Virus record (IMG/VR): IMGVR_UViG_3300021430_000595
From: a virus
Strand: one strand, 5' to 3'
Length of the DNA stretch: 64,000 nt
Shown: positions 1-64,000 of the stretch, one piece after another
Layout of the letters: each line of letters begins with the position of its first letter
Numbering within the stretch: the first letter of the stretch is position 1
The notes under the pieces: model-generated
Databases searched by the model: none
What the model was told of the DNA's origin: nothing
The model's input: only the letters and a program-made list of their open reading frames with translations
Program-made: the position numbers and the translations under genes

Positions 1-696
1 AGATTTATTTTCCCATATTTGATTGAAAATAAGATATTAAACTTTGCATTAGTTGATACCGACTTCATAATGGTTAATGACTTTGATGTGTTAAATGATT
101 TCTTTACACACATACCACCCGGAACGGTTTATGGTCCTTGGCACGGTGAAGACATTAGTCAAAAACCATTAAAGGATATATTTTGGAAAGAATTACAACC
201 CAATTTCCCTCAGATTAAATTAGAATCACCATTTTTAAGAACAATTGATGGTTGGATGAGAGCGTTTCATTTCAGAAACCTTGAGGAAATGGAATTACTT
301 TTTAATATTTGGAACTCAGCTTTAGATAAAGTTTACACAATGGAAACGGAAAAATTACAAGGACAGAATACTGTAATTATTTCATCAACCGAATGGGTTA
401 TTTCACATATAATGCAGTTTTTTGAACACAACTACGGTTATGGTTTTTATGATTGTTATGAATTTATGAGAGTAAAAAATCATAATATTGAAATTGGTAG
501 ACATTATACAAGGGTGGAGGATACAATATATGCTGGACCGAGAGAGTGTTGGAAACATTTTAATTTTGATTACTCAGATACAACAACAATCTCTGCGTTT
601 ATAAAAAATAACAAAGAACCGTTAAGATTATACTATGATGGTCCTTTTAAAAACGTAAATGTAACCGACAAATACGTTTACACAAACTTCAAATAA
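1..696 (+). CDS. Putative glycosyltransferase-like protein, 5'-truncated; paralog of 1521..2585
   Basis: Frame open from base 1; RFIFPY..NFALVDTDF, DGWMRAFHF and WKHFNFDY align with the 354-aa ORF; DxD motif. Confidence 0.55.
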   Translation, partial: RFIFPYLIENKILNFALVDTDFIMVNDFDVLNDFFTHIPPGTVYGPWHGEDISQKPLKDIFWKELQPNFPQIKLESPFLRTIDGWMRAFHFRNLEEMELLFNIWNSALDKVYTMETEKLQGQNTVIISSTEWVISHIMQFFEHNYGYGFYDCYEFMRVKNHNIEIGRHYTRVEDTIYAGPRECWKHFNFDYSDTTTISAFIKNNKEPLRLYYDGPFKNVNVTDKYVYTNFK

Positions 697-719
697 TAAT
701 AAAACTAAATAAAAACAAA

Positions 720-1520
720 ATGGCAAGCAATTTTTTTACAAAATTAGTGAACTTGGTTTCACCCTCTTCAACATCATCAACTGAAGAACCAATTACTTAC
801 AATTACACGGAAGAAGATTTCATAAAAGTTTTAAAACCATACAATATTTTTCAAAAGAAAAAAAGAATTGGTCCAAATGAGGATGGTGGTTATGTTTGTT
901 CAGAATTCGTTTTAGAAAACTGTTCGGCATTAATGACATATGGTGTTGGTCACGACATTAGATACGAAGAAGAATTCGTGAGATTATACAACAAACCGGC
1001 ATATCTTTTTGACCACACTTTAGGTTGGAAAGAAGAATTTGAAAGAAACGGTTTAAAATTCATACCGGAAGGTTTGGGAAGTGCGGAAAATTGTAAAGAT
1101 TTTTATGAACACTACCAAAAATACGGTCTAACTGAAAACATCCTACTTAAAATTGATGTTGAAGGTGCTGAATGGGAATTCTTCAAGACCGTAAATGTTG
1201 AGAATCTCAAGAACACCGTAATGGGTATTGTTTTAGAAATCCATTGGATTGATAGTCTTGAAAATAAAAAGAGTTTGGCGGAAATGTTTAATCGTATTTC
1301 ACCATATTTCGTTTTGGAACATACACACGCAAACTCATGGGGATATAATTTTGAACATAATGGAATGACAATCCCTTCAGTTCTTGAACTTTCATTTGTC
1401 AATAAAAAATTCGTACAAAAAATGGAAATTGATACTGCGGATTATCCAATTGAAGGTTTAGATTATTCAAATAACCCAAACATTGAGGATGTTAAATTAG
1501 ATTTCTTAAAAAGTGTATAA
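720..1520 (+). CDS. FkbM/Methyltransf_22-like SAM methyltransferase
   Basis: RIGPNEDGGY, YGVGHD, LKIDVEGAEW, LEIH, HTHAN motifs. Confidence 0.75.
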   Translation: MASNFFTKLVNLVSPSSTSSTEEPITYNYTEEDFIKVLKPYNIFQKKKRIGPNEDGGYVCSEFVLENCSALMTYGVGHDIRYEEEFVRLYNKPAYLFDHTLGWKEEFERNGLKFIPEGLGSAENCKDFYEHYQKYGLTENILLKIDVEGAEWEFFKTVNVENLKNTVMGIVLEIHWIDSLENKKSLAEMFNRISPYFVLEHTHANSWGYNFEHNGMTIPSVLELSFVNKKFVQKMEIDTADYPIEGLDYSNNPNIEDVKLDFLKSV

Positions 1521-2585
1521 ATGATAGCATTAAACGTTTTTGGACCCGCATTAAAATACAGATTGGATTTGTTAAAACAATCTTCGTATGATGTGAGAGA
1601 TAAAATTCACATATTAACTGATAAAGTGTCATATGAAAAGTTTTACACCGAATTCCACAATGACTATGTTTTTTTCTTTGTTGAGGATTACATGTCGGAA
1701 TATGAGTTAAGTGTAAAACATGAAGTAATACCAAATATTTTTGAAAACGAAAAAGACCATTTTGAAAACTCGAATTCGTTTTATAAGAAGACCGATAATT
1801 TCTTTTCATTTGATATCCACAGATTTGTTTTTCCATATTTTATTTCAAAAGGAATTAAGAATTTTGTAATCATTGATAGTGATTTGATATTATCCAACGA
1901 CGAAAATGTTATTGTTGAATTCTTTAACACAATACCGGAAAAAACTTTTTACGCACCAAGTCTTGGTCAAGATTTTAATTTAAATGTGAAACAGAAATTT
2001 TGGGATAATTTAAATAACAATATTATCCCAAAAGATTTCACACTACCAAATGAACTTACATTATTTGATGGGTGGTTAAGAGGTTTTAATTTTGAAACGA
2101 TTGAGGATACTCAGAAATTTTTCGATTTATGGAATGATTCATACTTGGAACTATTGGAACAGAGAAAAAATCCAATTGTGCAAATAACTAAAAATGGAGA
2201 AGGACCATTGATTTGGTCTAATGAATGGATATTTTCACATTGCGTTAAAATATTTGAACAGTGTTACGGATATAATATTGATTACACCATATCTTTTAAT
2301 CCGGGTAATGTTTGTTTACCAAATAAACCAAATATATTATTCGGTAAACATTGTCCAAGACCTGAAGATAATTTGTTTTATGTGGTACAGAAATACGTAG
2401 ACGATAAAGGTGAATATAGATACCCAAGTAGAGGTGCTTGGCATGATTTCAGATTTGATTATGATTGTGAAAGAACAACATCATCTTTTATTCAAAAAAA
2501 TAAACAAGAACTGATTAGATATTACGAAAGTAATGGATTTAAAGTAATAGCAACAAATACCCATATTTATACCGAAATAAAATAA
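1521..2585 (+). CDS. Putative glycosyltransferase-like protein
   Basis: FVIIDSDL DxD motif; glycosylation-cluster context. Confidence 0.45.
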   Translation: MIALNVFGPALKYRLDLLKQSSYDVRDKIHILTDKVSYEKFYTEFHNDYVFFFVEDYMSEYELSVKHEVIPNIFENEKDHFENSNSFYKKTDNFFSFDIHRFVFPYFISKGIKNFVIIDSDLILSNDENVIVEFFNTIPEKTFYAPSLGQDFNLNVKQKFWDNLNNNIIPKDFTLPNELTLFDGWLRGFNFETIEDTQKFFDLWNDSYLELLEQRKNPIVQITKNGEGPLIWSNEWIFSHCVKIFEQCYGYNIDYTISFNPGNVCLPNKPNILFGKHCPRPEDNLFYVVQKYVDDKGEYRYPSRGAWHDFRFDYDCERTTSSFIQKNKQELIRYYESNGFKVIATNTHIYTEIK

Positions 2586-3586
2586 TGAAAGTAAATTTAT
2601 ATTACGAATTCCCAAATTCAAGTGCATTAACTAATGGTAGTATATATGTTTCTTGGCCGGTTTTGTTTTCTAAAATCGCAGACATGTTAGTTGAAAAATA
2701 TCCAACTATTGAATTTGAGAAAATACATAGATGGTCAGGTAATATGTCATCAAAAAATCCATGGTCAACCGAATTGGGTGTTCCATTTGATAAAAACACA
2801 CACTCAAGTATTAGTGACACCATATTCATCATCGAAAACGAAGAGAACAAAAAATATTTTGTAATAAGTCTATGGGATAAAGGTTACTATGAATTAAGTG
2901 CATGGTCGGACTTAGAGGAAAAATGTGTTGAGATATTTTCACATGCGGGAATGCATGTTAGTGATTACAGTTATGAATTATCACCGTTAAAATATACCCC
3001 ATTAAACATGCCGGTAATATTAAATGGTGAAGAAGATATTATTAATGAACTGTATTATCAAAATTTAAAAAATGACACAAGAATAATCCCTGATAAATTA
3101 TTCTTTCAATCATCAAGACCATATTTGTTTAGAGAGTATATTCACTACAATGACAATAGGTTTAATAGTGTTATTGGTTATGATAGAAACATGAGAGATT
3201 GGTTAATAAAATTATCCCAATACAAAATAAATATGGATATCAATTGTGTTGCTGAACCTTCAGGTAGAATAAGTCAAATTTTGGGTTTAGGAACTGCATT
3301 AGTGAGACCTAACACGAGACACCAGTTTCAAAATCCTTTAATACCTGATTATCATTACGTTGAGGTTAAACATGACTTTTATGACCCAACAAAATACGAA
3401 ACGATAAACTCATTTTATAAATCACTATCAGATGCGTATATTGATGCATTTGAAAGAGTTAAAAATGATGAAGAGTTTTTAAGATATGTTTCAAAAAATG
3501 GGAGGGAGTATTGGGAAAATTACTGTGTTGGTTCAAATTGGTTAAAAACCACGGTTGGTCTGATTAATTTGGATAAATTGATGTAG
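2585..3586 (+). CDS. Putative GT90-like glycosyltransferase
   Basis: C-terminal LIPDYHYVEV...VSKNGREYW pattern; ends TAG-TAA. Confidence 0.45.
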   Translation: MKVNLYYEFPNSSALTNGSIYVSWPVLFSKIADMLVEKYPTIEFEKIHRWSGNMSSKNPWSTELGVPFDKNTHSSISDTIFIIENEENKKYFVISLWDKGYYELSAWSDLEEKCVEIFSHAGMHVSDYSYELSPLKYTPLNMPVILNGEEDIINELYYQNLKNDTRIIPDKLFFQSSRPYLFREYIHYNDNRFNSVIGYDRNMRDWLIKLSQYKINMDINCVAEPSGRISQILGLGTALVRPNTRHQFQNPLIPDYHYVEVKHDFYDPTKYETINSFYKSLSDAYIDAFERVKNDEEFLRYVSKNGREYWENYCVGSNWLKTTVGLINLDKLM

Positions 3587-3646
3587 TAATGCTTTACAAA
3601 TATCATAAAACAATGTAAATTTCCATACATAAAGTACGTCTGATGT

Positions 3647-4546
3647 ATGGATTCCACAATAGAAGAAAAATTTAATTCAATACCCAAAGATTTTTTTAAT
3701 CTTAAAATTGTTCATCACGGTGCTGTGGTGAACACAATCTTTGCTGCTGGTTATTTTAACGATAGAGTTATTAAACTCAGTAAAGATATGATTTCGTTAC
3801 AGGTTAATGATGCGTATGGTGACGGTATTAGTAAAATCAACAAAATAAACTTTGAGAATCCTAACCAAGTTGTCAGTATAAGAGTACCTGTGTATGAAAA
3901 ATGGTTATCAAAACCAAGAGAGTTATTGAAGTACATCAAAGAAAATTATAAAACTTTACCCGAATATATTCTTTACACAGATGGTAGTGATGTTGCAATT
4001 CTAAATAATATTGACAACCCAAAAGAAATTTTAGATTACTACCAATGTGATGTTTTGTTTAATTGTGAACCAAATTACATGCACACCGGATTTGGTTTAC
4101 CTTCACACGGATATTATAACCCTCTTTATGAAAAAGAGATTTACGTTTACGAAAATTTAAATGTAGAGAAATATGGAATTGTACATAAAAGGTCAATAAA
4201 TGCGGGTGTGTTTTTAGGTAAGAAAGATTATGTAATCACCATGTTAGAAGAGGCAATGAAATACATGGAAGATGACCATAATAAAGGTTTTCCGTATGGT
4301 TGTTTAGATGACCAATGTATGTTTAGATGGTTACAGAACCAACATTTTGATAAAATTTCGGTGGATGTTTATAATAATTATTTTTTGTTTGGGTATCCAA
4401 AATCAATTGAGGCCGATGAGAGTGATTGGGAACATTTTCAATTTTTCAAAAAGAATTATGAACATATATATCTATCAAAGTACCCACAATTACTTAATAA
4501 AGAAATAAACTTTTTTGATAAAATAAAAAACATCTTCAAATCATAA
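3647..4546 (+). CDS. PLOD-type glycosyltransferase domain protein
   Basis: ILYTDGSDV, VLFNCE, INAGVFLG, DDQ motifs. Confidence 0.65.
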   Translation: MDSTIEEKFNSIPKDFFNLKIVHHGAVVNTIFAAGYFNDRVIKLSKDMISLQVNDAYGDGISKINKINFENPNQVVSIRVPVYEKWLSKPRELLKYIKENYKTLPEYILYTDGSDVAILNNIDNPKEILDYYQCDVLFNCEPNYMHTGFGLPSHGYYNPLYEKEIYVYENLNVEKYGIVHKRSINAGVFLGKKDYVITMLEEAMKYMEDDHNKGFPYGCLDDQCMFRWLQNQHFDKISVDVYNNYFLFGYPKSIEADESDWEHFQFFKKNYEHIYLSKYPQLLNKEINFFDKIKNIFKS

Positions 4547-4553
4547 ACCACAA

Positions 4554-5417
4554 ATGAAAGTAAATAATATTTTCAAAAAAATTTTCGGTTCATCATCCAA
4601 ACCAATTATAAGTTTAACTACAATACCAACAAGATTGGTTAGTGAATACAGTTATGACATAAAATACTGTTTAGAATCTCTATTAAATCAAACTTATGAT
4701 GATTATGAGGTTCATTTTAATATTCCACACATTTATAAAAAAACAAATGAGGAATATATTATTCCTGAATGGTTAGTAAAATTAGAACAAGAAAATAAAA
4801 AACTAAAGATTTTCAGAACCGAAGATTATGGTACGGTGACTAAGTCATTGCCAACCATTTTAAGAGTAACAAATCCGGAAACAATTATAATTGTTGTTGA
4901 CGATGATTTAGTTTATAATTCAGAATTAGTTTCAGAACATGTAAAAAATCAATCAAAATGGGTGGATAATCCTGTCGGTTATGATGGTATGAGGTCAAGA
5001 AATGAAGATGGTACATTCGCATCACATTTTAGAGATAGTAGAGATTACTATTTTTCCGCAACTCATAGGGACTCAAGAGTCGATATTTTACAACACTATA
5101 AAAGTATATCATACAAAAGACGATACTTTGAAAATGATTTTGAAAATTACATTTTAGAAAACAACCATTGGAATGATGACCTATTAATGTCCGCATATTT
5201 TGCAGGTAAAAAAGTAGATAGAATTGTTACATTCTATGAAAAAGATAAGGTTTGTGAAACATACGAAGAATGGCAGAACCACGTCGGAATATCTTTCCCA
5301 ATAATCAGACATACACAACATAGAAGTGATGAGGGGTGTAATGTTGAGAGAGCAAAAAATGGTGGTGTTGGTGAGGATAAATTTTATAAACTTATTGATA
5401 ATTGTTATAGAAAATAA
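4554..5417 (+). CDS. GT-A/GT2 family glycosyltransferase
   Basis: ISLTTIPTR, DYGTVTK, IIIVVDDD, WNDD. Confidence 0.75.
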   Translation: MKVNNIFKKIFGSSSKPIISLTTIPTRLVSEYSYDIKYCLESLLNQTYDDYEVHFNIPHIYKKTNEEYIIPEWLVKLEQENKKLKIFRTEDYGTVTKSLPTILRVTNPETIIIVVDDDLVYNSELVSEHVKNQSKWVDNPVGYDGMRSRNEDGTFASHFRDSRDYYFSATHRDSRVDILQHYKSISYKRRYFENDFENYILENNHWNDDLLMSAYFAGKKVDRIVTFYEKDKVCETYEEWQNHVGISFPIIRHTQHRSDEGCNVERAKNGGVGEDKFYKLIDNCYRK

Positions 5418-5419
5418 AA

Positions 5420-8400
5420 ATGATGGAAAATAATATAGATTATTCAGGGAACAAACAAGTTTTTACTAGCTTGTACGAACATTTTGGTTTCGGTAGTGAG
5501 GAAAGTAGGTCAGGTCCTGGTTCTACTTTGGAAGAAACTAAAGATTTAAGAAATAAACTTGTTGATTTAATCAAAGAAAAAAACATTAAATCAATTGTAG
5601 ACATACCTTGCGGTGATTGGAATTGGATGAAAGAAATTTCAGATAACTTCGAAAGTTACACCGGTGGTGATATTGTTGATGAGTGTGTTAGAGTCAACAA
5701 TGAAAAATACGGAAACGATAAAATTAGATTCGTCAATTTTGATTTATTAAGAGATGAAATTCCTGAAGCGGATTTATTGATTGTTAGGGATGTTATTGGT
5801 CATTACCCATTATTAGAAGGAAATACTATCCTTAATAATATTTTGAAATCAAATTGTAAGTACCTTCTAACAACCACAACGTACAATATTTCAAACGGTA
5901 CAGGTTTATCGGACTACAAAAACAACGATATTGATGTGGGTAGACACTACATGGTAAATCTAATGGATTATCCTTTTAGTTTACCAAGACCTATTGATTA
6001 TATTGAAGAACCACCAAGAATTGACAAATACGAAACAGGTGAAAGAAAAGTAATGGCATTATGGGATTTAACTGCATTAAAACCATTATACCAAATGAAA
6101 CTGAACACTGAGGTGTTAGAAGAAATTGTTATTAGAAACAACACGGATAAGAAAAGTTCATTTTATACTGAAATATATGGTGCGTTGTTTAATGAGTTTA
6201 GAGAGAAAAATTTTAATTTACTAGAAATCGGTTTAGGTACTGCAATACCTGATGTCCCATCAACATTTATTGGTTGGGCATCACAGTATGAGGATTTTAA
6301 ACCATCATCTTGTTTACGTGTTTGGAAAGAGTATTTTCCAAATGCAAATATTCACGGCATCGATATTCAAGAGGATTGTATCATATCTGAAGACAGAATT
6401 AATACATACCTTTTAGATTCAACCAATAAGGAAAAGTGTGATGAACTAATGACGGATTTGAGATTCGATATCATTATTGATGACGGTTTACACACTGCGG
6501 AAGGTCAATATAAAACATTCCTAAACTTTTTCCATAGACTAAATGACAATGGTTTATACATCATTGAAGATATTGGTGGTGGGGGTGATGGGTTAAATGT
6601 CTTTTTAGATTTCCACAACGAGCTTAAAGACATATTAAATCAACATGAATATTTTTGGGATTATGATATCTTAGTTATAAAGAAGAATAACTCTAATAAT
6701 GGTTGTCACATGGGTGAATTTTCACACATGAAAAGATTTAATGATGGATTTTTATCTTTCATTAATTCACAAAAAAATGCATGTCCTTGTGATAGTAAGA
6801 TTGAAGAATTTTTTATTCAAGAAGAAAAAAGAAAAAATGGGGTAGTGGAGACTAAACCCGAAATAAAAACAGGATTTGAAGTAAATAAAAATCTAACAAT
6901 TGTAACGGGGTTATGGAATATCGGTAGACCCGGTAGAGATTTTTCACACTACATTGAACATTTCAAAATGTTCTTGGACATCCCCCAGAATTTATTTATT
7001 TATATTCCAAAAGAATATGAGTATTTGGTTTGGGAAAAAAGAAGTAAGGAAAATACATTCGTTAAAATCTATGAATTAGATGATGTAAAAAATTTATACC
7101 AACCTTTTTGGAACAAAACACAAGAAATTAGAACTAACCCAAATTGGTTTAATCAAGCGGGATGGTTACCTGGTTCACCACAAGCACATTTAGAGTGGTA
7201 CAATCCAATTGTTCAATCAAAAATGTTCATGTTAAACGATGCAACAATATGGAATCCATTTAATACCGAATACTTTTTTTGGTTGGATGCCGGTATAACA
7301 AACACAGTACCTCATAGTCATTTAACTGAAAATAACATATTGGATAAATTACCAAATTACGGTAACCCATTTTTATTTTTAAGTTACCCATATCAAGCGG
7401 AGACTGAAATCCATGGATTCACATTCTCGGATATGAACAGAATTGCTCGTACTGAAGTAAAATATGTTTGTAGAGGTGGTTTATTTGGTGGTCACAAACA
7501 TCAAATTAACGAAGCTAACGCAACATACTATTCAATGTTAACAAACACGTTAAATTCGGGTTTAATGGGAACAGAAGAAAGTGTCTTCACCTTGATGTCA
7601 TATAATGAACCTCATTTATATAGAAGATTCGAATTAGATGGTAACGGTTTAATTGTTAAATTCACCCAAGCAGTTGTTGATAATAATGTAACTATAGTTG
7701 AACCAACCAAAACCGAAGCAAAGAAGTTTATAAAATACACTGACAGAGATGTTGCGAGATTTAAAACAAATCTTTATGTCTTGACATTCAATTTCCCTGA
7801 ACAATTGTTACATACGATTAATTCAATGAAAAAAACCCCTGAATGGCTAACTAAACCTAAACTTTTTCTTTTGGATAATTCAACAATTGGGGAGTCTAAA
7901 GAATTAAATAAACAAATTGCAAAAGAACATAATTTTGAATACATTGATTTGGGTCGTAACACCGGTATTTGTGGTGGAAGACAAGCCGCTGCTGAACATT
8001 TTCATGAATCCGATGCTGACTTCATGTTCTTCTTTGAAGATGATATGACATCAAATCCACCCGAATTTGAGGGACAGTTCTGTAGAAATGGTTTTAGAAA
8101 ATACATACCAAATCTATACAACTTGGTTCACAGAATAATGTTAAAAGAAGATTTCGATTTTCTAAAACTTTCATTCACTGAGGTTTATTTTGATAACGAC
8201 AAACAATGTTCTTGGTATAATGTACCACAACACATTAGAACAAGAGATTGGCCAAATTACGATAAATTACCTGTTTCGGGACTTGACCCTAACGTACCAT
8301 TAACTAATTTCAAAAATATTAGAAATATGGATGGGTTATCATATATTGACGGTGATGTTTATTATGCAAACTGGCCAATGATTGTGAGTAAACAGGGTAA

Positions 8401-8572
8401 TTATAAGATGTTTATTGAAACAAAATGGGCTAACCCATTTGAACAAACATGGATGTCACACATTTATCAACAAACTAAAGAAGGTAAAATAAAACCGGCA
8501 TTATTATTGGCTTCACCTATTTGGCACGATAGAATAAAACACTATCAACCAAATGAAAGAAGAGAAAACTAA
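5420..8572 (+). CDS. Multidomain protein: two class I SAM methyltransferases, HtrL/YibB-like glycosyltransferase, GT2-like domain
   Basis: SGPGS..VDIPCGD; LLEIGLG..IIIDDGLH; TIVTGLWNIGR..FFWLDAG; FFFEDDM. Confidence 0.7.
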   Translation: MMENNIDYSGNKQVFTSLYEHFGFGSEESRSGPGSTLEETKDLRNKLVDLIKEKNIKSIVDIPCGDWNWMKEISDNFESYTGGDIVDECVRVNNEKYGNDKIRFVNFDLLRDEIPEADLLIVRDVIGHYPLLEGNTILNNILKSNCKYLLTTTTYNISNGTGLSDYKNNDIDVGRHYMVNLMDYPFSLPRPIDYIEEPPRIDKYETGERKVMALWDLTALKPLYQMKLNTEVLEEIVIRNNTDKKSSFYTEIYGALFNEFREKNFNLLEIGLGTAIPDVPSTFIGWASQYEDFKPSSCLRVWKEYFPNANIHGIDIQEDCIISEDRINTYLLDSTNKEKCDELMTDLRFDIIIDDGLHTAEGQYKTFLNFFHRLNDNGLYIIEDIGGGGDGLNVFLDFHNELKDILNQHEYFWDYDILVIKKNNSNNGCHMGEFSHMKRFNDGFLSFINSQKNACPCDSKIEEFFIQEEKRKNGVVETKPEIKTGFEVNKNLTIVTGLWNIGRPGRDFSHYIEHFKMFLDIPQNLFIYIPKEYEYLVWEKRSKENTFVKIYELDDVKNLYQPFWNKTQEIRTNPNWFNQAGWLPGSPQAHLEWYNPIVQSKMFMLNDATIWNPFNTEYFFWLDAGITNTVPHSHLTENNILDKLPNYGNPFLFLSYPYQAETEIHGFTFSDMNRIARTEVKYVCRGGLFGGHKHQINEANATYYSMLTNTLNSGLMGTEESVFTLMSYNEPHLYRRFELDGNGLIVKFTQAVVDNNVTIVEPTKTEAKKFIKYTDRDVARFKTNLYVLTFNFPEQLLHTINSMKKTPEWLTKPKLFLLDNSTIGESKELNKQIAKEHNFEYIDLGRNTGICGGRQAAAEHFHESDADFMFFFEDDMTSNPPEFEGQFCRNGFRKYIPNLYNLVHRIMLKEDFDFLKLSFTEVYFDNDKQCSWYNVPQHIRTRDWPNYDKLPVSGLDPNVPLTNFKNIRNMDGLSYIDGDVYYANWPMIVSKQGNYKMFIETKWANPFEQTWMSHIYQQTKEGKIKPALLLASPIWHDRIKHYQPNERREN

Positions 8573-8573
8573 T

Positions 8574-9173
8574 ATGATAAAAAAAGGAATTATTGGTTAT
8601 GGGGGATTTGGTAGAGAAGTCTTCCATAGCCTAACTAAAAAAGAACAAGAAGATATCATTTTTTTTGTACACGATGAATGGTGGAAACCCGGTAATGATA
8701 AGGTTATACCATTGTCAAAATTTAATCCTAATGAATATGAAGTTGTTGTTGCTATTGGTGACCCATCCGACAAAAAGAAAGTTGTTGAATCTCTTCCAAA
8801 AGAAACAAGATTTTTTACTCACATACACAATAGTGCAACTATTTTAGATGATTCAATTGAAATAGGTGAGGGTACAATAATTTGTGCAGGTGTAATATTA
8901 ACAACAAACATAAAGGTTGGGAAACATGTCCATTTAAACCTTTTAACTACGATTGGTCACGACACAGTTATTGGTGATTTCACAACAACCGCACCAGGTT
9001 CAAAAATATCAGGTAATTGTAATATTGGTGAGTGTGTTTATCTTGGTACTAATTCCTCGGTTAAACAAAAAATAAACATTTGTGATAACACAATAGTTGG
9101 ATTAAATGCGGGTATTGTAAGAAATATAGACGAACCCGGTGTATATGTTGGTGTTCCAGCTAAGAAAAAATAA
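8574..9173 (+). CDS. PglD/NeuD-like sugar O-acetyltransferase
   Basis: IIGYGGFGREV, VAIGDP, hexapeptide repeats, VGVPAK. Confidence 0.85.
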   Translation: MIKKGIIGYGGFGREVFHSLTKKEQEDIIFFVHDEWWKPGNDKVIPLSKFNPNEYEVVVAIGDPSDKKKVVESLPKETRFFTHIHNSATILDDSIEIGEGTIICAGVILTTNIKVGKHVHLNLLTTIGHDTVIGDFTTTAPGSKISGNCNIGECVYLGTNSSVKQKINICDNTIVGLNAGIVRNIDEPGVYVGVPAKKK

Positions 9174-9267
9174 AAAGTCTTGGATTTAAATAGAAAAAGT
9201 TATATATTTACATTATAAAAGGTCATAAGACCATAAACATTGTAATACCCATTTATGGATTCCGAAG

Positions 9268-9510
9268 GTGATAGTAAAACTAAAAGACAAAGAAAAAAGA
9301 TTAATCTTATTCAGAGATACCTCGCTAATGTTAGCGATGTTCTTTCTCCCCTTTGGGTACGACGCCCTATTCAAGTTATTGATGAAAGTCACTGGCTCAT
9401 ATTGGGCTGCAGATATAATTTTCTATTTTATTTCAGGTTGTTTTTGGTTGTGTTATATTGTGCTTTCACGAATGTTATCTAAGAAAGAGAAAACTCAATT
9501 AGATGACTGA
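9268..9510 (+). CDS. Small two-TM membrane protein
   Basis: Two hydrophobic segments. Confidence 0.55.
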   Translation: MIVKLKDKEKRLILFRDTSLMLAMFFLPFGYDALFKLLMKVTGSYWAADIIFYFISGCFWLCYIVLSRMLSKKEKTQLDD

Positions 9511-9800
9511 GAAACCATTTCAATCAACTTTTCTGAATTAACCAACTTATCTTTAATCAAGATACATTTTTCGTATTGTTCATTTTCCTCGTAATGTTTA
9601 AGTAGGTATCTACATAATTTTACGAAAAGATTATAATCTAAACCTATTTTGGGTATGGTCACTGTTGAATAATATTTTAAAATTAATTCATCTTCGACCG
9701 ATAACATCAGTTCGGTAATAAACTCATAATCTTCTTCTGTTGCTTTGTTACCACTAATTAACCTTGCGGATTGTAGTAAATATGAAAACGTCTCATCCAT
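9495..9800 (-). CDS. Hypothetical protein
   Basis: 101-aa ORF; C-terminal EQYEKC motif. Confidence 0.55.
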   Translation of the reverse strand: MDETFSYLLQSARLISGNKATEEDYEFITELMLSVEDELILKYYSTVTIPKIGLDYNLFVKLCRYLLKHYEENEQYEKCILIKDKLVNSEKLIEMVSQSSN

Positions 9801-9803
9801 AGT

Positions 9804-10127
9804 TTATTCATTTCTTAATTTAGTTTCTAATAATCTAAAACATTCATAAAACCCCTCAACCTCAATCAATTCTCTGTTAGATTTTGATTCTTGACAGGGG
9901 AAGAATATTTTATCTTCATTTAATGAAATACTGTACACCCAATTGTTTTTAGTCATCATTTCAACTGTTAAGTATATTCCGTTCTTATCAAAGAATCTAT
10001 ATAACTTTTTGACATCATAATAACATAAAATAGACAAACAAGGTAGTCCAACGTTTGGAAACATCATTTTTGAAAACGTTTCTAACGCTTTGGGATAAAG
10101 ATATTCAATTTCATACCAATCTATCAT
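9804..10127 (-). CDS. Hypothetical protein
   Basis: 107-aa ORF adjacent to 9495..9800. Confidence 0.55.
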   Translation of the reverse strand: MIDWYEIEYLYPKALETFSKMMFPNVGLPCLSILCYYDVKKLYRFFDKNGIYLTVEMMTKNNWVYSISLNEDKIFFPCQESKSNRELIEVEGFYECFRLLETKLRNE

Positions 10128-10207
10128 ACTAGTAATTATAACGAAACTGATGATATTTGTATATATGAAAGTACTTATAAAATGAAAACTATTAGATATT
10201 TATTGAT

Positions 10208-10576
10208 ATGGATTTTCTAACTGAAGATAAAAAAAATAAAGTAACTGAATTTGTCAAGTTCGTAAAAGATGAACTTGGGTTAAAGAAATGTCCTGTGGTT
10301 ATTTTACAAAATGGTAGGGGTGAACTTAAAACCACCGCAAACTACAACTATTCAGATGAAAAGAAAGTTATTCGAGTAAACTCAAAGAATAGAGCATTGG
10401 TTGATGTGTTAAGAAGTATTGCACATGAAATGGTTCATCACAAACAATTTGAAGATGGGAGATTAAAAGTGAAACCGGCAGATATTGGTGGTGACATCGA
10501 AGATGAAGCTAACGCTATGGCTGGACAATACATAAAAATATTTGCACAGAAAGACAATAGCATTTACGATGAGTAA
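10208..10576 (+). CDS. HExxH zinc metallopeptidase-like protein
   Basis: IAHEMVHHKQ...EDEANA. Confidence 0.6.
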   Translation: MDFLTEDKKNKVTEFVKFVKDELGLKKCPVVILQNGRGELKTTANYNYSDEKKVIRVNSKNRALVDVLRSIAHEMVHHKQFEDGRLKVKPADIGGDIEDEANAMAGQYIKIFAQKDNSIYDE

Positions 10577-11167
10577 TTATCTCATAAATGTAAGTATTAC
10601 TTTAACTGTCACCGCCTTTTCTCTCGTTCCACTAGACAAATAAAGGTCAGTCACAATTTCAGGACTAATCAATATTAATTCACTTGGTGGTGCAACCCCA
10701 ACATTATTCGTTTTGAAGGTGTAGTCTGTTTTCAGACCCAAGGTTTGGTCTAAAATAGACATTTTTGTGTAATTAGTATATAAACCATTTGTTGGATAAG
10801 ACACCCAAAATGGTTCGTGTGATGGCATCTGTCCTCCCGGTTGATTTGACCATTCACAATATAAGTGATACCCATCAAATTCCCACATAGTTTTATTCTT
10901 AATAAATCTACGAGATTTTGCGGTGTTTTTGTAATTTTGAGACATTAGCGTTCCACCACTAACCACACTTTGGTCACTGAAAGAATTGATGCAGATTGTG
11001 TCATTTTTTAAGACTTCAACTTCACTTTGTGAATTAACAACAACAATATCATAATCAACAAATATCCATTTACCACCACCCATATAAATTACGGGTTCAC
11101 TAACTTCTTCATATTTCTCACAACTAACGAGAAATACCACAATTAATAGATAAAATAACTTTTTCAT
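10577..11167 (-). CDS. Bacteroidota-type lipoprotein
   Basis: MKKLFYLLIVVFLVS-C lipobox; start taken at ATG 11167. Confidence 0.6.
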   Translation of the reverse strand: MKKLFYLLIVVFLVSCEKYEEVSEPVIYMGGGKWIFVDYDIVVVNSQSEVEVLKNDTICINSFSDQSVVSGGTLMSQNYKNTAKSRRFIKNKTMWEFDGYHLYCEWSNQPGGQMPSHEPFWVSYPTNGLYTNYTKMSILDQTLGLKTDYTFKTNNVGVAPPSELILISPEIVTDLYLSSGTREKAVTVKVILTFMR

Positions 11168-11253
11168 ATTATTTAAAGTTTCAGCCAATTTACTTATTTT
11201 TTATGATATACAAAAAACATTTAAATGTTTTTTGGGGTATTTATATATTGTAT

Positions 11254-11517
11254 ATGAAAATTATAGTAACCGAAAGACAATATAAATTATTGCTTGGACA
11301 ACCAAAATATCAGGAAATTGAAGAGCAGGGTGATGACCCAGCTGCTGCTCAACCTACTGCGGGTACGGGAAGTGCCGGTTCTAAAGAAGGGTATCCTGAA
11401 GTTGGTAAATGGGAAAGTGGTGTGACAAGAGGTCCTGCCAATCAGGTGGGTGTGACAAAGTGGTCTGATATTGTTGGTTCAACATTAAAAAGAGGTAAAG
11501 CAAATCCTCTTAAATAA
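11254..11517 (+). CDS. Hypothetical protein, probably virion-associated
   Basis: MKIIVTERQY start after TATTTAT motif; RGPAN/RGKAN repeats. Confidence 0.6.
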   Translation: MKIIVTERQYKLLLGQPKYQEIEEQGDDPAAAQPTAGTGSAGSKEGYPEVGKWESGVTRGPANQVGVTKWSDIVGSTLKRGKANPLK

Positions 11518-11554
11518 ATGTGTAATTAAAGATATTTATATATTAAAGCCGAAA

Positions 11555-12799
11555 ATGACTATTAATAGAAAAATAATAATAACAGAATCTGAAAAGAGAA
11601 GAATTTTGAATTTATATGAAAATTCACCTTCTTTGGATTGTGTTATATTAGATTGGTTATCTCCTGACGAAAAATATGTGATATTTTTAGATGAACTATA
11701 CGATATTGAAAACAAAGAAAAAATAGGAAACATTTGGGAAAACTTTGAAAATTTTAAATTTTTTATGAAACACTCGTTTGAGGTTTCAAAAACTATACCC
11801 CAACAAATTAAAGAAGATGTTCTTAGAACTTTAGATTCATTTTTAATTACCGAGTCAACTCAAAATTTAACGTCATTAAAATCAACATTCAAACAACTTT
11901 TAAAAGAAGATTGGGGTTTGATTGGTGATTTAGGTAATTGGGTTAAAGATACCGCAGTAAGTGCGGGTCAAGGTATTGCGGATTTTGCAAGTAAAAGTTG
12001 GGAGGGTGTAAAAAAATTAGGTGTGGCAATTTCAGAAGGAGATTGGTTAAATGTTCTTAATTTAGTAAAAAAAGGTGCATTATTCGTGGCCAGAAAAATT
12101 AGGTCAGCACTATATCACCCAATCGGTTTGATTTTAGATGCTATTTTAATCGCAACAGGTATTGGTAAAGGTGCTCAATTTGTTATTTGGTCAATTGTCG
12201 TTGCACTTGACATATATGAATTGTCATCGGGTGATTATGAAAACCCTGAAGATAGTTTAATAACAAGATTATTATTCCTTGGTGTGGATATTATTGGTTT
12301 GGTATTTGCTGGTGGTGCAGCTAAAGGAGCTAAAACTCTTATTAGTAATTTATTAAAAAAATTCGGTACATCAACAAAAGGTTTATCGGAGGCCACCAAA
12401 TCCAGTCCGCAATTCAAAAGTATTCTAACAAAAATGCTTAATGGTGCAAATAGTGCTGCGGGTATTATGGGTAAGGCGTCGAGTTATTTGAAAAATAAAT
12501 CACCGATGATGTTTAAGTTTCTTTCGGGTATAATGAGTGGATTAACAAAATTCATAACAAAATTGGTCAACTCAATTACCGCAATTATAAATTTTGGTGG
12601 TAAGGTTGTAACCGCGCCAGGTAAACTTGTGACGAAAGTTGGTGGCGGTAAAACGGCACAATCAGTTGCAAATACATTGGCGCCACTATCGGCAATCGGC
12701 ACTTACGGTAAGTATAAAGAACGAAAAGGGTATGAGGAAATTTCAGCGGCATTATCTGGTTCAGGCATTAAACCTGATTACAATAGTGTTGAATGGTAA
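11555..12799 (+). CDS. Hypothetical protein with hydrophobic helices, possible ejection protein
   Basis: 414 aa; Gly/Ala-rich amphipathic C-half; I/L-x-E motifs. Confidence 0.5.
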   Translation: MTINRKIIITESEKRRILNLYENSPSLDCVILDWLSPDEKYVIFLDELYDIENKEKIGNIWENFENFKFFMKHSFEVSKTIPQQIKEDVLRTLDSFLITESTQNLTSLKSTFKQLLKEDWGLIGDLGNWVKDTAVSAGQGIADFASKSWEGVKKLGVAISEGDWLNVLNLVKKGALFVARKIRSALYHPIGLILDAILIATGIGKGAQFVIWSIVVALDIYELSSGDYENPEDSLITRLLFLGVDIIGLVFAGGAAKGAKTLISNLLKKFGTSTKGLSEATKSSPQFKSILTKMLNGANSAAGIMGKASSYLKNKSPMMFKFLSGIMSGLTKFITKLVNSITAIINFGGKVVTAPGKLVTKVGGGKTAQSVANTLAPLSAIGTYGKYKERKGYEEISAALSGSGIKPDYNSVEW

Positions 12800-12831
12800 A
12801 ATAAAAATTAACAAAATAAAAAAAATATATT

Positions 12832-14898
12832 ATGAAAAATAAAGACTCTCAAATGATTAGAGATTACATGAATCTAATAGAATCTATCGAAAATAAACTT
12901 TCATCAGATGATGACGTTGTTGAGGAAAATACCATTCAACCAATCAACGAATTTAATAGAACATGGGTTAAAACATTTAGTGGAGATGCGAACGCACTTA
13001 AAAGTGCCGAACCGGCATTATATGGTGCATTTACTGACGTATTGTCATTTGCTAAAGGTGATAAAAATCAAATTATCGGTCTAACAGCTAAATCACCAAA
13101 TAAATTTGTACCAATTAAAAATATTGATGATTTATTATATGCTTTAAGAACCGATAGAGGTATGACAGACGCAACACTTGCATTATTTAATCAAGGATTA
13201 TTGAAGTCGGCTAAGACACCAGCAAATATCATTAATGACATAGCAAAAGAAGTTGTGGGTAGTCAAACCTTTGTAAAAAATTATGGTGCTATGACACCTA
13301 AACAAATGGAAATCGCGTTAAAAAATAAAGGTTACAGTGATAACGCCATTAAATCATTAATGGAAAACGCAAAGAAAGATAAAACTTTTTCCGCCGCACG
13401 AGCTAAGGGTGTCCAAAAAAGAAAAAATAAAAAAACACAATCAGGTAAAGATAAAAATTTAAATGCCACAACAAATGGTACTGGTGTTACTCAAACAGAA
13501 AAAAATATTTTATCAAAAAGAGCACAAGAATTACTTGATATCATTAATAATAAAAAGTGGGGTTGGAAAAAGATTTTAACTTGGGGTGCTGGTATTGGTA
13601 TTGGGGCTTTAGCATTATGGTGGTGGATTTTTGATAATTCAGACACCGTACCCGAAGATATGCCAGATAATGAACCAACAGTTGGTGGACAATGGTCACC
13701 ATGTTTACAAGATTTGATTAACAACAAATCTGGTGTTGTTACAACAACTAAAAATGGTGAAATTTATGTTATGGTTAGTAAAACAGGTAATCCCGAATAT
13801 GATAAAATGGGTGGAATTAGATTTTATTCAAATGGAAGAGTATGGGCTAATGATAATTCCAAAAAAGGTACTTGGTCTTGTAAAGGAGGTAAAACGGTTG
13901 TGAATGAAATGTCTTTAAATGAACAAAGTGCCCAAATTGATAGTGCAACAATGCAAAGTTATGTGGACACCGCAGTTAATGATTTGGATGGTTGGGTTGA
14001 TTCGGGTAATTTAGCGAGTTTAAAAAAAATAATAACGAATTTAAAAGGTAAAACATTTAATGGTAAAGATGCTATTAGTGAATTTTTAAAATTCTACAAA
14101 GCAGATGAGGGTGACGATTTCACTGCAGATGTTCAGAGTGTTGGTGTTAAAACTGTTGGGGTACAAGGTATAACCGACAAAGAAGAAATATTAAACCTTG
14201 TAAAAGGTGGTGGTTCTTCTTCTGCAACAACACCTGGTAATCTTGGTGGTATAGATATTATATGGGATGGTGATAAAAAAGTTGGTGGGGGAAGTGGTGG
14301 AACTAAAAAGAAATCAATTTACAAAGAATGTACAAATTTCCCATACGTATTTGGTTGTAAAAGTGAAATTATTAGAGAAGTTCAAAAATGTCTTGGTATG
14401 GAAGAGAAATATCAAACAGGTAATTTTGGTCCTATTACATTACAATATTTAGAAACCAAACGTGGTGAAAAAGTAATCACTAAAGAGGTTTACGATAGTA
14501 TTATGAAAAATTGTAAACAATCTGTTGTTACAACAAGTACGGGTGATACTCAAACTCAAACAGGAGAACCAACCAAGACGGGTGAAACAACAAAAACAGA
14601 TGGTTCAACACCAACTCAAACAGGAGAACCAACCAAGACGGGTGAAACAACAAAAACAGATGGTTCAACACCAACTCAACCGGAAGAAATTAAAATGAAC
14701 AGGGCTCAATGTGTGAACTTGTTTAGTGAGATTGACGATAATGACCAAGAACAAGGTACAAGAACAGCAACCGAACTACAAAGAAAACAAATTAAATTCT
14801 GTTTACAACAATATAATTTCGGTATAGGTAGTGGAGCAGCAAAAATTAAAAGAAGATATGGTTACACCGCTTCGGGTGGTGATAGAGGTATCAAATAA
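12832..14898 (+). CDS. Large protein with one TM segment and a peptidoglycan-binding-like motif
   Basis: WGAGIGIGALALWWW; EVQKCLG..GNFGPIT. Confidence 0.5.
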   Translation: MKNKDSQMIRDYMNLIESIENKLSSDDDVVEENTIQPINEFNRTWVKTFSGDANALKSAEPALYGAFTDVLSFAKGDKNQIIGLTAKSPNKFVPIKNIDDLLYALRTDRGMTDATLALFNQGLLKSAKTPANIINDIAKEVVGSQTFVKNYGAMTPKQMEIALKNKGYSDNAIKSLMENAKKDKTFSAARAKGVQKRKNKKTQSGKDKNLNATTNGTGVTQTEKNILSKRAQELLDIINNKKWGWKKILTWGAGIGIGALALWWWIFDNSDTVPEDMPDNEPTVGGQWSPCLQDLINNKSGVVTTTKNGEIYVMVSKTGNPEYDKMGGIRFYSNGRVWANDNSKKGTWSCKGGKTVVNEMSLNEQSAQIDSATMQSYVDTAVNDLDGWVDSGNLASLKKIITNLKGKTFNGKDAISEFLKFYKADEGDDFTADVQSVGVKTVGVQGITDKEEILNLVKGGGSSSATTPGNLGGIDIIWDGDKKVGGGSGGTKKKSIYKECTNFPYVFGCKSEIIREVQKCLGMEEKYQTGNFGPITLQYLETKRGEKVITKEVYDSIMKNCKQSVVTTSTGDTQTQTGEPTKTGETTKTDGSTPTQTGEPTKTGETTKTDGSTPTQPEEIKMNRAQCVNLFSEIDDNDQEQGTRTATELQRKQIKFCLQQYNFGIGSGAAKIKRRYGYTASGGDRGIK
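14553..14679 (+). repeat. 60-bp perfect in-frame tandem duplication
   Basis: Two identical units encoding TQTGEPTKTGETTKTDGSTP. Confidence 0.9.
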
Positions 14899-14913
14899 GA
14901 TATAGTTAATAAT

Positions 14914-15522
14914 ATGCAACTTAGAGAACACATAAAAGAAACTTTACTTGAAGAACGTAAACGTAAGTTAAGTGAATCATTCATAGAAGTAACCGATATT
15001 AAAGATAGTGATTTTGCATCGAAAAAAATCACAGAAATTACTATTAGTTTAATTAATGAGGGTTATTCTTTAAAAGAAATTGAAGATTCGTTTAATTTAC
15101 TTGAGGATGATAATCCATGGGATATGAGTAAACTTGATTTTACAAAAATGTTTAAATCAAGTATGTTATCCGGTGCTAAGGAATATATCATAAATTTCGT
15201 GTTAACTGAAGTTTTTGGTGCAAATAAAGACTTTGCAGCAACAGCCGCAGTTGTTTTTGCAGATTATAATCCAATAGATTTATTAAAAATATTCAAAGAT
15301 GAACAATCGTGTAATCCATCAATGAGGGATTTATTAGATTCTTTAATCGAGGCGGTTGTTAGATATATTGGTGGTAACATTGCTGGTGTTGATAGAACAA
15401 ATTATGGTTTAAATATTACAGGAATTTCTACAACCGCGGTTGGTAATATTTTTGGTCAAGCAATTCGTGAATCAAACGTTGGTGAGGTTGCATCATCTAA
15501 ATTTTGTAAATTAATACATTAA
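14914..15522 (+). CDS. Hypothetical protein
   Basis: 202-aa ORF in operon. Confidence 0.55.
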   Translation: MQLREHIKETLLEERKRKLSESFIEVTDIKDSDFASKKITEITISLINEGYSLKEIEDSFNLLEDDNPWDMSKLDFTKMFKSSMLSGAKEYIINFVLTEVFGANKDFAATAAVVFADYNPIDLLKIFKDEQSCNPSMRDLLDSLIEAVVRYIGGNIAGVDRTNYGLNITGISTTAVGNIFGQAIRESNVGEVASSKFCKLIH

Positions 15523-15523
15523 A

Positions 15524-16414
15524 ATGGAATTCACAAAGAAACAAATATTAGAAGAAAATAAACAATTAAACGAGTCGTTATTAAGTGTTGAAAATATTTT
15601 AATGACTGCGGGTTTTGTACCCGTAATTGGTGAAATTGCCGACATCGCATTAATAATTTATTACCTTATGAAAGGTGAAAAATTATATGCAGCATTAATG
15701 TTAATCGCTTTAGTACCGACAGTAGGTGATTTTATTGTTAAACCAATAATAAAGGCACTGAGGGTTACTAAAGAAGGTAATGCGGTTTTAAAAACGGGTG
15801 TTGGTCTAACGGAGTATTTAGCTAAAAATCCTCAACTATCTAAAAAATTCACATCATTATCTCAATACGCAAAATCACCATCGGTAACAAAGACAGTTGA
15901 GAGTATTGGTAAAGTTAATGGTTCATGGGGTTCATCACTTAAAGAAATGTTAAATAAATTGGGTGGGCACACCGTTGCCGGTTTAAAAGCAGGTGGTAAG
16001 TCGGTGGTTTCAGGTAACACATTTCGTGGTGGTTTAAAAGATTATTTTAAAGGTCAAAGATTAAGTAAATATTACGCAAAGCGTGGTGTACTTCCCGAAA
16101 AAGGTATTAAAATGTGGTGGCAAAATGTTTTGGCTAGAGGTGATAGAAGAAATGCATTTAGAAAATTCATAATGGCTAATAATTTACTTTCACATTTCGG
16201 TATACCATCGTTATCATCATTCGAAGATAAAATGAGTACCGATGATGATTTCAAAAGAAAAGTTGCGGATGACCCAATGATGAGTGATTACATTGCACAA
16301 AACTCAAATGAAAATGACTTTAATATGAGTGGTGAAAAAGAATCGTCTTCCCCATCAGAAACAAATACAATGTCATTATCTTTTTTGAAAAAGTTGGCAC
16401 AATCATTTGTGTAA
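15524..16414 (+). CDS. Protein with pre-toxin TG-like helical hairpin
   Basis: GFVPVIGEIADIA..YYL.KGE.LYAAL.LIALVPTVGD. Confidence 0.5.
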   Translation: MEFTKKQILEENKQLNESLLSVENILMTAGFVPVIGEIADIALIIYYLMKGEKLYAALMLIALVPTVGDFIVKPIIKALRVTKEGNAVLKTGVGLTEYLAKNPQLSKKFTSLSQYAKSPSVTKTVESIGKVNGSWGSSLKEMLNKLGGHTVAGLKAGGKSVVSGNTFRGGLKDYFKGQRLSKYYAKRGVLPEKGIKMWWQNVLARGDRRNAFRKFIMANNLLSHFGIPSLSSFEDKMSTDDDFKRKVADDPMMSDYIAQNSNENDFNMSGEKESSSPSETNTMSLSFLKKLAQSFV

Positions 16415-16590
16415 TTCAACTTTTTGAGATATTTATTATAAGAGTTAAGTGGTTTGGTCGCCACGAAACGATAATAGAGCTAAAAACGAAAGGAGGTATT
16501 CCACATCTCGGCAAGGGGGTCTTAATTGACTCCTTTGTTCGTTATAAACCTCTCGAAGACAATATCGAGGACATTATGTCCTTGAAACAA

Positions 16591-16621
16591 AAAACCCACC
16601 AATTCGGTGGGTTTCTTTTTT
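16591..16621 (+). terminator. Intrinsic terminator
   Basis: AAACCCACC-AATTC-GGTGGGTTT followed by T tract. Confidence 0.75.
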
Positions 16622-16672
16622 ACATCTCCACACTTTTTCTCACCATCTCCATATTTTTTAATAAAAACTTAT

Positions 16673-17194
16673 ATGGGAAAATGTATTTGTTCAAATTGTG
16701 GGATTGAGTTTGAAAAGTCTAATTCAGAAATAAATCGCAACAAAAAATTATCAAGACCTAACTTTTGTTCTAGAAAATGTGTTGGTATTAATAACACTAA
16801 AAATTTATTGAACGTGACCCATCGTTATGATATTTCATTACACAGTAATAACAGAAGGGACGATTATAGTAAATTTAAATATCATTTTAGGAACATAAAA
16901 AAAAGAAATAAAGATATTAATCTAATAATAGAAGATTTAAGTAATCAATGGGATAAACAAAATGGTATTTGCCCATTTAGTGGTGTAAAATTAGAAATAT
17001 CTTCATATAGTAAAATTAAAAAAAATCCGATATACTCTGCATCGTTAGATAGGATTGATAACACAAAAGGGTATATAAAAGGTAACATTAGATGGGTGTC
17101 AAGAGCAATTAATTGGATGAAGAATGATATGACAGACTATCAAGTTAATGAATTAATTGATATTTTAGTAAAAAATAAAAGGAGTCTCATTTAA
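16673..17194 (+). CDS. Free-standing homing endonuclease-like protein (His-Me finger)
   Basis: CSNC/FCSRKC zinc motif; SLDRIDNTKGYIKGNIRWV. Confidence 0.75.
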   Translation: MGKCICSNCGIEFEKSNSEINRNKKLSRPNFCSRKCVGINNTKNLLNVTHRYDISLHSNNRRDDYSKFKYHFRNIKKRNKDINLIIEDLSNQWDKQNGICPFSGVKLEISSYSKIKKNPIYSASLDRIDNTKGYIKGNIRWVSRAINWMKNDMTDYQVNELIDILVKNKRSLI

Positions 17195-17205
17195 GAGACT
17201 CCTTT
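17177..17205. terminator. Bidirectional terminator between endonuclease and tmRNA
   Basis: AAAGGAGTCTC / GAGACTCCTTT inverted repeat. Confidence 0.75.
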
Positions 17206-17208
17206 CAG

Positions 17209-17823
17209 TGGAGGTGGAGGGATTCGACAAATCTTGGACTATATCATCATCCTCATGGGATGTCGGACGCTAATGTGGTATTACGATAGAAGCGTCTATC
17301 ACCCACTAGTCTCTGCACCTTCCTGTTCCTACCAGGCTTGGCTCAGGGTTGTCTTATAAAAAGGTTTTCCCTGAATTCATCCGATTTTCGACACACCTCT
17401 CGATGTGAAGGGGCTCGAGTTAACCCTCGTCTTGCTCGCCATACCATAAATGGACTACACGTTTATTCGGTTAATTCACAACCGACAAATATCAAGTTCC
17501 TATTTTGACATCGTTACTTGAAACTGTGTCGAGTTCACTTTCACTTCTTTCGAAGATTTATAGGTAGTCCTCTGAACGAAACCCTTGACACTCTAAGTGG
17601 TATCACACTATAAGGACTTCTGTTCCTAGGTTATATGTCCGTCGACCCGGGGTGACACCCAATTTGATTAGGCTGCCACTTTAGAAGTTGCAAGTAAACC
17701 TGCCACTTCCATGTTGTTGTAAACGTTGCCGTTTAGATTTTTCCACCATTTATTAAAGTCGTAGATGAAGTCCGACTACGTGCCCATGTACACTATCAAC
17801 GCCAATCAATTCCATTCACCCCC
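17209..17823 (-). ncRNA. ssrA: tmRNA interrupted by a group I intron; tag frame 17730..17668 encodes GNVYNNMEVAGLLATSKVAA*
   Basis: Acceptor GGGGGTG/CACCTCC-A with G3.U70; spliced T-arm GAGGG-TTCGAAT-CCCTC; tag ends AA*; smpB nearby. Confidence 0.92.
17228..17422 (-). mobile_element. Group I intron (195 nt, no ORF) in tmRNA T-loop
   Basis: P AATTCAGGGAA, Q AACCCTGAGCCAAG, R CAGAGACTA, S GATATAGTCC; 5' exon ends U, intron ends G. Confidence 0.9.
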
Positions 17824-17830
17824 CATAATT

Positions 17831-17850
17831 CAAAGAACTCTACAAAATTA
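17831..17850 (-). promoter_or_regulatory. Bacteroidota -7 promoter element (TAATTTTG) and boxA-like GTTCTTTG upstream of tmRNA
   Basis: Matches TAnnTTTG; same motifs precede other RNA blocks. Confidence 0.6.
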
Positions 17851-17874
17851 ATGAATAAAATTTAATTAACCAAA

Positions 17875-18603
17875 TTAAATTTCATCATCAATATATGTTA
17901 CTGTAAATATACCGTTTTCTTCCTTTAAATCAAATACTAACGGTTTATGTATTGGTTGATATCTTTCAGTGCAAGTTGATGCGTTTACGAATACCGTGTC
18001 TTTAATATAAGCAACACCATATGCACCATGTATATGTCCAAAAATGTGCATTAAAGGTTTAATCACATCAACACGTTCTCTTAATAATTCACAACCAACT
18101 TGTAATGTTCCTGCCCTATCATCCACAAAATCTCTGATACCGTGTGGTGGACCGTGTGTAATTAAAATGTCAGTATCATTTGGAATTTCATCCCACTTTT
18201 CTTTCAATACAATACCGTTTCTTGGTAGATTAAATGCCCAATTGAAAAACTCAGGTTGCCAAGGTGAACCATATATTTTAATCGGTCTTGAAAATTCATT
18301 ACTGATAATTTCAATACTTCCATCCTCAAGATATGTGACATTATGTTCCAACAATATGTTGGGGTCAATATATGAATTTAACCAAGCCGGTTCTTGTTCA
18401 AATGCAAAATCATGATTACCGGCAATAAAGATTTTATATTTAAAACCGTCAATCCCTTTAAACCATTCAATAAAACCTCTAACATCATTTTCTCTACCTA
18501 CATTGGTGCAATCACCAGCATGAATTAAAACATCACCTTCAGGTAATGTATGTGTCATCCCATTATGTAATGAATGGGTATCGGAAATACATACTATTCT
18601 CAT
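17875..18603 (-). CDS. Calcineurin-like metallophosphoesterase
   Basis: ISDTH, HAGD, AGNHD, THGPP, GHIH. Confidence 0.9.
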   Translation of the reverse strand: MRIVCISDTHSLHNGMTHTLPEGDVLIHAGDCTNVGRENDVRGFIEWFKGIDGFKYKIFIAGNHDFAFEQEPAWLNSYIDPNILLEHNVTYLEDGSIEIISNEFSRPIKIYGSPWQPEFFNWAFNLPRNGIVLKEKWDEIPNDTDILITHGPPHGIRDFVDDRAGTLQVGCELLRERVDVIKPLMHIFGHIHGAYGVAYIKDTVFVNASTCTERYQPIHKPLVFDLKEENGIFTVTYIDDEI

Positions 18604-18721
18604 AATATTAAATATAGATATTTTTTTTCAAAAAAAGAAGAGGTTAGTTTAACTAACCCCTTCTCAGGACAACCGGATTAACGGTTCAGCTCCACCACTT
18701 GGTTTTTCAAAACCAAGAAAA

Positions 18722-19168
18722 TTATTTCACATCCAAAAGTTTAGAAATTGCTTCTAACTCCATTTCTGCTTTTAACTCAGGTGTGATAATTGCATTTAAA
18801 CGAGCTTCGATTTCCGCAAGTTCTTTACGTTTTTCTTGGATTGAAATTTGATTTACACGAGTTTGGAAATCGTCTTTCCATTCTTCAACAGTAAACCCTA
18901 ACCATGTGAATTTGTAATCCACACCAAGTTCATTAGCTGCACTCTCTGATTTATCTTTTCTTTCCATCAAGAAAGCGTACATCTCAACCAATTTACGAAC
19001 ATCAGTAACCGTTGCGATTTGTGTTCTGTCATGTGCTGAGTTGGCTGAATAACCAAAGTTACCACTTGTTTTCCAACAAGGTCTCTCTGCTTTTTCAATT
19101 GCTAATTTTTTCTCTTGTACTAAGTCAAATAACTGTTTAACTTTAGCATCTGTTGTTTTTGTTGCCAT
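18722..19168 (-). CDS. Hypothetical coiled-coil protein
   Basis: 148-aa ORF followed by hairpins and terminator. Confidence 0.65.
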   Translation of the reverse strand: MATKTTDAKVKQLFDLVQEKKLAIEKAERPCWKTSGNFGYSANSAHDRTQIATVTDVRKLVEMYAFLMERKDKSESAANELGVDYKFTWLGFTVEEWKDDFQTRVNQISIQEKRKELAEIEARLNAIITPELKAEMELEAISKLLDVK

Positions 19169-19202
19169 AATTGTTGTTTTTTTTTGTTGTTTATTATGTT
19201 GT

Positions 19203-19838
19203 TTATTCTTTTAATCTTCCTCTATACCACCCATTGGGTATTTCAGAATCTTTTTTTACTTTTTTATTTTCAATACCATTTGTTATCCAAATTGTACCAA
19301 ACTGTGAATTTTTTTCACCTTGATTTTTAGGTTTAGACATTTTTTGTTTTGATTCTTCTTTATGTTTTTTACCTAACCAGTGTTGGTTTCCTTTTCCTGA
19401 TTCACTTAATTTTTTAGATAGTCGACTTTTCCATTCTTGATTATTTTTATATAACCATTTAAGTTTTTCAGTCCCTTTAATACTATTTATTTTAGCATTT
19501 TCTTTTGCCTTTTGAAAAAAAAATATCCTATGTTCTTCAGATGAAAACCCACCTTCACCGCCTTGTTTAATATTTAAACACATTGAATCTTTCAAAATAT
19601 TTTCATTTACTAACTCTTTTTCTCTATCTTTTAAAGAACGTCTATCAGGTAAAAATTCTAAAATTTCACATTTAAAATTTTCTTTACCATATTTCTTGAT
19701 TGAGTACCATAATCTTTTTCCACTCCCCACATAACCATCGTTTAAATTATCTGTGGAATGCATTCCTATGTAATATTTTCCATTTATAAGATTTATCGTT
19801 TTATAAATGTAATGATAATTCTTTTGTTTTCTTCCCAT
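19203..19838 (-). CDS. GIY-YIG (Seg-like) homing endonuclease with NUMOD3-like motif
   Basis: YIYKTINLINGKYYIGMH, YVGSG, GKKHKEESKQKMS; start moved to ATG 19838. Confidence 0.85.
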   Translation of the reverse strand: MGRKQKNYHYIYKTINLINGKYYIGMHSTDNLNDGYVGSGKRLWYSIKKYGKENFKCEILEFLPDRRSLKDREKELVNENILKDSMCLNIKQGGEGGFSSEEHRIFFFQKAKENAKINSIKGTEKLKWLYKNNQEWKSRLSKKLSESGKGNQHWLGKKHKEESKQKMSKPKNQGEKNSQFGTIWITNGIENKKVKKDSEIPNGWYRGRLKE

Positions 19839-19875
19839 ATTAATAAATATGGGAAGATGGTACAAAAGTTCAAGG

Positions 19876-19998
19876 TGGGGAGGGTGGGATTCGAACTCCA
19901 CGACCACGAGGTTAACAGCCTTAGAAGTAACTAAGCTTATAGCCGTATGTACAGAAATTAAACCAGTAATACGTGCTCTACCACTGAGCTACCTCCCC
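19876..19998 (-). tRNA. tRNA-Asn(GTT)-like gene with a 50-nt structured insertion (19922..19971) in the anticodon stem
   Basis: Acceptor GGGGAGG/CCTCCCC, D-arm GCTC/GAGC, CG[insert]AGG-CTGTTAA-CCTCG, TTCGAAT T-loop. Confidence 0.8.
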
Positions 19999-20003
19999 GA
20001 GTA

Positions 20004-20599
20004 TACCGGAAAATGAGCGAGTGAGTTTTCATTTTTGGATTGAATTTTAGAAGTAACTCAACTCGTAGCCGGTAAAAGATTTTAAGATGGTAATTATTTG
20101 TCTAAAATAAAATCCCTTTTGAGGATTCTATAGGATTCGAACCTATTATAACCATAGAAGTAAGACAAAATGTAGCCATCAAATATTTTAATATTCAAAG
20201 AACTAAAGTAAATGGAAATCGTGTCAGTGATGTTTCAGTAAAAGTGAAGTTTAGAAGTAACTGAACACATAGCCATTAAGTTTTTTAAAGTGGAAAGTCC
20301 ATAACTAATTGATGTTTTCGGAATCATAGAAGTAAGTTACATGGATAGCCACCCAATAAGGTGGACGGAAAGAGTATGAGTAATAAACATCCAATTGTTG
20401 ATAGAAGTAACTACATACATAGCCGTCAAATGAGTTTATGTGGAGATTGTGTGTCTAACGTTGTATCTGATAGTTGTATGTTAGAAGTAAGACCCTTGCA
20501 CCGATACTTTTGTCAATTCTAAGACCCAAAACAGAACCACTCCGTGGTTTAGTGTGATGGGTGGTAGACTATCCTCTCGGTGACTCACATAGCCACATA
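20004..20599 (-). ncRNA. Array of six related stem-loop RNAs: 20004-20074, 20086-20180, 20211-20277, 20290-20352, 20364-20427, 20437-20599
   Basis: Each has a closing helix, GGCTA, bulged helix, invariant TTACTTCTA and variable distal domain; helices covary. Confidence 0.85.
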
Positions 20600-20629
20600 T
20601 AATATTTTCAAAGAACTTAATGGGTGATG

Positions 20630-22702
20630 TTACACACCCATTAATTTTCCTGTTTCTTCATAAGAGTAACAGAAGTCCTCGTACTTGAAGAATGTGTCAA
20701 CATTCTCGTCAAGAGTAACTTGTTTACCACGACCTTCTACGTGTAGAAGAACAAGGTCATACACACTTACTTTCGGTAACTCAGCGTATTGTTGAATTGC
20801 TTTAAGAGTGTTTTTAAAGTCACTTCTTGCGGTTACGAAACCATCAGAATCAATATCCAACATGATGTACTCCTTAGTCACCAAATCAATAATCGCGATT
20901 AACGTATTAGTTGATTTAGATTCCAATGATTGACAATTTGAAATTGTCTCAGGTAACCATGTTTTGTTTGACTCAGGATGTTCTCTCTCCATGATACCGA
21001 AAGATGTTTCAAGTGTATCCAAACCACGACCATTGAAGTTTCTCACGTCAATAACTGCATATTTGTAACCATTCTTCAACGCATCTTGGATATCGATGTC
21101 GATATACTCAGCACAAGGTCCTTTTCTGTGTCTCACATCACCTGAGTGAACCGATTTACCAACTCTCAAGTTACTGAAAGAAAGTACATCACTTCTTTTC
21201 TCACCAACAAAGGTAACACTCAAATCTAAGTCTTCAGAACCTCTTTCGTCCATCCAATGAACAAACGGTCTGATTACTTTTGCATCAGGGTTGTCAAGTG
21301 GAACTCTTTGACCTCTGATTGTAGGTTTAGTCGAGAAGTTCATACTTCTCATGTTGGTTGGTAGAGGTATTTTTTTCAATTCCTCATCAATCCAACAGTT
21401 ACCCAATGATTCCAATACTGAAAACTTTTCTCTAAGAGTTTCAAACAACTTAGAGTGGATAGTTTCAACAATTTGTTTTGGAATTGCTGGTAGGTTAGGT
21501 AACTCGGTACGTTTTCTCGCCCCTTTAATCATAATTGACCTATTTGTTTTAGGTTCAGTACGACCTTCAAAGTGTGAGTAAACTTCAAACAATACTTTGT
21601 TTGATGTACCTTTTACCGCCTCACCGAAGTACTTCATGATAAGTTCAATATCTTTTGGATATGTACGAACCAACCAATCAATTCTACGTGAGAATTCACC
21701 CGGTTTTTGAGATAAAACTCTCAAACCATTCTCCAAACCTTTTTTGAATGATTCATTAAGTAAACCATACCAAGAAGTAACCTTCTCGTTACGAATCTTA
21801 TTGAACGCCACATAAGATTTAGGGAATTGATTTTTATATTCACCCGGGTGTAAAATTTCACCCAAACGAACCCATCTTTGGTCTCTTAAAACCATTTCAC
21901 GAGCATCACAGTTGGTTTGTTCAAGTAAACCTAAAATGTATTTTCTTTCTTTACGAGAGAATTTTTTGAATTTGAATTTCTCTCTTTCAGGATTCGTACT
22001 TGTACGAGATGACCATCTGTTCATCCTAACTTCTTTTTGAGGGACTTTAGGTAAAGAGATATCACCACCTGAAAGGTGAACTGCAATTCTCAACACATCG
22101 GTTGTGGTTTTAACAGGTAATCCTTCGATACCCATTGCAGCCAATGTACACAAGTTTTCTTTGAATGGAATTGATTCCGGGAAAACAAGTTTATCACCAC
22201 TGTTCACAAACCATTTAACAATCTCAAGGTCTTGAGGTGTTAATGATGTGTTGATTGACACCAAATCAGTGAAGATTTTTGAGAATCTTTCTGATGTACC
22301 ATACTTAATCAAATTGTATTTGATTTTCTCGAACTTAATGTCCTTTTCGTATGTGTGGGTTGATGGTTCCCATTGACCGTTACTCCAATAGTGCATGATT
22401 GCGTTCATGTACAACTCAAAGTCCGACATCACCATAACTTCTTGTGGGAAGTTTTTATATAATGGTTGGTAATTGCGTTTTCCACCCATTACATTTTTCA
22501 AATGATTCAGAACTTCGTCATTGAAGTTTTGGATAAACGATAAATCTGATTTGGATAATTCGAAGAAGGCATCTTCGTCTAACATGTATCCCCATTGCAT
22601 TAAGTGGGATTGTACTGTTGCTACCGCGATTCTATTGTCCATACCATCGTTTGGAGGACAAACTAAACCTTTTTGGAAGGCTACCAAGTTTCTTGTTGTC
22701 AT
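20630..22702 (-). CDS. 690-aa protein with helical N-region and C-terminal TerD-like domain
   Basis: FVHW..DLDLS..HSGD..AEYIDID resembles TerD fold; own promoter TACCTTTG at 22740-22747. Confidence 0.65.
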   Translation of the reverse strand: MTTRNLVAFQKGLVCPPNDGMDNRIAVATVQSHLMQWGYMLDEDAFFELSKSDLSFIQNFNDEVLNHLKNVMGGKRNYQPLYKNFPQEVMVMSDFELYMNAIMHYWSNGQWEPSTHTYEKDIKFEKIKYNLIKYGTSERFSKIFTDLVSINTSLTPQDLEIVKWFVNSGDKLVFPESIPFKENLCTLAAMGIEGLPVKTTTDVLRIAVHLSGGDISLPKVPQKEVRMNRWSSRTSTNPEREKFKFKKFSRKERKYILGLLEQTNCDAREMVLRDQRWVRLGEILHPGEYKNQFPKSYVAFNKIRNEKVTSWYGLLNESFKKGLENGLRVLSQKPGEFSRRIDWLVRTYPKDIELIMKYFGEAVKGTSNKVLFEVYSHFEGRTEPKTNRSIMIKGARKRTELPNLPAIPKQIVETIHSKLFETLREKFSVLESLGNCWIDEELKKIPLPTNMRSMNFSTKPTIRGQRVPLDNPDAKVIRPFVHWMDERGSEDLDLSVTFVGEKRSDVLSFSNLRVGKSVHSGDVRHRKGPCAEYIDIDIQDALKNGYKYAVIDVRNFNGRGLDTLETSFGIMEREHPESNKTWLPETISNCQSLESKSTNTLIAIIDLVTKEYIMLDIDSDGFVTARSDFKNTLKAIQQYAELPKVSVYDLVLLHVEGRGKQVTLDENVDTFFKYEDFCYSYEETGKLMGV

Positions 22703-22794
22703 ATCTGTCGTATTAAATTGTTTTATTAATGTAGTTGTACAAAGGTACGAAACATTTTTAAATTGTCAAGTTTTTTTTAAACTTTTTTTTTTCT

Positions 22795-22869
22795 TGGTGG
22801 CTCCGGTGGGGTTCGAACCCACGACTATCGGTTTTAGAGACCGTAATGTTACCACTACACTACGGAGCC
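22795..22869 (-). tRNA. Amber suppressor tRNA, anticodon CTA
   Basis: Cloverleaf GGCTCCG/CGGAGCC-ACCA; loop CT-CTA-AA in Trp-like arm CGGT/ACCG. Confidence 0.88.
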
Positions 22870-22871
22870 AT

Positions 22872-22945
22872 TGGAGGTCGGGGATGGATTTAAACCACCG
22901 TAAAAAAGCTTGCGGCTTTTCACCTAATCGCTCGGTCACCCGACC
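22872..22945 (-). tRNA. Atypical tRNA-Cys(GCA)
   Basis: U73-CCA; loop CC-GCA-AG lacks U33; T-loop TTTAAAT. Confidence 0.6.
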
Positions 22946-23015
22946 ATTTGTGATTGACAATATCTCTACCATCAATCACAGTACAATATTAGAGATTAGT
23001 TATGATATCTCCAAA

Positions 23016-23354
23016 TTATTTTTCAAGATTTTTTTCAAAATCTTCTTTTTTAGTTTTCTTCTTGGGTACATAACCTCTCTTAACTCGTTCTTTCTGAATT
23101 CTTTTCTTAAAACTTCTGTCCTGAAAATAATTTCGCAATTCTCTTGATGTTTCTTCGTAGGTTTTTTTAATCTCATCGAAAAGTTTCACTTTTTCTTCAT
23201 CAGTCATTTTATTTGTTCTTTTTTCTCTCATACATTCCCACCATTCATTTGAATATCGTTTGTGTTCGGTGCATTCACCTAATAACTTATGAATCTTGTT
23301 CGAGAAAGATGATTTAATCATCATTGTTGGGTTGTGTTGTGTTGTCTTTTTCAT
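23016..23354 (-). CDS. Hypothetical basic protein
   Basis: 112-aa ORF at end of operon. Confidence 0.55.
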   Translation of the reverse strand: MKKTTQHNPTMMIKSSFSNKIHKLLGECTEHKRYSNEWWECMREKRTNKMTDEEKVKLFDEIKKTYEETSRELRNYFQDRSFKKRIQKERVKRGYVPKKKTKKEDFEKNLEK

Positions 23355-23356
23355 TT

Positions 23357-23611
23357 TTAAAAAATTTTAGCTGTTATTATGTTATTATTTTCCTCAATCT
23401 CCAAATTCGCTTTGAATTTTATACTCCCCTTGGTATGAGGGTTATCGGGAGTTTCTTTTGTTGAGAATCCCACACCCGGTGAGACATCAACGTGATGAAC
23501 ATAATAAGTGTCGCCACGACATTTCACAACCCACATTGGGATTGTTGGGTCTTCTAAATGTTTCTTGTTGAAGTGAAAAATAATTTCACATTTTTTGTTA
23601 ATCTACTTCAT
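23357..23611 (-). CDS. 84-codon hypothetical protein with in-frame TAG at codon 3 (MK*INKKCEIIFHFNKKH...)
   Basis: ATG AAG TAG ATT AAC, then open to TAA 23357; fills the gap between neighbours (4 and 2 nt spacing). Confidence 0.75.
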
Positions 23612-23615
23612 GATT

Positions 23616-23975
23616 TTAAAGATTAAATTGTTTATTGTTATTATATTCCTTTAAGGATAAAGGCAATGAGGATGTGTATCTTCTCGTACTTTCAGTTTCG
23701 AGAAAACAAATTGATGTTAGTTGATTCCCGATATCGGGTTCAATAAAGTGAGACACAGGGATACCTGAATCTTCTAACTTAAAAAGTAATTCTTGTAATT
23801 TTTTTTCTGAATCGATGGATAATGAGATGAGAAAACTGTTGTTCCATCGTTTCGACAATTCGGGGTGTTCTAAAATGAACTGAGAGATTGCATGTCCCGA
23901 TTGTGCAATTTGATACCCGGGTTTTAAGTCATTGCGGGTTACGACTACGAGTCTGTTAATCTAATGTCTTTTCAT
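23616..23975 (-). CDS. PTH2-like peptidyl-tRNA hydrolase with in-frame TAG at codon 5
   Basis: MKRH*INRLVVVTRNDLKPGYQIAQSGHA...FIEPDIGNQLT; family motifs lie upstream of the called TTG start. Confidence 0.8.
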
Positions 23976-23996
23976 GATGTTATAAATATTACGGTA

Positions 23997-24004
23997 CAAA
24001 GATA
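23997..24004 (-). promoter_or_regulatory. Bacteroidota -7 promoter element TATCTTTG
   Basis: TAnnTTTG also at 22740, 29149, 29359, 32190, 43268 (-) and 59824 (+). Confidence 0.65.
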
Positions 24005-24029
24005 AAGAAAGTTTTTTAAAAAACAAGCT

Positions 24030-24470
24030 TTATACAAAATTTTTTATTTCTCTTTCAGAATCCCTCTTTTTAATTGTTTCTCTTTTATCATAGAGTTTCT
24101 TACCTCTAGCTAATGCAATTTCAACCTTAACCATACCATTATCACTAAAAAACAAACGATATGGTATGATTGTGATATTATCGGTCAACTCATCTTTTAA
24201 CTTAGTTAATTCTTTTTTAGTTAAAAGAAGTTTTCTATCTCTTGTTGGAGAATGAGAGTAATGCGAACCATCACTTTGTATATTCATGTTCTTAATGAAT
24301 AATTCATGTCCATTGAAAACACAAAACGAATCCGTTAACGATGCTTTACCGGAACGAATAGATTTAACCTCACTACCGGTTAATTGAATACCAGAAATTT
24401 CGGTTCGAATAAATGAATACTCGAACCTTGATTTCCTATTTGTAATTGTTATGTTGGTTTTTAGTTTCAT
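24030..24470 (-). CDS. smpB: SsrA-binding protein
   Basis: NRKSRFEY, GIQLTGSEVKSIR, RKLLL, ARGKKLYDKRETIK. Confidence 0.95.
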   Translation of the reverse strand: MKLKTNITITNRKSRFEYSFIRTEISGIQLTGSEVKSIRSGKASLTDSFCVFNGHELFIKNMNIQSDGSHYSHSPTRDRKLLLTKKELTKLKDELTDNITIIPYRLFFSDNGMVKVEIALARGKKLYDKRETIKKRDSEREIKNFV

Positions 24471-24931
24471 TAGATTCTAACTAAGTGGTTTGCACTATAT
24501 GTTACCATTGCACCTTCGTGTTTGTATCTTACCTTGTAACCCATACCTTCAACCAAACCAACCGCTTGTCTTAAAACTTTGTTTGATTTGTATCTTGGGT
24601 CAGGGTTCAAATCGATATCAATCCAAGTTGCTTTTGGTAAATCGTTGTTTCTTAAAAGTTCTGCAACTTCAACCGCTTTCCAAACCTCACTCATAAGTCT
24701 ATATGATGTGTCCCTCTCAAATGGGGTCGTTTCTTTTGTACAAAGTACGTGTGCGCCTTTACCTTTAGTGTACAGAGCAATAACCACCCCATAAACAGTT
24801 TTTGAATTACTGAATGATTGTGAATCTGAACCAATCAGAATCTCAACATCGGATTTATCCGCTAGGTAGTCTTTGATGTAGGTGATAACATCTGTTATCG
24901 GTTTTCCGTACAATGTTTTAAACGTTTTCAT
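24470..24931 (-). CDS. RNase H-like YkuK (DUF458) family protein
   Basis: IGSDSQ, GKGA, RLMSEV, IDIDLN. Confidence 0.75.
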   Translation of the reverse strand: MKTFKTLYGKPITDVITYIKDYLADKSDVEILIGSDSQSFSNSKTVYGVVIALYTKGKGAHVLCTKETTPFERDTSYRLMSEVWKAVEVAELLRNNDLPKATWIDIDLNPDPRYKSNKVLRQAVGLVEGMGYKVRYKHEGAMVTYSANHLVRI

Positions 24932-24962
24932 GTCATATTCTTTACAATTAATAAATACTTAT

Positions 24963-25051
24963 TGGCGGAGAGAGAGGGGCTCGAACCCTCGCGGCTGTGA
25001 CACCCTATCAGTTTAGCAAACTGACCCCTTCACCAACTTGGGTATCTCTCC
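24963..25051 (-). tRNA. tRNA-Ser(GCT)
   Basis: Cloverleaf, long variable arm, G73-CCA. Confidence 0.92.
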
Positions 25052-25226
25052 ATTGAGTTTTTCTGTACTCTTTCCAATTTCTAATTCCTCGATGCTTCTT
25101 CCAAAAGTTACATCCACTATGAGGTCCACAAATTGGACAAAGTCCCTCATAACTGTCTAACATTTGTCTCTTGAGTATTTTATACACTCTTGAGTTTGTT
25201 GTTGATTCTAGTTTTTCTTTTTTCAT
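25008..25226 (-). CDS. Small Cys/His protein overlapping tRNA-Ser, preceded by amber uORF 25270..25223
   Basis: CPICGPHSGCN; uORF MKKTYDFL*INLQEK* ends in an ATGA overlap. Confidence 0.55.
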   Translation of the reverse strand: MKKEKLESTTNSRVYKILKRQMLDSYEGLCPICGPHSGCNFWKKHRGIRNWKEYRKTQWRDTQVGEGVSLLN

Positions 25227-25287
25227 TTTTCCTGTAGATTAATCTACAAGAAGTCGTATGTTTTTTTCATAATAATAATTTTTGTTG

Positions 25288-25360
25288 TTGTCCCGCTAGG
25301 GCTCGAACCTAGACTCTTCTGAACCAAAATCAGACGTGTTGCCAGTTACACCACAGGACA
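25288..25360 (-). tRNA. tRNA-Gln(TTG)
   Basis: Cloverleaf. Confidence 0.9.
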
Positions 25361-25370
25361 ATATTATTTG

Positions 25371-25444
25371 AGCGAGTAGTCGGTCTCGAACCGACCCTAT
25401 TCCACATTGGAAGTGTGGTGCCATACCTACTAGGCGATACTCGC
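25371..25444 (-). tRNA. tRNA-Gly(TCC)
   Basis: Cloverleaf, U73. Confidence 0.9.
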
Positions 25445-25454
25445 TTATCTCTTT

Positions 25455-25856
25455 TTATTTCTTATATCTTTCTTTCCTACCTTTACCTCTTCGACCAAAA
25501 AATTCAGTTAAAGAATGACAGTTAGGACAAAGTAATTCAACGTTTGATAAATCATGATTATGTGGATTTCCATCTATATGATTAATTTGGATTGGGACAA
25601 TTCCGGTGTATTCATTTACTTTATCCCATTCACATAACATACATTTCTCACCAAATTTTTCTATCAAATATTTTTTTGTTATTTCGTGGATGGTGTCACA
25701 CCTTGTATACCTTTCAAAATTATTTTCCTCTAAAGATTTGAAAATATTTTTTCTCTGATAATCAAACTGACATTTATTGTTACAATAAACATTTCTGTTA
25801 GGTATTTCACAACCACAATTCAAACATTGTTTTTCTTTTTTTTCTCTATTTCTCAT
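25455..25856 (-). CDS. HNH endonuclease between two tRNA-Gly genes
   Basis: CMLC, HIDGN, N-VELLCPNCH. Confidence 0.85.
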   Translation of the reverse strand: MRNREKKEKQCLNCGCEIPNRNVYCNNKCQFDYQRKNIFKSLEENNFERYTRCDTIHEITKKYLIEKFGEKCMLCEWDKVNEYTGIVPIQINHIDGNPHNHDLSNVELLCPNCHSLTEFFGRRGKGRKERYKK

Positions 25857-25903
25857 TGGACGACCATTATTTAATAATAAATATTGGTTGTCCGTGAAAA
25901 GTG

Positions 25904-25975
25904 AGCGGGTAATCAGAATCGAACTGACATCCTCGGCTTGGCAAGCCGATGCACTAACCGTTGTGCTATACCCGC
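25904..25975 (-). tRNA. tRNA-Gly(GCC)
   Basis: Cloverleaf, U73. Confidence 0.9.
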
Positions 25976-26045
25976 TTGGAGTGGTCTTCCCATAACAATT
26001 TCCCTATTGGGTTTGGAGTTAAGGGTACGACCACATGTTTGGTGG

Positions 26046-26498
26046 TTATTGTTGATTTTTCTCTTGCCACTCATACGATACCGAATCTTCAATAATCGGT
26101 CCACCTTTAGCCCATGTTTTACATGTTCTAGCTGAGTGACATTTGAAATGATGCATCCAACAGTAACCCAATCTACCACTATCATCAGAAACAGGACCTG
26201 GCATACATTCGTCCATTCTAGGTGAAATATCAAATGCAACGCAGTTACCACATAGTGATTTCTTTACCGCTTCAACTGTGGTATCCCACTCATTTGCTAG
26301 ACTTTCCCAATAATCACCGGGTTCATCAATATTAAGTGGACCATATTTTATATAATCTGCTTTTATTGCTTTGTCCCTGTTATTAGTGTTCAACTCTAAG
26401 TCTTGAGTTGGTTTTGGACACTCCATTTCTTTTTCTGATAACAACCTTTTGTTTAATCTTTCAATAAGTTGTTTTTTCTTTTTAAGTTCAATTCCCAT
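26046..26498 (-). CDS. Cys-rich hypothetical protein
   Basis: CGNC..YCWMHHFKCHSARTC; TATTTAT upstream. Confidence 0.65.
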   Translation of the reverse strand: MGIELKKKKQLIERLNKRLLSEKEMECPKPTQDLELNTNNRDKAIKADYIKYGPLNIDEPGDYWESLANEWDTTVEAVKKSLCGNCVAFDISPRMDECMPGPVSDDSGRLGYCWMHHFKCHSARTCKTWAKGGPIIEDSVSYEWQEKNQQ

Positions 26499-26545
26499 AA
26501 TACTTTTATTATATAAATATTATTCGTGAATTTAAATCCTTTTTG

Positions 26546-26619
26546 TGGGCCCTCACGGGTTCGAACCGTGGACCTAATGATTATGAGTCATTTGCTCTAA
26601 CCTACTGAGCTAAGGGCCC
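26546..26619 (-). tRNA. tRNA(CAT), probably Ile2
   Basis: GGGCCCT acceptor, loop CT-CAT-AA. Confidence 0.85.
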
Positions 26620-26621
26620 GA

Positions 26622-26698
26622 TGGTAGTGGTGACGGGATTTGAACCCATAACCTTGACTGTATAAGAGTCCTGCTCTCACCAATTGAGCTACACCACC
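26622..26698 (-). tRNA. tRNA-Ile(TAT)
   Basis: Loop CT-TAT-AC; A73-CCA. Confidence 0.8.
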
Positions 26699-27240
26699 GA
26701 ATCTAAAACAAATTCTATTATCGTAAAATCCATATCTTCATCATCATAGATTTTTATGTTTTCAGGTTCGATGTTGTATGAACACATATCACAATCCCAC
26801 AATGCAAATCTTAGACCTTTCTTGAATTCGTCCATGTTTTTAATATTCAACAATCCCATGTGACATTTTAATGGGTTTGGTAAATATTTTCTATCTAACA
26901 TCTTGTTATGTTGAAGATACAACTCCCATTTTTCTTTGTCACCATTTTCATCAACACCATTCCATTCTCCACCGTGTCTTGTTGTTACATACCATTCGGT
27001 ATTCAATCTTTCATTCTCCAATGCATCTTCTTCAGATACTTCAATCACACGTCTTGATTGTAACATATCTGTCGATAGGGTTGGTAAAAAATGATTAACA
27101 ATTTCCAAACCAACGTAGTATCCAAGTTGAAATCCTGTACTTATATTTTTCTTTCGTTCAATTTTTTCTTGTTTCCTTTTCTCCCTCATTTCGGGTGTTA
27201 TAGAATCAAGTAAGTCTTGAATTTTTTTATTTCTTGTCAT
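26689..27240 (-). CDS. Hypothetical protein
   Basis: 183 aa; TAG stop lies inside tRNA-Ile(TAT). Confidence 0.6.
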   Translation of the reverse strand: MTRNKKIQDLLDSITPEMREKRKQEKIERKKNISTGFQLGYYVGLEIVNHFLPTLSTDMLQSRRVIEVSEEDALENERLNTEWYVTTRHGGEWNGVDENGDKEKWELYLQHNKMLDRKYLPNPLKCHMGLLNIKNMDEFKKGLRFALWDCDMCSYNIEPENIKIYDDEDMDFTIIEFVLDSVV

Positions 27241-27255
27241 TGTGTCTTTTTTTTG

Positions 27256-27338
27256 TGGTGCCGGTAGGACTCGAACCTACAAGCCAATAAAGGACCTGAT
27301 TTACAGTCAGGCGAGCCAACCAATTGCTCAACGACACC
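27256..27338 (-). tRNA. tRNA-Tyr(GTA)
   Basis: Cloverleaf, long variable arm. Confidence 0.9.
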
Positions 27339-27347
27339 ATTTTTTTG

Positions 27348-27427
27348 TACCTCGGGTCGGACTCGAACCGACACGTCTCTCGACACGGTTTCTAAGACCG
27401 CTGTGTATACCATTCCACCACCAAGGC
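27348..27427 (-). tRNA. tRNA-Leu(TAG)
   Basis: Cloverleaf. Confidence 0.9.
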
Positions 27428-27435
27428 ATTTTTTG

Positions 27436-27519
27436 CTGACACGGTAGGATTCGAACCTACGATGTGGTTACCCAGTCAGGTTAACAGCCTGATGCTCTCG
27501 GCCTCTAAGCGACGTGTCA
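27436..27519 (-). tRNA. tRNA-Asn(GTT) with long variable arm
   Basis: TCAGG-CTGTTAA-CCTGA, G73, about 15-nt variable region. Confidence 0.85.
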
Positions 27520-27576
27520 AGTTTGTGTGTCTTCCCACACCTCCAGATTGTTCCCCTCACCACTCTAATTTCTTAG

Positions 27577-27894
27577 TGTAGGAATCGAACCTACATGGGC
27601 GACTTACCATAACCTCAATCAACGAGTGGACTCGAACCACATTCGTAGTTGGGAGAGGATTCGAACCTCTTCAGGGAGCTACCCGTCATCCATGACCTTC
27701 CATCGGACTCGAACCGACCTTCTACCATAGCCCAACTATGTACAGGACTCTCCCTGTTTGTCACCCTCCACTGTTTCGTGCACATTTCGGTCGCAGACAG
27801 GTCACCACCGTATCGTAGTCAGAACAGGAATTGAACCTTAATCTCCCTCCCCTGTCGACCCATCGACCCACGGACTCGAACCGTGTTAACGACT
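27577..27894 (-). ncRNA. Three tandem tRNA-like elements, each with two T-arm hairpins
   Basis: Six GG-TTCRANT-CC hairpins; acceptor-like TAGTTGGG/CCCAACTA at 27646-27738. Confidence 0.55.
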
Positions 27895-27897
27895 TAG

Positions 27898-27970
27898 TAG
27901 AGTAGACAGGACTCGAACCTGCACGCACTTGCTCCCAAAGCAAGGGACCTACCAATTGGTCAACTACTCT
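27898..27970 (-). tRNA. tRNA-Pro(TGG)
   Basis: CTTGC-TTTGGGA-GCAAG. Confidence 0.85.
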
Positions 27971-28115
27971 ATAAAAAGATAATGTTGGAATACCCGTCTC
28001 GTTCCAATCTTAACTGCTTACCTGAGTTTTAATGATGCATCGGCAGAGGGTGATAACACTTTTGACCTCACAACTACTTCGTCGACTTTCATTGTGAGAG
28101 TGTTCATTATCTTAG

Positions 28116-28189
28116 TATCCCCGATTGGATTCGAACCAATGACCTACTGCTTAGAAGGCAGTCGCTCTATCCAACTGAGCTACGGAGAC
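28116..28189 (-). tRNA. tRNA-Arg(TCT)
   Basis: Cloverleaf. Confidence 0.92.
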
Positions 28190-28384
28190 AAATAAAATTT
28201 ACAATGGGTAACCCTCAAATCTGCTTACTCTTGGAATTACGTTACACCTGATATTGAAATCTAAGTCGGATTGTCGCAAGATTATCCACATCCAACTAAT
28301 GCTCCGTCGCTAAACGCATCATTGTAAATTTTGTACCCGAGGCCGGAATCGAACCGGCACGAACTTTACAGTCCACAAGATTTT

Positions 28385-29079
28385 CTTACCACTATAGTTT
28401 TCACTACCATCTCTGTTTGTGGTCTGGACTTTCTCTTAACCCTCATCTTAAAATGTTAGGGCTCTTCCCGTTAAGTCTCTACACGTTTCTTAAATGTTTT
28501 TCCCTCTATACGTATCTGTTTGTGAATGACAATTAGGACAAACTATTCGTAGATTTTCCAATCTATGATTTGTTCTATCACCATCGATATGGTCAAGTTC
28601 GAAACTTAATTTTTTACCATTCCAATCTTTAATTCCACAAACCTCACATTCCTCATTTTTTATTCCTTCACTAATCAACCTCAGTCTAAGTTTGTTAGTT
28701 TGATAATGTGGATGCGACCCCATCAAAATTTCTTTAGTTGGGATTTTACTTAGAGGAGAAGGTTTTGACGAACCTTTAGCGCCTTGATTTGGTTTATACA
28801 CACCAAGTTTTTTCGCTTTACGAATAAACGTGTTGTAATGTAATCCAAGTCTTATTGCCGCCTTAGCCATCGTTAACTCTTCTCTACATGCTTTGATAAT
28901 TTCACCATCTTCTATTTTTTTCATGAAACATTTGTTTCACTATAAATATATACACAATGGAAAAAGTATCTAACATGTCTACACATTTAAGACTTCGCTC
29001 GGGATTACCATTTTAAAGGTTTCCCCGAATTTGAGAAGTTCTACATTAAGTGTTTCCACCTACGCACTCAAATTTGTTT
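28385..29079 (-). mobile_element. Group I intron carrying an HNH endonuclease
   Basis: P AAATTCGGGGAAA, Q AATCCCGAGCGAAG, R GTAGAGACTT, S GAGAAAGTCC; U/G splice sites. Confidence 0.9.
28490..28924 (-). CDS. Intron-encoded HNH homing endonuclease
   Basis: CEVC, LDHIDGD, NLRIVCPNCHSQT. Confidence 0.9.
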   Translation of the reverse strand: MKKIEDGEIIKACREELTMAKAAIRLGLHYNTFIRKAKKLGVYKPNQGAKGSSKPSPLSKIPTKEILMGSHPHYQTNKLRLRLISEGIKNEECEVCGIKDWNGKKLSFELDHIDGDRTNHRLENLRIVCPNCHSQTDTYRGKNI

Positions 29080-29176
29080 AAGTCTTGCGTGTCTACCTGT
29101 TTCACCACTCGGGCATTTACTAAACCAACATGTCAAAGAACCACAGTACAAAGATAAGGAAGAAATCTTTAAAAAC

Positions 29177-29341
29177 AAAAAACCCGAAAATCTTTTTTAA
29201 GAAGTTCGGGTTTTTCTATTAGTAGATTATTAATCCTTACAATTTGACTAACTCCGAACTCGGGAAACATAAATATATACCTCTCCCATTACCACTTAGT
29301 GGGTTGTTTGACGGTTGTAATATGTATACCAAGTTCATCAT
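29177..29341 (-). promoter_or_regulatory. Attenuator-like leader: 34-codon ORF 29341..29237, antiterminator, terminator
   Basis: AGTTCGGAGTT can pair with terminator 5' arm AACCCGAACT. Confidence 0.55.
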
Positions 29342-29407
29342 TTTTTTAATAACTATCACAAAGATAAGAAAAGTTTTCAAAAAATCAAATATTTTTAGAA
29401 ATTTTTT

Positions 29408-29650
29408 TTAAAATAAGTCATCACACCATATTGGTGTCTTCTCACCAACATACGCACCTGAAATATTAAAATCAAAGTATTCAACCGCTTCGGTCATACT
29501 CATTCCTTGTTCCATTAGGATATTGATACACTTCTCAACTGAATAAATTAATCTTGTTGATTTACTATCAATACCAATAACAGCATCATCAAATCCGTCT
29601 GCCTTTAAGATTTCTTCATCTTGATACTGTTCTAAAATTTGTTCTAACAT
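29408..29650 (-). CDS. Phage hypothetical protein
   Basis: DGFDDAVIG...FNISGAYVGEKTP. Confidence 0.7.
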   Translation of the reverse strand: MLEQILEQYQDEEILKADGFDDAVIGIDSKSTRLIYSVEKCINILMEQGMSMTEAVEYFDFNISGAYVGEKTPIWCDDLF

Positions 29651-29665
29651 ATTGGTTTTTTTATT

Positions 29666-29740
29666 TGGTAGCCCCGACGAGAATCGAACTCGCGTTTTTA
29701 GGTTGAAAACCTAACGTCCTAACCGTTAGACGACGGGGCC
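29666..29740 (-). tRNA. tRNA-Glu(TTC)
   Basis: Cloverleaf with CCA. Confidence 0.88.
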
Positions 29741-29745
29741 AAGTG

Positions 29746-29831
29746 CGGAGAGTGAGGGATTCGAACCCCCGTTACCTTTCGATAAAACGGTTTTCAAGAC
29801 CGCCGCGTTCAACCAGCTCTGCCAACTCTCC
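29746..29831 (-). tRNA. tRNA-Ser(TGA)
   Basis: Cloverleaf, long variable arm. Confidence 0.92.
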
Positions 29832-30118
29832 AATATTCCCTACCTGAGATTACGATAAGTAGATTTTAACGGGTTTCTCTCACTGTTTCGAGAACCATAT
29901 CCCTCCCACTTGTTTGATACTCCATATGAGTACCTCATAGAGCGAGTCTTTTTCATTAGTGTCTTACCACATAAAAACCTGTCAACCCAATACGTCGGCG
30001 GTGCTGGATATTGCGACCGTTTACCCGAATCGATACCTCATTAAGGTCGAGGATTTTTTTACCACCATCACTTTTTTAAAGAATGTGACCAATCTTCCTG
30101 AGTATCTCTTCCTCATTG

Positions 30119-30192
30119 CGGGATATACGGGATTCGAACCCGTGACCTCCACCGTGACAGGGTGGCATTGTGACCAACTCTACTAACATCCC
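30119..30192 (-). tRNA. tRNA-Asp(GTC)
   Basis: Cloverleaf, G73. Confidence 0.88.
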
Positions 30193-30200
30193 AAAGTTTG

Positions 30201-30274
30201 AGCCTCCTGTCGGATTCGAACCAACGACCTACGCATTACAAGTGCGTCGCTCTAACCAGCTGAGCTAAGGAGGC
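30201..30274 (-). tRNA. tRNA-Thr(TGT)
   Basis: Cloverleaf. Confidence 0.92.
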
Positions 30275-30371
30275 TTCTATTCGAGTTAGAGTAGTCACGG
30301 CCACCTCTAATCCTTCTAACTCTTGACATAATCTCGGCACAACGTGGCTCGACCCTGATTATATCCATTTG

Positions 30372-30444
<73 letters not shown>

Positions 30445-30516
30445 ATATCAATATTCCAAAGAACAATCAAAATATAAGAAAGAAATCTCACTTTTCAAAA
30501 TGTTTTTTTATAAATG

Positions 30517-30591
30517 TTGCGGGACCGGGACTCGAACCCGGAACTTCAGCTTATGAGACTGACGAGATAACCATTTTCTACACATCCCGCA
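30517..30591 (-). tRNA. tRNA-Met(CAT)
   Basis: Cloverleaf. Confidence 0.82.
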
Positions 30592-30595
30592 ATGT

Positions 30596-30672
30596 TGGTT
30601 GGAATAATAGGACTCGAACCTATAACCTTTCGCGTATCAGACGAATGCTCTAACCAATTGAGCTATATTCCA
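30596..30672 (-). tRNA. tRNA-Ile(GAT)
   Basis: Cloverleaf with CCA. Confidence 0.9.
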
Positions 30673-30675
30673 ATA

Positions 30676-30751
30676 TGGGGTGATTAACCAGAATCGAACT
30701 GGTATCAATAGAACCACAATCTATTGTGTTAGCCGTTACACCATAACCACC
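30676..30751 (-). tRNA. tRNA-His(GTG)
   Basis: G-1:C73, CCA. Confidence 0.9.
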
Positions 30752-30757
30752 ATATTG

Positions 30758-30827
30758 AGGTCAATGTCGGAATCGAACCAACTCCGTTAGTTTTGCAGAC
30801 TAACCGGCCTCCATGACCAAACTGACC
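30758..30827 (-). tRNA. tRNA-Cys(GCA)
   Basis: Loop CT-GCA-AA, U73. Confidence 0.85.
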
Positions 30828-30833
30828 ATTTTG

Positions 30834-30907
30834 TACTCTCGGAGAGATTCGAACTCCCAACCCTTTCATCCGTAGTGAAATGTTCTAATCCGTTGAACTA
30901 CGAGAGC
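30834..30907 (-). tRNA. tRNA-Arg(ACG)
   Basis: Cloverleaf. Confidence 0.9.
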
Positions 30908-30914
30908 ATTGTTT

Positions 30915-31346
30915 TTATTTCAACCTTTCATCCCATTCTTCTTGAGTTCCCAATCTAATTGGTACAAACAATGCGAATCCATCGTCATCTTCAAAATGGT
31001 TACACTCATCTTTTCTCCAACCAAATTTATATCTCATATGGTCAAACTTATTAGTTTCCGCATTCCATCTCGCAATTGTAGTATTCCTGTGGTCACCAAT
31101 ATAAATTTGACCATGTATCAAATCTTTTTTTGGTATTGCACCGGCTTTAATTAGTTTTGGGACATAGAATTCTTTCCACTCCTTTTCATTTACTTTTGGT
31201 AATTGAGGAACGTCATGTGGTTCATTAAATTTGGGTAAATCATTTTCCCAATATTCTTTAATTCTTTTTTCCCTCTCTTCCCTAAGTCTAATTTTGTCAG
31301 CTTCAAATTTCATTTTTGCCGCCTCAAATGTTTCTTGGTTATTCAT
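30915..31346 (-). CDS. Hypothetical protein
   Basis: 143-aa ORF in tRNA array. Confidence 0.65.
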   Translation of the reverse strand: MNNQETFEAAKMKFEADKIRLREEREKRIKEYWENDLPKFNEPHDVPQLPKVNEKEWKEFYVPKLIKAGAIPKKDLIHGQIYIGDHRNTTIARWNAETNKFDHMRYKFGWRKDECNHFEDDDGFALFVPIRLGTQEEWDERLK

Positions 31347-31367
31347 GGTTATAAAATTTTAAGTTAG

Positions 31368-31438
31368 CACGAGTGGAGAGATTCGAACTCCCATCAAAGG
31401 TTTTGGAGACCCGTATGCTACCATTGCACCACACTCGT
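31368..31438 (-). tRNA. tRNA-Trp(CCA)
   Basis: Loop CT-CCA-AA, G73. Confidence 0.88.
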
Positions 31439-31506
31439 GTATTTTGATGGTTTTATCATTCATTAAAGGTAAAAATACTAATTAATGAATGATTTACACA
31501 TCATTG

Positions 31507-31578
31507 TAGTTCCTGTCGGATTCGAACCAACGACCCTCTGCATGTAAGGCAGATGCTCTCCCACTGAGCTAAGGAACT
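31507..31578 (-). tRNA. tRNA-Val(TAC)
   Basis: Cloverleaf. Confidence 0.9.
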
Positions 31579-31583
31579 ATGTG

Positions 31584-31657
31584 CACCGAATGGGGGATTC
31601 GAACCCCGACCCTCTGCGTGACAGGCAGATATACTCAACCATTATACGACATCCGGT
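31584..31657 (-). tRNA. tRNA-Asp(GTC), second copy
   Basis: TCTGC-CTGTCAC-GCAGA. Confidence 0.8.
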
Positions 31658-31667
31658 GTGTTTGTTG

Positions 31668-31741
31668 TGACCCCGCCGAGACTCGAACTCGGGACTCCCT
31701 CATTAAAAGTGAGGTGCTCTAGCCAACTGAGCTACGAGGTC
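31668..31741 (-). tRNA. tRNA-Lys(TTT)
   Basis: Cloverleaf. Confidence 0.92.
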
Positions 31742-31747
31742 AATTTT

Positions 31748-31823
31748 TGGTGGTGAGGGAGGGATTCGAACCCCCGACGCTCGGCTCTTCAGGCCGACGC
31801 TCTACCATCTGAGCTACCTCACC
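31748..31823 (-). tRNA. tRNA-Phe(GAA)
   Basis: Cloverleaf with CCA. Confidence 0.92.
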
Positions 31824-31855
31824 AAGTAAAACCAATATGTCAAAGAACATCTTTG

Positions 31856-31926
31856 TGGAATATTTGGGATTCGAACCCATACCTCCCACCGTCTAGCGGT
31901 TGCACATCCTTATGTGCTTTTATCCC
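31856..31926 (-). tRNA. Atypical tRNA with Ala identity (G3.U70) and non-canonical anticodon arm
   Basis: ACCG-CTAGA-CGGT arm; recognisable D and T arms. Confidence 0.5.
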
Positions 31927-31929
31927 TTG

Positions 31930-31999
31930 TGGACCACGTGGGAATCGAACCCAAACATTCTCTTTGCAAAAGAGACGACCTGCCTTCGGTATCGCGCCC
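31930..31999 (-). tRNA. tRNA-Ala(TGC) with irregular acceptor stem
   Basis: TCTCT-TTTGCAA-AGAGA; G3.U70. Confidence 0.7.
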
Positions 32000-32005
32000 A
32001 TAAAC

Positions 32006-32159
32006 AAAAAAACCTCGGGAGGTTATCCCGAGGTCTTCATGTATTTCGTTTCAATTAAAACAATTACACCATCCCTCGGGACACACGAATATCAGCCACC
32101 TCTGCCCATTTCGAACAGGTTGTAAATGACATTGTGATAATATGTGTAAATCGTTTCAT
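32006..32159 (-). promoter_or_regulatory. Attenuator-like leader of the tRNA operon: 31-codon ORF 32159..32064, antiterminator, terminator
   Basis: TCCCGAGG in the leader competes with terminator ACCTCGGGA/TCCCGAGGT plus T tract. Confidence 0.65.
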
Positions 32160-32329
32160 TGAATTTTTCTCCTTTTTTTAAATCTTGTACAAAGGTAAAG
32201 ATAAATATTCGAAAAAACAAGAAAAGTCAAAAAAAAATTTAAAAAAAGTTTTTACCGTATATACAGTAATCATAGTTGCCGGGATATTTATGTATAACCA
32301 AATAACAAATTAAAACACAAATTACAACT

Positions 32330-32593
32330 ATGAAAAACTTCTTTTCTAAACTTTTCAATGACAACAACACCATTAATGAGAAATCTGTTGTTGGATTCGG
32401 AGCATTCGTAATGATGGTAATAACTCTTTTGGTAGACATCACCACTGGTGTTTTAGGAAGAGAAATGCCAATCCACGAGTTCGTTTTTGATGGATTCTTG
32501 GTAATCACATTAGGTTCTTTCGGTATTGCATCGGTAGACAAATGGATTAACAATAAAAACAATAAAGGTGAAAATACCCCTTCTGAAGATTAA
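32330..32593 (+). CDS. Two-TM holin-like membrane protein
   Basis: Two hydrophobic helices, charged C-terminus. Confidence 0.5.
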   Translation: MKNFFSKLFNDNNTINEKSVVGFGAFVMMVITLLVDITTGVLGREMPIHEFVFDGFLVITLGSFGIASVDKWINNKNNKGENTPSED

Positions 32594-32623
32594 TTCAGTA
32601 GGTTGTTTTAAATAGACATCAAA

Positions 32624-33127
32624 ATGAAATTCATCAAGAATATTATTCTGTGTGCCCTTATTTTATTACCGATACTATCTTTAAAAGCACAAAACAGTAA
32701 AACAATTTTTATTGAGCCTGTAACCAACAATATCAAAGTTGGTGTTTTTGAAGGTAATAAGAATTTATCATTCGGTGTAAGAAATATCATAGAAGAAATC
32801 ATAATCGAACAGGACACCTTCTCATTAGTTGGTGATAAATCTTCTGCGGTTTATAGATTACAAGTTGAACTAATCTTTTTTGATATTGTGACCACCAACT
32901 CAGGTATAAGTATTTTCCATGAAGATAAAACAACGACAGTTATCAGAATGAAAGGTATACTCTATAAGGGTGATAAAAAAATAAAACAAGAATTTGCTGA
33001 AGGTAAATCAACTGAGATATCAACCTCTACATTAATAATAGATGAAGGTGGTAAATTTAATCAACAATCAGCTAGTTCAGCAATAAAAAAGACAACCCAA
33101 GCACTAATAACTAAATTAATACTATGA
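32624..33127 (+). CDS. Secreted protein
   Basis: Signal peptide ending LKA-Q. Confidence 0.6.
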   Translation: MKFIKNIILCALILLPILSLKAQNSKTIFIEPVTNNIKVGVFEGNKNLSFGVRNIIEEIIIEQDTFSLVGDKSSAVYRLQVELIFFDIVTTNSGISIFHEDKTTTVIRMKGILYKGDKKIKQEFAEGKSTEISTSTLIIDEGGKFNQQSASSAIKKTTQALITKLIL

Positions 33128-35031
33128 AAAAACTAATCCTACTTATCTTAGGGATTGTACTCACAATCTCAGGTTACTCACAAGAAATCGGTAACTATCA
33201 AAATTTTACTACCATAAAGAGAAATGACACAATTGATGTTATTTTTCAGTATAAACCTGATACCACTAAAGATATTAGGTCATTTCAAATTGATTTTCAA
33301 TTTAAAAAACAATTATTTACTCACTTTTCAACCACAGTCGATAGTGACGTTAGTACAATGACTCCAGCAATTTCATACAATCAATATGAAAATTACAAAT
33401 TTGGTTCATATGATACTTTAACTGCTAAATACAATTATGTCTTAGATAGTAATTGGACAGTTGCTAGAAACTATTTGGTTTTATCTAGTGGTAGTCAGAT
33501 AAAAAGTGACATATACATCATACACAATAAATTCATCATAAACAATGTTGGTTCAAACTTCGTTGAGGATAGTGTTCATGTGAATTGGGCTAGAATGTTT
33601 AAAAAAGATGGTGTGACTATCGGAGATAACATTGCAGTACTAACTCATCAAAAAATGGATTTAGAATTAATGGGTAACTTGGTGATTAGTGGTAACGTGG
33701 AATTACCTCCAACCATGAAACTTGATGGTAGAAGACCTACCGTTATTTGTACAAAATACAACACCGGTGAGTTTGTTTCAGAATCATTATGTGACACCAC
33801 AGGATTTTATAGTTTAAATAACGTAGATAAAAATACAAAATATAAGTTACTTTTAAGATTCCCTACCGACAGTATGGAAATGTTTAGAGATTACGCGGTA
33901 ACAATTTCAGATGCGGTTAAAACTTACGATGAGTTTTCATTAACAGATGTGAATCAAAATTTCCAACACCAACATTTAAAATTTGGTTTATCTCACTTAA
34001 TTGCTGATATGAATCAAAACGGTAAACTTGACGGTGGTGACCCTTATTTAATTTATGCAAATGTTAGTGGTCTTAAAAAAATAGACACCACAACCATGAT
34101 AAGGGTATTCCATGCAAGTGTTTATGATTCATTAGTGTTAGGTATAAACCAATGGAATGATTGGCCTAATCACATATCTGCAACGAATTTCATAACTGAT
34201 AGTGTTGGGACAACTAACTTAACTGTTGATATAAAATACTTTATTCAGGGTGATGTTGATAGAACATATTCATCTAGAGTTTGGAATAGTTCGGGTATAT
34301 TAGTTGCTAAAGCGGTGTTTAGAGGTAAGTTAGATATTGACATACCAAATACAGTTGCAACAGGAAAACAACCGGTTTATGTACCTTTTAATATAAACAC
34401 AAATGGTGATATGAATTATGGCTTACAATTTGAAATGAAGTACGAAAAAGACAAAGTTAGATTTGATGAAATAATTTCTAATTTCAATGGTGGTCCTTGG
34501 TTACAATATGTGACTCACGATGAGGTGTCAGGAACAATTAGATTTGGTGGAATGAATAACCAATTCAAAAATGGTTTAATTGGTCAATCAACGCCATTTA
34601 AGGTTAAATTTTCACCGATTGGAAATAATGATGTTGTTTCAAACATCTACATAAGACAATTAATGGATGCTTCCGATGAAAATGGTGACCATTTAAATAT
34701 AAATCTAACAACTCAAATGGCGGTTATGTTATTTAAAAGAGGATTACCGTCGGTAGATGAATATCAAGAAGTGACCGCAATGATTAGACCAAACCCAACA
34801 ACGGGATGGTTTGAATTAGAAGTTAAATTCCCTGAACCTAATATGAAAATGATGGCAACCATCTATGATGTGAATGGTAGGTTAATTCAAAATTTAGGTG
34901 AGGTATCACCAAATTATGCCGAAAGAATCGCATATAAACAAATTGATATGACATCATCCACAAATGGGAATTATTATTTGATTCTAAATAATTATAATAA
35001 ACAATTAACCAAACAATTCATAAAAATTTAA
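33124..35031 (+). CDS. Secreted protein with dockerin/cohesin-like segments and T9SS type A C-terminal sorting domain
   Basis: Signal peptide; ADMNQNGKLDGGD; RPNPTTG..IYDVNGRLI..GNYYL..KQFIKI. Confidence 0.7.
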   Translation: MKKLILLILGIVLTISGYSQEIGNYQNFTTIKRNDTIDVIFQYKPDTTKDIRSFQIDFQFKKQLFTHFSTTVDSDVSTMTPAISYNQYENYKFGSYDTLTAKYNYVLDSNWTVARNYLVLSSGSQIKSDIYIIHNKFIINNVGSNFVEDSVHVNWARMFKKDGVTIGDNIAVLTHQKMDLELMGNLVISGNVELPPTMKLDGRRPTVICTKYNTGEFVSESLCDTTGFYSLNNVDKNTKYKLLLRFPTDSMEMFRDYAVTISDAVKTYDEFSLTDVNQNFQHQHLKFGLSHLIADMNQNGKLDGGDPYLIYANVSGLKKIDTTTMIRVFHASVYDSLVLGINQWNDWPNHISATNFITDSVGTTNLTVDIKYFIQGDVDRTYSSRVWNSSGILVAKAVFRGKLDIDIPNTVATGKQPVYVPFNINTNGDMNYGLQFEMKYEKDKVRFDEIISNFNGGPWLQYVTHDEVSGTIRFGGMNNQFKNGLIGQSTPFKVKFSPIGNNDVVSNIYIRQLMDASDENGDHLNINLTTQMAVMLFKRGLPSVDEYQEVTAMIRPNPTTGWFELEVKFPEPNMKMMATIYDVNGRLIQNLGEVSPNYAERIAYKQIDMTSSTNGNYYLILNNYNKQLTKQFIKI

Positions 35032-35035
35032 AACT

Positions 35036-35377
35036 ATGAGCGAAGAAACAAACGTACCAGAATCTGACGGAACTTGGTCAGGACTAAAAAAGACATTAAT
35101 CGGAACTATCTCCACAATAATTTTAGCTGGAGGTGGATGGTTAACAACAACATTATTTAATGGTGGTGCTGAAGAAAAAGAACCCGCACCGGTTCAACAA
35201 ACCGCACCTATTATTAATTTAAATGTTGATAATTCATCTCAAAATAACTCATCAAATAATGGTGGAGGAACAACAGTTATTAAAGAAAGAATTATTGAGA
35301 AACCAAATAAACAAGAACAACCTTCTAAACCTAAAAAAGAGGGTGATGAATTTAAAGAAAAAGAACCACAATGGTAA
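35036..35377 (+). CDS. Single-TM protein
   Basis: N-terminal hydrophobic helix. Confidence 0.55.
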   Translation: MSEETNVPESDGTWSGLKKTLIGTISTIILAGGGWLTTTLFNGGAEEKEPAPVQQTAPIINLNVDNSSQNNSSNNGGGTTVIKERIIEKPNKQEQPSKPKKEGDEFKEKEPQW

Positions 35378-35910
35378 ATAATAATCAACCTTCAGGATTT
35401 AAAGACCTTCTTAATTCTATGATGAAAAGAAGGTGGTTTATCACCGCAATAGTTTTGGGTGGTTTCATGTTAATAATGGGGGGTATTTTTCTTGCGATTT
35501 TTGAGAGTAGTGAAATTAGTGGTGAATGGAAAGAATTATTACTTCTCCTTTTAGGTGCATTTATTGGTTCATATGGTAAAATAATCGATTACTGGTTTAG
35601 TGATACCGATAAAGATAAAATGTTAGTTCAAAAAATGGATGAAGAGGATGGTGTTTCTTTATCTAACACTTCAGAAATGCCCGTTTCTGCACCAAAACCA
35701 ACATCAACACAAATAACGGATTCGGTTACACAAAAAAGAGTTGAAATTGATGAAGATGGTGATGGTATTATGGATGGTTACGATAATGATGGTGATGGAA
35801 TAATAGATGAATATTTTGAACATCGTCAATGTGAACACATTTGGGGTGATAACGATGGTGATGGTGAGATTGAGTGTTTAAAATGTGGTAAAATACAAGA
35901 CTCTGAATAA
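35371..35910 (+). CDS. Two-TM protein with DxDGDG Ca-binding-like repeats
   Basis: DEDGDG, DNDGDG twice. Confidence 0.6.
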   Translation: MVNNNQPSGFKDLLNSMMKRRWFITAIVLGGFMLIMGGIFLAIFESSEISGEWKELLLLLLGAFIGSYGKIIDYWFSDTDKDKMLVQKMDEEDGVSLSNTSEMPVSAPKPTSTQITDSVTQKRVEIDEDGDGIMDGYDNDGDGIIDEYFEHRQCEHIWGDNDGDGEIECLKCGKIQDSE

Positions 35911-35911
35911 T

Positions 35912-36670
35912 ATGGAAAAGACAATCATTAAAAGAGTATTATCACCAATATTGTTGGTAATACTTTGGTTTGTATTGATGTTCTTGTTTGCGAGTACTGC
36001 AACTGCTCAGGTTGTTGGTAAAACACAAACTGAACAATATAAAGCATCATTTGAGACAAGTGTAAACATTGATTCGTTAATGGATTATGAGGGCCCCCAA
36101 ATACCAATACAAATATTAAAAATTGGTATTAGTGATGAAGTTTATGAACAATATCCTGAACTTAAAGAAAAGAAAGTTGGATTGGGTGTTGCAAATATCG
36201 TTCTTGAATACTTGGAGAATCTAAATAGATTTACTTTTACTGAAGACAAAACTGAGATAAAAAATAGAATGGTTAAACAATACCAAGCATCTCAAGCCGG
36301 TATTAGTTACGATACCCTAAATGGTAGAGGTAAGATTAGATTGGCACATTATTTTGTTACAATTGAAGTGTACGATTTCTCAATAAGTGAAGATGAAACA
36401 ATTAACCTATCTGATGGTGTTAAAAATAAAATGGTAACAAGATTAGGTTTACAGGTTAGGTTCACGGACGCAGAAACAGGTCAAATAATTGCTGCTAGTG
36501 GTTTGGGTGAAGCCGTAACAATTAGAGAATTAACGTTACTTAACGATGATAATTTAAGTGAAGTTAAGTTTAATCAGTCAACCATAGGTATTAGTACCAA
36601 GAAAGCATTAGATATTGCATGTTCTAGAATTCTATTAAGAATGATTAAAAAGGGTGTATTCACCAAATAA
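35912..36670 (+). CDS. CsgG/HfaB-like protein
   Basis: NRFTFTE, VTIEVYDF, QVRFTDAETGQIIAA. Confidence 0.6.
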   Translation: MEKTIIKRVLSPILLVILWFVLMFLFASTATAQVVGKTQTEQYKASFETSVNIDSLMDYEGPQIPIQILKIGISDEVYEQYPELKEKKVGLGVANIVLEYLENLNRFTFTEDKTEIKNRMVKQYQASQAGISYDTLNGRGKIRLAHYFVTIEVYDFSISEDETINLSDGVKNKMVTRLGLQVRFTDAETGQIIAASGLGEAVTIRELTLLNDDNLSEVKFNQSTIGISTKKALDIACSRILLRMIKKGVFTK

Positions 36671-36728
36671 TGAATATGTCTTTAAAAAAAATATAAAAGG
36701 GGGATTTTCCCCCTTTTTAATGTTGTAA

Positions 36729-38237
36729 ATGAAGAACTTAAATTTTAAAAAGATTTTTTTAGTGTTTTTTATTACAATTTTTTGTAATATTGGATTCGCA
36801 CAAGTATCAACGTACACATTTATTGACCCTTGCACAAAAGAGGTGACAAATTTTAGTGTACCATTACAAGGTGGGAAGACGATGATTATATTCTTAAATA
36901 AGATTGGTTATTTTGATGCCAACGATTTATCCAATGGTAGTTTTACTAATTGGGTGAATCAAGTTTATACTGTTTATAGACAAACAAATCCTTGTTCACA
37001 GCAACAAGGTCAAGTAACACAGAATCAAATAACGACTCAAATAATAAGTGGTACAATACAATCATTGGTTGGTTCCATTCTTGCAAATAACCAAGTACAA
37101 TCATCAAATACTGAAAGTGGTTCGGTAAATGCTGGTGGTAATGATGCTGGTGACAAAGACAATAAAAATTCGGATAAGAAAAAAAATAAATCTAAGTCAG
37201 ATGGAAATAACAATTCTTCAGGAGGTGTCACAAATGGTTCTACGAATCAAAATGGAGGACAACCCCAATCAAATTCAGGGACTACTAATCAAAATGGAGG
37301 AAGTGGTGACCAACAAGGAAGTGGAACTCCAACAAACAATACAACGACTCCAAGCACAGGTAACTCAACTACAGGGGGAGGTTCAACGACTCAGCCACCT
37401 GTAAATTCAAATACCAATACCTCAACAAATACTAATACCAATACTTCTACAACAAATGGTGGTGGTAAAACTGATGAAAAACCACCACAAAATAAAACAG
37501 AGGAGGTTGGTACGTCATTAACAATGAATGTTGATGCACACAATGATAATGGGGGTGGTAGTAATAGTGGGGGTAAAGGTAATGGTAGAGCAAATCCGGT
37601 TATTATATCTTCAGATATAACATCAGCACAAAACTTAGATAAAACATTTACTCCGATTATTAATATTGGAACTAGTAAATCATCAATGACAGGTTTATCA
37701 AGTTTTGGTGTGACGGGCATGGTATGGTTAAATTTTAATCAGTTTGCAGTTTCAGGTAGATACACTAAAATTCATTATAATAAATCTAAAAAATTAAAAT
37801 TTATCCATAATTTAAACTTAACGGGAGTTTATACTTATGGAAATTATTTAGGGTTTATTGGTTATAGTGGTATAATAAATGGTGGAAAATATGGTATAAC
37901 AGGTTTTAATGTTAGTGCAGCAGCAACTGTGATTTCAATGGAAAAAAGTGGTTATTATTCACCATCAATAACCGCATTTTATACAAGACCATTTAAGATT
38001 GGTAAAAAATTAATTGTGTCTCCTGAATTATATGTAATTTCAACACCATTAGTTTACTCAACAAAAGAAAAAGTCTCAATAACAGATAGATATATAAGTG
38101 GTTTTGTTGGAAGTGGATTTGATTATCAAATTTCAAAAAGATTCAAAGTGAATGTGAATTATAAAGCAAATTTGAGTACTAATCCCGATTTTCCGGTATT
38201 ATCATTTTTCTTGATTGGAAGTAAGGTTAATTTATGA
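36729..38237 (+). CDS. Secreted protein with low-complexity linker and probable C-terminal beta-barrel
   Basis: Signal peptide; G/N/T-rich linker; alternating beta strands. Confidence 0.55.
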   Translation: MKNLNFKKIFLVFFITIFCNIGFAQVSTYTFIDPCTKEVTNFSVPLQGGKTMIIFLNKIGYFDANDLSNGSFTNWVNQVYTVYRQTNPCSQQQGQVTQNQITTQIISGTIQSLVGSILANNQVQSSNTESGSVNAGGNDAGDKDNKNSDKKKNKSKSDGNNNSSGGVTNGSTNQNGGQPQSNSGTTNQNGGSGDQQGSGTPTNNTTTPSTGNSTTGGGSTTQPPVNSNTNTSTNTNTNTSTTNGGGKTDEKPPQNKTEEVGTSLTMNVDAHNDNGGGSNSGGKGNGRANPVIISSDITSAQNLDKTFTPIINIGTSKSSMTGLSSFGVTGMVWLNFNQFAVSGRYTKIHYNKSKKLKFIHNLNLTGVYTYGNYLGFIGYSGIINGGKYGITGFNVSAAATVISMEKSGYYSPSITAFYTRPFKIGKKLIVSPELYVISTPLVYSTKEKVSITDRYISGFVGSGFDYQISKRFKVNVNYKANLSTNPDFPVLSFFLIGSKVNL

Positions 38238-39988
38238 GAAAGTTATTTTTGATTTTAATTTTATTAATACCATTGATTGGTTTTTCACAATCGGTAAATT
38301 CACCGTCAGCATCTTCGTATGTACAGAATACAAGTAATCAATCCGCTAGTGGATTTTCTCTTTCAAGTTTTAATTCAAGTGCAACATTATTAGTTACAAT
38401 AGGTTTAGTAAATCCACCACCATCTGTTACGTTGTCTTTAACAACAACAAGTGGTTTGAGTTTAAGTACAGGTTATTCATCGTGGTCTAATTTTAAAAGA
38501 ATTAGTTTTACAGGTACGCAGACAAATATCAATAATGCATTATCTTCATTAAAAATAAATACGGGTTCATCGCCGGGTAATGTTTATATCGCGGTAACCG
38601 CAACAGAAAACCCTTCGGGATATTATTATCTTCCTTCAAACGGTCACTTTTATAGACCTATGAATTGGCCAACAGGTGCTAGTTATACGGGTACAAGTCC
38701 TTCGGTTTATACGAATATTTTGAGTTTAGCATCCTCACAATCATTTAAAGGTCAAACAGGTTATTTAGTAACTGTTACATCACAAGATGAACAAGATTTC
38801 GTTCAAGCGAATGTACCGGGTAGTAATATTTTAATTGCACTCTCAGATAGATTGCAAGAAGGTGTGTGGAAATGGGATGCCGGTCCTGAAAGTGGTACAA
38901 CAATAAAAACGTCTAATTCGGGTGGTAATGTATCGGGACAATATAATAATTGGTGCGGTGGCGAACCAAACAACTGGGGTTCAGGTGAAAATTATACAGT
39001 TACTAAATGGGGTGGTGGTAATTGTTGGAATGACTTTGGTCCACCCGCATCTTCATTTCCGGGTTCTGTTAGTGGTTATGTTATTGAATATGGTACATGG
39101 AGTGACCCATCTAATCAAACATTTACAGATTTTTATACGGGATTCGTTACCCACCAAATTACATGTACACCAACACAAACACCAAATTCCCCAACCGCAA
39201 TAAATGGTTCAAGAATGGGGACAGGTACAGTAACAATATCGGCAACTGTGGGTACAGGTCAAACTGTTGATTGGTATTCAAATTCAACAGGTGGTAATCC
39301 AATAGCGACTAATACAACATCATACACAACACCATCAATATCCACAACAACAAAGTACTACGCACAAGCAAGAAATATGACAACAGGTTGTTTAAGTAAC
39401 TCAAGAACCGAAGTTACAGCAACAGTTATGATAAATGAGAAAATAAGTGGAACAATAAAGATTCCTTCGGGTCTAACAAATAGACCTAAATTAAATCTTT
39501 ATATTGTTGAAGGTGGTGTTGAGACTTTAATCGAAACCGTTGTGGTAAATTCCGATGGTTCATTTATTTTAAATCCAACTAAACACAATTCAACCTATAA
39601 AATTGTGCCTGAATTTACAACATATACCTTAACATCATCTGATTTTGATAGTGTGTTTTTGGAATCACAAAATGAAAACACACCAAATAACATGCCGGTT
39701 GGTCAAGTATTAAATACAGGTTTAAAATTAAGAGCTGGTGATATTAATGAAGATGGTAAAATAACCATATCCGACGCTTTTCTTATTGGTGCAAACATAA
39801 CAGGTATGTTACCATTTAAAGAGATATTGTGGTTCAAATCTTCGGATTATGACTCTATAACCAAAAGTAACTTTAATACGGTAGTATCCTATGATTATTT
39901 TACCGTGAATTTAATCACATCATCAATCACCTTGAATATAAAATACCTAATTAAAGGTGATAGTGATTTGTCTTCTTCATCTAATTAA
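38234..39988 (+). CDS. Secreted C-type-lectin-like / Ig-like / dockerin-like protein
   Basis: GYLVTVTS..EGVWKW..WCGGEPNN..WND; GDINEDGKITISD. Confidence 0.7.
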   Translation: MRKLFLILILLIPLIGFSQSVNSPSASSYVQNTSNQSASGFSLSSFNSSATLLVTIGLVNPPPSVTLSLTTTSGLSLSTGYSSWSNFKRISFTGTQTNINNALSSLKINTGSSPGNVYIAVTATENPSGYYYLPSNGHFYRPMNWPTGASYTGTSPSVYTNILSLASSQSFKGQTGYLVTVTSQDEQDFVQANVPGSNILIALSDRLQEGVWKWDAGPESGTTIKTSNSGGNVSGQYNNWCGGEPNNWGSGENYTVTKWGGGNCWNDFGPPASSFPGSVSGYVIEYGTWSDPSNQTFTDFYTGFVTHQITCTPTQTPNSPTAINGSRMGTGTVTISATVGTGQTVDWYSNSTGGNPIATNTTSYTTPSISTTTKYYAQARNMTTGCLSNSRTEVTATVMINEKISGTIKIPSGLTNRPKLNLYIVEGGVETLIETVVVNSDGSFILNPTKHNSTYKIVPEFTTYTLTSSDFDSVFLESQNENTPNNMPVGQVLNTGLKLRAGDINEDGKITISDAFLIGANITGMLPFKEILWFKSSDYDSITKSNFNTVVSYDYFTVNLITSSITLNIKYLIKGDSDLSSSSN

Positions 39989-40328
39989 CTTGTACTAACT
40001 GAATTTTGTTGTACAATTCAGTAATTTCGGAACAAAACTCATACTCTTCAGATTCTTCAAAAAATGGTAAAATATCTCTAACCAACACAATTGATTCCTT
40101 TCTAGTAAATTTTAGTTCAGTTTCCCATTGTAATCTGTTTATTTTTGCTGAAAGAATTAATACTAAATTTTGTTTATCTTTTCTTTTAAGACTATTAAAA
40201 AGACTAACGATTGTTTTGTAAATTACTTCTTTATTGGATGAGTAAAAAGATGAAAAATCTTTATATTGTTCTTTGATTGTTAGTTTTTTAACTACAGTAT
40301 CTTTTGGTTTTTTGTTTTGGTCACTCAT
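39981..40328 (-). CDS. Hypothetical protein
   Basis: 115 aa; EEYEFC motif like 9495..9800. Confidence 0.55.
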   Translation of the reverse strand: MSDQNKKPKDTVVKKLTIKEQYKDFSSFYSSNKEVIYKTIVSLFNSLKRKDKQNLVLILSAKINRLQWETELKFTRKESIVLVRDILPFFEESEEYEFCSEITELYNKIQLVQVN

Positions 40329-40402
40329 TTAATTTGACTGTTTTTTTGATTTATACAAACATAATAAAAATAATGGAAGATAACAAATACCTTCCATTAA
40401 CT

Positions 40403-40825
40403 TTACACAGTATGTTCAATTTGTACTCTAACACAATTTTGAGGTAAATGATTAACATGTCTGTAGTTGTTAATATATCCCATGATGTTGGCACTACCAA
40501 TTGCATTTGCTGAATGTGTATAGACATCAACAACATTTTTTCCACTCATCCATCTCTCAACCAACCATTTTGCACAATCATAACCTGTTTTTTCGGTTAT
40601 ATTCTCATAGTTAAGTGTGTAGTTGTGATAAACATTTTTATGCCATTCCTTCATAGCACTATCACCCAAATCGTGGTCTAATGATATACACTCAATATTA
40701 TCTAAACCAATTTTACTTACTGTTTCTACGAACTCATCGTAATTGCGAACAACCACCCAACTTGGGTCAATTGGGGTTCTTACATCGTCAAGGTAGATAC
40801 GGTAAGTTTTTAAATTTTTTCCCAT
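40403..40825 (-). CDS. Cyclic-phosphate-processing receiver domain protein
   Basis: YLDDVRTP, SLDHDLG, TGYDCAKWL, HSAN. Confidence 0.8.
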   Translation of the reverse strand: MGKNLKTYRIYLDDVRTPIDPSWVVVRNYDEFVETVSKIGLDNIECISLDHDLGDSAMKEWHKNVYHNYTLNYENITEKTGYDCAKWLVERWMSGKNVVDVYTHSANAIGSANIMGYINNYRHVNHLPQNCVRVQIEHTV

Positions 40826-41583
40826 AACAAATTTTTAAATTTTTTTTCTTTTATTCCTTTATAGATTAACCCACATGACATGTTTAAACCGATAATTGCA
40901 TCCCCAATTGAATTAAAAATTGTTATATTGTTAGTTAGTAGACAAGTTACTTTTAATTCAATTGGTTTAACACCTCGTTTTTTTAATGGGGTTGGTTTGA
41001 AATCATTTTTTTCATTCTCATAACACCACAAAAAACCTAATGCCGAAGGTAACTTTTTTTTAAGACAATTTGTTATCGATGTGGTATAATTACTGTTTAA
41101 TGATTTTGCCGCTTCTTGTAAACTATTGTGAACCATAATAAAATTACCATCTTTATCGAACTGACATATTTTTTTATATTGTGATTCCTTTATTTTTTGG
41201 TTAGTGTCATTACTTCTCTTATGTCCCATGTGACTCACACTTAATTTTCTCTTAGTTTCGTCAGATAACTTAATTCCCAAATTACTATTAACAATTAATC
41301 TTTTGTTGTAACCATAATTGGGGTTGTTCGCATTAAGTGTTTCAATCCAATATTTCTCTTTTAACAATAATTCATTTATATTGGTGATTTCAATAATCTC
41401 ATATTGAAAATTTTCAATCCCATACATATTAAATGACGATTGTAAATGACTATTGTAATGTTTATTATTCTTTAATAGTCTTTTATGTGTTTTAAATCTA
41501 TTATTAATATTAATTGCACTACCAACATAAACTTTATTATTTTTTATGTTTGTAATTTTATACACCCCAATTATTTTTTTCAT
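40810..41583 (-). CDS. GIY-YIG homing endonuclease with NUMOD motifs
   Basis: GVYKITN..VYVGS; GYN; NUMOD3/NUMOD1-like C-terminus. Confidence 0.85.
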   Translation of the reverse strand: MKKIIGVYKITNIKNNKVYVGSAININNRFKTHKRLLKNNKHYNSHLQSSFNMYGIENFQYEIIEITNINELLLKEKYWIETLNANNPNYGYNKRLIVNSNLGIKLSDETKRKLSVSHMGHKRSNDTNQKIKESQYKKICQFDKDGNFIMVHNSLQEAAKSLNSNYTTSITNCLKKKLPSALGFLWCYENEKNDFKPTPLKKRGVKPIELKVTCLLTNNITIFNSIGDAIIGLNMSCGLIYKGIKEKKFKNLLWEKI

Positions 41584-41646
41584 AAAATTGTTTTATCATA
41601 AATATTAAAATTTAAGAAAAAAAAAACAATATCGTCTAAATATATT

Positions 41647-42717
41647 TTATACTTCATTTTTTTTAAAAGGTTTTGAGTATTTTGGGTAAAGTAATTTCCA
41701 TATTTGTTCTGAATATTCTTTACCGTCTAACATTGAAAATAAAATACCCGGATGTTTGTATTTTTTTGCATATTCTGCAAACACCGCTCTATTTTCAACA
41801 TTTGGTACTCTATTAATTATTTTGAATATCCATTTGTATTCGTTATCTAATGTCGCGTATTGAGTCAAAAAATTCTCCTTGGTTTCCCTAACCCAATTAT
41901 AGAATTCGTCCGGTACCTTTTCAATAATCTCATCCAAAGGTTTACCTTCTTTTAGGTATTCCCATATGTCACGATTAGAGATGTTGGTCAATATTCTATG
42001 TAAACGAACATACTCCTCAAACTTTATTTTCATTCTAAAATTTGATGGATAGAATCGTATAACGAACCCTTCTTTGTTTGGTGAGTTTAATTGTTTATAA
42101 ACATCAAACGTGTTCTTGTTGAAGGTTACCATTGAACTCTCAACTATATCCTCTTCTTTAATCTCTGACGAGTGAAAAATTGCACGTGCAGTACCCCAAT
42201 TTAACTCACCTTCTGAAGGTCTTGTAACTGTTAAGAATGTGATTTTCTCACAACCGTAATCGATTACAATCCTATTCTCGGGATAAATTATTTCACACAA
42301 ATATGTGAATTCCTTGTAGAATTTATCTAAATCATATTTTGATTTTAGAATTTGCATTCCACGTATAGACTGTTCGGAGGTAAATGAACCTCTGGTTGCC
42401 ATTATCCATTCCCCATCGTAGAAAAAAAGAATACCTAACGAACCGTCCATTTTATCTTGTATGTATGCATATTCACTATCCCACGGAATTAAGTTTTTAT
42501 CAATCACTTCTTCGTAATTGAAGAACTTACCGAATGGTTCTGCAACAATGTTTCCTTGACTGTCAGTTATAAGTCCGCGACAACGCATGGTAATATCATC
42601 CCACAAAGATTCATATTGAACTTTTGGTGAATAATTCCAAATCAATAGGTCTTTGGTTGGGTGGGATTGTTTTTGTAACAATCCATCTTCATGATATTTT
42701 ATTAATATTTCAATCAT
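41647..42717 (-). CDS. T4 Rnl1-like RNA ligase
   Basis: CRGLI, KFFN, KMDGSLG, TRGSF, EGFV, KIK. Confidence 0.88.
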   Translation of the reverse strand: MIEILIKYHEDGLLQKQSHPTKDLLIWNYSPKVQYESLWDDITMRCRGLITDSQGNIVAEPFGKFFNYEEVIDKNLIPWDSEYAYIQDKMDGSLGILFFYDGEWIMATRGSFTSEQSIRGMQILKSKYDLDKFYKEFTYLCEIIYPENRIVIDYGCEKITFLTVTRPSEGELNWGTARAIFHSSEIKEEDIVESSMVTFNKNTFDVYKQLNSPNKEGFVIRFYPSNFRMKIKFEEYVRLHRILTNISNRDIWEYLKEGKPLDEIIEKVPDEFYNWVRETKENFLTQYATLDNEYKWIFKIINRVPNVENRAVFAEYAKKYKHPGILFSMLDGKEYSEQIWKLLYPKYSKPFKKNEV

Positions 42718-42837
42718 AATTATTTTTTCGTTTCCAAACGAATCCACCACATTTTCTTGTTGGGTGATTTAATACGTTTCTTATCCCATTTATTTTTAAT
42801 TCGTCTTCCGCCATCACAGTCGTCCCCCATTCTTTTA

Positions 42838-43251
42838 TTACAAGGAAACGTCAAAACGATTTTTCATAATTTCTAACTTTTCGTCCGGTACTCCGTGAAC
42901 ATTATTACCGCCGTGTCTATTTTCAACAATAAGGGTATGTACACGATAACCGTATCTTTCTGCCATTTCAAAATATGGTTTCATTTCCCACTCTTGGGTA
43001 AATGTATTCGCAACCACAATCCTAATAACACCATTCATCATTAGGTTAGCACATCTTTGTTGACAGTCATTATGTGCTTCCTTTAATTTTTCAAAATCAA
43101 AGTTATATGTACCATCGGGCTTGGTGAAATAATCATCCGCAGACAATGGTTTTAGGTTGTTATTTGGTAGATATAAAATAACCTCACCTAATGTTGATTT
43201 ACCTGAACCCGGTAAACCCCTCAACAAAATTAAATCTTTTGGGAAATTCAT
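42838..43251 (-). CDS. P-loop polynucleotide-kinase-like (AAA_33) protein
   Basis: RGLPGSGKST, ADDYF, VANT, HGVP. Confidence 0.8.
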   Translation of the reverse strand: MNFPKDLILLRGLPGSGKSTLGEVILYLPNNNLKPLSADDYFTKPDGTYNFDFEKLKEAHNDCQQRCANLMMNGVIRIVVANTFTQEWEMKPYFEMAERYGYRVHTLIVENRHGGNNVHGVPDEKLEIMKNRFDVSL

Positions 43252-43437
43252 AATACTGGTATTTTTACAAATATACAATTTTTTTTCGACAGTTCAAAAA
43301 AAAAAATCCCCCAACGGTTTGTTGGGGGATGTGGTCATTTTTGTGGTTTCAAGGCCACAGACTAAAAACGTGAGGATATCGGCAAAGATGTCCTGTGTGA
43401 ATATAAATATATATGATTTTTAGAAAAGTGTAAATAT

Positions 43438-45456
43438 TTACCCCTTTTTCTTAAAAATTTTTATTTCACCGTCTTTGAACTTCAGATTTACACCTTCATT
43501 TTCTTTAATGTCATTACGAAGAATCGCATCACTTAGAAAATCTTCACAAAGATTTTGAATGATTCTTTTAATTGGTCTAGCACCAAAATCTTCTTGTGTA
43601 TTTAATTCTGAAATTCTCTCGACAATCGTTTTATCAAAAGAAATTTTGTAGTTCTTCTCTTTAAGTCTTGAAATTAGTTTATCCAATTCGATACCAATAA
43701 TCTTATGGATTGTTTCTTTATTTAAAGAATTGAAACTAATAATATCGTCAATTCTGTTTAAAAATTCGGGGTTGAAGTGTTGTTTAAGTGATTTTTGAAC
43801 TATAGATTTTTTAACCTCATAGTTTTGTGTGTCACTAAATGATGTGTTAAATCCAACACCTTTACCAAACTCAGATACTTTTTTAGCACCAATGTTTGAT
43901 GTCATAATCACAATTGTGTTTGTGAAGTTAATCTTTCTTCCAAAAGAATCTGTTAAATGTCCTTCATCTAAAATCTGTAGAAGGATGTTGAACACATCTT
44001 TATGTGCTTTTTCAACCTCATCAAATAGGACAACCGCAAATGGGTTATTTTTGATTTTTTCGGTTAATTGACCACCTTCGTCATAACCAACATAACCCGG
44101 AGGAGAACCGATTAATTTTGCAACATTGTGTTTCTCCATATATTCACTCATATCTACACGGATTACTTTTTCAGGGTCTCCAAATAACACCTCAGCAATT
44201 GTTTTTGCCAAGTAAGTTTTACCGACACCTGTTGAACCTAAGAAGATAAATGAACCAATTGGTTTGTTTGCATCTTTAATACCAACACGATTTCTTCTGA
44301 TTGATTTTGAAATGATTGAGATTGCTTCATCTTGACCAATTACCTTAGATTTTAATCTTTCCTCAAGTGCCAATAAGTTGTTAATCTCGTTACTGTCCAC
44401 TTTTGAAATTGGTACACCCGTCATTTGTGAAACAATTTCATAAACATCATTTACCGTAACAGGAACTTTATTATTCTTTTGAGATTCTAACCACTTCTTT
44501 TTCTCATCCTCAAGTTTAGTGGTGATTTTCCTTTCTTCATCTCTTAGTTTTGCAGCTTGCTCATAGTTCTGACTTTTAACAACTTGAATCTTTCTTTCTT
44601 TAATTTCGTCAGATTCTTTTTTAAGTTTTTCTATTGATTCAGGAATTTTTGTGTTGATTTTTTTATCAGAACCTAATTCGTCTAAAATGTCAATCGCCTT
44701 ATCAGGAAATTGTCTATCGGTGATGTATCTTGAAGATAGATTCACAATAGTTTCAGTGACACCATCTTCGTAATGTACTTTATGGAAACTCTCATATGAA
44801 CCTTTTAGATTGTTTAATATCTGTATGGTTTCATTTTTTGATGGTTCTTTTAAGACAATTTTTTGGAATCGTCTAACTAATGCGGCATCCTTTTCAATGT
44901 GTTTTTTAAACTCATCGAATGTTGTTGCTCCAATACATTGTATTTCACCTCTAGCCAATGCAGGTTTTAAAATATTTGCTGCGTCCATTGAACCACTAGC
45001 ATTACCCGCACCAACCATTGTGTGTATTTCATCTATAAAAACAATCACATTTGGTTCGTTTTGTAGTTCATTTAGAATTGCTTTAATTCTTTCTTCAAAC
45101 TGACCCCTGTACTTTGTACCGGCAACTAATGAGGTTAAATCTAAAGACATTATTCTTTTATCTAAAAGGTTTGATGGGCATTCACCTTTTACAATTAATA
45201 ATGCTAGTTTTTCAACCAATGCTGATTTACCAACACCAGCATCACCTACGATAACTACATTGTTCTTTTTCTTTCTTGATAGGATTTGTGCGATTCTCTT
45301 AACTTCAGAATCCCTACCAACAACGGGGTCAATTTTACCTTCCTCTGCTAATTTATTCAAGTCTCTTGAAAAATTATCAAGTATTGGAGTGGTTGAACCT
45401 TTTCTTGTCTTTTTTGGGTTTGATACTTGACCCTCTTCAAAAAAATCTACTGACAT
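43438..45456 (-). CDS. clpC: ClpC-like AAA+ ATPase lacking the N-terminal domain
   Basis: Walker A GDAGVGKS and GSTGVGKT; UVR-like middle domain; GSPPGYVGY. Confidence 0.88.
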   Translation of the reverse strand: MSVDFFEEGQVSNPKKTRKGSTTPILDNFSRDLNKLAEEGKIDPVVGRDSEVKRIAQILSRKKKNNVVIVGDAGVGKSALVEKLALLIVKGECPSNLLDKRIMSLDLTSLVAGTKYRGQFEERIKAILNELQNEPNVIVFIDEIHTMVGAGNASGSMDAANILKPALARGEIQCIGATTFDEFKKHIEKDAALVRRFQKIVLKEPSKNETIQILNNLKGSYESFHKVHYEDGVTETIVNLSSRYITDRQFPDKAIDILDELGSDKKINTKIPESIEKLKKESDEIKERKIQVVKSQNYEQAAKLRDEERKITTKLEDEKKKWLESQKNNKVPVTVNDVYEIVSQMTGVPISKVDSNEINNLLALEERLKSKVIGQDEAISIISKSIRRNRVGIKDANKPIGSFIFLGSTGVGKTYLAKTIAEVLFGDPEKVIRVDMSEYMEKHNVAKLIGSPPGYVGYDEGGQLTEKIKNNPFAVVLFDEVEKAHKDVFNILLQILDEGHLTDSFGRKINFTNTIVIMTSNIGAKKVSEFGKGVGFNTSFSDTQNYEVKKSIVQKSLKQHFNPEFLNRIDDIISFNSLNKETIHKIIGIELDKLISRLKEKNYKISFDKTIVERISELNTQEDFGARPIKRIIQNLCEDFLSDAILRNDIKENEGVNLKFKDGEIKIFKKKG

Positions 45457-45607
45457 GTTAAATTACTTTTTGTAAGTATACGGAAAATTATTTCAAAAAA
45501 CAAATAATAGACATTTTTTCAGTTGTATAAAGATATAACTGTCATATTGTCTATTTTTCTTATTTGGTGCATCATTTGATTATCCTTTTTTAAAAAAAGG
45601 ATTAACT

Positions 45608-45976
45608 ATGATAACAAGAAACAAGAACCTGTACAAAGATGTGTTAGACACATTCTTTGACTACCCATCTATCATGGGTGAAACTTCAACAAAAATAATC
45701 AAAGAGGATGGAGAATACCAAATTTATTTTGCCGTTCCCGGATTGACTAAAAATGATTTGACAATTTCGGTTAAAGATGGTTATCTCACGGTATCTCATA
45801 AAAAGGAGTTAAATGAAAAGAATCATTCCTTCGTTTCTTCATTTAAAAAGACATATCAACTACCTGATGATGTTGATGATAAACTAATCACGGGTAAAGT
45901 TGAAAATGGTGTACTAGAAATAAGACTCCCAAAAACAGAGAAAAAATCCTCAGAACGATTAATTTCCCTGAATTAA
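45608..45976 (+). CDS. Hsp20 small heat-shock protein
   Basis: VPGL, F.K.YQLP, ENGVLEIRLPK. Confidence 0.9.
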   Translation: MITRNKNLYKDVLDTFFDYPSIMGETSTKIIKEDGEYQIYFAVPGLTKNDLTISVKDGYLTVSHKKELNEKNHSFVSSFKKTYQLPDDVDDKLITGKVENGVLEIRLPKTEKKSSERLISLN

Positions 45977-46048
45977 ATCAAACCCCGAGTAATCGGGGTT
46001 TTTTATTTGATATTTATTATTTATATTATTCCAAATAAAAAAAACAAT

Positions 46049-46294
46049 ATGGGAATTATTTCTGAAAAAATTGAAGGTAAGATTATTGAAGTTCAAATTT
46101 CGTCTTCTAATCTTAAAGGTGCAAAATACAACACAGAAGATAAAAATCTTTTGGTGGAATTTAATAATGGTGCTATTTATGAGTATGAAGAAGTCCCTTG
46201 GGAGGTCTTCACTAAATTTAGAATGGCGGAATCACAGGGTAGTTTTTTTAGTAAAAACATGTCCAAAGCATACAAATACAAAAAGGTCAAATGA
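46049..46294 (+). CDS. KTSC domain protein
   Basis: SSNL..Y, LLVEFNNGAIYEYEEVP, AESQGSFF. Confidence 0.85.
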   Translation: MGIISEKIEGKIIEVQISSSNLKGAKYNTEDKNLLVEFNNGAIYEYEEVPWEVFTKFRMAESQGSFFSKNMSKAYKYKKVK

Positions 46295-47070
46295 GTATAA
46301 TAAGTGAACTTATTGAGGATATGAAAAAAGACAAAGAGATTATGAAATCCTTTGTCCCTAAAGATTCTTTATCTAAAGAAATTTTTGATAAGGATGGTGA
46401 TTCTTATGTTATAAAAGAAGAAATTAGAGAAAAATTACTTCAAATTACTAATGAGTTTTTATCTTTTTTGGGTATCGATTTTTTCATATACGATATACAT
46501 TTTACCGGTTCTTTAGCAAACTATAATTGGTCTAGTTATTCTGATTTAGACATACATATTATGGTTGATTTAGATGAATTTAGTAACGGTAAAGAAGATA
46601 GTTCTACATATAACGAAATAGTTAGGGAATTCTTTGAATTAAAAAAGAAAGCTTGGGCATCATCAAACGATATTAAAGTTAAAGGTTTTGAAGTTGAGTT
46701 TTATGTTCAGGATATTGACGATAAAGCGGTGTCAACAGGAGTTTACTCTATTCTTAATAATGAATGGGTTATAGAACCGGAAAGGGGTGAACACAACATA
46801 GACGAGGAAAAAATATTAAAAAAAGGTGAAGAATATGCAAAATCAATAGATGGTCTATTGAGTAAAGCGAAAGATGGTGAAGATGTGACAAAACAAGTTG
46901 ATGAACTAAAGAGTAAGTTAAAGAAGTTCAGACAATCGGGTTTAGAGAGTGGTGGTGAGTATTCTTATGAGAATCTAACTTTTAAATTATTAAGAAGAAA
47001 CGGGTATATTGAAAAATTGTTCAAGATAAAAACATTTGTGAGAAATAAGAAATTATCACTTCCACAATAA
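46291..47070 (+). CDS. Nucleotidyltransferase-fold protein
   Basis: TGSLANYNWS..SDLDIH. Confidence 0.7.
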   Translation: MSIISELIEDMKKDKEIMKSFVPKDSLSKEIFDKDGDSYVIKEEIREKLLQITNEFLSFLGIDFFIYDIHFTGSLANYNWSSYSDLDIHIMVDLDEFSNGKEDSSTYNEIVREFFELKKKAWASSNDIKVKGFEVEFYVQDIDDKAVSTGVYSILNNEWVIEPERGEHNIDEEKILKKGEEYAKSIDGLLSKAKDGEDVTKQVDELKSKLKKFRQSGLESGGEYSYENLTFKLLRRNGYIEKLFKIKTFVRNKKLSLPQ

Positions 47071-47146
47071 ATAACCCGAATTTTTTTCCATATATGCATG
47101 TATTTATAGGATACAAGAATAATATAATTATCAATATTTAAAAAAA

Positions 47147-48136
47147 ATGGCAGACATAAAACCATTAGGTAGTGAAAAACTTCAAGGTGACGATAAATTA
47201 AAGCGTATCCTTGAGTTAACGTATTACGGTAATGATAAAAAATCATCAACCACCAAAACATCATCAACATCTAAAACTGAATACTTATCAGAATCTGTTG
47301 GTGGATTTAAGTATGGTATCGTTAAAGAGAAAGACGGATACTATGTAAAAAAAGGTTTGAATGAAAGTTCACTTGATTACATTGGTGGTCTTTTCATGAA
47401 AAATAAAAATAGATTTAACTCATATGCTGAGGCTCTTAAAAGATTAGAACTATTAAGTGGTTCTGAATTAAATGAAGCCACAAAGTATGTGTTAAAACAA
47501 AAACCTTCAACCGAAGCAACAACAGATATGCCAGCGGTAACAGGTGATGTACCACCTCCACCGGCCGATATACCACCAGCACCTGAAGATACTACTTTAC
47601 CTGATACAGGTATGGAAGAACCTTCAATGGATGCAGGTATGGAAGAACCTTCATCAGAAATGGGTGCTAAACCATCAGATTACATGTCTGAAATTCAAAA
47701 GTTCTCAGGTAAGTTAGGTCAAGAGTTGAGAGACCAAAAAGAAAAAATGGAAAGTGATGATATTAAGTATGTACTTAATATGATTATCTCAGCTGTTGAT
47801 TTAGATAAACTTGACGATGAAGATATCGAAGAAATCGGTAAGAAGTTTGACAGAGATGTTGAATCTGATGCTGAGATGGGTGATGAAATGCCAGATGTCC
47901 CTGCTGATGATGAAACCACTCCCGCAGAACCAACAGGTGATGAGGAATTAGGTGAAATTCACGCAATGGACAAATTGGAAGATTTTATAAACACACCAGT
48001 ATCCACTGATGAAATCGATTTATCTAAATATTCTGATTTAGGTAGTTTAGACGAAACTAAAGAAATTGATTTAGATGAAATTAAAAACGAAATCAACAAA
48101 AGTATAGCTGAAACTTTAGGTAAATACTTTAAGTAA
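47147..48136 (+). CDS. Acidic hypothetical protein, head-module context
   Basis: 329 aa; TATTTAT upstream. Confidence 0.6.
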   Translation: MADIKPLGSEKLQGDDKLKRILELTYYGNDKKSSTTKTSSTSKTEYLSESVGGFKYGIVKEKDGYYVKKGLNESSLDYIGGLFMKNKNRFNSYAEALKRLELLSGSELNEATKYVLKQKPSTEATTDMPAVTGDVPPPPADIPPAPEDTTLPDTGMEEPSMDAGMEEPSSEMGAKPSDYMSEIQKFSGKLGQELRDQKEKMESDDIKYVLNMIISAVDLDKLDDEDIEEIGKKFDRDVESDAEMGDEMPDVPADDETTPAEPTGDEELGEIHAMDKLEDFINTPVSTDEIDLSKYSDLGSLDETKEIDLDEIKNEINKSIAETLGKYFK

Positions 48137-48137
48137 T

Positions 48138-48539
48138 ATGCGTCTTATATATGTTAATGAAATCGGAACCGATTATAAAGGTCAAAAACAGTATGAATTC
48201 ATTTTTAGTGAATCAACTGAGATTGACATGGACGAATGGTTTGACGTACCGGCTTCATCGACAGTAAGTTCGAAATCTCCCCATGTAGAATATATAGACC
48301 AAGTTGGTCTTCTTAAAGACACCGACATAGTTTTTGAATTAATACAAAATTCGGACTATTTCGGTGTTATTGATGCTGTGGACGGTATAATTGCGATGGC
48401 GTGGGAAAAATCAAATTTTGATTTGGACGAAGATAGATTGTATTTCCGTTTTGGTGAAACATATGAAAATGTTTCAAAAAAATTAAAACAAAGAGGTATA
48501 ACTCTTGACAAAAAAGATTTAAAAGTCAAAAAATCATGA
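48138..48539 (+). CDS. Hypothetical protein
   Basis: 133-aa ORF in operon. Confidence 0.6.
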   Translation: MRLIYVNEIGTDYKGQKQYEFIFSESTEIDMDEWFDVPASSTVSSKSPHVEYIDQVGLLKDTDIVFELIQNSDYFGVIDAVDGIIAMAWEKSNFDLDEDRLYFRFGETYENVSKKLKQRGITLDKKDLKVKKS

Positions 48540-49462
48540 ATAGAAAAATAACTATTGAAAAATTATTGAAGGAGGGTTTTACTGAAAAAACTCTTTCACG
48601 TTTAAGTGATAAAGAATTAACAACTTTATCTAATACAGTGTTAAAAGAAGAGTCTGCAGGTTCTCTTGTTATGAAAAAAGCTACAACTCCACCCGCAGAA
48701 GTAAAAAAATATACAGATGCCGGTTTTAATGTGGAATTGAGAGAAAAGAAAGATTCGGGTGTTTGTCCTGTTTGCGGTATGAAAAATTGCAAATGCGATG
48801 ACAAAAAACACAAGGAAATTAAAGAGGAAAAACCATCTGCAGGACTTTCAAAAGAAAAGAAAAGTGAAGTAGTTAAGAAAGCAAAAAAAGGTGAAGATAT
48901 AGGAAAGAAAGGTAAATCATTTAAAGACATTGAGAAAAAGGCGAAAGAAAGTGGTGCTAAAGACCCTAAAGCGGTTGCGGCTGCAGCTATGTGGAAAAAT
49001 GTTCAGAGAGAAAATGTTTCTGAAGTTGAGGAATGGGTATTAGATTTGGCAGAATCAAAATACACACAATTCACATCAAAAAACGATATCATGAATGTAA
49101 TTAATGAAAAAATGGAGACATTCCAACCAATGCCAACTTCAAAAGCGAAAAGAGGACATAACAATGTCCCTGAGTTTATGACTTATGATTCAATTGTTGG
49201 AACTCAACCTTCACCATCACAACCCGACATAGATACACCTGTTAAACCAAAAACCCCTGAAAAACCGGTTAAACCGAGAACACCATACGAACCGGGACCG
49301 GGTACAAACCCTAAACCGAAAGCAACATCACCATCAAAACCTGATGTTGATACTCCGGTTAAACCAAAAACACCTGTAAAACCGGTTAAACCGAGAACAC
49401 CATACGAACCGGGACCTGGTACGAACCCTAAACCAAAAGCGTTAGCTGAAAAGAAAAAATAA
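48536..49462 (+). CDS. Hypothetical protein with duplicated Pro/Lys-rich tail
   Basis: 39-aa unit repeated twice. Confidence 0.6.
   Translation: MNRKITIEKLLKEGFTEKTLSRLSDKELTTLSNTVLKEESAGSLVMKKATTPPAEVKKYTDAGFNVELREKKDSGVCPVCGMKNCKCDDKKHKEIKEEKPSAGLSKEKKSEVVKKAKKGEDIGKKGKSFKDIEKKAKESGAKDPKAVAAAAMWKNVQRENVSEVEEWVLDLAESKYTQFTSKNDIMNVINEKMETFQPMPTSKAKRGHNNVPEFMTYDSIVGTQPSPSQPDIDTPVKPKTPEKPVKPRTPYEPGPGTNPKPKATSPSKPDVDTPVKPKTPVKPVKPRTPYEPGPGTNPKPKALAEKKK
49210..49440 (+). repeat. About 117-bp imperfect in-frame tandem repeat
   Basis: Two copies of SPS.PD.DTPVKPKTP.KPVKPRTPYEPGPGTNPKPKA. Confidence 0.8.
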
Positions 49463-49466
49463 TAAA

Positions 49467-50798
49467 ATGGAGTTTAGAAAAAAAGAATTGTTATCTTTGT
49501 TGAAAGAAGATATTACAGAAATGCCAATGGATTTTGACACTCCCGATAGACCGTATCAGGGAATACAAACAAAACTTGCACAGGGTGATACACCACTCAA
49601 AAAAGTACCGTTACCTCAAACAGGTGATGAACCAAATAAAAACTTCCAAGAATTATTAGCTTCTGAAAGATACAGACAAGTAATTGCTAAAGTTAGAGAG
49701 TATACAGGTATTCAAACACCATTAAGTGGTGAACAAGGTATAATGCCGTTAGCCCAAATGATGATGAACGCACATAATGAAATTGTTGCAACCGAAAGAA
49801 ATCATAAAGAAGCTTTGGAAAACTTGGCTGTTGAATTGGTTAAGAGAGAAATGTCAATACCTGAAGATGCGTTGCAGTTCGACGCTAAAATCGTAGGATT
49901 GGGTGAAGTTAATACTGAAGATTTTAACAGAGACATGGGTGATGAAGAAAACATGGACACTGTTGATGTTGAAACTGATTTAGCTGATGATTTGGCCACC
50001 ATGAATTTAGAAAAAGCCAAGAGAAGATTAATCAATAACATGATACAAGGGGCATCTAAAAAAGGTCACTATATGTATCATTATGTTGCAGATAAAATTA
50101 GAGAGATTACAGGGTCAGAAACATTACTAAATCAATATGGTATATTGATGTCAATTAACGATACATTGTATTGGCAATTAAGTGATGATACCATGAAAAT
50201 GATGATGGGTGGACCCGGAGGTGGTGGTAGTGTTGCCGGTAAAGAAGAAGTTAAAAGAGAAACTAACCCACCAACAATTGTTGCAAGAGCAGTAAATTTT
50301 CCCGCTCTTGTACATGAGTTAATTAAAGGGGTTATGGAATTATTCGCGATTCAAGGTAGACCAACAGATGAAGAAGGTAATGAAGACCCAAGATGGTCTG
50401 AAATCGAACAATCTGAAGATACTTTAGAGAAAGAAATATGGGATTTACGTTTAGGTCCCGCGATTTGGGATAGAATTAGAAATCAATTCCCTGAAGAAAT
50501 ATTGGTTGATGAGAATAAGTTTGAATTACAGAACTATCTAATGCAATCAATATTCCAATTACCAGCTAAACAGTTTTTGGTTTTCATGAAAGAAGTAATA
50601 TCGGGTTCAGAAAATGGAAAACGATTAATGGGTGAATTGTTGAGGGGTATTGATGAGATGTTCAAAGACCAAAATTATCAAGAGGCATTATCAATGTTCC
50701 AAGACGACTTAGATGACGTTACTGACAATACCGATGATGACGATTTAGGTGATTTCTTAGGTGGTTTAGGTATTAGATTATCCGATGATGACGAGTAA
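49467..50798 (+). CDS. Hypothetical protein upstream of terminase
   Basis: 443 aa followed by terminator 50817-50845. Confidence 0.6.
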   Translation: MEFRKKELLSLLKEDITEMPMDFDTPDRPYQGIQTKLAQGDTPLKKVPLPQTGDEPNKNFQELLASERYRQVIAKVREYTGIQTPLSGEQGIMPLAQMMMNAHNEIVATERNHKEALENLAVELVKREMSIPEDALQFDAKIVGLGEVNTEDFNRDMGDEENMDTVDVETDLADDLATMNLEKAKRRLINNMIQGASKKGHYMYHYVADKIREITGSETLLNQYGILMSINDTLYWQLSDDTMKMMMGGPGGGGSVAGKEEVKRETNPPTIVARAVNFPALVHELIKGVMELFAIQGRPTDEEGNEDPRWSEIEQSEDTLEKEIWDLRLGPAIWDRIRNQFPEEILVDENKFELQNYLMQSIFQLPAKQFLVFMKEVISGSENGKRLMGELLRGIDEMFKDQNYQEALSMFQDDLDDVTDNTDDDDLGDFLGGLGIRLSDDDE

Positions 50799-50857
50799 AT
50801 AAATACAACTATAAAGGAAAGGGAGGTTTTTACCTCCCTTTTTTTGTATTTATATAT

Positions 50858-52630
50858 ATGAGTAATCAGAAAATACAACAGTTAAAGGAATATGCTCGTA
50901 TAATGAAAGACACTCCTTATGCGTTAAAAACATATTTACAAACATACGATAATACACAGAAAAAATTCGTTCCGTTAGAGTTGTTCCCCGACCAAATACA
51001 ACTATTAAAAGACTACGAATCGTATAATGAGAACATAACAAGAAAATATAGACAGGCCGGTGTTACCACCGTAACTGCTGCGTGGATTTCTAAAAGATTA
51101 CAGTTAGCAAAACCGGAAAATCCCGATAAGGTACTTGTAATTGCAAATAAAAAAGATACCGCAGTTGAGATGGCCAATAAGATTAGACATTTCTTAGAAC
51201 AATGGCCTGACTGGATTAATGTTGGTTTCTCACCCGATAAAAACTCAGAAAGTAGATTTAGATTAAACAACGGTTGTGAAGTTAAAGCAGTAGCAACATC
51301 AGGAGATGCTTTACGTGGTTATACACCAACCATTCTTGTATTTGACGAGGCGGCATATATCGAAGCGGGTGAAGACTTTTGGGCCGCATCTATGGCATCC
51401 CTATCTACAGGTGGTAAGATTATCCTTATTTCAACACCAAACGGTTTTGACCCAATTTACTATGGGGTGTATGACCAAGCAATTAGAGGTGTTAATGATT
51501 TCCATATAACCGATTTAAGATGGTTTAAAGACCCAAGATATACAAAGGATTTAAGATGGGTTAAATGTAACGATATTGTTCATTACATGTTACATAGAGA
51601 TTTATATAACGACGATGAGGTTGTTATGACAGATTTTGACATAACTAAATATAATGAGTACTTGGAACAAGGTTATAAACCACTTTCTTCTTGGTTTGAA
51701 GGTATGTCTAAAAAATTCAAGTTCGATAGAAGAAAAATTGCACAAGAATTGGAATGTGACTTCTTGGGTTCAGGTGATGGTGTAATATCAGGTGAGATAC
51801 AAGACAACATCACTAAAAATATGTTGAGAGAACCTAAAGAAAAGTATATGCAAGGTACTTTTTGGCAATGGAAAGAACCTGTTCAAGGTCACAGATATAT
51901 TATGGGTGTTGATGTTAGTAGAGGTGATAGTGAAGACTTCTCATCAATTAATATAATTGATTTTGATGAAAGAGAACAAGTTGCAGAATATGTCGGTAAA
52001 ATACCCCCAGACGATTTAGCATCACTTGCATACAAATGGGGTGTACTTTATGAAGCGTTTATTGTAATTGATATTACCGGTGGTATGGGTGTTGCAACAT
52101 CAAGAAAATTACAGGAAATGAATTATAGAAATCTTTTTATTGATGGTGTTAATGTCAAAAATATTTGGGAATATAATTCAAAAGCAATGGATAAAATCCC
52201 CGGATTGAATTTTAACAATAAAAGAAGTCAAATAATTGCAGCGTTTGAAGAACAGTTAAGGAAAGGATTTCAAGTTAGGTCATCAAGGTTAATGAACGAA
52301 TTGAACACATTTGTTTATATAAACGGTAGAGCAGACCACATGAAAGGTGCACACGATGATGCCATTATGAGTTTATCTATGGCTCTTTATGCTGCGGATA
52401 TTTCATTCACTCAGTTAGAAAGAAACGAAAATGCAAATAAAGCGATGTTGGAATCTTGGACAATATCCGAGAGAACATATGAACCAAATAAATCATTTTA
52501 CTCATATGGAACCGCATTTGACCAAATAGGTTCAATGTCACTTGATGGTCAACAAGTTTTACCTCAAAGACAAAATGCAACAAAAGAACAATATTCACAA
52601 TATTCATGGTTATTTGGTAAAAAAAGATAA
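50858..52630 (+). CDS. Terminase large subunit (T4 gp17-like)
   Basis: KYRQAGVTT, LVFDEAA, STPNG, MGVDVSRG, HDDAI. Confidence 0.92.
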   Translation: MSNQKIQQLKEYARIMKDTPYALKTYLQTYDNTQKKFVPLELFPDQIQLLKDYESYNENITRKYRQAGVTTVTAAWISKRLQLAKPENPDKVLVIANKKDTAVEMANKIRHFLEQWPDWINVGFSPDKNSESRFRLNNGCEVKAVATSGDALRGYTPTILVFDEAAYIEAGEDFWAASMASLSTGGKIILISTPNGFDPIYYGVYDQAIRGVNDFHITDLRWFKDPRYTKDLRWVKCNDIVHYMLHRDLYNDDEVVMTDFDITKYNEYLEQGYKPLSSWFEGMSKKFKFDRRKIAQELECDFLGSGDGVISGEIQDNITKNMLREPKEKYMQGTFWQWKEPVQGHRYIMGVDVSRGDSEDFSSINIIDFDEREQVAEYVGKIPPDDLASLAYKWGVLYEAFIVIDITGGMGVATSRKLQEMNYRNLFIDGVNVKNIWEYNSKAMDKIPGLNFNNKRSQIIAAFEEQLRKGFQVRSSRLMNELNTFVYINGRADHMKGAHDDAIMSLSMALYAADISFTQLERNENANKAMLESWTISERTYEPNKSFYSYGTAFDQIGSMSLDGQQVLPQRQNATKEQYSQYSWLFGKKR

Positions 52631-52682
52631 CCATTTATAATAAACCATTTTTTAATTATATTCTTATAAACTATTTATACGT

Positions 52683-54476
52683 ATGGCAGATAATAATTTG
52701 ACGGTGTTTCAGAGATTAACTAGAATGTTTGGTTTCCCAAACAAACCAACCACTGAACAACCACCGTCGTTTAATTTCGATAAAGAAGAAATTCTAAAAA
52801 CAAGTAGTCGAGAAGAGTACGAAAAAGCGATGTTACAGGCTCAACAAAGTCAATACATTGCAGATAAATGGACTAAGTTAGAACAATCATTATACAATCA
52901 ATCAGTTTACTATGAACCAAATAGATTGGCTGCATATTATGATTACGAGTCCATGGAGTTTACTCCTGAAATTTCCGCAGCTTTGGATATATACGCTGAA
53001 GAATCGACCACATTATCAGAAAAAGGTGAAATTCTTACCGTTTTCTCGGAATCAACAAGAATTAAAAGTATTCTTGAAGACCTATTCATTAATCGACTTG
53101 ATTTAAACACTAACCTACAAATGTGGGCTAGAGGTGTTTGTAAGTACGGTGACAATTTTGTGTATTTAAAAATTGACCCCGAAAAAGGTGTTGTTGGTTG
53201 TCAACAATTACCAAACATTGAGATTGAAAGAATGGAAGGTAGGGAAAGTAAAACACCTAATCAACAGAATCCACTACAATTACCGTCAAGAGAGTTGAGG
53301 TTCCAATGGAAAAATAAAGACATGGAATTCCAAGCGTGGGAAATTGCACACTTTAGATTATTGGGTGACGATAGAAAATTACCATACGGTACATCAATGT
53401 TGGACAAGATAAGAAGAATTTGGAAACAATTACTTCTTGCTGAGGATGCGATGTTAATTTATAGAACAACAAGAGCACCCGAAAGACGTGTCTTTAAAGT
53501 GTTCGTTGGTAACATGGATGATAAAGATATTGAGGCTTACGTACAACGTGTTGCGAATAAATTTAAGAGAGACCAAGTGGTTGATTCAAGAAACGGTCAA
53601 GTTGATATGAGATACAATCAAATGGCGGTTGACCAAGATTATTTCATACCTGTACGTGACCCCGCACAAACTAACCCAATTGAAACATTAGCAGGTGCAC
53701 AAAACTTAGGTGAAATCGCAGATATTGAATATATACAAAAGAAAATGTTAGCTGCGTTACGTATACCAAAAGCGTTCTTAGGTTTTGAAGAAGTTGTTGG
53801 TGATGGAAAAACCTTAGCATTAATGGATATTCGTTTTGCTAGAACAATCAACAGAATCCAAAAATCATTAATACAAGAGTTAAATAAAATTGCATTAATT
53901 CACCTTTACCTTCTTGGTATGGAAGATGAATTAAACAATTTCTCACTTTCATTAACAAACCCATCGGCACAATCTGATTTGTTAAGAATTGAACAATGGA
54001 AAGAGAAAATTACATTGTATAAGGACGCAACTTCAGACCAATCTCAGGTTGGTATTTTACCGGTATCACATACTTGGGCTAAGAAAAATATCTTAGGTAT
54101 GAGTGATAGTGAAGTTATCCAAGATTTACAACAACAAAGACTTGAGAGAGCAATTGGTTTTGAATTAACGAATACTCAAAATGTAATTAAACGTTCTGGT
54201 GTCTTTGATGATGTTGACGCTAAATACGGTGTACCTGAAGAAGAAAGAGTGGAAGGTGGGGAAACACCAGCGGAGGGTGGAATGGATATGGGTGGAGGTG
54301 CACCACCAACACCACCGGCAGGTGGAGGTGAAGGACCTTTAAGTGAAAGTAAAAAAGATAAAATTCTAAGTATGTTGGGTGATAATAACAAATTGGAAGA
54401 CCTTTTTGATATTAATAAAGCACAACAGAATATTTATGAAATAGAAAATAAACTGAAAGATATTTTAAACGAATAA
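52683..54476 (+). CDS. Portal protein (T4 gp20-like)
   Basis: EDAMLIYRTTRAPERRVF, DYFIP, LRIPK. Confidence 0.92.
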   Translation: MADNNLTVFQRLTRMFGFPNKPTTEQPPSFNFDKEEILKTSSREEYEKAMLQAQQSQYIADKWTKLEQSLYNQSVYYEPNRLAAYYDYESMEFTPEISAALDIYAEESTTLSEKGEILTVFSESTRIKSILEDLFINRLDLNTNLQMWARGVCKYGDNFVYLKIDPEKGVVGCQQLPNIEIERMEGRESKTPNQQNPLQLPSRELRFQWKNKDMEFQAWEIAHFRLLGDDRKLPYGTSMLDKIRRIWKQLLLAEDAMLIYRTTRAPERRVFKVFVGNMDDKDIEAYVQRVANKFKRDQVVDSRNGQVDMRYNQMAVDQDYFIPVRDPAQTNPIETLAGAQNLGEIADIEYIQKKMLAALRIPKAFLGFEEVVGDGKTLALMDIRFARTINRIQKSLIQELNKIALIHLYLLGMEDELNNFSLSLTNPSAQSDLLRIEQWKEKITLYKDATSDQSQVGILPVSHTWAKKNILGMSDSEVIQDLQQQRLERAIGFELTNTQNVIKRSGVFDDVDAKYGVPEEERVEGGETPAEGGMDMGGGAPPTPPAGGGEGPLSESKKDKILSMLGDNNKLEDLFDINKAQQNIYEIENKLKDILNE

Positions 54477-54481
54477 ATAAA

Positions 54482-55222
54482 ATGACAAACTTCGGAGAAT
54501 TAAAAACAAAACTCTTAACTAAATTAACAGAGTCTTACGCCAATAAAAAAAATGGTGAAGTTAAGGATTTAGTAAAGAAATTAAAATCAAATAAACCATT
54601 AGTGGAGATGTATGTCTTCTACGATGAGATTGAAAACTTGAATATTCAAACAAAAGATAAGGCGAAACTTTATGTGGAGTCTATTGAACCAATCTTAATT
54701 GACAAAATCAAATCTTTGAAAAAAGACATGAAAGAATTTGGAAAAATTCTTAAAGATGTTGTTGTTGAGAACAACGAGTTCTATAGTAGTTTGGATGTTC
54801 TCGCAGAAGAAAATAATATTCACAACATCTCTAAGAAAATTGATGCCAGAGAAAATATTGTTAACTACTTAGTAGCCGAAAAGAAAAAAGAAACAGTTGA
54901 AATACCAACGGTACAAATTGAAAATTTCTCATTACTAAACACAGTTTTGGTAAATAATTTTAACATCAAGTATAGTGAATTCTTAAATGAAGAACAAAAA
55001 GAAACATTTAATAAAATTGTTTCTATGAGTAATGATGAATTGTTGTCAGAAATGACTAACATTAAAAATGAACTAACAACAAAATTAGATAACTTACTTA
55101 GTGAGTCTACAGATGATTCAATGTTAAATAAATTGAAATCTGTTAAGTCTGAGGTCACTAATTCAGACGTGTCAAGATACAACTATTTTAAACTATTGGA
55201 ATTAAAAAACGGATTAATTTGA
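54482..55222 (+). CDS. Hypothetical head-module protein
   Basis: 246 aa, helical. Confidence 0.6.
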   Translation: MTNFGELKTKLLTKLTESYANKKNGEVKDLVKKLKSNKPLVEMYVFYDEIENLNIQTKDKAKLYVESIEPILIDKIKSLKKDMKEFGKILKDVVVENNEFYSSLDVLAEENNIHNISKKIDARENIVNYLVAEKKKETVEIPTVQIENFSLLNTVLVNNFNIKYSEFLNEEQKETFNKIVSMSNDELLSEMTNIKNELTTKLDNLLSESTDDSMLNKLKSVKSEVTNSDVSRYNYFKLLELKNGLI

Positions 55223-55414
55223 TTTTTCCTCGTTTGTTCTAATTTGTTGTTTATATGCTGCTTTTAATTTTTTAGCTCTATTAACAACTGACGGTTTAAC
55301 ATACTGTTGTTTTTCTCTTAACTTTTCAGTTTGTTTTGTTTTTTGAACCTTGTATTTGTATTTTTTAAGTGCAGATTCAAGGTTCTTTTCTTTTTTGACG
55401 TTTATTATAATCAT
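55214..55414 (-). CDS. rpsU: Ribosomal protein bS21
   Basis: MIIINV..NLESALKKYKYKV..LREKQQYVKPSVVNR. Confidence 0.88.
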   Translation of the reverse strand: MIIINVKKEKNLESALKKYKYKVQKTKQTEKLREKQQYVKPSVVNRAKKLKAAYKQQIRTNEEKSN

Positions 55415-55513
55415 AGTCTTTTTATTTAAATATAATGATAAAATTTTGATTTGTTAAGTTTATTGTGTATATTTTGCATACACCATAAAGTATATAAGTA
55501 TTATGAAAAATTA

Positions 55514-55939
55514 ATGAAGAAAGGTAAATTTATCACGGTTGGTAACCACAATAATGTAAAGATTGGTTATGGTACAGTTGATTATAAAAATTTGAAGACA
55601 ATATACATTCAACTAAATTCGTGGACACAACCAACAGTTGAGGAACATGATTTTGACAGATTGATTCTCAAAACCCGCAGAAAAATAAAAGAAAACATCT
55701 ACAATTTAAATTCTGAGTTCTTTAAGAAAGAATCCATTGTTGATTTAGATATAAAAACAAACGGAATTAAGACCAATAAAAGGTCTTTCATGGACTTGGA
55801 AGTTACTCTATACGTAAACAAACCATTCGATGTAAGGTCTAAAGAAATTAAAGATATAGTTAACAATCTATCAAAAAACATAATTGATACAACTTTGACA
55901 GACGAAACTTTATTTAATTTCTTCGAAAAAAAGAATTAA
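55514..55939 (+). CDS. Hypothetical protein
   Basis: Start at MKKGKF. Confidence 0.6.
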   Translation: MKKGKFITVGNHNNVKIGYGTVDYKNLKTIYIQLNSWTQPTVEEHDFDRLILKTRRKIKENIYNLNSEFFKKESIVDLDIKTNGIKTNKRSFMDLEVTLYVNKPFDVRSKEIKDIVNNLSKNIIDTTLTDETLFNFFEKKN

Positions 55940-55977
55940 TCCAAGATTCAACGTATTTATTATAAAAAATACGTTGG

Positions 55978-56661
55978 ATGAAAATACTTGGACCAAACGA
56001 GACCGGAAAAGGAATATTAATAGAGTACGACGCCGGATTTATATCTCCAAAAGATAATCAAAGAATTATATCTGAGATGAAGGACATCGACTTCTCTGAC
56101 GATATAATTCTTTATGCTGTTTTACAGAAATACGACACTCCAAATAAAAACGGAAGGATTTATCCCGAAGTTCTCTTAAAAAGAGAAAATGAAAAATACC
56201 AAACGTTAATAAAAAAAGGAAGTGCGTTAAACGAATTAAATCACCCAACTTCATCCTTAATTGACTTAGACAGAGTTTCACATTCTATTCTTGAAACTTG
56301 GTGGGATGGAAAAATCTTAATGGGTAAAATAAAATTATTTACATCACCCGGATGGAAAAAAATGGGTATTGTAAGTACCAAAGGTGACCAAGCTGCAATG
56401 TTGTTAATGAATGGTGCAACATTAGGTATTTCTTCAAGAGGTGTTGGTTCACTAAAAAATGTTAAAGGACAAAATATCGTACAAGACGACTTTGAATTGG
56501 TTTGTTTTGATTTGGTGTCATCTCCAAGTACACCCGGAGCATATGTGTTCTCAGATATAAAAGACAGAGAACAGTATCAAGAATCAATAGACGAAAAACC
56601 CCAAGACACAGATAAGATGAAAAATCTCATGTCAAAATTAGACTCCTTTTTAGGTAGATAA
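55978..56661 (+). CDS. Prohead protease (T4 gp21-like)
   Basis: NKNGRIYP, ELNHP, GISSRGVGS, DLVSSPS. Confidence 0.93.
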   Translation: MKILGPNETGKGILIEYDAGFISPKDNQRIISEMKDIDFSDDIILYAVLQKYDTPNKNGRIYPEVLLKRENEKYQTLIKKGSALNELNHPTSSLIDLDRVSHSILETWWDGKILMGKIKLFTSPGWKKMGIVSTKGDQAAMLLMNGATLGISSRGVGSLKNVKGQNIVQDDFELVCFDLVSSPSTPGAYVFSDIKDREQYQESIDEKPQDTDKMKNLMSKLDSFLGR

Positions 56662-56741
56662 TAAATTTATTAGAGATTATAATACTATAAACTGTATTTT
56701 TTTACAATAACGACATATTTATTAGTAAACAATTCAATAAA

Positions 56742-57980
56742 ATGAGTAATAAATCAATCCTAGAACAAGCGTTACTTCAAGTACAAACACTTGAAGAAGC
56801 AGTGAAAGCAAATGCAAAGGGTATACTTGCATCAACCATGAAGCAAGAACTAAATGATTTGCTAAAAGAATCTATGGAAGAAGAGGAAGAGGTTGACGAA
56901 CAACCAATTCCTGATGAAGAGACAACAGATGATGTACCGGCAGACGCTGGTGATGAAACAGGTCTTGATAATTCAGATATGGGAGATGATGAAGTATCAT
57001 CTGACGATGACGAACCGTCAAAAGATATCGATTCATTAGATTCAGACGAAAACCCAATGGATGACATGATGGGTAATGAAATGTCTGATGAAGATGATGA
57101 AGATGTTGTTGACATGACCGGTGCCGGTGAAGACGAAATTTTAAAAGTTTTCAAAGCAATGGGTCCAAATGATGGTGTTATCGTTAAGAAAGATGAAGAA
57201 CACATCGAATTATCTGATGGTGATGATGAGTATATCATCAAGTTAGACGAAGAAATGAATTCTGACGAAGATTTAGATGAAGAAATGGACGATGAGTCTA
57301 TGGGTTCAGAAGAATCAATGGAAGAAGGAATGATGTCTGATGAAGAAACAGAAGAAACTGTTTACGAAATTGAACTTGATGCTGATGAAGAATACGTAAG
57401 TGAAGATTGGAACGAAGGAGAGTCACACGATGGTGAAGGTCATGAAGATGACATGAACGAAGGTGATGACGATTCTGAGGAAGAAACTCACGAAAGCGAT
57501 GTTGAAGAATCTGCTCGTACCATGGGTAACGGTTATCACGGAGGATTAAAATCTAAAAAGAAATTCTACGCTGGTAATAAAAGAGAAGAAATCAACGAAG
57601 AAGTTAGTAAACTTAAAAAACAAAACGATGAATACAAGAAAGCTCTTGTACTATTCAAAGAAAAGTTAAATGAGGTTGCAGTATTCAACGCTAACTTAGC
57701 ATACGCTACACGTATATTCACAGAACACTCAACTACCAAACAAGAGAAGTTGAACATACTTAAAAGATTCGATTCAATCTCAACCTTGAAAGAATCTAAA
57801 AATCTTTACAGTGTTATTAAATCTGAATTAGAAACTAAAACACCTGTAACAGAATCAGTGGTTGAAAAAATAACTACAGCACCAACGTCTTCATCTTCAG
57901 GAAAAGTATTGTCGGAATCAAAAGCATACGAAAATCCACAATTCAAGAGAATGAAAGATTTGATGTCAAAGTTAAAATAA
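56742..57980 (+). CDS. Prohead core/scaffold protein
   Basis: Very acidic coiled coil between protease and capsid genes. Confidence 0.7.
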   Translation: MSNKSILEQALLQVQTLEEAVKANAKGILASTMKQELNDLLKESMEEEEEVDEQPIPDEETTDDVPADAGDETGLDNSDMGDDEVSSDDDEPSKDIDSLDSDENPMDDMMGNEMSDEDDEDVVDMTGAGEDEILKVFKAMGPNDGVIVKKDEEHIELSDGDDEYIIKLDEEMNSDEDLDEEMDDESMGSEESMEEGMMSDEETEETVYEIELDADEEYVSEDWNEGESHDGEGHEDDMNEGDDDSEEETHESDVEESARTMGNGYHGGLKSKKKFYAGNKREEINEEVSKLKKQNDEYKKALVLFKEKLNEVAVFNANLAYATRIFTEHSTTKQEKLNILKRFDSISTLKESKNLYSVIKSELETKTPVTESVVEKITTAPTSSSSGKVLSESKAYENPQFKRMKDLMSKLK

Positions 57981-58020
57981 AAATAAAAAATAAACTTAAA
58001 AAACCAAAAAATACAAAAAA

Positions 58021-59751
58021 ATGGGAGCATTATTAGAATCAGGTATGGTTGGTAACATCGGTCTTAAGCACCTTCGCGTTATCAAAGAAGATACCATTAA
58101 AAAATGGGATGACTTAGGATTCCTAGAGGGTCTTAACGGTCACCAAAAAGACAACATCGCACAATTGTATGAAAACCAAGCTTCATACCTAATCAACGAA
58201 GCGGCAGTAGCAGATGCTTCAGGTTCATTCGAAACTGTAGTATTCCCTATCATCCGTCGTGTTTTCTCTAAATTGTTAGCGAATGACATCGTATCAGTAC
58301 AAGCAATGAACTTACCAATCGGTAAATTGTTCTACTTCGTACCTAAAATCCAAGAAAGAACAGCAGGTAACGGACACTATCAACCATATGGTTTCCCTAG
58401 CAGCTTAACTGACCCTAACACTGGTTATACAGGTAACAACTTATATGACCGTTTCTATGAGGGTAGTGATGCTAACGACCAAGGTTTGTTCGACTACTCA
58501 AAAGGTGCATTCAGTACCATTAGTGTAAACCCACATGCGTTTGTTACTTTCTCAGCTGGTTCAGCATCTACATCTGCGGCAGCATTGTCAGGAGCAAGTG
58601 TATCAAGTTTCATTATCGCCGTATCAGGTTTCACAACTTATGATGGTGGTAGTAAACTTGCAGGTCCTAATGGTCACCCAATGGACACTGAAGAATTCTT
58701 AGCTTCATTAGGTGTAACTATCGCGGGTAACACAACTGCTAACAACGGTGCTAAAAACTTCAACGTAGTAACACAGAAGTATGGTAAGGGTATCGTTGAA
58801 TACGGTAGTAAATCTGCGGGTAGAACAGGTAACTACTTTAATGTATGTGACGCTGAAGGTGTTATCTACCTAAGTGTTGACGTAGAAACTTACACTAACA
58901 CATCAGGTTACACTGCAGCTGACTACTCAAGTAACGATTTAGCGTTAGCTAACATCACTGTTTCTTGGAGAGAGTACAGTTCATTAGAATTCGAAGAAGA
59001 AATCGGTGAGGTTTCATTCGACTTGGAATCAGTAACAGTTTCTGTAACTGAAAGAAAATTAAGAGCTAGCTGGTCTCCTGAATTAGCTCAAGACGTAAGT
59101 GCATTCCACAACATCGACGCTGAAGCTGAGTTAACAGCATTGTTATCTGAGCAAATCGCAGCTGAGATTGACCGTGAAATCTTACGTGACCTTCGTAAAG
59201 GTGCAGCTTGGACAGCTAAGTGGGACTATAACGAGTGGAAATACGGTAATGGTGGTTCATCATACGCTGGTTACACTCAAAAAGATTGGAACCAAACATT
59301 GGTTACCAAAATTAACCAAATCTCAGCTCAAATCCACAAAACTACTTTAAGAGGTGGTGCTAACTGGATTGTTGTATCTTCTGAGGTATCAGCAGTATTT
59401 GATGACTTGGAATACTTCCACGTATCAAACGCTCAACCTGAGCAAGACCAATACAACATGGGTATCGAGAAAATCGGTTCATTAGCAGGTCGTTACCAAG
59501 TTTACCGTGACCCTTATTTACCAGCAGGTAAAATCATCATCGGTCACAAAGGTAAATCATTGTTGGACGCTGGTTACATATACGCACCATACGTTCCATT
59601 ACAATTAACACCTACAATGTACAATCCATTTAACTTCACACCAATCAAAGGTATCATGACAAGATACGCTAAGAAAATGGTTAACAACCGTTACTTCGGT
59701 GTGATTAACGTAAATGGTCTACAGACTTTCAGTCTTGACACATTGAGATAA
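58021..59751 (+). CDS. Major capsid protein (T4 gp23-like)
   Basis: RKLRASWSPELAQD..H.IDAEAEL, YAPYVPL, TRYA. Confidence 0.95.
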   Translation: MGALLESGMVGNIGLKHLRVIKEDTIKKWDDLGFLEGLNGHQKDNIAQLYENQASYLINEAAVADASGSFETVVFPIIRRVFSKLLANDIVSVQAMNLPIGKLFYFVPKIQERTAGNGHYQPYGFPSSLTDPNTGYTGNNLYDRFYEGSDANDQGLFDYSKGAFSTISVNPHAFVTFSAGSASTSAAALSGASVSSFIIAVSGFTTYDGGSKLAGPNGHPMDTEEFLASLGVTIAGNTTANNGAKNFNVVTQKYGKGIVEYGSKSAGRTGNYFNVCDAEGVIYLSVDVETYTNTSGYTAADYSSNDLALANITVSWREYSSLEFEEEIGEVSFDLESVTVSVTERKLRASWSPELAQDVSAFHNIDAEAELTALLSEQIAAEIDREILRDLRKGAAWTAKWDYNEWKYGNGGSSYAGYTQKDWNQTLVTKINQISAQIHKTTLRGGANWIVVSSEVSAVFDDLEYFHVSNAQPEQDQYNMGIEKIGSLAGRYQVYRDPYLPAGKIIIGHKGKSLLDAGYIYAPYVPLQLTPTMYNPFNFTPIKGIMTRYAKKMVNNRYFGVINVNGLQTFSLDTLR

Positions 59752-59772
59752 TCATTAAACATCTCGAAATAG

Positions 59773-59803
59773 AAAGGGGGGACAATGTCCCTCCTTTTTT
59801 TTT
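59773..59803 (+). terminator. Terminator after capsid gene
   Basis: GGGGGACA/TGTCCCTCC followed by T tract. Confidence 0.75.
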
Positions 59804-59835
59804 GTATAAAAAAGAAAATTGTTTATATTTGCGTT

Positions 59836-60126
59836 ATGAAAAATTATAAATTAGAGAAGTTACAGAATGGTGAAACATTCGTGACAAGTGAGAAAGGTAA
59901 TTCAATGATACCACTAATTAAGTCGGGTCAAGAGCACAAATTAGAACCATGTGATTGGGTTAACACACAACCCGGTGATATTGTTTATTGTAAAGTTAAA
60001 GGTAATTATTATACACATTTAGTTATATCAAAAAACAATGACCGAGGTTGTTTAATTGGTAATAATCGTGGTGGTATTAATGGTTGGACAAAACAAATAT
60101 ACGGTAAAGTAATTGAAGTTCTATAA
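59836..60126 (+). CDS. S24/S26 peptidase-like small protein
   Basis: KGNSMIPLIKSG, GDIV. Confidence 0.55.
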   Translation: MKNYKLEKLQNGETFVTSEKGNSMIPLIKSGQEHKLEPCDWVNTQPGDIVYCKVKGNYYTHLVISKNNDRGCLIGNNRGGINGWTKQIYGKVIEVL

Positions 60127-60127
60127 T

Positions 60128-60481
60128 ATGGGTAAATTATCAAAAAAACAAATTGACAAGACACTGAAGTCTGATGAACCAATCGAGTATGATAAATTAA
60201 GGTTGGATGTTTTAAAAAGTTTGGTTGAAAGTAGAAATATCGATTGTAAACCAACAAAAGAAGTTATGGTTAAAACATTAATCATGGACGATGAGGGGAA
60301 ATATATAAGACCAATAGAGTATCAAAAACAAAGTGATAATAAGTTTATGGTTGGGATTGATATTAGAGACTCCGATAACTGTAGAGAGATGGGAAAATTA
60401 GTGGAAAAAGGAATTGCACATAGAATGAACCTTTACAGTAACGACAGAGTTTATTATATTTCAAGTCAAAAACTATCATGA
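60128..60481 (+). CDS. Hypothetical protein
   Basis: ORF in operon. Confidence 0.55.
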   Translation: MGKLSKKQIDKTLKSDEPIEYDKLRLDVLKSLVESRNIDCKPTKEVMVKTLIMDDEGKYIRPIEYQKQSDNKFMVGIDIRDSDNCREMGKLVEKGIAHRMNLYSNDRVYYISSQKLS

Positions 60482-60918
60482 ACTGGACCGAATACTTTTT
60501 AAACATTGCGGAAAACGTAAAAATCAAATCTAAAGACCAATCAACACAGATTGGTGCTGTTATAGTGGGTGAGGATAATGAAGTGTTATCTACGGGTTAT
60601 AACTCATTCCCAAGAGGATTGGATGACACTAAACAAGAACGTCAAGAAAGACCCGAAAAATACTTTTGGTTTGAACACGCTGAAAGAAATGCAATATATA
60701 ACGCCGCAAGGGTTGGAACACCTTTAAAAAATGCATCAATTTACATCACATCGGGAGTTCCTTGTATGGATTGTGCGAGAGGTATTGTAAATGCCGGTAT
60801 TAAGAAAGTTTATTGTAAAACTGTCTGTACAACAACTAATAAAGAAAAATGGGAAGAGTCCCAAAAAAGGAGTATCGAACTATTAAATGAGTGTGGTGTT
60901 GAGGTTATTTATTACTAA
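60478..60918 (+). CDS. dCMP deaminase
   Basis: HAERNAI, PCMDC, TGYN. Confidence 0.92.
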   Translation: MNWTEYFLNIAENVKIKSKDQSTQIGAVIVGEDNEVLSTGYNSFPRGLDDTKQERQERPEKYFWFEHAERNAIYNAARVGTPLKNASIYITSGVPCMDCARGIVNAGIKKVYCKTVCTTTNKEKWEESQKRSIELLNECGVEVIYY

Positions 60919-61186
60919 GTTTTTTAACTTTAACCATTAAGTCTCCACTTCCTTTTATAATTCTGTGATAAACACCTTCAGGTATGTGAATGGGGGTGTT
61001 TTTTTTTATCTTTACAGGTAATTCATCATCCATTTGAAACAACCAATCGGTTTCATATTCACACACAACAATACGGTCTTCTTCATCGAAATGCCACTTT
61101 AATTCCATTTCGGATAAGTCTGAAGAAAATGTTCTGACGTAAAACCCGTCTTTTAATTGTTCTATAAATGGTAATTCTTTTACCAT
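60905..61186 (-). CDS. Cupin-like protein
   Basis: WHFD..IPEGVYHRI. Confidence 0.6.
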   Translation of the reverse strand: MVKELPFIEQLKDGFYVRTFSSDLSEMELKWHFDEEDRIVVCEYETDWLFQMDDELPVKIKKNTPIHIPEGVYHRIIKGSGDLMVKVKKLSNK

Positions 61187-62721
61187 GGATTAGATGATTT
61201 TATTCCTAAAGCCTTACGATATCTAGAAATGTTACATGACCAATATCCTGCGGTTGTTCTATCTTTCTTTTGGTCACACTTGTGACGAGCTCTGAATGAT
61301 TTTGCTGCCTTTTTATTACTACTTCTAATTTTTAAGTTAGGGTCACCAAAAGTCACTTTAACAATATTACCACTTTTATTTTTAACGTATACTGCGAATT
61401 TTTTAGGTCCACCCGGTGTTCTAAATGGTTTATTTAGTTTTACGTTTCTACCTCTGTGTTTCGCCTCAACAAGATATTCTTCTTCTCCGAGTATGAATGG
61501 TATATCTAAATAAACTTCTTCACCTTCGTAAATTCCTGTTTTACCAATATCGGTCATTAGTAATTCATAGTCCTCACCATATACCTCTATATACCCTTTT
61601 TTCAACAATTCTCTAGACTCATTAAATAGGTTAAAGAATTTCTCAGAATATACTCGATAAACATTCTCAATTAACGGTTTTTCTTTAGTTATATGGAAGT
61701 TTAAACCTTCACTAATGATAACCTTTGATTCGGACAATGTCGTCAATCTCGGTGGGTTATATGAGTCAATAACCTCATCAATATCTAATGTAATTATATT
61801 ATTTTCATTCATAGTGTGACTCATACCCATGTAACCGTTTTTCATATAGTATTTGTTATATGTTTCCATGATTTTCTCATAATCCTCACCCAATCCATTT
61901 TCATTCATTAAATTCTTAAACCAACTTAATGTGTGTTCATCATTTAAATCATTATAAACGGCACCATTGTTTAAATCATCAAACATGTGTCTGTATATTG
62001 CAAATTTACCCGATTTTAATTTTTCTCTATAATTAGAATTTCTAATAATAATGTAAACTAATAAACCTGATTCAATATGTTCGATAAAGTCTTCATCATC
62101 GTGTCTTTTTGTTGTACACCATTTAGTGTTTGCACCATATTTACACGATGCGTTGTGTGTAAATGGAACAACCATTAAGAAATCGGGTGTTTGTAAAATC
62201 TTGTTATACTCATTTGGTGAAACATCAAATGCTTCACTAATTGATTTTACATTCTCATCGTATCTAGTAAATGTGGGTTTATTACCTTTACCGGGTTTTG
62301 GGTCTTTCTTTTCTGCTCTTCTTTTCTGTGATGTCATTGATTTCTTCTCTTTTTTACTATATGAAGAAGCCAATTTTGGTGTATCTTTTGAAACCTTTTT
62401 TAATGGTCTACATTTTGGATAACCTTTTCTACCTTTCTCACCATCCGCAGATTTTCTACCGCAAGGGGGATGTTTACCGTCAATCTTTCTTGACACGTCA
62501 ACCCATTTTTCTTTAAACCACCTACCCAAATCTTCGGTAAGTACTTCACCACTTTCAATGGATTCTTTTACATATTGAAAATCCTCTTCACTAATGTGGA
62601 TTTTAGTTGTGTAGTCTTCAGTGTTGTCGTTACCACACTTGTGGCACACATATGGGTCATTACCCCCTTCTGAGAGTTTCCAATTCCACCCACATTCATG
62701 ACAAGTAATTTTTTTATCCAT
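61180..62721 (-). CDS. Mosaic hypothetical protein with basic Cys-containing modules
   Basis: CHEC/CHKC; WFKEKWVD..CGR..PKCRP; YGANTKWCT; SFRARHKC..GYWSC. Confidence 0.6.
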   Translation of the reverse strand: MDKKITCHECGWNWKLSEGGNDPYVCHKCGNDNTEDYTTKIHISEEDFQYVKESIESGEVLTEDLGRWFKEKWVDVSRKIDGKHPPCGRKSADGEKGRKGYPKCRPLKKVSKDTPKLASSYSKKEKKSMTSQKRRAEKKDPKPGKGNKPTFTRYDENVKSISEAFDVSPNEYNKILQTPDFLMVVPFTHNASCKYGANTKWCTTKRHDDEDFIEHIESGLLVYIIIRNSNYREKLKSGKFAIYRHMFDDLNNGAVYNDLNDEHTLSWFKNLMNENGLGEDYEKIMETYNKYYMKNGYMGMSHTMNENNIITLDIDEVIDSYNPPRLTTLSESKVIISEGLNFHITKEKPLIENVYRVYSEKFFNLFNESRELLKKGYIEVYGEDYELLMTDIGKTGIYEGEEVYLDIPFILGEEEYLVEAKHRGRNVKLNKPFRTPGGPKKFAVYVKNKSGNIVKVTFGDPNLKIRSSNKKAAKSFRARHKCDQKKDRTTAGYWSCNISRYRKALGIKSSNPW

Positions 62722-62723
62722 TA

Positions 62724-63209
62724 TTAATAAATATTTGGTTTTATTAGTTTTAAAAATTCAACCCAAACATCTTGTGAGCTTTCATTTCTACCAATATTAG
62801 CACTATAACAACTTAATACAACATTACCTTTAATATAACCAAAGTTAATATCTAAACGGTCTAATGACGGTTGTTGGGGGTGTTTTTTAATTTCGGAAGG
62901 TATTAAATCGACACCGAACCAATAACATTTACCGTTTTGTTTTTTAAATAAATAATTTATATAATCAACATCAATATCTATTTCATGATTTCTATATTTA
63001 CAATCGTGTAATAGTGTATTTTGCCACAATCTAATTCTTCTTTCTTTTTGTTTAGTTGATTCTTCTTTGCGAAATTCAGGACTTTCTCTTTTTTTCCTTT
63101 TGTATTCTCTCGTAACAATTAAATGACAATTTTTACATGTTGAACTTCTTTTTGGATTATAAAAATCGATGTCATCTTTAATTATGTTACATTTATTACA
63201 TTTTTTCAT
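62724..63209 (-). CDS. Free-standing homing endonuclease-like protein
   Basis: SLDRLDINFGYIKGNVVL; related to 16673..17194. Confidence 0.75.
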   Translation of the reverse strand: MKKCNKCNIIKDDIDFYNPKRSSTCKNCHLIVTREYKRKKRESPEFRKEESTKQKERRIRLWQNTLLHDCKYRNHEIDIDVDYINYLFKKQNGKCYWFGVDLIPSEIKKHPQQPSLDRLDINFGYIKGNVVLSCYSANIGRNESSQDVWVEFLKLIKPNIY

Positions 63210-63262
63210 AAAATATGTTTATCCATTTATAAATATGTGGATAAACATAGAAAATTGGTAAA

Positions 63263-63688
63263 TTAAATTTTTTTCCATTTACCTCCCTTTGATTTGTATC
63301 TTTTAGCTGCCGCACCATTACAATACGCACTTGGACAAACTTTATATTTAGATTTAGCCCATGATAAACATGATGCCCAAAGTTTTGGATTTGTTGGTTT
63401 ATTTTTAGACTCGTCAATTTGATTTTCCTCATTTAATGAATCTTTAGTTGTGTTCATTAAAAAGTCAAATACTTGGTCCATATTCTCTTTCGCAACTGTG
63501 ATATGGTCATCAGCCCAATCATGACCATTTTGTAATATTTCCTCAACAACCATAGGGTCTAATTCTAACAGAAGTTGACATTGTCTATGTATTTGTTTTA
63601 GATTACTGAAGAACATGTAGTTCTCAGTTTTTTCCTCACTTTTGTAAGGTGCTAATTGTTGTTTTATAATTCCTTCTAAATTGTCCAT
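63263..63688 (-). CDS. Hypothetical protein
   Basis: C-terminal PSAY..YKSKGGKW module. Confidence 0.6.
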   Translation of the reverse strand: MDNLEGIIKQQLAPYKSEEKTENYMFFSNLKQIHRQCQLLLELDPMVVEEILQNGHDWADDHITVAKENMDQVFDFLMNTTKDSLNEENQIDESKNKPTNPKLWASCLSWAKSKYKVCPSAYCNGAAAKRYKSKGGKWKKI

Positions 63689-63702
63689 AATGATAAATAT
63701 TT

Positions 63703-63999
63703 TTATTTTTCTGATAGTATTTCAAACTTCACGTAGTTATCATAGAATATCTCTTCCGTGTAAGTTTTGGCTTTAAATTCCATGTAATATTCCCTTGGAA
63801 TCATATATGAGGTATCCAAGAAGAAAGAGTTCTCATTTGTGACATCAGTTTTTGTCCAATCATATATAACAACATTGGTGTTACCTTCTTTAATGAATAT
63901 TCTGTAATAAACTTCATCAAATAGAATTGTTCTAGATTGTTCAATTGACTTTAGATTTAATACTACTTTTTTTAATTCTCCTCTGATTATTTTCTCATT
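63703..63999 (-). CDS. 3' end of a gene starting beyond the window
   Basis: Open frame ...YVKFEILSEK* running to the window edge. Confidence 0.55.
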   Translation of the reverse strand, partial: NEKIIRGELKKVVLNLKSIEQSRTILFDEVYYRIFIKEGNTNVVIYDWTKTDVTNENSFFLDTSYMIPREYYMEFKAKTYTEEIFYDNYVKFEILSEK

Positions 64000-64000
64000 T

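What the first reader, a model, noticed from the sequence alone, without database searches (positions are those of the whole stretch)
19876..22702. Array of seven covarying Y-RNA-like stem-loops directly downstream of a helical/TerD-like protein: candidate new ribonucleoprotein system
Seen: on the minus strand, starting about 30 nt after the stop of the 690-aa gene, six tandem units (20599-20437, 20427-20364, 20352-20290, 20277-20211, 20180-20086, 20074-20004) share one architecture. It is a closing helix ending GG/CC, an internal loop CUA opposite about NUUU, an 8-9 bp helix with a 5'-strand bulge, invariant U-UACUUCUA, a variable distal domain, then UY-A. Helix sequences differ between copies but stay paired (GUGUUCAGU/ACUGACAC; GAGUUGAGU/ACUCGCUC; UCCAUGUAACU/AGUUAUGGA; GUAUGUAGU/ACUCAUAC), so structure and loops are conserved rather than a DNA repeat. 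BoxA-like GTTCTTTG motifs at 20609 and 20196 match those heading the tRNA blocks. Known: bacterial Ro60 (TROVE) genes sit beside Y RNAs made of a bulged protein-binding helix plus a variable, sometimes tRNA-like, module. Inference: the 690-aa protein binds the constant module and the variable domains act as interchangeable adaptors or decoys, possibly in RNA repair or anti-defence.
Basis: partly seen in the sequence, partly recalled or inferred. Interest (0 to 1): 0.93.

Follow-up and report, generated by a model that had tools for sequence, protein, structure and literature searches.

The report
Phage protein with partner small RNAs
A large phage encodes an unstudied 690-residue protein followed by seven small folded RNAs that share one conserved "handle" (one of them built into a complete tRNA); the same protein-RNA pair recurs in distant phages and many bacteria, so it is probably an undescribed RNA-protein particle on the plan of Ro60 with its Y RNAs.

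Summary
On the minus strand, 19922-20600, seven units carry an exact UUACUUCUA in one architecture: closing stem ending GG/CC, internal loop CUA opposite NNUUU, and a bulged 8-9 bp helix. My covariance model finds them only here in the 64 kb window. The helices covary (97-99% paired against 35-57% in slid controls).

The RNA family travels with the 690-aa gene. All 188 model hits lie on the gene's strand, in close phages, in phages with 30-50% protein identity, and in bacterial chromosomes of several phyla. In 41 Variovorax genomes the RNA and the protein occur in the same six genomes.

Unit 7 is a circularly permuted handle inserted between nt 28 and 29 of a tRNA-Asn body. A distant phage has the same design in a tRNA-Arg body.

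Nothing matched in Rfam 15 or in the papers I could search. RNA binding and function are inferred, not shown. Other agents of this scan noted the same pair on other DNA in at least 29 genomes. Verdict: a real, widespread, apparently undescribed ribonucleoprotein candidate.

The parts
20630..22702 (-). Gene of the 690-aa protein: helical-repeat N-terminal part (about residues 1-460) and a C-terminal TerD-fold domain (about 473-636)
20617..20644 (-). Hairpin spanning the stop codon of the 690-aa gene, followed by GTTCTTTG (20609-20616)
   Evidence: Terminator-like scan; motif search.
20437..20599 (-). Unit 1: handle with an extra arm of about 92 nt growing out of the bulge position
   Evidence: Consensus fold of 11 orthologues: 19 of 33 pairs keep pairing through changes on both sides. 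Partial R1 hit at 20444-20501.
20364..20427 (-). Unit 2: simple handle; tip contains AAUUGGAUG
   Evidence: R1 67.1 bits; fold.
20288..20354 (-). Unit 3: simple handle
   Evidence: R1 55.5 bits; fold.
20211..20277 (-). Unit 4: simple handle
   Evidence: R1 73.2 bits; fold.
20086..20180 (-). Unit 5: handle whose tip holds a tRNA T-arm (GGUUCGAAUCC) and a loop-closed acceptor-like hairpin; preceded by GTTCTTTG at 20196-20203
   Evidence: R1 45.2 bits; fold. The same unit type occurs in L002, L005, L010, L013, L016 and L021.
20004..20074 (-). Unit 6: simple handle
   Evidence: R1 64.4 bits; fold.
19876..19998 (-). Unit 7: complete tRNA-Asn(GUU) body with a 50-nt circularly permuted handle (19922-19971) inserted between nt 28 and 29 of the anticodon stem
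   Evidence: Rfam tRNA 41.2 bits with a 63-nt gap in the anticodon arm. Removing 19922-19971 leaves the arm CGAGG-CUGUUAA-CCUCG (read). RNAfold of the isolated insert gives the permuted handle. Homologous chimeras in L005, L016, L014 and L051.
19203..19847 (-). GIY-YIG/NUMOD3 homing-endonuclease gene (probable ATG near 19847), inserted between the RNAs and the 148-aa gene; not part of the conserved system
   Evidence: Pfam NUMOD3 and GIY-YIG, phrog_314. Sits elsewhere or is absent in most relatives.
18722..19168 (-). 148-aa protein (phrog_2574, unknown function), a clade-specific third gene of the operon
   Evidence: Follows the array in all close relatives and in L049, L051, L067 and L102; not found in the bacterial loci. 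No PDB, Pfam, NCBIfam or PADLOC match.
18635..18665 (-). Strong intrinsic terminator that closes the minus-strand unit
   Evidence: 14-bp stem followed by a T run.

Best explanation
The locus most likely encodes a ribonucleoprotein. The 690-aa protein has a helical-repeat body and a C-terminal TerD domain. I infer that it binds the constant "handle" of each small RNA. The handle is a closing stem ending GG/CC, an asymmetric internal loop (CUA opposite NNUUU), a bulged 8-9 bp helix, and the single-stranded UU(A/C)CUUCU. I infer that the RNAs are stable, trans-acting molecules cut from the operon transcript. Their variable tips differ. Some are simple loops. Unit 1 has a 92-nt arm. Unit 5 has a T-arm with a closed acceptor stem. 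Unit 7 is a whole tRNA-Asn body. I infer that these tips act as exchangeable modules that couple the protein to tRNA-recognising factors or to tRNA-like substrates, as Y RNAs do for Ro60. Shown here: the RNA fold, its covariation, the strict genetic linkage and co-occurrence, the TerD fold, and the promoter-terminator framing of the bacterial RNA genes. Inferred: binding, processing and the tRNA-directed function.
For: RNA family and structure:
- 97.3% of cells paired against 35-51% in slid controls.
-, independent bacterial set: 98.8% against 45-57%.

Linkage:
- 57 + 83 + 48 model hits all lie on the gene's strand and next to the gene. They come from close phages, phages at 30-50% protein identity, and bacterial chromosomes.
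- Five whole bacterial genomes have hits only beside the gene.
- Variovorax: the RNA is in 6 of 41 genomes and the protein in the same 6.
- Burkholderiales sample: the only strong RNA hit is in the one genome with the protein; one weak hit (22.9 bits) is in a genome without it.
- In bacteria the RNA has a -10 box just upstream and a terminator just downstream.

tRNA connection:
- T-arm units.
- Permuted handle at nt 28/29 of a tRNA-Asn body and of a tRNA-Arg body.

Protein:
- TerD fold.
- Three Ro60 structures fall in the top 14 of 48,161 chains with 250-270 aligned residues, where other hits align about 90.
Against: - No binding or expression data exist.
- In about a quarter of distant phage loci no unit lies within 4 kb of the gene. 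In two of those records units lie 5-10 kb away.
- In bacteria the layout RNA, then terminator, then start codon also fits a cis-acting leader.
- Two bacterial neighbourhoods showed no RNA-repair genes.
Confidence: 0.6

Rival explanations
1. The handle is a cis-acting leader. The protein, or another factor, binds it in its own mRNA to control termination or translation, so the element is autoregulatory rather than a trans-acting partner RNA.
For: In bacterial loci the RNA lies directly upstream of the gene on the same strand. A terminator follows it, and the start codon comes 20-60 nt later, so the gene must be read through that terminator.
Against: In the window and its relatives, 2-8 different units lie downstream of the gene. 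In some phages they lie 5-10 kb away. Some are built into tRNA bodies. Several bacteria have two copies. The two roles are not exclusive.
Confidence: 0.15
2. The units are decoys or sponges that act without the 690-aa protein, for example as mimics that soak up a host tRNA-targeting nuclease or an RNA-binding defence factor.
For: The phage is rich in tRNA genes. Tips include tRNA-like parts and whole tRNA bodies with intact Asn(GUU) and Arg(UCU) anticodon loops.
Against: This does not explain the strict co-occurrence with the protein in bacterial chromosomes. It also does not explain an invariant handle that is not tRNA-like.
Confidence: 0.1
3. The constant module is a small intron-like or mobile RNA element that inserts into tRNAs, and the array consists of free copies of it.
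For: Removing the 50-nt insert restores a perfect tRNA-Asn arm. The same 28/29 site is used in a tRNA-Arg body of a distant phage. A homing-endonuclease gene lies next to it.
Against: There is no group I or II core and no Rfam ribozyme match. Most units are free-standing, with their own closing stem. Other chimeras replace the anticodon loop altogether (L102, L067, L004). Relatives keep a normal tRNA-Asn as well.
Confidence: 0.05
4. The units are self-cleaving ribozymes or mere processing signals of the RNA-gene operon.
For: They form a tandem array of structured units with conserved single-stranded nucleotides.
Against: No known ribozyme family matches, even at E up to 10. Single copies occur beside the gene in bacteria, with their own promoter and terminator.
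Confidence: 0.03

Closest known systems
Ro60 (Rsr; TROVE + vWA) with Y RNAs, especially bacterial and phage YrlA/YrlB (Chen et al. 2014, PMC4201824; PDB 1yvp, 2nvo, 9l5y)
   Same: The protein gene sits beside one to several small structured RNAs on the same strand. Each RNA consists of a bulged-helix protein handle plus a variable module, which in some copies mimics tRNA (T-arm and closed acceptor stem). The protein is a helical-repeat body followed by a metal-binding C-terminal domain. Ro60 structures are the best and longest structural alignments of the N-terminal part.
   Different: There is no TROVE signal by Pfam or hhalign. A TerD domain stands in place of vWA/MIDAS. The handle is GGCUAY ... 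UU(A/C)CUUCU, not the GNCGAA/GGUCCGA motif (PMC4201824). No Rfam Y RNA or YrlA match. No D-arm in the tRNA-like unit. Most bacterial copies have no tRNA-like part. Whole tRNA bodies carry a permuted handle. Three of five genomes with this family also have a canonical Ro60 elsewhere.
TerD family (tellurite-resistance proteins; PDB 2qz7, 2kxt, 3ibz)
   Same: The C-terminal domain has the TerD beta-sandwich and keeps SGD and E/D motifs at the aligned calcium-site positions.
   Different: Known TerD proteins are stand-alone proteins of about 190 aa in ter operons. Here the domain is fused to a helical part of about 460 aa and is linked to RNAs.
NCBIfam NF041916, MXAN_6230/SCO0854 family RING domain-containing protein
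   Same: Residues 307-674 match profile positions 385-769 at E 2e-71, so this named bacterial family is homologous over the rear helical part and the TerD domain.
   Different: The score of 241 bits is far below the 600-bit cut-off. The N-terminal RING part is absent here. I found no paper on that family.

Membership tests
Ro60/TROVE protein family | TROVE domain detectable by sequence (Pfam PF05731) | tested here: not met
   No Pfam hit for the query or for any of the 54 family members. hhalign of the family against a 30-sequence Ro60 alignment: probability 1%. Control: genuine Ro60 proteins in the same bacterial genomes score well.
Ro60/TROVE protein family | Ring-shaped helical-repeat fold like Ro60 | tested here: inconclusive
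Ro60/TROVE protein family | C-terminal vWA domain with MIDAS site | tested here: not met
   The C-terminal domain has a TerD fold.
Y RNA / YrlA (Rfam RF00019, RF02553) | Match to the Rfam covariance models | tested here: not met
   Over 19700-20700 at E up to 10, only tRNA and chance miRNA/snoRNA matches appear.
Y RNA / YrlA | Ro-binding motif GNCGAAN0-1G (bacteria) or GGUCCGA (vertebrates) near the 5' end | tested here: not met
   Motifs as given in PMC4201824. The units begin with a stem followed by GGCUAY.
Y RNA / YrlA | tRNA-like domain (T-arm, closed acceptor stem, D-arm) in at least one RNA per locus | tested here: inconclusive
   Unit 5 has a T-arm and a closed hairpin but no D-arm. Unit 7 has a full tRNA body in a different topology. 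Bacterial units lack any tRNA-like part.
Y RNA / YrlA | Encoded next to the partner protein gene, on the same strand | tested here: met
TerD domain family | TerD beta-sandwich fold with conserved acidic metal-site motifs | tested here: met
tRNA (unit 7) | Cloverleaf with a 7-nt anticodon loop | tested here: inconclusive
   Acceptor stem, D-arm and T-arm are present (Rfam 41 bits). The anticodon arm is normal only if the 50-nt insert bulges out or is removed. The T-stem has one bulged base. The unconstrained minimum-energy fold is not a cloverleaf.

The most novel reading that the evidence does not exclude
The pair is a ribonucleoprotein class of its own, not a Ro60 offshoot. In this reading the protein reads the GGCUA/UU(A/C)CUUCU handle. 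The RNAs include genuine tRNA bodies (Asn GUU, Arg UCU) that display intact anticodon loops. The particle would then sense, shield or repair tRNAs that are attacked during phage-host conflict.
Probability: 0.3. Interest if true: 0.9.

Novelty: new variant of a known kind. Interest (0 to 1): 0.8.

Why it matters
The protein family is large: about 2,400 clusters at 50% identity. It occurs in jumbo phages and in Firmicutes, Proteobacteria, Cyanobacteria-related lineages, Armatimonadota and others. Even so, neither the protein nor its RNA partner has a described function, and the RNA is absent from Rfam.

If binding is confirmed, this would be a second widespread Ro60/Y-RNA-like system. It would come with natural tRNA-handle chimeras that point directly at tRNA biology. 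The handle is short, highly conserved and modular, so the system is readily testable by pull-down, EMSA and structure determination.

Tried and rejected
- **Rfam.** Gathering thresholds on the whole window and E up to 10 on the array gave only tRNA.
- **GenBank phages by blastn.** No match.
- **Pfam and PADLOC for the 690-aa protein.** Nothing.
- **Profile HMM against PDB.** Only TerD.
- **hhalign against Ro60.** No signal.
- **Foldseek against PDB.** Whole model: TerD only. N-terminal part: generic helical repeats only.
- **ESM Atlas.** Unnamed clusters only.
- **The search for related loci.** Single distant proteins, and the 54-sequence alignment, failed. A 20-sequence alignment worked.
- **Whole-genome search with the phage-derived model R1 in Bacillaceae.** It missed even the known Priestia copy, so it was uninformative. 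The bacterial model R2 replaced it.
- **Anticodon-loop mimic.** I considered UUACUUCUA as a mimic (CU-UCU-AA), but no closing pair fits.
- **Handle 5' strand pairing with the anticodon loop of unit 7.** I considered this, but the permuted-handle fold explains all five chimeras better.
- **Papers.** Searches for TROVE + TerD + phage, SCO0854/MXAN_6230 and Ro60 + bacteriophage found no description of this system. Burroughs & Aravind 2016 (NAR 44:8525) is not held and could not be checked.
- **RNA-repair neighbours.** None seen in the two bacterial loci I annotated.

Full report
**Setting**

The window comes from a large phage. It holds 27 tRNA genes, including a CUA suppressor, and a group I intron. 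Close relatives lie on viral contigs of 45-310 kb. No whole genome is held for the window.

The relevant genes are on the minus strand, in this order:
- the 690-aa ORF, 20630-22702;
- about 700 nt without an ORF;
- a tRNA-like gene, 19876-19998;
- a GIY-YIG/NUMOD3 homing-endonuclease gene;
- a 148-aa ORF, 18722-19168;
- a strong terminator, 18665-18635.

- Seven exact UUACUUCUA lie on the minus strand between 19922 and 20490. Six are preceded by GGCUA and 7-14 nt, where none is expected by chance.
UUACUUCUA and a variable tip follow.
- I built covariance model R1 from 36 simple units of the window and of related loci. It hits units 2-6 at 45-73 bits and unit 1 partly. It hits nothing else in the 64 kb.
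- On 55 distinct units from the window and 14 close loci, 97.3% of cells pair, against 35-51% when partners are slid. Ten of 12 pairs change on both sides. That alignment is fitted to the model, so the slid control is the fairer yardstick.
- Unit 1 carries a 92-nt arm at the bulge position. The arm itself covaries: 19 of 33 pairs.
- GTTCTTTG precedes units 1 and 5, the tmRNA and three tRNA blocks. Seven of its eight copies are on the minus strand. It may be a promoter element or a boxA-like element; I did not resolve which.

**Linkage to the protein**

- All 23 close loci (75-96% protein identity) have 2-7 units right after the gene.
- I searched 40 loci that include much more distant relatives, down to about 30% protein identity. 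Thirty have units at E of about 0.01 or better. All 83 hits at E up to 1 lie on the gene's strand, directly upstream or downstream of the gene.
- Ten of those loci had none within 4 kb, even with filters off. In two of these records units lie 5-10 kb away on the same strand.
- The family also sits in true bacterial chromosomes: Priestia, Paenibacillus, Saccharibacillus, Laceyella, Intestinibacter, Variovorax, Achromobacter, Chitinimonas, Lysobacter, Obscuribacterales and Armatimonadota.
- Of 37 such loci, 29 have a unit at E below 0.01. All 48 hits at E up to 1 are on the gene's strand, mostly just upstream.
- The bacterial units form an independent set with 98.8% paired cells against 45-57% slid. 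Their consensus is GGCUAU ... CUUCCUUCU ... GCUYUCC.
- Model R2, built from the bacterial units, hits five whole genomes of 3-7 Mb only at the sites beside the gene. These sites were in its training set, so what counts is the absence of other hits.
- In a sample of 41 Variovorax genomes the RNA is in six and the protein in the same six, adjacent and on one strand. By my arithmetic, exact overlap has a chance of 1 in 4,496,388 if genomes are treated as independent, which relatives are not.
- In 101 Burkholderiales genomes the only strong RNA hit is in the one genome with the protein.
- In bacteria each RNA has a -10 box a few bases upstream and an intrinsic terminator right after it. The start codon follows 20-60 nt later.

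**The protein**

- AlphaFold2 gives a confident model, pLDDT 92.5.
- I therefore call the Ro60 likeness a lead, not a result.
- Three of five bacterial genomes with the family also encode a canonical TROVE + vWA Ro60 elsewhere. The two are therefore not simple replacements for one another.
- NCBIfam relates the rear half of the protein to the unstudied MXAN_6230/SCO0854 RING family.

**tRNA connections, the part specific to this window**

- Unit 5 carries a T-arm and a loop-closed acceptor-like hairpin. Relatives have the same unit type.
- Unit 7 is a complete tRNA-Asn(GUU) body: acceptor stem, D-arm, and a T-arm with one bulged base. It carries 50 extra nucleotides between positions 28 and 29.
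- The insert is a circularly permuted handle. Read 5' to 3' it is the 3' helix strand (ACUGGUUU), AAUUU, a capped closing stem (CUGU-ACAU-ACGG), CUAU, the 5' helix strand with its bulge (AAGCU-U-AGU), and UACUUCUA. The tRNA thus takes the place of the variable tip.
- RNAfold of the isolated inserts of the window, L005, L016, L014 and L051 recovers this fold unaided.
- L051 (48% protein identity) has the same design at the same 28/29 site in a tRNA-Arg(UCU) body.
- Other chimeras (L004, L011, L102, L067) replace the anticodon loop with part of a handle.
- The unconstrained minimum-energy fold of the whole chimera is not a cloverleaf: -38.3 against -26.0 kcal/mol for my model. The in vivo fold is therefore open.

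**Mechanism**

Most likely (0.6), the protein binds the handle and the tips act as exchangeable modules, several of them tRNA-shaped. They would link the particle to tRNA-recognising factors or substrates, as Y RNAs do for Ro60 (PMC4201824). Binding, processing and purpose are inferred.

The main rival (0.15) is a cis-acting autoregulatory leader. It fits the bacterial layout but not the phage arrays or the chimeras. Both roles could coexist.

**Novelty**

I found no Rfam family, no PADLOC model and no paper describing this pair. One relevant review is not held and could not be read. Earlier notes of this scan report the same pair on other DNA in at least 29 genomes. I reproduced their core claims independently. 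I did not see the RNA-repair neighbours that one note mentions in the two bacterial loci I annotated.

Noticed in passing
window 27435-27519 (-): The other tRNA with anticodon GUU (Asn) is 85 nt long and has a 15-nt variable arm, a class II shape that is unusual for Asn. Relatives have a normal 73-nt tRNA-Asn.
   Followed up: partly
window 17875-18603 (-): The calcineurin-like metallophosphoesterase after the operon's terminator matches the PADLOC candidate defence model PDC-S10 at E 1e-79. It follows the 148-aa gene in most close relatives.
   Followed up: partly
window 17218-17432 (-): Group I intron (Rfam 68.7 bits). Relatives have tmRNA genes at the same relative position.
   Followed up: no
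window 612, 17831, 20196, 20609, 29134, 30457, 31841 (-): GTTCTTTG sits 10-20 nt ahead of blocks of RNA genes (tmRNA, tRNAs, the array). It may be a promoter -7-like element or a boxA-like element shared by the phage's RNA genes.
   Followed up: partly
variable tips of units, e.g. window 20380-20395; L055, L056, L073, L076, L085: A UGG-containing motif (AAUUGGA, AAUGGA, UGGUUA) recurs in the tips of otherwise unrelated units. It also appears in the capping loop region of the tRNA chimeras (UGGUUUAAUU). Its meaning is unknown, and I ran no statistical test.
   Followed up: no
window 19203-19847 (-): A free-standing GIY-YIG/NUMOD3 homing-endonuclease gene lies between the tRNA chimera and the 148-aa gene. 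In relatives it is absent or sits elsewhere, which suggests a recent insertion.
   Followed up: partly
L084-L101 (gut phage contigs of 230-380 kb): This subgroup has about 30% protein identity. The gene is followed by a terminator and has no unit within 4 kb. Whether units lie elsewhere in these records could not be checked, because the record was not held.
   Followed up: partly
Variovorax genome G146, contig 56, 29662-31730: The homologue is split into two overlapping frames (a frameshift or a sequencing error), yet the upstream RNA is intact.
   Followed up: no
L156 3928-5826 (Achromobacter deleyi): A YicC-like endoribonuclease gene lies directly upstream of the RNA-protein pair. This was seen in one genome only and may be coincidence.
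   Followed up: no

What the first reader, a model, noticed from the sequence alone, without database searches (positions are those of the whole stretch)
19876..19998. tRNA-Asn with a circularly permuted array unit grafted into its anticodon stem
Seen: removing 19922-19971 restores a normal cloverleaf (CG|AGG-CUGUUAA-CCUCG). The 50-nt insert reads UAUU-ACUGGUUUA-AUUU-CUGUA-CA-UACGG-CUA-UAAGCUUAGU-UACUUCUA. This is the same module with its normally open end closed and its normally variable end joined to the tRNA. It has no group I core. The discriminator is A (Asn normally G) and the T-stem has a bulge. Inference: a tRNA tethered to the partner protein, e.g. an anticodon-nuclease decoy or ligase substrate, or a snapshot of how Y-like RNAs arise from tRNA. 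A protein-spliced intron is the alternative.
Basis: partly seen in the sequence, partly recalled or inferred. Interest (0 to 1): 0.88.

Follow-up and report, generated by a model that had tools for sequence, protein, structure and literature searches.

The report
tRNA carrying a protein-binding RNA handle
A giant phage of Bacteroidota encodes an otherwise normal-looking tRNA-Asn whose anticodon stem carries a 50-nt side arm; that arm is a rearranged copy of the "handle" shared by a row of small RNAs next to an unknown phage protein, so it looks like a new Y-RNA-like particle that holds a tRNA, not a classical intron.

Summary
Window 19876-19998 (minus strand) is a tRNA by Rfam (41.2 bits; gathering score 29). 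Deleting 19922-19971 gives a 73-nt tRNA-Asn(GUU).

The 50-nt insert is a circular permutation of an RNA module. That module frames 6-7 small RNAs in the 630-nt array just upstream (20003-20599). The module reads: closing helix, GG/CC, CUA/AUUU loop, bulged helix, UUACUUCUA. It is strongly supported by covariation and occurs only next to one gene, the 690-aa ORF at 20630-22702.

That protein is a helical domain plus a TerD domain. It belongs to a very large unannotated family. Ro60 structures give its longest structural alignments, but the scores are weak.

Relatives carry tRNA-handle chimeras in three topologies:
- handle inside the anticodon arm (15 contigs, 11 distinct sequences, six different anticodon loops);
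- handle around a permuted, closed-acceptor tRNA-Asn-like RNA that hits Rfam YrlA below threshold;
- handle around a complete tRNA-Met.

Variable discriminators, drifting anticodons, no intron-less allele and no splicing enzymes argue against an intron.

Best reading (about 0.55): a Y-RNA-like ribonucleoprotein handle that tethers a tRNA-shaped cargo to the protein. Excision as an intron remains possible (about 0.2). Function is unproven.

The same scan's first-stage notes had already flagged the array, on this same genome.

The parts
19972..19998 (-). tRNA 5' part: acceptor 5' strand, D arm, A26, C27-G28
   Evidence: Rfam tRNA alignment; ARAGORN on the deleted form
19922..19971 (-). 50-nt insert between tRNA positions 28 and 29: the circularly permuted handle
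   Evidence: Deleting it restores a 73-nt tRNA-Asn; its MFE fold equals the module; pair counts on 9 homologous inserts
19959..19967 (-). Handle helix P2, 3'-type strand (ACUGGUUUA), preceded by the UAUU linker at 19968-19971
   Evidence: Pairs with 19930-19939; 87.5% paired across 9 sequences, 3 pairs changed on both sides
19955..19958 (-). Internal-loop strand AUUU, opposite CUA at 19940-19942
   Evidence: Conserved loop in all canonical units (A3) and in the tRNA inserts (A4)
19943..19954 (-). Closing helix P1 (CUGU/ACGG) with a 4-nt loop; this replaces the open 5'/3' ends of array units
   Evidence: 100% paired in 9 sequences; MFE. A competing hairpin, C27-G28-UAU with AUACG, is also compatible (by reading alignment A4)
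19930..19939 (-). Handle helix P2, 5'-type strand with a bulged U
19922..19929 (-). Unpaired junction strand, the end of the invariant UUACUUCUA motif, running straight into tRNA A29
   Evidence: Invariant columns in A3 and A4
19876..19921 (-). tRNA 3' part: lower anticodon stem and CUGUUAA loop, variable loop, T arm with a bulged A, acceptor 3' strand, discriminator A
20003..20077 (-). Array unit 6 (canonical handle, small cargo); it ends 5 nt before tRNA G1
   Evidence: Covariance model R1, 69.2 bits; not in the training set
20084..20184 (-). Array unit 5: handle with a T-arm plus a closed acceptor-like hairpin as cargo
   Evidence: R1 48.8 bits; the hairpin after the T arm changes compensatorily between loci (by reading)
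20209..20431 (-). Array units 4, 3 and 2 (20209-20281, 20286-20357, 20362-20431)
   Evidence: R1 77.2, 60.7 and 66.8 bits; covariation
20437..20599 (-). Array unit 1: handle with a long insertion at the helix bulge
   Evidence: Partial R1 hit at 20453-20493; reading; conserved in relatives
20630..22702 (-). 690-aa partner-candidate gene: N-terminal helical domain plus C-terminal TerD domain
   Evidence: AF2 pLDDT 93; TerD Z 13.4; Ro60 structures Z 4.8-6.3 over 225-313 residues; handles lie beside it in all lineages
19830..19858 (-). Hairpin just after the tRNA (probable end of the RNA transcription unit); here it also buries the start codon of the endonuclease gene
   Evidence: Reading; relatives have a different hairpin at the same place

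Best explanation
The locus encodes a chimeric RNA: a complete, L-shape-competent tRNA-Asn body with free acceptor ends, and a 50-nt side arm leaving its anticodon stem between positions 28 and 29. The side arm is the protein-binding 'handle' that all small RNAs of the adjacent array share. In the array RNAs the handle is formed by the 5' and 3' ends, and the variable cargo sits at the far end. In the tRNA the handle is closed by a loop and the tRNA is the cargo, so the tRNA keeps its own ends.

I infer three things. (1) The handle is bound by the neighbouring 690-aa helical+TerD protein. (2) The RNA stays unspliced. (3) It works like a Y RNA of the YrlA type: it tethers a tRNA-shaped ligand, with an Asn-type anticodon hairpin, to that protein. 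The role could be bait, adaptor or gate for tRNA-recognising factors.

Shown: the tRNA, the permuted module, its covariation, and its exclusive linkage to the gene across lineages. Inferred: protein binding, absence of splicing, and the biological role.
For: 1. The handle structure is real. 89.7% of cells pair and 116 are changed on both sides, against 37 in shuffles. G-U pairs fix the RNA sense as the minus strand.
2. The same helices hold in permuted order in 9 distinct tRNA chimeras and in the window's MFE fold.
3. Model R1 finds handles only directly beside the 690-aa gene. This holds in the window, in 14 related loci, in a 48%-identical lineage (L290, units just upstream of the gene), in a 31%-identical lineage (L146) and in a 60%-identical contig binned with Puia (L292).
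4. In L146 a canonical handle frames a permuted tRNA-like RNA in the order T arm, acceptor closed by a UACG tetraloop, D arm. It also carries a hairpin with a UUGUUAA loop. It matches Rfam YrlA at 40.3 bits, E 1.2e-7, below the gathering score of 69.
5. In L292 a canonical handle frames a whole tRNA-Met with CCA (Rfam 65.6 bits), directly followed by a handle-in-anticodon-arm tRNA.
6. The chimeras do not behave like decoding tRNAs. The discriminator is A, C or G among the Asn-type copies, while the phages' ordinary tRNA-Asn all have G. Nearly identical backbones carry the loops UUGAAAA or AUUUGGA. Others carry AUUGCAA, UUGUAAA or UUCUAAA. T-stem bulges are tolerated.
7. They are extra copies. 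Relatives with and without a chimera both have ordinary tRNA-Asn genes.
8. The chimera is gained or lost as a whole unit. No intron-less allele was found at the locus or anywhere in IMG/VR.
9. No RtcB, no archaeal-type splicing endonuclease and no TROVE gene is present in two near-complete relatives.
10. Precedent: M. smegmatis YrlA is cut by RNase P and receives CCA in vivo, which gives a Y stem attached to an open-ended tRNA-like domain (PMC4201824).
Against: There is no expression, binding or processing data.

The protein is not a TROVE/Ro60 member by sequence. Its structural likeness to Ro60 is within the noise for helical repeats (Z 4.8-6.3).

The handle lacks the GNCGAAN0-1G motif of YrlA.

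Removing the insert restores a perfect 5-bp anticodon stem and 7-nt loop. The anticodon arm is invariant in all five Asn-type variants although their acceptor stems change. This is also what an intron-containing functional tRNA would show.

The handle fold is weak without protein. A competing hairpin that uses C27-G28 is possible.
Confidence: 0.55

Rival explanations
1. The insert is a new kind of tRNA intron. The handle is recognised by a protein (perhaps the 690-aa protein plus a host or phage nuclease and ligase) or is an unrecognised ribozyme. It is cut at G28|U and A|A29 and the exons are joined to give a working tRNA-Asn. In array units the same cuts would release or circularise the cargo, as BHB motifs do in archaea and in Cyanidioschyzon permuted tRNAs.
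For: Deletion restores an exact cloverleaf. The anticodon arm is invariant across five variants. A reciprocal permuted tRNA framed by the handle exists (L146), which formally parallels permuted tRNA genes. A weak RNA-ligase-family hit lies 10-20 kb away in relatives. The window's syntenic ordinary tRNA-Asn is an odd 85-nt form, so a second Asn tRNA could be useful.
Against: No BHB geometry is visible. No splicing endonuclease or RtcB is present in near-complete relatives. The protein shows no known catalytic fold. Linker lengths at both junctions vary between relatives. The L146 acceptor is closed by a stable UNCG-type tetraloop with only 6 bp. The discriminator is not kept. Anticodons drift in the 31/32-type chimeras, and in L292 the conserved junction strand itself fills the anticodon-loop position. 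No intron-less allele was found.
Confidence: 0.2
2. The handles are cis-acting processing or stability stems: leader-trailer duplexes that guide RNases or protect precursors. Cargoes such as the L292 tRNA-Met are simply released by RNase P and 3' processing. The window's chimera would then be a by-product with no role of its own.
For: In L292 the handle pairs the leader and trailer of a complete tRNA with CCA. Array units lie head to tail, with unit 6 ending 5 nt before tRNA G1.
Against: The invariant 9-nt single strand and the conserved asymmetric loop point to specific recognition rather than a generic stem. Most cargoes are 19-25-nt hairpins that are conserved as orthologues. The chimera is conserved, with compensatory changes, in 15 contigs.
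Confidence: 0.12
3. It is a dead tRNA gene, disrupted by illegitimate recombination with an array unit, or by a small mobile DNA element, and drifting.
For: T-stem bulge, non-canonical discriminator, redundancy with other tRNA-Asn genes.
Against: Acceptor and T stems keep pairing through changes on both sides in 9-11 distinct sequences. D and T loops are canonical. The same design recurs with different tRNA bodies, two insertion sites, and in lineages whose partner proteins are only 31-60% identical.
Confidence: 0.08
4. The repeated 23-nt motif acts at the DNA level (phage promoter, iteron or packaging site) and its presence in the tRNA is incidental.
For: A well-conserved, directly repeated motif spaced 75-126 bp apart.
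Against: Long-range covariation between the variable N9 and a partner 20-100 nt downstream, with many G-U pairs that would be A-C on the other strand. The motif sits inside a transcribed tRNA.
Confidence: 0.03

Closest known systems
Bacterial and phage Y RNAs of the YrlA type with Ro60/Rsr (Rfam RF02553; Chen et al. 2014, PMC4201824)
   Same: Small RNAs are encoded next to the gene of a large helical protein. A stem made by the RNA ends carries a conserved asymmetric loop. The far end is a tRNA-like module (T arm, closed acceptor, D arm). There are several different RNAs per locus. A relative's unit scores 40.3 bits against YrlA. M. smegmatis YrlA is opened by RNase P and gets CCA.
   Different: The protein has no TROVE signature and ends in a TerD domain instead of vWA. 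The handle lacks the GNCGAAN0-1G motif and has its own invariant UUACUUCUA strand. There are arrays of 6-8 RNAs. Here the cargo is a complete, colinear tRNA with an anticodon hairpin, and the handle is the permuted part.
Archaeal and eukaryotic protein-spliced tRNA introns and permuted tRNA genes (BHB motif; Cyanidioschyzon merolae, Thermofilum; my own knowledge and PMC4090602)
   Same: An insert at a non-canonical position of the anticodon stem. The same structural module is found both inside a tRNA and around a permuted tRNA.
   Different: No bulge-helix-bulge geometry, no EndA or RtcB in the phage relatives, a bacterial-virus setting, variable junction linkers, and no evidence of cleavage.
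Group I introns in bacterial and phage tRNA genes
   Same: An intervening sequence in the anticodon region of a tRNA, in a phage rich in homing endonucleases.
   Different: 50 nt with no catalytic core. Rfam finds none here, but does find a true group I intron at 17218-17432. The insert is in the stem, not the loop.
Circularly permuted (two-piece) tmRNA genes (my own knowledge)
   Same: Gene-level circular permutation of a tRNA-like RNA, with both arrangements functional in different lineages.
   Different: A different RNA family. No protein-binding handle is shared with an RNA array.

Membership tests
tRNA (Rfam RF00005) | Cloverleaf scoring above the family's gathering score | tested here: met
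   41.2 bits against 29, model positions 1-71
tRNA (decoding tRNA-Asn) | Contiguous anticodon arm, G73 discriminator (AsnRS identity, established knowledge), regular 5-bp T stem | tested here: not met
   50-nt insert at 28/29, A73, bulged A in the T stem. N73 is A, C or G among relatives, while ordinary phage tRNA-Asn have G
Group I intron | Conserved catalytic core (P3-P9) detectable by RF00028 | tested here: not met
   No hit in 19000-23000 at E<=1. RF00028 does hit 17218-17432. The insert is only 50 nt
BHB (protein-spliced) tRNA intron | Two 3-nt bulges separated by a 4-bp helix at the exon-intron borders | tested here: not met
   The MFE and comparative structure show a three-way junction with 4-nt and 8-nt linkers and no BHB
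BHB (protein-spliced) tRNA intron | Splicing endonuclease (PF01974) and RtcB-type ligase available | tested here: not met
   Neither is found in two near-complete related phage genomes. Host enzymes were not testable
Y RNA / YrlA (RF02553) | Covariance-model score at or above the gathering score | tested here: not met
   No YrlA hit in window 19000-23000 at E<=1. The related unit in L146 scores 40.3 bits against 69
Y RNA / YrlA | Encoded next to a Ro60 (TROVE) gene | tested here: not met
   The neighbouring gene has no TROVE match. There is no TROVE gene in relatives
Y RNA / YrlA | Ro60-binding motif GNCGAAN0-1G in the 5' strand of the terminal stem (PMC4201824) | tested here: not met
   The handle 5' strand is GG-CUA-helix; the motif is absent (alignment A3)
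Y RNA / YrlA | Terminal stem with a conserved loop plus a tRNA-like cargo domain | tested here: met
   Covarying handle. Cargoes seen: T arm plus closed acceptor (unit 5), full tRNA (window, L292), YrlA-like domain (L146)
Ro60 / TROVE protein | Ring of HEAT-like repeats closed by a C-terminal metal-binding domain | tested here: inconclusive
   1yvp, 9l5y and 2nvo give the longest alignments (225-313 residues), but Z is 4.8-6.3 and rmsd 4.3-5.8 A
TerD domain | TerD beta-sandwich fold | tested here: met
   Residues 473-640: Z 13.4 to 2qz7 and Z 12.0 to 2kxt; Foldseek probability 1.0; profile E 0.007 to 3ibz

The most novel reading that the evidence does not exclude
This is a previously unrecognised, widespread phage ribonucleoprotein class. 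One protein-binding RNA handle is wired to real tRNAs in all three possible topologies: at the acceptor ends, inside the anticodon arm, and around a permuted closed tRNA. On this reading it is a living series of intermediates between tRNAs and Y-type RNAs. Alternatively, it is the first protein-dependent tRNA splicing/permutation system of a bacterial virus.
Probability: 0.3. Interest if true: 0.92.

Novelty: new variant of a known kind. Interest (0 to 1): 0.8.

Why it matters
Y RNAs and their tRNA-like domains are thought to derive from tRNAs, but no intermediates are known. Here one handle is attached to full tRNAs, to a permuted closed tRNA and to minimal T-arm modules within one gene family's neighbourhood, which makes that origin directly testable.

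The partner protein family has about 2400 clusters at 50% identity, has no annotation, and would gain a first functional context.

If the chimera is unspliced, it is a new way for a phage to present a tRNA to cellular or defence factors. If it is spliced, it is a new kind of tRNA intron in the bacterial world.

Tried and rejected
- **Promoter or iteron reading of the 23-nt motif.** Rejected because of long-range covariation with G-U pairs.
- **Group I intron and known small ribozymes.** No Rfam match at E<=1.
- **BHB intron.** No such geometry.
- **Close phage records.** Only the SegB-like endonuclease gene matches known phages, at about 67% DNA identity. No whole genome is held for the window.
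- **The search for related loci.** It failed with the protein alignment and found nothing with two distant homologues. The L146 protein found only itself. GTDB genomes gave one contig, through P0117.
- **ESM Atlas on the helical domain.** Uninformative.
- **Other over-long tRNA hits in relatives (109-140 nt).** They turned out to be a different element without the handle.
- **Adding L139 and L292 to the chimera alignment.** MAFFT misaligned their handles, so they were read by eye only.
- **Literature.** Searches found no description of this system.

Full report
**What is there**

On the minus strand, 19998 to 19876, Rfam aligns a complete tRNA: 41.2 bits against a gathering score of 29, with a 63-nt gap inside the anticodon arm. 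ARAGORN does not call it. When 19922-19971 is removed in silico, ARAGORN calls a 73-nt tRNA-Asn(GTT) with a perfect 5-bp anticodon stem and the loop CUGUUAA. The D and T loops are canonical, the discriminator is A, and the T stem has one bulged A. The insert therefore lies between tRNA positions 28 and 29, in the 5' strand of the anticodon stem. It has no group I core; Rfam finds a genuine group I intron elsewhere, at 17218-17432.

**The array and its module**

The window is AT-rich phage-like DNA with more than 27 tRNA genes. One ORF carries a T9SS sorting domain, which points to a Bacteroidota host. No whole genome is held for it.

A 630-nt non-coding stretch lies between a 690-aa ORF (20630-22702, minus strand) and the tRNA. 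It carries the motif GGCTA-N9-TTACTTCTA six times, always on the minus strand and nowhere else in the window. The seventh, last copy is inside the tRNA insert.

Reading the units and their relatives gives one architecture:
- a closing helix made by the unit's two ends, finishing in GG/CC;
- an asymmetric internal loop, CUA opposite about four nucleotides (mostly AUUU);
- an 8-9-bp helix with a 1-2-nt bulge;
- an invariant unpaired UUACUUCUA;
- a variable cargo.

On 31 units from 14 loci, 89.7% of cells form standard pairs, and 116 cells are changed on both sides against 37 in column shuffles. Partners slid by 1-3 columns reach at most 47% paired. Frequent G-U pairs show that the structure belongs to RNA of the minus-strand sense. 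That excludes a promoter or iteron reading.

**The insert is the same module, circularly permuted**

In the tRNA the order is: 3'-type strand of the bulged helix, AUUU, closing helix shut by a 4-nt loop, GG-CUA, 5'-type strand, then the junction strand running into A29. The minimum-free-energy fold of the 50 nt alone is exactly this, but it is weak (-5.9 kcal/mol, z -0.28).

Across nine distinct tRNA+insert sequences the two handle helices are 87.5% and 100% paired, with four pairs changed on both sides. The acceptor and T stems covary as well.

A competing local hairpin (C27-G28-UAU with AUACG) is also compatible in the Asn type. It is not shared by the other chimeras, so I give it less weight.

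**Linkage to one protein**

A covariance model of the canonical unit (R1) finds units only directly next to the 690-aa gene. This holds in five settings:
- the window;
- 14 related loci, 75-96% protein identity, jumbo-phage contigs up to 310 kb;
- L290, 48% identity, two units ending about 30 nt before the start codon;
- L146/L291, 31-33% identity, two units just upstream;
- L292, 60% identity, a 420-kb contig binned with a Puia MAG.

The protein family is very large: 2401 clusters at 50% identity. It has no Pfam domain.

AlphaFold2 gives a confident model, pLDDT 93. Residues 473-640 are a TerD fold (Z 13.4 and 12.0; Foldseek probability 1.0; profile E 0.007). For the N-terminal helical part, three Ro60 structures (1yvp, 9l5y, 2nvo) give the longest alignments, 225-313 residues. 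However, Z is only 4.8-6.3, which the tool's own notes place within the noise for helical repeats. A Ro60-like architecture is therefore a lead, not a result.

**Three topologies of tRNA-handle chimeras**

1. *Handle inside the anticodon arm.* This occurs in 15 contigs and 11 distinct sequences.
   - Insertion at 28/29: the GUU type, five variants.
   - Insertion at about 31/32: the loops read UUGAAAA, AUUUGGA, AUUGCAA, UUGUAAA and UUCUAAA. In the last of these, the handle's conserved junction strand itself fills the anticodon-loop position.
2. *Canonical handle around a permuted tRNA-like RNA (L146).* The order is: a hairpin with the loop UUGUUAA, T arm, 6-bp acceptor closed by a UACG tetraloop, then D arm. 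Rfam aligns this to YrlA at 40.3 bits, E 1.2e-7, below the gathering score of 69.
3. *Canonical handle pairing the leader and trailer of a complete tRNA-Met(CAU) with encoded CCA (L292).* Rfam scores it 65.6 bits and ARAGORN calls it.

Window unit 5 carries a T arm plus a closed acceptor-like hairpin. Its stem changes compensatorily between loci.

**Intron or permanent arm?**

Several observations argue against a decoding tRNA that needs splicing:
- The discriminator is A, C or G among close Asn-type relatives. The phages' ordinary tRNA-Asn genes all have G, which is an AsnRS identity element (established knowledge).
- Nearly identical backbones carry different anticodons.
- T-stem bulges are tolerated.
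- The chimeras are extra copies beside ordinary tRNA-Asn genes.
- They are present or absent as whole units: 12 of the 23 loci lack them. No intron-less allele exists at the locus or in IMG/VR.
- Junction linkers vary in length.
- There is no BHB geometry.
- Two near-complete relatives lack RtcB, archaeal-type endonuclease and TROVE genes.

Two observations argue for splicing. Deletion restores the cloverleaf exactly. The Asn anticodon arm is invariant, and a GUU-type loop recurs in the distant L146 lineage. So the Asn-type hairpin matters for something.

I therefore favour a Y-RNA-like particle in which the handle binds the helical+TerD protein and presents tRNA-shaped cargo (0.55), over an intron (0.2). 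The processing-stem, pseudogene and DNA-motif readings rank lower.

The precedent that makes this plausible is M. smegmatis YrlA. RNase P opens it and CCA is added in vivo, which leaves a Y stem attached to an open-ended tRNA-like domain (PMC4201824).

**Comparison and novelty**

The system works like Ro60/YrlA but fails the membership tests. It has no TROVE domain, no GNCGAAN0-1G motif, and scores below threshold or not at all against RF02553.

I found no description of a helical+TerD protein with an RNA array, or of a tRNA carrying such a handle, in the searched literature.

I class it as a new variant of a known kind. There is a real chance (about 0.3) that it is a new class, or a new splicing system.

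**Limits**

Everything about binding, processing and function is inferred. The sample of chimeras is small (11 sequences).

Noticed in passing
window 19203-19838 (-) and hairpin 19830-19858: A GIY-YIG/NUMOD3 homing endonuclease gene, about 67% DNA identity to T4 segB, sits right after the chimeric tRNA. Its ATG (19838-19836) is buried in the 3' arm of the hairpin that follows the tRNA. Relatives with the chimera lack this gene.
   Followed up: partly
window 27435-27519 (-): The tRNA-Asn(GTT) in the syntenic slot of the main tRNA cluster is 85 nt, with a long variable arm and an odd D arm. Relatives have ordinary 73-75-nt tRNA-Asn genes there.
   Followed up: partly
window 22875-22945 (-): A second tRNA-like hit (Rfam 44 bits) lies right beside the amber-suppressor tRNA(CTA) at 22795-22869. 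ARAGORN does not call it.
   Followed up: no
window 20600-20625 and 20185-20215 (-): A conserved motif of the form TTAGTTCTTTGAA(A)ATATT precedes units 1 and 5, and also units in relatives. It may be a phage promoter inside the array. The 690-aa gene ends in a conserved hairpin that spans its stop codon (20617-20644).
   Followed up: partly
L132 8272-8670 (+): A GOLLD RNA (Rfam 315.7 bits) lies about 1.5 kb downstream of the array in a 310-kb relative. None was found in the window.
   Followed up: no
L161 (G002:64240-64360, 65985-66105) and L162 (G001:213915-214023, 214258-214397): A different family of over-long tRNA-like RNAs (109-140 nt) with a shared acceptor and a large replacement of the anticodon region. 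They lack the handle motif.
   Followed up: partly
window 17218-17432 (-): A group I intron (Rfam 68.7 bits). Earlier first-stage notes place it inside a tmRNA gene. The relative L123 has an uninterrupted tmRNA (98 bits) at the matching place.
   Followed up: no
window 24030-24931 (-): SmpB and a YkuK-type RNase H-like gene lie between the RNA array and the tRNA cluster. HNH endonuclease genes are scattered among the tRNAs (25455-25856, 28490-28924).
   Followed up: partly

What the first reader, a model, noticed from the sequence alone, without database searches (positions are those of the whole stretch)
22795..25270. Amber-gated gene set: suppressor tRNA(CUA) plus three frames with an early TAG in identical TAG-ATT-AAY context
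Seen: (a) 23975..23616 ATG AAA AGA CAT TAG ATT AAC, a PTH2-like hydrolase; (b) 23611..23357 ATG AAG TAG ATT AAC, an 84-codon gene filling the operon gap; (c) 25270 MKKTYDFL TAG ATT AAT, whose read-through ends in an ATGA overlap with the 25226 gene. All lie within about 2.5 kb of a CUA-anticodon tRNA, on the same strand. Other genes are intact in code 11, so this is not genome-wide recoding. Inference: a programmed read-through switch that makes these proteins only when UAG is suppressed or RF1 activity falls. Gating a peptidyl-tRNA hydrolase on termination efficiency would be a feedback loop analogous to RF2 autoregulation.
Basis: partly seen in the sequence, partly recalled or inferred. Interest (0 to 1): 0.9.

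Follow-up and report, generated by a model that had tools for sequence, protein, structure and literature searches.

The report
Stop-codon-gated phage genes with own tRNA
A phage that otherwise uses the normal genetic code keeps a UAG stop a few codons into two small neighbouring genes and encodes, in the same operon, a tRNA that reads UAG; over a hundred distant phages do the same, so these two proteins are probably made only when that tRNA overrides the stop.

Summary
The window is part of an AT-rich phage with a 28-tRNA array. One minus-strand operon holds a Pth2-like hydrolase gene (TAG at codon 5), an 84-codon gene of unknown function (TAG at codon 3), a 112-codon ORF, a Cys-like tRNA and a canonical tRNA(CUA).

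No other long ORF in the 64 kb has an in-frame TAG. Terminase, portal and major head genes are intact, so this is not genome-wide recoding.

In IMG/VR the early TAG is conserved in 78 of 87 distinct Pth2-like genes and about 49 of 67 genes of the 84-aa family. It is always preceded by an in-frame ATG and is almost never joined by a second TAG. No family member in the first 91 loci plus the window has TGA or TAA at that place. The one TAA variant found in the second locus set lies in a record that carries a tRNA(UUA). A tRNA(CUA) lies on the same strand within 3-4 kb in about 80% of loci.

Case (c) is a conserved 8-codon mini-ORF inside a hairpin, and one relative has TGA as its stop.

Best reading: a tRNA-dependent translational gate. 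There is no experimental evidence, and the function of the 84-aa protein is unknown. I found no published description. The scan has already noted this pattern on other DNA (295 notes in at least 176 genomes).

The parts
22795..22869 (-). tRNA with anticodon CUA (amber suppressor). Canonical cloverleaf, anticodon loop CUCUAAA, discriminator A73, CCA encoded.
   Evidence: ARAGORN; Rfam RF00005 66.9 bits, full length. The loop CUCUAAA is found in 50 of 64 distinct CUA tRNAs of related loci.
22875..22945 (-). Extra tRNA missed by ARAGORN, 5 nt upstream of the suppressor. By my reading of the sequence it has anticodon GCA, C33 and U73, so it is Cys-like.
   Evidence: Rfam RF00005 44 bits. Relatives have tRNA-Cys(GCA) directly before the CUA tRNA (L004, L016, L025, L030).
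23016..23354 (-). 112-codon ORF of unknown function, the third gene of the presumed operon. It has no TAG.
   Evidence: ORF list; no Pfam or PHROG match.
23357..23611 (-). 84-codon gene of an unnamed, highly conserved phage family (P0002). TAG is codon 3, at 23603-23605.
   Evidence: AF2 model pLDDT 90.7, all-beta. No informative structural match.
23616..23975 (-). Pth2-like hydrolase gene (P0001). TAG is codon 5, at 23961-23963, in a disordered 8-residue leader ahead of the fold.
23995..24004 (-). Bacteroidota-type promoter-like element TATCTTTGTA about 20 nt before the Pth2-like ATG. I take it as the likely start of the operon (inferred).
   Evidence: The same element is conserved before the gene in L001-L004. 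The only terminator-like site on this strand between here and the tRNA is a weak 5-pair one inside the 84-codon gene.
24030..24470 (-). Phage-encoded SmpB (the tmRNA partner), immediately upstream. Listed as context for a ribosome-rescue theme.
   Evidence: Pfam PF01668, E 1.4e-47.
25224..25270 (-). Case (c): an 8-codon mini-ORF ending in TAG inside a 10-bp hairpin. It is not part of the gate.

Best explanation
This is a lock-and-key translational gate. Ribosomes start at the ATG of the Pth2-like gene and of the 84-codon gene and meet UAG after 4 and 2 sense codons. They go on only if the phage's own tRNA(CUA), encoded at the end of the same operon, decodes the UAG before RF1 terminates. Output of both proteins would therefore follow the amount of charged suppressor tRNA relative to RF1 activity.

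Shown here: the anatomy, the conservation of the TAG, its exclusivity and its linkage to the tRNA.

Inferred: that the tRNA is made, charged and used. The amino acid is unknown; Gln, Lys or Trp are plausible from E. coli precedent. It is also inferred that the gate is regulatory, acting as a delay or as dosage coupling. Placing the stop within the first 2-8 codons keeps abortive products tiny. It may also favour the tRNA over RF1.

My best guess at purpose is that the two proteins deal with side effects of UAG read-through or of early drop-off, that is peptidyl-tRNA recycling and ribosome rescue. This fits the adjacent phage SmpB. It is speculation.
For: 1. The TAG is conserved at the 5' end. 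78 of 87 distinct Pth2-like genes have TAG at codon 2-8. About 49 of 67 distinct genes of the 84-aa family have it 1-6 codons after the nearest in-frame ATG. All follow an in-frame ATG, and 46 of 49 have no other TAG.

2. An unbiased scan of 91 loci plus the window for ATG, up to 9 codons, a stop, then an ORF of at least 55 codons found only these two families, and only with TAG: 65 and 47 hits, against 0 for TGA and 0 for TAA.

3. A tRNA(CUA) lies on the same strand within the locus in 52 of 67 and 64 of 79 loci. Two complete records without one nearby have it elsewhere in the genome.

4. Covariation: the one member with an early TAA (L136) lies in a record that has a tRNA(UUA).

5. TAG-less homologs of the 84-aa protein start M-L-N-I, so the TAG aligns with residue 3 of a translated N-terminus.

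6. The base after TAG is A 62, G 14, C 2, T 0 in the Pth2-like set and A 42, G 5, C 2, T 0 in the 84-aa family. A 3' purine is the context known, from my memory of the E. coli literature, to favour amber suppression.

7. The window is otherwise standard code. TAG is a rare terminator (3 of 72 ORFs) with back-up stops 0, 3 and 9 codons on.

8. The suppressor is a high-scoring canonical tRNA with the loop CUCUAAA.
Against: There are no expression, proteomic or charging data. About 70% of members have ATT or ATA right after the TAG, against an ATT background of 5%. I cannot explain this, and it leaves room for some initiation or re-initiation there. The tRNA and its targets appear to be co-transcribed, so a timing role is not obvious. 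Some members of the 84-aa family, and the mycobacteriophage Pth2-like genes, lack the gate, so it is not obligatory. A strong suppressor would also extend host proteins that end in UAG. The L136 record uses TAA as its main stop yet has an ochre suppressor, which argues that suppression is weak or depends on context.
Confidence: 0.7

Rival explanations
1. Mini-ORF plus re-initiation. ATG, 1-4 codons and TAG form a tiny upstream ORF. Ribosomes terminate at UAG and restart at the adjacent AUU or AUA, so the proteins begin after the TAG and no suppressor is needed.
For: ATT, ATA or ATC follows the TAG in 36 of 49 genes of the 84-aa family. ATT, ATA or ATG follows it in 54 of 78 Pth2-like genes. 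ATT is 60% there against a 5% background. The Pth2 fold begins only at residue 9, so the leader is dispensable for folding.
Against: The stop is TAG in all 112 family hits of the first locus set, and never TGA or TAA, although TAA ends 60 of 72 ORFs in the window. It is linked to a tRNA(CUA), and the one TAA case comes with a tRNA(UUA). About a quarter to a third of members have AAC, AAT, CAC, ACA or GTN after the TAG and no start codon before the conserved first strand. In TAG-less homologs the Ile is an ordinary residue 4.
Confidence: 0.1
2. No regulation. The phage suppresses UAG efficiently, TAG is simply a rare sense codon, and the two TAGs are frozen accidents at an early stage of code-15 evolution.
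For: Low GC, TAG depleted as a stop and an acquired suppressor tRNA match the proposed route to recoding (preprint 10.1101/2021.08.26.457843). Lak and other recoded phages carry Pth2-like homologs.
Against: Neutral TAGs should drift to sense codons and should appear at other positions and in other genes. Instead one TAG is kept at the 5' end across very deep divergence, in two unrelated families, and nowhere else in 64 kb. The structural genes, which are recoded first in code-15 phages, have none.
Confidence: 0.12
3. The minigenes themselves are the functional unit. As with lambda bar, ATG-x-TAG causes peptidyl-tRNA drop-off that ties up particular host tRNAs. The downstream hydrolase is made by occasional read-through as the phage's own remedy.
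For: The form matches toxic minigenes of 2-8 codons. Drop-off is commonest in early elongation and is repaired by Pth (PMC10192219 and PMC2490762, abstracts only). A hydrolase gene carries the minigene, and SmpB lies next door.
Against: The last sense codon before TAG is highly variable, so no particular tRNA is targeted. This model does not explain the exclusive use of TAG or the linked tRNA(CUA).
Confidence: 0.05
4. Broken genes or sequencing errors.
For: Gene callers truncate or skip these ORFs. The homolog in the cultured Rhizobium phage RHph_I1_18 is unannotated.
Against: The same TAG is present in more than 100 independent contigs, while the rest of each ORF stays intact and conserved.
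Confidence: 0.01

Closest known systems
Stop-codon-recoded phages (code 15, TAG read as Gln) with phage suppressor tRNAs: crAss-like, Lak and others (preprint 10.1101/2021.08.26.457843; PMC9523058; PMC7886860)
   Same: A phage-encoded tRNA(CUA), in-frame TAG in phage genes, low GC with TAG depleted as a terminator, and a proposed role in controlling translation.
   Different: There, many genes carry many TAGs, mainly structural and lysis genes. Here terminase, portal and major head genes have none. Exactly two small genes next to the tRNA carry one TAG each, fixed at codons 2-8 across very distant phages.
prfB (RF2) autoregulation through an early in-frame UGA
   Same: An in-frame stop early in a translation-related gene makes output depend on how well that stop is recognised.
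   Different: prfB escapes by a +1 frameshift and senses its own product. Here the frame is unchanged, escape needs a dedicated tRNA, and no link between the products and RF1 is shown.
Pyrrolysine decoding (pylT with a conserved single UAG in methyltransferase genes)
   Same: A dedicated CUA tRNA is encoded near genes that keep one conserved in-frame UAG.
   Different: The tRNA here is a canonical cloverleaf, not pylT-shaped. The UAG lies in a disordered leader, not at an active site. I did not look for pylS or pylBCD.
Lambda bar and other toxic minigenes (PMC2490762)
   Same: ATG, 1-4 codons and a stop, with a functional connection to peptidyl-tRNA hydrolase.
   Different: Here a conserved ORF continues in frame after the stop, the stop is always UAG, and a matching tRNA is present.
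Orphan suppressor tRNAs of standard-code cultured phages (XacN1, PMC5852040; Summit, PMC9022506)
   Same: Standard-code phages that carry tRNA(CUA).
   Different: Those papers state that no target genes could be identified (abstract). This module supplies candidate targets.

Membership tests
Code-15 (TAG-recoded) phage genome | Many genes, above all structural and lysis genes, carry in-frame TAG | tested here: not met
   Only 2 ORFs in 64 kb need TAG read-through. Terminase, portal and major head genes have none. Only 64 kb of a probably larger genome was seen.
Code-15 (TAG-recoded) phage genome | Phage-encoded tRNA with anticodon CUA | tested here: met
Pth2 peptidyl-tRNA hydrolase (PF01981) | Sequence profile match over the whole domain | tested here: met
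   Pfam 25.5 bits against a cut-off of 23. Family profile against PDB 2zv3 E 2e-10, positions 8-108 to residues 2-114.
Pth2 peptidyl-tRNA hydrolase (PF01981) | Pth2/Bit1 fold | tested here: met
   AF2 pLDDT 89.9. The 15 Foldseek matches with E up to 0.001 are Pth2/Bit1 structures or uncharacterised proteins of that fold. Best is 2zv3, TM 0.71, rmsd 2.2 A.
Pth2 peptidyl-tRNA hydrolase (PF01981) | Catalytic residues (the Lys of the GKGK loop and the Asp of the DAG motif, recalled from work on archaeal Pth2) | tested here: inconclusive
   In the alignment to 2zv3 the GKGK loop is shortened and has no Lys. An invariant Glu79 aligns with the Asp. R14, D16, Q25, H28, E79, D81 and T87 are invariant in the phage family. 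Activity is unknown.
Pyrrolysine system | pylT-type tRNA architecture (as I recall it: short D-loop, 3-nt variable loop, no standard T-loop) | tested here: not met
   Full-length 66.9-bit match to the general tRNA model, with a standard D-loop and a GGUUCGAA T-loop.
Pyrrolysine system | pylS and pylBCD genes nearby | not tested
   Only selected ORFs of the window were scanned against Pfam and PHROGs.
prfB-type programmed frameshift | The downstream ORF lies in the +1 frame relative to the start | tested here: not met
   Both ORFs continue in the zero frame after the TAG.
Lambda bar-type minigene | A stand-alone 2-8 codon ORF with no coding continuation | tested here: not met
   Conserved protein domains follow in frame.

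The most novel reading that the evidence does not exclude
The 84-aa protein acts on UAG decoding itself, for instance by antagonising RF1 or by helping the suppressor tRNA. It is 50-98% identical across phages whose ribosome-binding signals differ, which suggests different hosts, and its gene usually lies within 4 kb of a same-strand tRNA(CUA), in 52 of 67 loci. With its own gene gated by UAG, the module would then be an autocatalytic switch that flips the infected cell into a UAG-read-through state.
Probability: 0.1. Interest if true: 0.92.

Novelty: new variant of a known kind. Interest (0 to 1): 0.74.

Why it matters
Many standard-code phages, cultured ones included, carry amber-suppressor tRNAs with no known target (XacN1, Summit). 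This module offers a concrete and testable target set. It would be a natural, compact, tRNA-operated translational switch found in over a hundred phage lineages. The pattern also explains why gene callers miss or truncate these genes. It bears on how stop-codon recoding begins in phages, because here a suppressor tRNA has a selected job before any wider recoding. It also points to an extremely conserved 84-aa protein with no informative structural match that is tied to suppressor tRNAs.

Tried and rejected
1. Nucleotide search of the region against cultured phages found only tRNA matches.

2. Amino-acid identity of the suppressor: nearest-neighbour comparison with 241 other phage tRNAs was noisy. 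The best match was a Trp tRNA with alignment score 32, about 68% identity. I do not assign an identity.

3. Function of the 84-aa protein: Pfam and PHROGs gave nothing. Atlas feature hits were all below 0.85. Foldseek against PDB gave nothing at E up to 0.001. VIA-align wide gave a best Z of 3.5, with scattered OB-fold proteins near Z 2.5. BFVD returned only uncharacterised phage proteins. The atlas fold search failed.

4. The extra C-terminal domain of the 185-210 aa long forms has no Pfam match. It shows no relation to the Pth2-like family (hhalign probability 2%), to any PDB sequence or to the window's 112-aa ORF.

I did not resend trimmed versions.

7. Sigma-70 promoter and terminator scans were at chance level. 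The motif TANNTTTGTA is not enriched window-wide.

8. In two complete records without a called tRNA(CUA) I found only a non-canonical tRNA-like element with a CUCUAAA loop, just upstream of the Pth2-like gene. Neither ARAGORN nor Rfam accepts it.
Full report
**What the window is.** It is 64 kb of AT-rich DNA, about 32% G+C. It carries 27 tRNA genes called by ARAGORN, all on the minus strand between 22.8 and 31.8 kb, plus one more found by Rfam at 22875-22945. It encodes a large terminase, a portal and a major head protein, so it is a phage. Promoter-like TAyCTTTGTA elements before several minus-strand genes (for relatives) suggest a Bacteroidota-type host. This is inferred. No whole genome is held, and no cultured phage is close at the DNA level.

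**The observation.** The minus strand reads, in order:
- an RNase H-like gene (PF04308)
- SmpB (PF01668, E 1e-47)
- a promoter-like element
- a Pth2-like gene, ATG AAA AGA CAT TAG ATT AAC...
- five bases later an 84-codon gene, ATG AAG TAG ATT AAC...
- a 112-codon ORF
- a Cys-like tRNA
- a tRNA with anticodon CUA

The CUA tRNA is the best-scoring tRNA of the region (66.9 bits) and has the loop CUCUAAA.

Elsewhere the window is standard code. Of 72 ORFs of at least 70 aa, 60 end in TAA, 9 in TGA and 3 in TAG, and those three have back-up stops 0, 3 and 9 codons further on. No other long ORF contains a TAG. A mechanical scan for ATG, up to 8 codons, TAG and a long ORF returns only these two genes plus chance hits in tRNA DNA or wrong frames.

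**Case (c) is different.** The 8-codon ORF after tRNA-Gln ends in a TAG that sits inside a 10-bp hairpin. Three relatives keep the mini-ORF and the hairpin with compensatory changes. Their stops are TAG, TAG and TGA. It is a conserved leader or hairpin element, not an amber gate.

**Conservation of the Pth2-like gate.** IMG/VR holds many relatives of both proteins. Across 87 distinct Pth2-like genes:
- 78 have TAG at codon 2-8, mostly 3-5, after an in-frame ATG
- one has TAA
- eight have no early stop; these are fusions, one canonical GKGK-type Pth2, other ungated members and one spurious motif hit

**Conservation of the 84-aa family gate.** Across 67 distinct genes, about 49 have TAG 1-6 codons after the nearest in-frame ATG, and 46 of those have no other TAG. 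TAG-less members begin M-L-N-I, so the TAG aligns with residue 3 of a translated N-terminus.

**Unbiased scan.** A scan of the first 91 loci plus the window for any early stop followed by an ORF found just these two families, and only with TAG: 65 and 47 hits, none with TGA or TAA. Where the 84-aa gene has lost its TAG, the Pth2-like gene directly upstream still has one.

**Link to the tRNA.** A tRNA(CUA) lies on the same strand inside the 6-8 kb locus in 52 of 67 and 64 of 79 cases. Of five large records without one nearby:
- two have a canonical one elsewhere
- two have only a non-canonical tRNA-like element with a CUCUAAA loop just before the Pth2-like gene
- one is a 30%-complete fragment

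The single TAA variant (L136, ATG AAA GAA ACA TAA ATT) lies in a 675-kb record that carries a tRNA(UUA). This is one case of stop and anticodon changing together. That record still uses TAA as its usual terminator, which suggests that suppression is weak or depends on context.

**What the proteins are.** The first is a true Pth2-superfamily member. A family profile matches PDB 2zv3 at E 2e-10 over the whole domain. The AF2 model (pLDDT 89.9) superposes on Pth2/Bit1 structures at TM 0.7. The fold starts at residue 9, so the TAG lies in a disordered leader where any amino acid would do. The GKGK lysine of archaeal Pth2 is absent, and an invariant Glu aligns with the catalytic Asp. Hydrolase activity is therefore plausible but unproven.

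The 84-aa protein is strikingly conserved. It is 50-98% identical across phages whose ribosome-binding signals differ. It is 70% identical over the aligned 63 residues to a cultured Rhizobium phage. Its neighbour, the Pth2-like protein, is only 25-89% identical to the window's copy across related loci. It folds with high confidence (pLDDT 90.7) into a small all-beta domain with no informative match. The near-length protein search found 861 relatives, none of those listed with a functional name. Some members carry an extra C-terminal domain and an acidic tail.

**How it most likely works.** Ribosomes start at the ATG, reach UAG in frame and continue only if the suppressor decodes it. The evidence for this:
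- The ATG-TAG phase relation is kept in all 78 Pth2-like cases.
- TAG is used exclusively, in genomes whose normal stop is TAA.
- The gene is linked to a tRNA(CUA).
- The one TAA case comes with a tRNA(UUA).
- The base after the TAG is a purine in 76 of 78 and 47 of 49 cases. These counts are not phylogenetically independent.

About a quarter to a third of members have AAC, AAT, CAC, ACA or GTN there. The strong excess of ATT (60% against a 5% background) remains unexplained, and some re-initiation at AUU cannot be excluded.

Why the stop is so early is inferred. Abortive products would be 1-7 residues long. Early elongation is also the stage at which peptidyl-tRNA drop-off is commonest and is repaired by Pth (PMC10192219). 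That gives a hydrolase gene with an early stop an obvious thematic link.

The purpose of the gate is not shown. I favour a coupling of the dosage of these two proteins to suppressor activity.

**Literature.** The main survey of phage recoding describes suppressor tRNAs in recoded phages and in some standard-code relatives, and a 'code change module' of tRNA, synthetase and release factor. A term search of that paper returned no mention of an early-TAG gene pair. Papers on XacN1 and Summit state that no targets for their suppressor tRNAs were found. Four full-text searches found no description of this module.

**Earlier notes of this scan.** The pattern has been noted many times on other DNA: 295 notes in at least 176 genomes. 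I re-derived the conservation, the exclusivity of TAG and one instance of stop-anticodon covariation independently here.

**Verdict.** The interpretation as an amber gate is well supported by comparative evidence. The feedback logic is not established.

Noticed in passing
window 22875-22945 (-): A 28th tRNA that ARAGORN missed (Rfam 44 bits). By my reading it has anticodon GCA, U73 and an unusual C33. tRNA-Cys(GCA) is the commonest isotype near the module in related loci (34 of 241 distinct tRNAs) and often directly abuts the CUA tRNA or the 84-codon gene. I cannot explain this.
   Followed up: partly
window 25224-25270 (-); L001:3073-3150, L002:502-580, L004:2668-2750: A conserved 8-codon mini-ORF (MKK..DF.) whose stop lies in a hairpin with compensatory changes. 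It sits directly before the next gene's ATG and just after tRNA-Gln. It may be a leader-peptide or translational-coupling element.
   Followed up: partly
window 24030-24470 (-): A phage-encoded SmpB, although ARAGORN found no tmRNA in the window. A more distant relative (L010) has a tmRNA next to a fused Pth2-like gene and a tRNA(CUA).
   Followed up: no
L136:2980-3330 and L177:1485-1558 (one 675-kb IMG/VR record): A Pth2-like gene with an early TAA instead of TAG, in a record that has a tRNA(UUA) about 19 kb away on the other strand yet uses TAA as its main terminator. The next ORF also begins ATG AAA GAC ACA TAA ATT.
   Followed up: partly
L191:1460-1545 and L193:1490-1570 (-): Non-canonical tRNA-like elements with a CUCUAAA loop, a GGTTCGA T-loop and, by eye, an 8-bp acceptor with a 4-bp T-stem. 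They lie immediately upstream of amber-gated Pth2-like genes in two complete phage records of about 350-360 kb. Neither ARAGORN nor Rfam calls them.
   Followed up: partly
L052, L061, L063, L086 and about 25 other loci (alignments A1, A4): Long forms (185-210 aa) of the 84-aa family carry an extra conserved domain of about 100 aa of unknown fold and an acidic D/E tail. These loci have no Pth2-like gene within 4 kb.
   Followed up: partly
L092:2484-2730 (Rhizobium phage RHph_I1_18, MN988519): This cultured phage has an unannotated member of the 84-aa family with TAG at codon 6, followed closely by an annotated tRNA(cta). Agrobacterium phage Atu_ph07 and Sinorhizobium phage Phosso have the domain as the C-terminal part of an ORF of about 175 aa. 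In Phosso a gene annotated as peptidyl-tRNA hydrolase lies two genes upstream, and Atu_ph07 has an unnamed ORF at the matching position.
   Followed up: partly
window 25008-25226 (-) against tRNA-Ser 24963-25051 (-): The 72-codon ORF downstream of the mini-ORF overlaps the tRNA-Ser gene by 44 nt. Its true end, or its reality as a gene, is doubtful.
   Followed up: no
window 43441-45462 (-) and 25455-25856 (-): A Lon-like ATP-dependent protease (phrog_4871, E 1e-245), and an ORF inside the tRNA array with a weak HNH-endonuclease match (17.6 bits, below the Pfam cut-off of 21.4).
   Followed up: no
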